Positions 1 to 20,000 of a stretch of 20,000 bases of DNA are shown here, piece by piece. Positions within the stretch are counted from its first letter, which is position 1; each line of letters begins with the position of its first letter. The stretch is taken from NCBI GenBank assembly GCA_000934665.2, contig JYFJ02002020.1:44483-64482 (forward strand), in the 5' to 3' direction. The notes beneath the pieces are model-generated. The model did not search any database. It saw only the letters and a program-made list of their open reading frames with translations, and was not told where the DNA came from. The translations under genes and the position numbers were made by a program. Source of the stretch: Catajapyx aquilonaris. Its lineage: Eukaryota.

Positions 1-2
1 TA

Positions 3-168
3 AAGTTGGAGATGGCAGGCCCTCCCCTTAGGCAGTATGCTCTGCCAATCCCTGCCTTTAATAAATACACAAACACATGCCTAAAGCAGCTAACTTGGGC
101 CAAAGAAGAATCCATTAATTTGAGTCGGATAAAGGAATGTCAGTGAAGGCCCGCACCGTCTCCAACTT
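3..168. repeat. Degenerate inverted repeat (possible old MITE fragment)
   Basis: AAGTTGGAGATGGCAGGCCCTC (3-24) is an imperfect reverse complement of GAAGGCCCGCACCGTCTCCAACTT (145-168). Confidence 0.4.
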
Positions 169-187
169 GATGCTCGGGGCTGTACAT

Positions 188-1060
188 TAGGGTGGATCGA
201 TTTTTTTTTTTTTTTTTTGAAGATTTCAAAACCTATGCAGAAAAGATGTTCTATGGTATATAGATTAAGGGAAAAATAAAATAAATAATTAATTTTAAGG
301 TTAAACGCTGCTGCAAAAAGGTTGAAGTTTAGGTATTTGAGCATTTATATGGTAGTATTGAAAGTGATTTTTGTTAAAATGAAACGGGCAGATGCTACCG
401 TGACAATTTTGACTACTCGTTCTGTAGCTTGAGTGTGGCAGGGAAACTCCTTGATGGTAGGTAGGATGGTCGCATGAATGATTACTGGGTTTACCATTGC
501 TTCTGAAATCGTGTCATCATTAAATCGTTCAGTCAGTGGGGGCTCAGTCACATTTTCTCACTTAATCAAGTCCACATAAAGGATATACAAGTTCATGTCG
601 ATATGTCAAATAGAGCATTCGCTTTCTTTCGAAAGGTGTCAATCTGATTACAATAGCTTTCAACGTTTTTTCTTGCTTTGTAAGATTTAAGAAGAGAGCG
701 ATACTTGTCGTGGTATGAACGTACTTTTCTCAAAACCCTGTAGTGGTCAATTATTGGGATTGAAGCTCGTTTCCAGGTCTCTTCTAACTTATTTGCAACT
801 TCTTCACACGCTGTGGAAAGTGTAGAAACTGCTTCCTTGTGTCGGTTCTCTTTTGAATGCCAAAATATGCACCTTATTAGGTTTTTCGTAGATAGGAAGC
901 ACAATCGGCACCATATCTCAGCCAGTCCCAAATATAGGGCAAATCATATATTTTCTTAACATCGCCATAGTGCTCTACTTGTCCAAGTACACAAACACAT
1001 TTCATGCAATATAATAATAATTTACTTGACTTACCGAGAACAGCGCTCATGCGTGCTATT
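188..1060 (-). mobile_element. Internally deleted, decayed hAT-superfamily (hATm-like) DNA transposon remnant
   Basis: Minus-strand fragments: N-terminal-type 'LEETWKRASIPIIDHYRVLRKVRSYHDKY' (593-931) and C-terminal-type 'TEPPLT...FPCHTQATERVVKIVT' (345-551), which I recall from hATm-like transposases. Terminus-like TAGGGTGGATCGA at 188. The catalytic core is absent, no matching second TIR was found, and the right boundary is approximate. Confidence 0.65.
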
Positions 1061-1325
1061 CTGTCGGCCGCTGGCAGTGAACTGATCGGGTTTACCAAAG
1101 AGCAGTAATGCTACTACAGACATCTTCCCCTCACTCTTAGCCCCACCCCTTACCTGCCTGCCACGTGGGTAAGATTCCATGACGTAGATCGTCTCTGCGT
1201 TGAATACCGGTTTGACGTTATGGAAGGGCAGGAGACGGAAGAAAGCAGGGATTGCCTCTGAGAAGCATGCCTGTAGTAGTATTACTGCATATATTTTTTC
1301 TTCATACAAGTGCAATCCAACTTAC

Positions 1326-1473
1326 TGTATCATCAGTCCAAAAAGGATTGTCCCTCACGTCGAGCGGGCAGCCACGTGTCAGGATGAAAGGAACCAGTTA
1401 ACTGGTTGCTTTCATCCTGATGCGTGGCTGCTCGCTCGACGCGAGGGACAATCCTTTTTGAACCGTTGATACA
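1326..1473. repeat. 148-bp spacer-less palindrome (foldback/MITE-like) in ARL13B intron
   Basis: Two 74-bp arms meet at AACCAGTT|AACTGGTT (centre 1399/1400), with 8 mismatches and no indels by manual alignment. Confidence 0.9.
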
Positions 1474-1533
1474 TGTCACAATGAAACAGATTTCATAGTT
1501 ACGCATTAAGTGACATTCCTCTCTGGCTTTCAG

Positions 1534-2430
1534 GCTGGCCAACAAGCAAGACTGCGAGAATGCCCTGGATGAGATTGAGATAGTGGAGCGGCTAGAACTG
1601 GAGGCTCTGGTTAACCAGCAAAAGTGTCCCACCCGTGTTGAGACCTGCTCTGCCTGTCCGCCTGTTCCCAGCCAGAGAGGGTGGATAGAAGTGTGTAGCA
1701 AGCGGAGGCGGGGAAAGGGAAGAGGCAGGAGGAGAATCGGGGGTGACCCAGGGGTGAAGCAGGGTTTCAGGTGGCTGGTGGCCACGGTGGTTGGGGACAT
1801 GGACCAGATAGGTCAGCGGGTGGAGAGGGACACTGCCGAGGCCAGAGCGAAGCAGGAGGAGGAGAAGAAGGCAAGGGCATTGCGAGTCAAGGCGTCCAGG
1901 GAGGAGAGGGGAGAGGAGGAAGTGGAAGCAGGAGATGATAGGGTAGGGTTCAGGCCTATTGAAGAGGTCACAAGCGACCTGGAAAGAAGAGAGAGGGAAG
2001 ATGCTGCCCACAATGGCGGGGCAGGCCATCAGGCGGAGGCTCACCTCAACGGCCATGCAGCTACACCAACCATTAAGCGTAAGCTACTTGATTTCTTCTA
2101 GATGTTTGTTTACATTGGCAACATAACTCGTGTATTTCCACAGAATTTGAGCTGGAAGATAGCAAACCAAAGAAGAAAAACCTGCTGAAGAAGTTGAACA
2201 AGACGGCCCCAATGGTGGATCCGAATGAAGAGAGCCCAAAGAAATTCCTCCCGCCCATCAGCCTGGCCGGCAGTATTGCAGCCCCATGGATTAAATCTCC
2301 GCTCGGATCTGGGGAGGGTGCGGAGAGGTCTTCCTCGCAGCAGTCTCGCCACTCAGGGCTTGTCACGCACAATTGGGGTCTGGCTGAGGATCTCGAAGTT
2401 GTGGAGGCAGCCACACCAAAGAAAGCTTGA
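1534..2430 (+). CDS. ARL13B: ADP-ribosylation factor-like GTPase 13B, 3' part (exons 1534-2078, 2144-2430; upstream exons not in window)
   Basis: Acceptor ttcag at 1533, then LANKQD (G4) CENALDEIEIVERLELEALVNQQKCPTRVETCSA (G5), 'GFRWLV', a charged coiled coil (QRVERDTAEARAKQEEEKKARALRVKASREER) and a Pro-rich tail, matching ARL13B architecture. The GT-AG intron 2079-2143 keeps frame to TGA at 2428-2430. Confidence 0.88.
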
Positions 2431-2722
2431 TGGCCTAGCTGCTTCTTGCATTGAAACGTATTTTCCATGCCGTCCAGAAACCCTGGGGTTTTCCTCATGT
2501 CTGCACCATGTCAACATATAGTGTGACGCACGCATTTTAACACTGATGCCAGCACATTCTAGTCAATGTTAGTCAAGGCTTGAATCAGTGTCAAATTCGG
2601 TCATGCTTGCCGTGATCAAGAAATCCGTCCCCAACTGAAAAACGCCGGCCTGATTTTTGTACTTGTGATCTCATAATTTTTCCACATTTTATATTTTATA
2701 ATGCATTTTAAGCTATCTGAGA

Positions 2723-2744
2723 AATAAAAATATGCCGTTTTATT
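2723..2744. terminator. Facing polyadenylation signals: AATAAA (+, 2723-2728, ARL13B) and AATAAA (-, 2739-2744, ISCU)
   Basis: Canonical hexamers on opposite strands in the AT-rich tract between two convergent stop codons (2430 and 2951). Confidence 0.55.
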
Positions 2745-2950
2745 TTACAACAATAATGTATTCGTTATTTCCCCACAGGAAAACTACAATTTGCAAATGT
2801 TACATCTCCAATATGGATGCAATGACCTTTTTTATCATAATTACACACGTGTCCTCCACATGTCCTTCCTCCTAATGGCAAACACAGAAACGCATAAGAA
2901 AAAAAACGAAAGAAACATCAAGCGGTAATCAGTGCTGCTGGTGGTTCGAC

Positions 2951-3631
2951 CTAAGTGGATTCAGCAGTTGCCTTGTCGTCACCCTTCTTTCCAGACTGCT
3001 TGATGCGATAATCGCTCAGTGCAGCCTTTATGGCATCCTCAGCCAGCACTGGTAACGGAAAGATATGTCAGGTTTCACAGTACGGTTTAAGGCTAATTAC
3101 AGGGCATACTTGAGCAATGCAGCTTGACGGGTGGCAAGCGCAGCTCCTTTGCAATGTCTGTGTTCTTCAGCTTCAGTGCCTCGTCCACCTGTGAAAAGAA
3201 GCTCATTTTTTACTCTGAAACATGGGTATGCGCGAGGTACGTACAGTCTTGCCCTTAACCCATTCGGTAGCGAGTGAGCTGGAAGCGATGGCAGAACCGC
3301 ATCCAAAAGTCTTAAACTTTGCATCAACAATCTTCCCATTGTCGTCCACCTTAATCTGCAGCTTCATCACATCTCCGCAAGCCGGAGCACCAACCAGGCC
3401 TGTTCCGACCTGCTTATCCTCCTTATCCAGCGACCCCACATTCCTGGGGTTCTCATAGTGATCAATCACCTGAAATTAATAAATAATTACAACCCCAAAA
3501 TGGGTGACCCCTGACCCCCTTCCAAGTACCTTCTCATGATAGTGCAAAGCAGGTGTGCTTGCGCTCTTGTTCGTAGTCTCCAGGAAGGTCCTTGGTATCA
3601 GCTGCCTGGACACAGCCCGGATCAAAGCCAT
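2951..3631 (-). CDS. ISCU: Mitochondrial iron-sulfur cluster scaffold protein IscU, 167 aa (exons 3631-3530, 3469-3245, 3188-3110, 3048-2951)
   Basis: YHEKVIDHYENPRNVGS, GLVGAPACGDVMKLQI, FKTFGCGSAIASSS, LPPVKLHCSMLAEDAIKAAL. Three GT-AG introns, exon sum 504 nt, and an Arg-rich presequence-like N-terminus MALIRAVSRQLIPR. Confidence 0.97.
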
Positions 3632-4148
3632 CACCGGGTTTTAGGGTCACACGAGGTCAGCAAATTCAATGCGAGGTCAGCTAATGCAATGCGCACTTGT
3701 TCTATAACCAGAACGTTCGAATCCGACACTATCGATTGTTGCAAAAATTATTGTCATTTTTAGTCTCATAATGATGGCGATACCAAGTAGCAAACTTTTT
3801 CTGGTCGGGAATTGTTGCGTCACTATGGCGACATGTTTGTTTGAAAAAATTTCGTCAGGTTTTTGGTTCTGGGCACCCCGAGGCAGGTGTACTCCGTCGG
3901 GGGGTTTTTATACACGACGGTGGACCCTTCTGGAGGAGTCGACCCGGGGATATACATTTTGGGGGAAGGAACCAACCGACCGGGTGAGGAAAACATTGTT
4001 GCAATAATTGCAAGTGTGTAAATGCAACTCGAATATATGAAATTCGAACAATTGTTGTGTATTTTTACTGACAGTAATTTTTCATTTTCAGGGCCACTTT
4101 TTGGGAAGTACAAAAAAAAAAAAGGACTAGGAAATAATAGAGCTGGTC
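3632..4148. promoter_or_regulatory. Divergent (head-to-head) promoter region ISCU/CCDC81 with DRE-like TATCGAT (3730-3736) and X-box-like GTCACTATGGCGAC (3819-3832)
   Basis: The start codons are 517 bp apart on opposite strands. Motif matches are by eye. Confidence 0.55.
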
Positions 4149-7100
4149 ATGGGAACGGTTGTGTTTGATCAGAGCGGCTTGGTGGCTGAAGCTAAGAAAA
4201 ATTTTCGTTCCAGAATTGGGCCAAAGTATTCAGACGATGGTAAGAAATTTTGCGTTTTGCGTAATTATGCGGTGACAATGTTATTATTTGGCAGATCTCA
4301 TTAAAACGTGGAATGGAATATTTGATGTCATCAAGGACCAGTTGATGAAGCAGCGTGTGAGTATAGCACAGTCATCGTTATTATGACTACAGTACCGGTA
4401 CTTAACCTTGTTATTAATTGTTCAGGGAGCGGACTTGGCTGGGTTCGGCACATTCAATTTCTCCCAGATCAAAATGAACATTGCCCAGCAGGCAGTGCTG
4501 TGCAGCCGCCAGCCAATATTCCGCCTCTGCCCCAAACTTGCAGACTACTACCGCATCCAGTCGTGCCAGGTCTTCCGAGATGGAGACCTCACTTGTTATC
4601 CGGTGAACTTGGCCACAGTGGCTCAGCAACTGGGAATGGACAGGCGTGTGGTGGAGTGGTGCACTGCGGAAGTTCTGTCCGCATTAGCTCGTGCCCTCAG
4701 CCAGGGTAAGGACGTGGAGTTCCCGGTGCCAGGGATGTGCAAGGTGCAGATACGGAACAAACGGCTGAAGACCATATTCCTGAGATCCTTTGAGAACAAG
4801 CTACCCATCTACCACATTCCAGAGGAGCGAAAGAAAGACGCTGAGCGAATTGCCCAGATTGAGGCCGATGGGATTGCCAATCGGGACAAGCAGAGGGCCG
4901 CAGGAAGAGAGAGGAAGCCAAAGGTGGTGAAGAAGGAGAAAAAGCCGGTGAAAGCTACTACGCCTAAAGCAGTACCATGTGGCCCAACCACATGCAAAGC
5001 CTTCATGGCTTCTGCTGGGGACAACGAAGCATCCCAAGAGGAAGGAGGCAGCGGTCCATGTGTACCCAACACTTGCCCAAAGTTTAACCCGGCAAGCGTA
5101 AGTATACACACCTTCTCTTATGTCAATTACTGAATTGTTGCTTGTGCTAACATGCCATTATTCCAGCTTATCCTTAGAATCCATATGGGGTTTATTAGTT
5201 GAATAATGAAATATCCCTTTTGTCATGAAATTTTGTGCATTATACTGTATACTATCTAAATGGATAGCAATTGCTTCTTAAAATTTGGCATGCAGAAATA
5301 CAGTCCTAAAACAAATAATCATTGTCTAGTGAAGGTCTTGTTGCACTGTCGCTGGAATGCCAGCGGAAAGCGGGCCAGGAGAGTTTGTTATTCATTGTCG
5401 TAAACTTTTCTCTGAACAATGAATAACGGAATTTTCAGGCTCCTTTCCAGCTGAGAAATTTTTCTGGTGATGATGTAACCAGACCTAAATGTACAATAAT
5501 TGTTCTTCAACTACTTGGGTTGGGATTTCCCTACACTTGTGTGCATGATTTATTTGGTGACTCGGTGGATCCCCATTTTCATTCTAGAACTAAGGCAAAT
5601 GTGTCACAAGGAAGTGAAATGGGAATAGCAGCCATAACCACAGCCACTGCTGTTCTCTAGAACCGAATCTCAATCAACTTGACACCCCATCACTCAATAA
5701 ACTGCCACACAAAATGCACATTGTAGTTTTATTGAATAGCATCCTATGAAGAATGAAATCCAAACTCTCTTCCTCTCCTCTCCTTTCCCTCTCTGCCCCT
5801 TCCGTGGTTCAGGGTGACGTGCAACGGACTTCTCGCAGGCTTGAAAGAGACACCCTGTGTCTTAATGATCCTAAGAACAAGTCTGCTGTCCCAGACAACT
5901 TTGTGGGGAAGAACATTTGGTGCCGTAAAGGGGACGAAGAGAAGCAAGCACCTTTCATCAAAGCCTGCTTCCCTGGGACCAACCACCCTATCAACCCAGC
6001 TCCGCCTCACAAGACCAGTGTTTTTTCTGAGTCCATGATGAAGCCCATGCAAAGCATAACTGACTTGGAGCAAGTGCTGGCTGACTGTGAGGTAAGTTAC
6101 TGCCATAGAATTGGCTGTCAGAGAATTTAATGTTGCATATGGTGCACAGGAAAAGAAAGAATCTGTGGCCTCTTTATGGGAATTATTTTTGGCACACTCT
6201 TGGAAACTGCGGATTCTTGATCCACGGTAGGTTGCATCCGCAGGTGTGGAACATGCAGTTACGAAGGGTTGCTGAAATTTAACTACTGCATGGCTACTCA
6301 GTGGAATGATCATTATGTGTGTCACTGTGGTCTCTATTGCACATATTGTATTGAGAACAAGGATGTTGATTAATATACACTTTCTAGGTAGGACAGTAAG
6401 CCATAAGGAATCAGTGTAATTATATCTCACTTGATTAGTTTTTTTTGTCGTGACTATCATTACCAGGATCTGAAAGGGCGTCGTTTGTGCGTGAGGTGTT
6501 CTCGCAGGATGGGGTGTAATGCACGTGCAGCATGGACTCAAGAGCATTCCGTGAAGCAGCATGAGGACATGGATGCCTATCACAGAGAAGCCCTTCCTCT
6601 GCAACCAGACTTTGCTGGCGAGTTGGCTGCTTGCAGGAGAAAGCAGGCTACGGAACAGGCCAAGTTCAACTATGATAAGGGACAGAAGGAGAGGGAGGAG
6701 CGGTTTAAGAAAGACACAACCTCCCTGCCCATGTCTGATGTCTTCCATGCCGTATGTGTTGCTCCTCTTTGTTGGTCCCAATTTTATATCGAAGTTTGAT
6801 AATAATTGAATCACACTGAATGACATGCAGGACTGAGGCTTGGTTGCATAAATGTAAATTTAAAGTGACCTATACAGGGTGTAAATGAATTCAACCGACA
6901 AACTTCTAGGGGTGATAGAGGGGACCAAGACAAACATTTTTGACATAGGAACCCGTGTCCGGAAACGCCATCTAGAGGGGGTTCATAGACAAGGAACGGG
7001 TGAGCTCAGACGCGTCACACGTGAGGCGCTAGGCGAGCGGACTGTTTTGTTGATAGATGGCGCTCGGATAGTAACCAACGATGCGATGTGCCATAACGTG

Positions 7101-8799
7101 GCAACAACAGAGTCATCTAGCAACTAAAGTCCCCCTCCTAGGAGACGCGCGGATAGTCAACAGCGGTTCTGTTGTTGCCAGGTTATGGCGTATCGTGTTG
7201 TTGTTTACTTACAACAACGCGATACGCCATAACCTGGCAACAACTGCGTGCCATCTATCAACAAAACAGTCCGCTCGACTTGCGCCTCTCTCGTGACGCG
7301 TCTGAGCGCACCCGTTCCTCGTCTATGAACCCCCTCTAGATGGCATTTCCGGACACGGTTTCCTATGTCAAAAATGTTTGTCTTGGTCCCCTCTATCACC
7401 CCTAGAAGTTTGTCGGTTGAATTCATTTACACCCTGTATATTGTAAATCATATTTCTAATGCATGATCTGAGATTTTGATACAACTGCCCTAACTTGGTT
7501 AATTCAGTATATGTTATTGGTATATGTGAGAACTAAGTCCTGATGAGAATGTTAATATGATTCTTTGTGAATGATATTTCGTTACAATTGCTGCTTGGCA
7601 GAGGCCGGCTACTCCAAAAGGGTTCGAGAACGCCCGCTTTCTGAAAGATGTGGAAGAGATGAAGAAGCAACTGAGTGACAAGAATGCCAAACAATTAAAA
7701 GATGCTGAGGACTTGATGTCTCGGGAGAAGGCTGAGAGAGAGAATCTCATTTCAGAGTACAAGACAATCTAATATTTGTTTGTACATATATCAACTGTAA
7801 CGTAATTCAAGTGAACTGACATGTCCCTTCTCTTGTTTTGGTATAGATTAAAAGCAGACATGGAAGCAGCAAGGAAGCATGAGGCTGAAGAGAAGGCCAA
7901 GTACATGGCATCACTTTTCAAGCAAATAGCAGAAAACAATGCCGTAAAACAGGCGGTGAAGGACAAGGAGTTGAGCACTCCATGCCATGAAATTCTTGAC
8001 CCGCATTTGTTGTTTGAGAAGAATTACGAATCAACTGGAGCAGGACCAGCCATGTCGAAAAAGTTAGTATTTTTACAACTGACGTATTGGCAGCACAGAG
8101 CCATTGAGTCAATCAGTCTAACAAGGTTTGCACCAATCATTTCATCCTCTTTTTGTGTGATACATTAAATTGTTTTTGTGGCACATGGTTTTGGCCTTTC
8201 ATGTACCAACATATCATAGTGATTTTGGTAAACGTAGAGTATTTGAGTTTCCTATAGCTTCATCCAGGAATTAAGTTCAGCCTTTACCTTCTATTGTAAT
8301 GAAAAATGGGTCAAGATGTAATTGGAGAATAATTTCAAATTAAGACTTTGGGTTGTGACCTTACAATGAAAGGACACTTACTGAAACTCAAAATTCTATC
8401 ATTGTTAATGCTTTATTGTGTTACGGCAGTGTGGCTTTGGAGATCCAGAAGATAAATATGGAGAAGGCAAAGGAGCTTCACCAAAAGGCAAAGGACGACT
8501 ATGAAAAAACAGTGAAGGAGGAGACAGAGGCACTAATGAGGACAAGACAGAGACTGAGGGATGCATGCCAGTATGAAAAGGCCAAGAACCTTACCTTGTT
8601 GGAAGACATGAAAAGTCATTGGGAAGCCCTGGCCAAGATTAAGAAGAACAAACCTGTGGAGAAACCAACTATTTCAGTTATGGACCAGCTTTTCTATTAC
8701 AACAGATGCTTCCGGTGCAAGAAGAAGGTCTCATATGATGGGAAAGGAAACTTTTGGAAAGGACACTATCCTCTTGATGGGCATCCTTATATTGAGTGA
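4149..8799 (+). CDS. CCDC81: Coiled-coil domain-containing protein 81-like, ~709 aa (exons 4149-4239, 4295-4356, 4426-5097, 5813-6091, 6467-6751, 7602-7756, 7847-8062, 8430-8799)
   Basis: N-terminal tandem HU-like motifs (TWNGIFDVIKDQLMKQRGADLAGFGTF...RQPIFRL; LSQGKDVEFPVPGMCKVQIRNKRLKTIF), central LCVRCSRR, coiled coils, and C-terminal RCFRCKKK...GNFW as in CCDC81. All introns are GT-AG with compatible phases, exon sum 2130 nt, AATAAA at 8805-8810. Confidence 0.85.
5333..5486 (+). repeat. Degenerate long hairpin in CCDC81 intron 3
   Basis: 5333-5398 pairs with 5416-5486 around a 17-nt loop. The core is GTTATTCATTGT / ACAATGAATAAC and the ends are AGGTCT / AGACCT. Confidence 0.7.
6875..7436. 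mobile_element. Non-autonomous Tc1/mariner-type MITE, 562 bp, ~187-bp TIRs, TA target duplication, in CCDC81 intron 5
   Basis: TA|CAGGGTGTAAATGAATTCAACCG...CGGTTGAATTCATTTACACCCTG|TA. TIRs 6875-7061 and 7250-7436 align without indels, and there is no transposase ORF. Confidence 0.92.
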
Positions 8800-9059
8800 T
8801 TTATAATAAAGTGTACAGCAGTTTAGCAATCATTTTGTTGTTCCAGAGAGGGCATGGATTATTACTGGTGAAATAAGTGTTCCTCATGCACATCCCTCCC
8901 ACATTCAAGAGTTAGCTAAAACCTAAATGTGGGTTCAAATCCTACACTCGGAAGGTCCACCTTACTTTGTGGTGCCAGTGCCATGAAGAGAGAAGAATAG
9001 TCTGTATTTTCACCTTGACAAGAGTAATGTTCCTAAGATGCGTAAATGCAATAATTGGG

Positions 9060-12000
9060 TCAATATGTTTCAAGAAGCTTTTGTGAAGGTACTGAGGAGA
9101 GTACTTCATACTCAGGTTGCTTCTTATGGTAGACCATCAGTAACGAAAGTTCGTCTGGATTATGAACTTCTTGTAAATTGGTTTTCTTGCACCTATTTTG
9201 TTCCAGCTGGGATGAAATGGACTTGACTTCTTGGTACACTGGAACAAGCACGATGAATGCAGTGGCGATGTAGGCCCATCCTCTGGAGATGACGGTCCAG
9301 ATGGAGAATCCGTAGGCATCCAGAATGGTGGTACCAAGGAGCATGCATGCAGGCCACAGGATAATGAAGAACACAGCCAGGATGACTGCAGTTACATATG
9401 CAGTCAGAATGGCTGGACGGAACTTCCGAATCACCAGCTCCAGTGGTGGACGGCTTTGGACATCTTTTGGGGAATCAAGTTTGAGCTCATCCTGTTTTGA
9501 AAGGACAATTGATTTACAATCGAATTGTACTCGTATAACACAGGTGAGGCTAACTATGAACCACCCTCATGTCGGTGTGTGCAATGAATTATTATTATTT
9601 TGTGCCAAACTTCACCTGATAAGCTTCAACCCAAGGCGAGAGTGGGTTGTCTATGTTGCGAGTCTTTTCCCATTCGGCTTCCAGTTCCTCAGGTGTCCAC
9701 TTCGGTTTGGTTATTATGGACACCAAGGCACATATTATTCCTCCTGCTCCAATGGACACGACATTGCCAATAAACATGGCATATATCTATATCAAAGAGA
9801 GAAGTTGATTAAATTAACCTTTGTGTGACCTATGGCTATGATATTACATTTCCGGTGTTGTTGATGAAGTCCCCCAACCCCCCTGGCAGAGTGGACGAGT
9901 AAGAGAGCCAGGAGACGATGGCGCAGAGGAATCCTCCGAGGCTTCCAGCGATCATCCCAGAGGAGGTGGCCCTTGTCCAGGTGATGGAGAAGGCGATGGG
10001 GATGACCGCTGCCGAGATGAGGACCCCGATGAAGTAGTAGATCCAGGAGAGGTTGAGCTTGGCGTACCAGGCCAGAAGGGTCAGGACCACGGACAGGACT
10101 GTCCCGTTCACTATCCACCAGTTCTTGTAGGCCAGGAGGTCCTCCAGGTACTCCCTGTACTCCTTGTGCACTGGACACTGGTACCGGAACTTGCCTTTGG
10201 CAGGGGAATGAACTTGGAGGAGTGAGTGGTCCTCCTGTTGTGTACATAATATTAATTAAAGCATTAAAGCATTATAAGATAATGATATAATGTGTTACAC
10301 AGTATCATAGCGCGAATATGGGACTACCAACATTTTGTTTGCCAACATTTTCATAATAATTAATTACCCATTAAAAATTATATGCAGCCAATGAGACAAA
10401 AATACTCGTACCTATGAAGTAGTATAGGAGAGAATTGTTTTTCATACCGTACCTAACTTACCAGTATCTTCACAAGGCCGCCCAATTAAATGTCCCTTAG
10501 CGATTTTTAGTGCTAAGCTGCTAATTTTGAGGCAGATGGAAGTCATCAAAAATATTAGCTCATAATATATAAATTGTGTTGATCCATTTGGAACTTTACT
10601 AAATACATTCCCTTACTTTGCAACCTTCACATTGCGTGGCTGAAAGGCATTGACAGAGTGGCTCGTCGGTCGCATCGAGCATATCCGTCGGCGGATGGAC
10701 GTATTTGGAACAAAGGATGCACTGACCTTCCTTCAAGTCCTCTCGAAAAGGCTTCAGGTATACCTGATAGCAAAGCAAATAATGTTAATTCACCTCTGGG
10801 CATGCTGTCAATATCAACCCAAGTATCAACTGGTAATAACTCTTCACCTGGTATATGTCGTAGACCACAATGGAAGCCACGGCCACAACCTCGGAGGCAC
10901 CTGTGGCCATTACTGCCATCAGTATAAGGACGATCATGATCACTTCTCCCAGCTTGCCCAATAGTTTGTGGCATACAAATGCAGCCACCAATCCTAGATT
11001 TATTTTACCGGAATTAGTAAATGGACGGATAAGAGTGTGTTCTGTTAACTGACCGCTGTCCACTTGGTTGTCTGTGAGCAGCTGTTGTCCGTGGGCCGAG
11101 TTGAGTCCCAGGTAGGCCAGACCCATTGTTGTGGCCAGTCCAAACGGAACCGCAAACCAAGTCACTGCTCCCAGAACAAAGCCCCACACACCCTGGTAAA
11201 GATGTGTGTCTTGGAGTGTGTGTAATGAACTTTCAAAAAAATTGCAACATGGTTCTATAGTACCAAGAGCTAACAACTTATTAGCTCTTGATAGTACGTA
11301 CTATAGTCTCGTACTACAATGTACGTGTTTGCGTCTGATGTTGACAAGACATAATAAGTGTCCTATAATACACTGGGCTCATCGCAGTCTTGAGGTCCAC
11401 ATGTATACTGTACGACCGTATGTCGGGGATATAGGATTACTCATGATTTACTACAACTGATGAGAGCCATTTCAACGTTTTATGTCAACTAACGTTAGTT
11501 ACTGTACAGTACCATCTGTTCAACTGTTCATGCTCAAGCAATCTGATTTTACAGGATCGACTGACAATGACCGATATACCTGATCTTGAATTTATCAGAG
11601 GCGCAGCTATTAATTTTTCATGAAATTAGCAAGGTAATAAGGGTTTTAACCTCTAGGGCTATTAACCTACCTCTAATGGTTTTGCTGCCACCGATTTTTG
11701 CCAATAGGCCTGGTCGCAAAAGACGGCACCGAAGTTACCAACAATGTTGACAATGCCAAAAATGATTCCCTCGGAGGAGTAGAAGGTGAGGTAGCTCTTG
11801 TCCCTGTTTCCTTCTGGCCCTTCCCAACACTCGAGGAAGCCAAACATGGCCTGGCTGCTCCCAAAAGGATTCTTCGGGTTGTCGCTCGGATTGTGGTAAA
11901 CCTCGATGATCAGCCAGCATATCAGGATGTAAATGAGGGCCGTGTTGAAATAAGAGACGTAGAAGGTGGCACCCAGACCACCGATCACAGTGTAGATGGC

Positions 12001-13109
12001 CACTATGCTGGCCAGCATGAATGTGGCCAAGTCAGGGGACAAATCACTCACTAGTCTGTAATGAAGAAAGTAAATAATATTACTGGAAGCGCACCGCGAA
12101 CATGATAAAAATTGAGCATCCTTCGTAACAGCAAGAGGAAAGGACTGACCCGTTAATGACGGCAACGCCTGCTACCATGAGAGCCGTGACAATAATTGCA
12201 TTGGTCAGCAAGGCAAATCCGCAGAAGACCAGGTGTGCTCTTGTCCCAAATCTTGCCCGGATGACCTGTGCAATAAAATAGGATATTACCTTAATGCTTA
12301 TTTTTTATATGAATAAGCAAGTCAGTATGATTTTAACCTGAAGGAATGTCTTGGCTCCTGGAGCTCTGGTTTTAAGCTGGATAGACAAAATGGCAAAGAC
12401 GATAATTTGTATTGTTGCTCCACCAGCGTACCAGTAAGGTCCACTGATTCCAAACTGGAAGAAATTAGAGCTTGTAAATGTTTTCAGTAACTTTTCTGTT
12501 AGTGTGACGCTTTTAACAAAAATGGCAGTGACTTTTTCACCTGCTTTTAAATTTATGTAGGCTAAAACTTACTTTGGCAGCCACAGTGCAGCTCTGCAGC
12601 AACGTTGCAGTCCAGGTCCAGTTGGAGACAATGCAACTGGCAGTCAAGCTCAGAGACACGTTTCCTCCAGCGTCGAATGCAGTGTCCAGGCTGTCCGAAT
12701 CGTGGTACACATGCGTCCGTACCTGAAATCAAAGGAATGTGCAAAATTTCAATTCAAACGTGTAAGATTGAAATTTAAAACAAATGGAATTACTCACCAT
12801 TTGAAATGCGTATGCAATGATGGCCGATATGACTCCGACGACAAGAAAGACAAGAAATCCTTCCCACATTTCCACCGATCCCAATGCATGGGTTGGATCT
12901 ACTTCCACATTATTTCCTCCGAATTGTTGGACCACCCTGTCCTCGCAACCTTCCTTCAAACGTGGGTCGTACACAGGACCAGAAATGGTCGTCGTGTCTG
13001 CATCTTCCTCTGCAGACACCATTTGAGGCACGTCATTCACAATAAACGTCGCAGTTGCACACATGCAACGTGAAATCAGAAAGATTGCCAAAGTAAGAGA
13101 CTTATTCAT
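9060..13109 (-). CDS. DUR3: DUR3-like urea active transporter (SSS family), copy 1, intact, 833 aa (exons 13109-12798, 12722-12573, 12454-12338, 12265-12150, 12055-11671, 11192-11054, 10993-10848, 10763-10617, 10234-9848, 9786-9616, 9491-9060)
   Basis: DUR3 motifs: IVSNWTWTATLLQS, FGISGPYWYAGGATIQ, RAPGAKTFLQVIRARFG, GGLGATFYVSYFNT, NIVGNFGAVFCDQAYWQ, WFAVPF. Ten GT-AG introns with consistent phases, exon sum 2502 nt. Confidence 0.92.
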
Positions 13110-13350
13110 TGCGACCAGAGTACCGTGTAGCTAGTACCCAGCCTGCTCAGAAGACCTTGTACATACAAAGGAGTATGGTACACTGAGAGATCATGTAACT
13201 TGCAGGCAATAAAAATGGATCGAGGAATGGCGTAGAAAAATAATTAGATGTAAAATTCTGCTTCTCCGTATAAAGCATCTAAGTACAGCGGCTCTTTGCA
13301 AGCCACAATTTCCCTTGACATCATATTGTCTGGAAATGATCCTACGTGTG

Positions 13351-13490
13351 CTTCTCACGTTCAAGGTCAGGTTTATAATATTGACCCGTTGCGTAACGCA
13401 AATACTGAAGCCTTCAACGTGAAGAAGCATTGTTATTCGCACAGTTTGACTACATAAATAAATCTCACTTTGTCATGCAATAGACAGCAT
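13351..13490 (-). promoter_or_regulatory. Putative promoter of DUR3 copy 1, conserved upstream of copy 2 (17409-17555)
   Basis: Shared blocks TCAC.TTCAAGGT, CCC.TTGCGTAA.GCAA and TCTCA.TTTGTCATG.AA..GACAGCAT. TATAAA lies on the minus strand at 13377-13372 in copy 1. Confidence 0.55.
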
Positions 13491-13854
13491 CAACTGGCAG
13501 GCACAATGTAGCTGAAGCACAGCTTCTAATAATTATATTGACCAGGTTAATTTATGATTTTTTTTTCGTTATGCATGTAGAGTGTATAGGGATGTTGCTG
13601 TAAGTTACTGAATGGCAGGTTATTGTTGTAGAAGCTGTGGATCTGCAGGAATTAATGCCGGATGTATTTAATATTTTAAATATTTTGAAAGAGTTCCATT
13701 TTGTCCTGTAGGCCCTTGCATAGCACCTTTATTTAGGACAAAATAATGAGGAATACCGTGGTAATTATTGCGTTTTTAAATAATTATTATTTATTCACTG
13801 TACACGCTAGAATCACCTCCACTCGATACATTGCTCTCATGTTGCATACTGTAA

Positions 13855-16800
13855 TTATGATTGTCCAGAGCTGTGGAAATTGTCCCCACACTGCTCACAT
13901 GTCTGGTCAGCCACAGCCACCAACGATTTTTGTTCCAAAGGATCTTGTAGTTTTCTCCCCTTGCATCTGTTTCGCTTCATCTGAGTCCTGATGGCCATTA
14001 CCTCCTGGACCACTGGAGTAAAGACAAAGAAAACGGTAGCAATGTATGTCCACAATTCGGAGACAATGACCCAAGCCGAAAATTCATTTTGGCCCAGAAC
14101 GGTGGTCCATAGAAGCATGCAGCCAGGCCACAGGATGATGTAGAAGACTGTGAGGATGCCTGCTGCCCAATAGGCGATCAGCAAGGACGGACGGAACTTT
14201 CTGACCACCAGCTCTAGAGGCGGACGCTTGTAGACGTCTTTGGAAGTCTCCAGGTCCAAGTCATCCTGTAGCAAAGTTCCGTTATATATGGCGAACCAAA
14301 TGGTCAATCGCACTTGGAAGAACCGTGAAATTACCTGATAAGCTTGAACCCAAGATGAGAGAGGGTTATCTATATGTTGCGAGTCTTCTCCCATTCGGCT
14401 TCCAGCTCCTCAGGTGTCCACTTCGGTTTGGTTACAATGGACACCAAGGCACATATTATTCCTCCTGCTCCCATTGACACCACGTTACCAATGAACATGG
14501 AGTAAATCTGCAGTCATAAAAGGGCTTATTAATATTAGTTCTTCCCGTCAATTACCAGCCCCAGAGGACCTACATTGCCGGTGTTGTTGATGAAGTCCCC
14601 CAACCCCCCTGGCAGAGTGGAGGAGTAAGAGAGCCAGGAGACGATTGCGCAGAGGAATCCTCCGAGGCTTCCAGCGATCATCCCAGAGGAGGTGGCCCTT
14701 GTCCAGGTGATGGAGAAGGCGATGGGGATGACCGCTGCCGAGATGAGGACCCCGATGAAGTAGTAGATCCAGGAGAGGTTGAGCTTGGCGTACCAGGCCA
14801 GAAGGGTCAGGACCACGGACAGGACTGTCCCGTTCACTATCCACCAGTTCTTGTAGCCCAGGAGATCCTCCAGGTACTCCCTGTACTCCTTGTGCACTGG
14901 GCACTGGTACCGGAACTTGCCATGGGCAGCCGGGTGAACTTGGAGGAGTGAGAGGTCCGACTGTTTTGTTTACATATGGGTATAAGACACGGAGATTATA
15001 TCACCATGTCCTAAAGAAATGTATTGTAGTGGTCGTTCCTGCTTACTCTGCATCCTTCACAGTGCGAAGCATCAGAACACTGGCAGAGTTCTTCTATACC
15101 TTCTGGTGTGCCTTTCAATGGACGGATATATTTGGAACATAGAAGACATTGTCCTTCCTGCAGGCCTCTTCTGAAAGGCTTCAGGTACACCTATACAATA
15201 CACATGGTACGTAACAATATTGTTTTTACGCCACTTTCTATGTTGTTGCTTAAATGTTTCCTACCTGATAGACGTCATAAACTACTATGGAAGCCACGGC
15301 CACAACCTCGGAGGCACCAGTAGACATTGCAGCCATCAGAATCAAAATTATCATCATTACTTCTCCCAGCTTTCCCAGAAGTTTGTTTGACACAAAGGCA
15401 GCTACCAATCCTGCAATAAGTGATTGTTATTAATTCTGCAACACTAGAGCAATGTTACATGAATACCGCTGTCCACTTGGTTGTCTGTGAGCAGCTGTTG
15501 TCCGTGGGCCGAGTTGAGTCCCAGGTAGGCCAGACCCATTGTTGTGGCCAGTCCAAACGGAACGGCAAACCAAGTCACTGATCCGATCACAAAGCCCCAC
15601 ACACTCTGGTGAAAAGTCAGTTGCCAATACTGTAGTAGAATCCACCAGAATAGAAAATTTTGCACTTGAAACTTACTTGCACTGGCTTTGAAGCAACTGA
15701 CTTTTGCCATAGTGACTGGTCACAAAATGAGCTAAATCCCGTCACTATGTTCATTATGCCAAACAGAATTCCCTCGGAGGAGTAGAAGGTGAGGTAGCTC
15801 TTGTCCCTGTTTCCTTCTGGCCCTTCCCAACACTCGAGGAAGCCAAACATGGCCTGGCTGCTCCCAAAAGGATTCTTCGGGTTGTCGCTCGGGTTGTGGT
15901 AAACCTCGACGATCAGCCAGCATATCAGGATGTACATGAGGGCCGTGTTGAAATAAGAGACGTAGAAGGTGGCACCCAAACCACCGATCACAGTGTAGAT
16001 GGCCACTATTCCGGCCAGCATGAATGTGGCCAAGTCAGGGGACAAACCACTCACCAAACTGTATTGAAATCAATGACAGTATTTGTTATGAAAATGAACC
16101 AGAGAGTGTACTTGCCCGTTAATTACAGCAACGCCCGCCACCATAAGAGCAATAACAATAATTGCGTTGGTCAGCAAACCAAAACCGCAGAAGACCAGGT
16201 GTGCTGTTTTCCCAAATCTTGCTCGTATGACCTGTAGTAAAATAGAAATATTAATGTCAATTAAATTATTAATATTTTACTTTTATTATCATTACCTGCA
16301 GGTATGTCTTGGCACCTGGCGCCCTAATTTTAAGCTGGGTTGATAGAATGGCAAAGATGATTATTTGAATCGTTGCTCCCGCTGCGTACCAATAGGGTCC
16401 ACTGATTCCAAACTATTTTTTGAAAAAAAATGTAATGGTATACATATGACATGAACTCTGCATTTTTGCAGCCTTGTTGCACTTTTTGCATGTACAAACA
16501 TTCTTAGTGAATAAACATAAAAATTGCTATTGCATTATTAATTAAATATTAGTACTAGATTAGTAGGGGGCCTACTTTATTATGCTATCACTATGTTATA
16601 ATGTCCTTAGTGGTTAGCGATTTTTGGCAATGCACTGCTTATTTTTACTAAATTTTATTACTTTTTCATAGTGGCACATAGTGGTTACGAAAACTCTCAG
16701 GAAATGTTTTCTCCTTACTTTGGCAGCTACAGTACAGCTCTGCACTAACGATGCAGTCCATGTCCAGTTGGAGACAATGCAACTGGCAGTCAAGCTCAGA

Positions 16801-17233
16801 GACACGTTTCCTCCAGCGTTGAATGCAGTGTCCAGGTTATCCGAATCGTGGTACACGTACGTCCGTATCTTAAATTCAAAACATTATTACACATTATTGA
16901 ATAAATATTTAAAAGACTCACCGCTTGAAAGGCGTATGCAACGATGGCCGATATGATTCCGACAACAAGAAAGACAAGAAATCCTTCCCACAATTATACC
17001 GATCCCAATGACAGGGTTTGATCTGCCTCCACATGTCGTAAGTGTTGGACCACCCTGTCCTCGCATCCTTCCTTCAAATGAGGGTCGTACACAAGACCAG
17101 AAATGGTCGTTGTATCGGCTGCAATTTCCTCTGCACACACCGACACCTTTCTAGACATATCATGTTCAAATGTCGCAGTTGTCCTCTTGCATCGGGATAT
17201 GACGATGGTAAAGGTCAAGAAAAGTGAATTCAT
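13855..17233 (-). pseudogene. DUR3: DUR3-like copy 2, disabled (exons 17233-16922, 16868-16719, 16412-16296, 16231-16116, 16058-15677, 15605-15467, 15410-15265, 15190-15047, 14960-14574, 14507-14335, 14265-13855)
   Basis: Same 11-exon layout as copy 1. In-frame TAA at 16996-16994 where copy 1 has GAA. An extra TA at 14371-14374 makes exon 10 173 nt instead of 171 nt and gives an immediate TAG. An alternative upstream ATG lies at 17257. Confidence 0.85.
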
Positions 17234-18100
17234 AAGGACTGAGCTTGTCCAGACCATGCTCAGATGATCTTATGCAGTTCCTTGTACAATGGTACGAGGT
17301 ACACTGAAATATTGTACACACTTTTACGCACAACCGTACTACTATAGAGGAGAGAGCTTTGTTTCTATAGTGAACTTATCAGTCCCTTTTTCACTCCATG
17401 TTACTGTACTTTTCACATTCAAGGTAAGAGTTATCACAGTCCCATTGCGTAATGCAAGAATGAAGCATAAAGCGTGGCTATGAATTATTTTTCGAGCAGT
17501 TTGAATATTTTAAACCGTGTAAGCAAGTCTCATTTTGTCATGAAACTGACAGCATGATGAGGTATACGCAAAATGAAGCGGGGTTACGTCGACTAATATA
17601 ATACACACCTTATAGCAGCAGCAGATTTTTACATTGTCATTATTGCAAGTCATTTTGGATGTAGATATCGGACTACTGTATAATACTCTCCGATAACAAT
17701 GAGGGTAAGTTGGATAGTTCATTTTACAATTTGTTATTCATATGTGTTACTCATATGCATTTTTACATGCGCGTTTATTTTGATTGTTACTCAGAAGTAA
17801 TAAATCGTTAATTAATTCATACGATTAAATATTACCATGTTGAAATTTATTCAAAGATTGCAACAGATTTCAAAAGTGAAACGTCCAATTTTTTGTGCCG
17901 CTAGCGATGCAATGAAAAAAATAACATAAAAATGCTTCAAAAGCAGCCTATAAACATTATGTACTGAACTCAACCGACATTATTGACGGATGACCCAGCA
18001 GTAAGAAACATCCTATAAAATAATTATGAAGTGTAATATATTACTTGAAGCAATAGCAAAGTCAATGGTTAGACACTTCTTATAGCACTGACTCGATGCT

Positions 18101-19865
18101 TCAGCTAATGGTGGTGGTAGAAGTGTTCAGACTGGTCTTGCTGTTGGACGCGTAACGTCCATACATTCCAATCACAGACATGTCAGAGTTGTTCTGACTG
18201 GTGCGGTCATCTTGGTCCTGTCGTCTGTTTCGATTTAGTTGGGCCAAGATGGACACGACCTCCTGGACCACAGGGACGACCACGATGAATCCAGTGGCGA
18301 TGTAGGCCCATCCTCTGGACACCCAGGTCCAAATGGCGAATCCGTAGGCATCCAGAATGGTGGTACCAAGGAGCATGCATGCAGGCCAGAGAATGATGAA
18401 GAACACAGTTAGGATCCCTGCCGACACATACGCCGTCAGTATGGCTGGACGGAACTTTCGAACCACCAGTTCTAACGGAGGACGGTCGGGGGCTTCTACG
18501 GAGGAATCCACTTTCAAATCATCCTGAAAGCAGGTTGCAGTTAAACGCAAAATTTCTTCCAAGCACTGCCTCTCTTGTAGCATAATAAGCCAGAGAAAAA
18601 CTGTGCAAACCTGATAAGCCTGAACCCATGGTGACAGTGGGTTGTCTATGTTGCGAGTCTTCTCCCATTCGGCTTCCAATTCCTCTGGTGTCCACGTCGG
18701 TTTGGTTATTATGGACACCAGTACACATATTATTCCTCCTGCACCCATGGACACCACGTTACCAATGAACATGGAGTATATCTGATTTTTAAAAAGTCGC
18801 TTGAAAAATTATGTACACTTTATGGTAGATGCAAAATGGACAGTACATTCCCGGTGTTGTTGATGAAGTCCCCTAATCCTCCTGGGAGAGTGGAGGAGTA
18901 GGACAGCCACGAGATTATGGCGCAGCTTAATCCTCCAACACTTCCAACAATCATTCCGGATGATGTAGCTCTAGTCCAGGCTACACAAAATGAGATGGGG
19001 ATGACCGCTGCAGAGATGAGGACCCCGATGAAGTAGTAGATCCAGGAGAGGTTGAGCTTGGCGTACCAGGCCAGAAGGGTCAGGACCACGGACAGGACTG
19101 TCCCGTTCACTATCCACCAGTTCTTGTAGGCCAGGAGGTCCTCCAGGTACTCCCTGTAGTCCTTGTGCACTGGGCACTGGTACCGGAACTTGCCATCGGC
19201 AGCCGAGTGAACTAGGAGGCGTGAGCGGTCTTCCTGTTGAAGAAGATTGAGCATGTTCTAAAATAATGTGAACTATTAGAAGAAAAGAACATGCTCTATA
19301 TCCACTACTTACTTTGCACCCATTACAATAGGCAGCGGCGGGACACTGGCAAAATGTTACCGCATTTGGTGTTTCATGTACTGGTGGATGAAGATATTTT
19401 GAACATAGAACACATTGGCCTTCCTGCAGGCCCTTTCGGTACGGCTTCAGGTACACCTGGCCATATGAAAATATATTAGTAAAACTCATTCGACTTGATT
19501 CCGTTATATTATCACCTGATATATGTCATACACCACAATGGAAGCCACTGCCACAACCTCGGAGGCTCCTGTAGACATGACTGCCATCAGTATGAGGACG
19601 ATCATGATCAGTTCACCGACCTTGCCCAATAGTTTATGGCATACAAATGCAGCAACCAATCCTAGGATTTTTTTATCACTGATAATAAACGGACACAATC
19701 ATATTATGGTGGTTTTGTTAACTGACCGCTGTCCACTTGGTTGTCTGTGAGCAGCTGTTGTCCGTGGGCCGAGTTGAGTCCCAGGTAGGCCAGACCCATT
19801 GTTGTGGCCAGTCCAAACGGAACAGCAAACCAAGTCACTGCTCCCAGAACAAAGCCCCACACACC
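18101..19865 (-). CDS. DUR3: DUR3-like copy 3, 3' part (exons 6-11: 19865-19727, 19661-19516, 19456-19313, 19233-18847, 18781-18611, 18523-18101); 5' exons beyond window end
   Basis: Exon sizes 139/146/144/387/171/423 match the paralogues, there are no stops or frameshifts in the visible exons, and the introns are GT-AG. Confidence 0.88.
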
Positions 19866-20000
19866 CTGTTCAAGAAATGCAGTGTTATAGAGGAGACTCG
19901 TTTATAATGGGGAACTAGCCTTCATTTTGGAAACTACATAATAAATTCGCCCATATTTTTTGGATTTTTTTGGCATATTCCGTTTTAAGATATCAGTTCC

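Follow-up and report, generated by a model that had tools for sequence, protein, structure and literature searches.

The window, by which we mean the whole stretch of 20,000 nucleotides of Catajapyx aquilonaris DNA analysed here, carries three genes for DUR3-type urea transporters on its minus strand between positions 9060 and 19865 (Table 1). The initial annotation described them as head-to-tail paralogues of the same exon architecture; the arrangement and the shared introns hold (intron positions and phases are common to copies A-E), but copy B is broken and copy C partial. Copy A is as described: its frame is open through 11 exons separated by 10 GT-AG introns, and positions 9490-9615 are skipped, with 0 differences, in a spliced contig of run X5. 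Copy C is present as its 3' half, since the end of the window is also the end of the contig; its exons 1-5 would be those at G000:C6954:205-2161, on another contig of the assembly. At the contig break lies the end of an inverted-repeat element, which matches the start of C6954 over 19 nt in inverted orientation and whose bin has a depth of 25,023-49,484 in three DNA runs versus 3-111 in all other bins. As to the neighbours named earlier as ARL13B and CCDC81, the CCDC81-like gene is supported by its Pfam match, while the ARL13-like 3' end near the array gives only a weak Arf match (E 0.007); an ISCU/NifU gene (E 2e-31), not named earlier, lies between the two.

Table 1. Features of the DUR3 array in the window
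Feature	Position	Strand	Remarks
CCDC81-like neighbour	4151..8799	+	tail to tail with copy A; PF18289, E 2e-11
DUR3 copy A	9060..13109	-	intact, 11 exons, 833 aa; class 1
Copy A, exons 1-6	13109-12798, 12722-12573, 12454-12338, 12265-12150, 12055-11671, 11192-11054	-	
Copy A, exons 7-11	10993-10848, 10763-10617, 10234-9848, 9786-9616, 9491-9060	-	
Cys7His insert of copy A, between TM8 and TM9	10166..10721	-	C-x2-C...C-x-C-x5-C-x2-C...C-x2-H; split by intron 8
TM8 pair of copy A, probable Na2 sodium site	10902..10907	-	Ala-Thr; Ser-Thr in other animal DUR3s
TM6 of copy A	11677..11769	-	canonical: N305, D312, Y315 kept; T308 = Ala
DUR3 copy B	13855..17233	-	11 exons, broken; class 2
2-nt insertion in exon 10 of copy B and resulting stop	14370..14378	-	insertion at about 14374-14378, stop at 14370-14372
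TM6 of copy B	15683..15772	-	G304T, N305G, G307S, one codon missing, Y315L
In-frame TAA, codon 80 of copy B	16994..16996	-	
DUR3 copy C, exons 6-11 only	18101..19865	-	class 2
Inverted-repeat element end, very high copy	19904..20000	.	intron 5 of copy C, at contig break

Copy B had been taken as intact, the early stop and the 2-nt frameshift having been overlooked; with these lesions and one codon deleted from TM6, it is a probable pseudogene. The 2-nt insertion is also found in contigs of DNA runs X1-X3, with no difference among the rows listed and less than 31 nt from the contig end; these runs represent one sample, possibly the source of the assembly, and the lesions may be assembly errors.

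Two exon searches of the animal's own genome found six DUR3 copies (A-F, one of them broken) on three contigs, in line with the "at least three" proposed earlier. Identities of 75-84% and the failure of most introns to align led us to reject the reading of contigs C6954 and C1715 as allelic copies of the window. The six copies form a single clade (support 100/100), which bears out the claim of a lineage-specific expansion; they are nested within arthropod DUR3s (99/99) with barnacle and copepod DUR3 as their sister group (99/97), and the animal clade has support of 100/100. The tree, which had been suggested as a check, thus places the copies with animal DUR3s; its outgroup consists of two named fungal and several unnamed DUR3-like rows, with no plant sequences and no other SSS subfamilies. 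Contamination or recent transfer, against which the introns had already been cited, is ruled out by the tree, the shared introns, the animal neighbours and the spliced contigs.

The identity as DUR3, rather than another SSS transporter, is confirmed by the best sequence and fold matches. Exon 5 matches DUR3 in the PDB at E 1e-15 and SGLT1 at E 0.76; in the fold search the model of a copepod relative, P0010, reached Z 42-43 with plant DUR3 and at most 31.8 with other SSS proteins, the structural models being those of relatives (P0010 and P0224) and not of the window's own spliced proteins. Single exons gave weak SSF matches in Pfam for 3 of 10, and the homologue search with exon 9 gave 1 match among 1120 candidates, too few to be informative.

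Identity among copies A-E varies by exon, from 95-100% in exon 6 to 46-84% in exons 1, 8 and 11, and different pairs of copies share different introns; judging by this exon-wise mosaic and by the pairwise sharing of introns, the copies are homogenised by gene conversion. The dN/dS of 0.13-0.18 indicates purifying selection.

The copies fall into two classes (A, D and F in class 1; B, C and E in class 2), which are 80-84% identical between intact members. With residues numbered as in AtDUR3, class 1 keeps nine of nine pocket positions (W93, W95, T98, Y117, Q124, N305, Y315, W338 and Y461) with Ala at T308, and in TM6 of class 2 N305 is replaced by Gly and Y315 by Leu, so that the canonical urea-binding set is incomplete. 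All six copies keep W95, W338, Y117, Y461, D312 and E402, and all six have Ala or Ser in place of T308. Pocket changes are frequent in the family as a whole: no more than 44 of 67 named animal rows have the complete set of six key pocket residues, several of the misses being truncated rows. Seven of the 18 class-distinguishing sites lie within one 31-residue segment of TM6 in a 586-residue core (permutation P 0.0009, for a segment picked after the pattern was seen); six of the seven (G304, N305, G307, V309, Y315 and A322) are kept in 50-59 of 65-66 named animal rows. We presume that TM6 of B, C and E has stayed divergent while gene conversion acted around it; the clustering could partly reflect conversion elsewhere and not selection on TM6. 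The relevant mutagenesis concerns fungal proteins and substitutions by Ala, not by Leu or Gly: in yeast DUR3, Y315A nearly abolishes transport and N305A is milder (PMC11840088); in UreA, N279 and T282 affect selectivity and affinity, N279A leaves the Km for urea unchanged, and the equivalent of T308 is needed for both rate and affinity (PMC9783183).

The second difference concerns the coupling ion. His222, which in proton-coupled DUR3 would fill the Na2 position, is Asn in all six copies. Positions 397/398, which align with S392/S393 of SGLT1 (a weak profile alignment, with the registry taken from range end-points), are Ser-Thr in B, C and E, Ala-Thr in A and D, and Ala-Ala in F; none of 65 named animal rows has Ala at 397. 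Among sequences bearing the Cys7His insert, 104 of 110 have N222, S397 and T398 and none of the 110 has H222, which is present in 44 of 59 short-loop sequences. Ser or Thr at 398 is also found in 32 of these 59; hence, this residue alone is no proof of Na+ coupling. The acidic pair D312-E402, proposed as proton sites, is kept in all copies but is not diagnostic, since the profile alignment gives SGLT1 an Asp at D312 too. Since they are without the plant H222 and have the Ser/Thr pair of the SSS sodium site, animal DUR3s are probably coupled to Na+ and not to protons; A, D and F appear to have lost the serine that is conserved at this probable site, which B, C and E keep. Considering that the classes differ in both the substrate pocket and the probable sodium site, they probably do different jobs. 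The label "high-affinity urea-proton symporter" is doubtful here, T308 and H222 being missing from all six copies and N305 and Y315 from three.

The Cys7His insert seems to be common to animal DUR3s and would be cytosolic; it is probably a two-zinc module. Pfam gave no match to it, except for FYVE_2 at E 0.91 in one of six proteins, and a search of the Atlas found no look-alike. PDB fold searches with the insert model returned matches to the flanking helices only (best Z 7.3), which is no sign of a new fold, because the model searched included these helices.

Spliced contigs of run X5, which is not on record as RNA, match copies A and D and an E-type TM6; the last contig may be an assembly chimaera, since its 5' end is D-like. 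Copies B and C are hardly covered by this run, which offers no evidence on their expression. The animal's own genome has an arginase-family pair; urease alpha, UT and allantoicase gave no match there, which in a fragmented assembly does not show absence, and the positive control for allantoicase was also without a match.

The explanation that we favour, with confidence evenly balanced, is a native, lineage-specific expansion of an invertebrate DUR3, in which gene conversion keeps the copies alike and two functional classes have nevertheless formed. For all copies we infer the substrates, coupling ion, direction and tissue. Class 1, in which F would be the older copy, retains the urea sandwich (W95, W338, Y117, N305, Y315, Y461); it most likely serves to carry urea across an epithelium, its affinity probably being below that of plant DUR3 and its Na+ coupling probably weakened or lost. 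Class 2, with the Ser-Thr of the Na+ site, a wider pocket and no Tyr inner gate, is most likely a Na+-coupled carrier of another or a larger small nitrogen solute, or else a urea carrier whose kinetics differ greatly. The genes would probably serve to deal with nitrogen solutes of the animal itself, through excretion, reabsorption or osmolyte balance. It is tempting to go further, although we consider it rather unlikely as a whole: animal DUR3s may be a distinct Na+-coupled subfamily mislabelled as urea-proton symporters, with an undescribed cytosolic two-zinc module, and the cluster may have split into one class that has given up Na+ coupling but retains the urea pocket and another, driven by Na+, for a nitrogen solute other than urea (polyamine, amide or guanidino compound), with selection against gene conversion keeping the two apart.

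An expansion for dosage alone, in which the intact copies would be urea transporters able to stand in for one another and the changes in TM6 and TM8 would be tolerated drift, agrees with the six residues kept in every copy, the mild effects of N305A and N279A on urea, the active gene conversion and the frequency of multi-copy DUR3; we think it unlikely, because Y315A nearly abolishes transport, and the class 2 changes are multi-base codon changes at conserved sites, clustered in TM6, that three copies have retained although conversion acts on either side. It is quite improbable that class 2 is decaying, a damaged TM6 having been spread by conversion and B being the first copy to break: B does carry two lesions that disable it, as well as the codon deletion in TM6, and with TM6 omitted from the tree it joins A and D (88/99), so that the TM6 type has moved by conversion; yet C and E have open frames with dN/dS of 0.13-0.16 versus all copies and retain the Na2 pair, and the E-type TM6 occurs in the spliced contig of X5. 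The initial annotation's own view, an expansion of high-affinity urea-proton symporters that would serve urea uptake or symbiont feeding, is likewise quite improbable: such roles are discussed for DUR3-like genes of giant clam and lucinid clam gills in the passages available of PMC6836662 and PMC5879104, the Na2 site of class 1 is degraded and plant-like, and the blank for urease alpha would make imported urea usable only via microbes, but that blank comes from a fragmented assembly, H222 and the rate- and affinity-determining T308 are replaced throughout, horseshoe crab, brachiopod and acorn worm have clusters too, and no symbiont or tissue evidence supports a symbiosis-related role.

The distribution of DUR3 in animals, called patchy earlier, is broad, as the named matches span 12 bilaterian phyla; vertebrate, insect and nematode names are missing from the best 120-150 matches listed, which is not evidence of absence. 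Several invertebrate genomes have 2-4 DUR3 copies on one sequence. Routine multi-copy sets in relatives, which the initial annotation had named as speaking against its view, are largely what we find (Tachypleus, Lingula, Saccoglossus, Mercenaria); therefore, the array itself is ordinary and of little weight alone, because invertebrates often carry several DUR3 genes. What we take to be new is the two-class split, the Na+-coupling reading of animal DUR3 and the Cys7His insert without a Pfam family. Our literature search found nothing on the coupling ion of invertebrate DUR3s or on the insert; the primary animal DUR3 papers, which lay outside it, may treat both. Near-identical paralogues (80-84%) differing at a few pocket and ion-site residues are a clean natural experiment on how an SSS transporter changes its substrate and coupling ion. 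They raise the questions of whether Na+ or H+ drives the invertebrate DUR3s invoked in studies of symbiosis and osmoregulation, and of the role of the conserved insert.

Plant DUR3 (Arabidopsis 9j7c/9j7d/9x5u; maize 9vim), an H+/urea symporter of the SSS family (PF00474), has the same 15-helix LeuT fold as the modelled P0010 (Z 43, rmsd 2.2 over 575 residues), and its W95/W338 sandwich, Y117, Y461, D312 and E402 are present in all copies here. Unlike it, the copies have an N-terminal extension with a hydrophobic, signal-like start, the Cys7His insert, which adds about 70 residues between TM8 and TM9, Asn instead of H222, Thr instead of A398 (F excepted) and Ala or Ser instead of T308, and B, C and E have a rewritten TM6. 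In the Na+-coupled SGLT1 and vSGLT the TM8 hydroxyl pair at Na2 aligns with the Ser-Thr seen in animal DUR3, copies B, C and E included; they are 13-16% identical in the structural alignment (with the model of P0010) and have a different substrate pocket. In mollusc DUR3-like proteins (Tridacna; Theodoxus subtypes, e.g. A2, P0126) there are, according to passages in citing papers, also several subtypes per species, tied to urea uptake or to regulation of urea as an osmolyte; the pocket of the divergent mollusc subtype has changed independently and in its own way. The lucinid paper cites a Hydra study for DUR3, the available passages of which concern algal genes. Closest in the tree are the DUR3s of barnacles and copepods (Amphibalanus P0001, Pollicipes P0069, Tigriopus P0010, Lepeophtheirus P0040), which are 47-55% identical to the copies here and share with them the Cys7His insert (shortened in P0069) and N222; they keep N305, T308, Y315 and S397-T398, a full set that neither class here has.

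The window holds three minus-strand DUR3 genes in head-to-tail arrangement (A, B and C); copy C is present only from exon 6 onward, the window ending where contig C928 ends. Exons 5 and 9, used as queries against the organism's own genome, gave six copies, A to F, on C928, C6954 and C1715. Contig C6954 carries copy D and also exons 1-5 that complete copy C to 843 aa. We infer that these and window exons 6-11 are one gene, since intron 5 of copy E is matched on either side of the break, each side bears one arm of a 19-nt inverted repeat, and a very high-copy repeat stands at the window end. The initial annotation had claimed at least three tandem copies and proposed counting them beyond the window; the claim holds, with three in the window, six in the genome and four in one presumed run, D-C-B-A, across C928 and C6954. 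Copies E and F on C1715 have three other genes in between and are therefore not directly adjacent. Identity is 75-84% among copies A-E and 52-58% between these and F. Copy F begins with a long mucin-like stalk rich in Ser, Thr and Pro, its first 30 residues resembling those of copy E.

Coordinates of the DUR3 copies and of other features
Feature	Location	Strand	Remarks
Copy A	window 13109-9060	-	ten GT-AG introns spliced give an open 833-aa frame
Copy B	window 17233-13855	-	exons as in A; two disabling lesions
Copy D	C6954		intact, 827 aa
Copy E	C1715		intact, 822 aa
Copy F	C1715:31-3920	-	intact, 906 aa; 13 exons, with three additional introns and one absent
Genes between F and E	C1715:5025-11769		LRR gene, ~140-aa ORF, ionotropic-receptor-like gene
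EcKL (ecdysteroid-kinase-like) tandem array	C1715:18500-33500		about five genes, just upstream of copy E
Additional duplicated unit	C1715, about 35100-38000		
ISCU/NifU iron-sulfur scaffold gene	window 2960-3631	-	PF01592; between ARL13-like and CCDC81-like genes
Long imperfect palindrome	window 6871-7440		CCDC81-like gene intron; probable foldback or MITE
Long imperfect palindrome	window 1326-1473		ARL13-like gene intron; probable foldback or MITE
Two tandem arginase-family genes	C20:119695-123509	-	PF00491

Upstream of the window (C928:34483-44482) lie ORFs that resemble a maltase-type glycoside hydrolase and a small GTPase, together with what looks like the beginning of the ARL13-like gene.

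Copy B is damaged by a TAA at codon 80 and by a 2-nt insertion in exon 10, after which the frame stops at 14370-14372; its TM6 is one codon short. Its dN/dS (0.13-0.18) is similar to that of other pairs, which means that the lesions either arose recently or are peculiar to this one animal. Three DNA runs, all of one sample, yielded contigs that agree with the assembly there, although the insertion is not formally bridged.

The DUR3 identity proposed initially is upheld: exon 5 matches DUR3 alone in the PDB at E 1e-15, and the model of a copepod relative (P0010, Tigriopus; pLDDT 91) fits plant DUR3 at Z 43 and other SSS proteins at no more than 32. An IQ-TREE analysis of 36 rows hand-picked from 81, with the insert and TM6 columns excluded and plant rows absent, joins the six copies in a single clade (100/100), as expected of the lineage-specific expansion that had been claimed. 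Its sister is barnacles plus copepods (99/97), three horseshoe-crab copies come next outward (99/99), and all are nested in an animal clade (100/100); the host is an arthropod. FastTree with 71 and 81 rows recovers the same clade and sister. The best database matches of exon 5 are only 71-72% identical, so no close relative was found. In the 81-row tree bilaterians seemingly have two old DUR3 lineages, each with members from Tachypleus, Lingula, Owenia and molluscs; in one of the mollusc lineages the pocket is strongly altered.

Such expansion is not peculiar to this genome. Among the best 120 matches listed there are four proteins in Tachypleus (sequence of one length), four in Lingula, of which three share a 747-kb scaffold and the other lies elsewhere, two on a 124-kb scaffold in Saccoglossus and two with adjacent locus numbers in Mercenaria, tandem order being read from record labels; named subtypes exist in a snail. 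Repeated local expansion thus appears normal for DUR3, a finding of the kind that the initial annotation had named as weighing against its reading. Nor is the animal distribution patchy, as had been supposed: the named DUR3-like proteins among the matches listed come from 12 bilaterian phyla. The array is thus genuine, but the expansion is of an ordinary sort, and one of its members is broken.

Per-exon nucleotide identity among A-E ranges from 46% to 100%: exon 6 stands at 95-100% in all ten pairs, exons 1, 8 and 11 at 46-84%, and identical runs reach 218 nt. Pairs share intron 10 (C/E), intron 9 (A/D) and intron 7 (A/E), and B, C and E share intron 4; most remaining introns do not align. We read this patchwork as the mark of gene conversion among the copies. 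This intron 4 (window 16059-16115; C6954; C1715) is a nearly identical 57-nt GC-AG intron and marks a common segment of these three copies.

In X5, a run from a second study with no RNA label on record, contigs skip introns at CT..AC ends, unlike those of the DNA runs. One has zero differences from A across the exon 10-11 junction, another has D-type letters, and a third links a junction specific to D with a TM6 specific to E, which makes it either chimaeric or the product of a converted allele. A search of the organism's own genome found neither urease nor UT, which is weak evidence. Among molluscs, citing passages link DUR3-like genes with urea uptake in clams that have symbionts and with the salinity response in a snail (PMC6836662, PMC5879104, PMC12705337; also the reference list of PMC10917513); the available portions of PMC6019070 and PMC12998343 hold nothing on animal DUR3. 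A symbiosis role, suggested earlier, gains no support here, and the simplest role is that the copies handle nitrogen solutes of the animal itself.

With AtDUR3 numbering carried over from sequence matches, W93, W95, Y117, Q124, D312, W338, E402 and Y461 are kept in all six copies; N305 and Y315 are kept in A, D and F, and are G305 and L315 in B, C and E. Of 18 class-distinguishing sites (A equal to D, the residue absent from B, C and E), seven fall within a 31-residue TM6 window of the 586-residue core (P 0.0009 in a scan-corrected permutation). Several of the differences need two or three base changes. In the portions available of the yeast DUR3 work, Y315 is the inner gate, Y315A nearly abolished transport and N305A had a smaller effect (PMC11840088). 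For UreA, N279A is described as leaving urea Km unchanged while raising acetamide affinity 4.6-fold, and T282A as lowering the rate to 14% (PMC9783183, in part); the T282 position is Ala or Ser in all six copies. Fungal Dur3 is described as also carrying polyamines (PMC5997356, in part). As a caution, another residue stands at Y315 in 26 and at N305 in 40 of 242 database rows, which means that such changes are either tolerated or reused within the family.

As to the coupling ion, plant DUR3 is described as missing one of the two Na2-site TM8 serines (bioRxiv 2025.05.20.653754, in part), with H222 occupying the Na2 position (PMC11840088). In a profile built from 78 DUR3 rows, 397/398 align with SGLT1 S392/S393, given as the equivalents of vSGLT S364/S365 (PMC4270436, in part). 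N222/S397/T398 occurs in 104 of the 110 insert-bearing sequences covering these sites and H222 in none; short-loop sequences have H222 in 44/59 and Ser or Thr at 398 in 32/59. Judged by these residues, Na+ coupling is more likely than proton coupling in animal DUR3s and worth testing. The 397/398 pair is Ser-Thr in B, C and E, Ala-Thr in A and D, and Ala-Ala in F (Ala at 397: 0 of 65 named animal rows). Thus the class of A, D and F combines a normal urea pocket with damage at the probable Na2 site, and that of B, C and E combines a rewritten pocket with a normal probable Na2 site, a reciprocal split that also merits testing.

All six copies carry an insert between TM8 and TM9, cytosolic by AtDUR3 topology, with the motif C-x2-C...C-x-C-x5-C-x2-C...C-x2-H. 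Among 196 database rows covering the region, the motif occurs in 116, a short loop in 64, and the other 16 fit neither description; of 67 named animal rows (three of the 67 bearing a transcriptome code only) 59 have the motif, and of eight outgroup rows none. In a 74-row alignment of rows chosen for the insert, eight columns are invariant, and six of these are Cys and His positions of the insert. Over the insert, model confidence (pLDDT) exceeds 90 in P0010 and is 82-96 in another relative (P0224), and family and fold searches of Pfam, Atlas and PDB gave no clear match to it. Its eight putative ligands suggest two Zn ions. The insert could already be visible in published alignments; we believe that this Cys7His module is worth testing. 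Plant and fungal DUR3 have a 14-residue loop at TM8-TM9, whereas the six copies have 83-84 residues.
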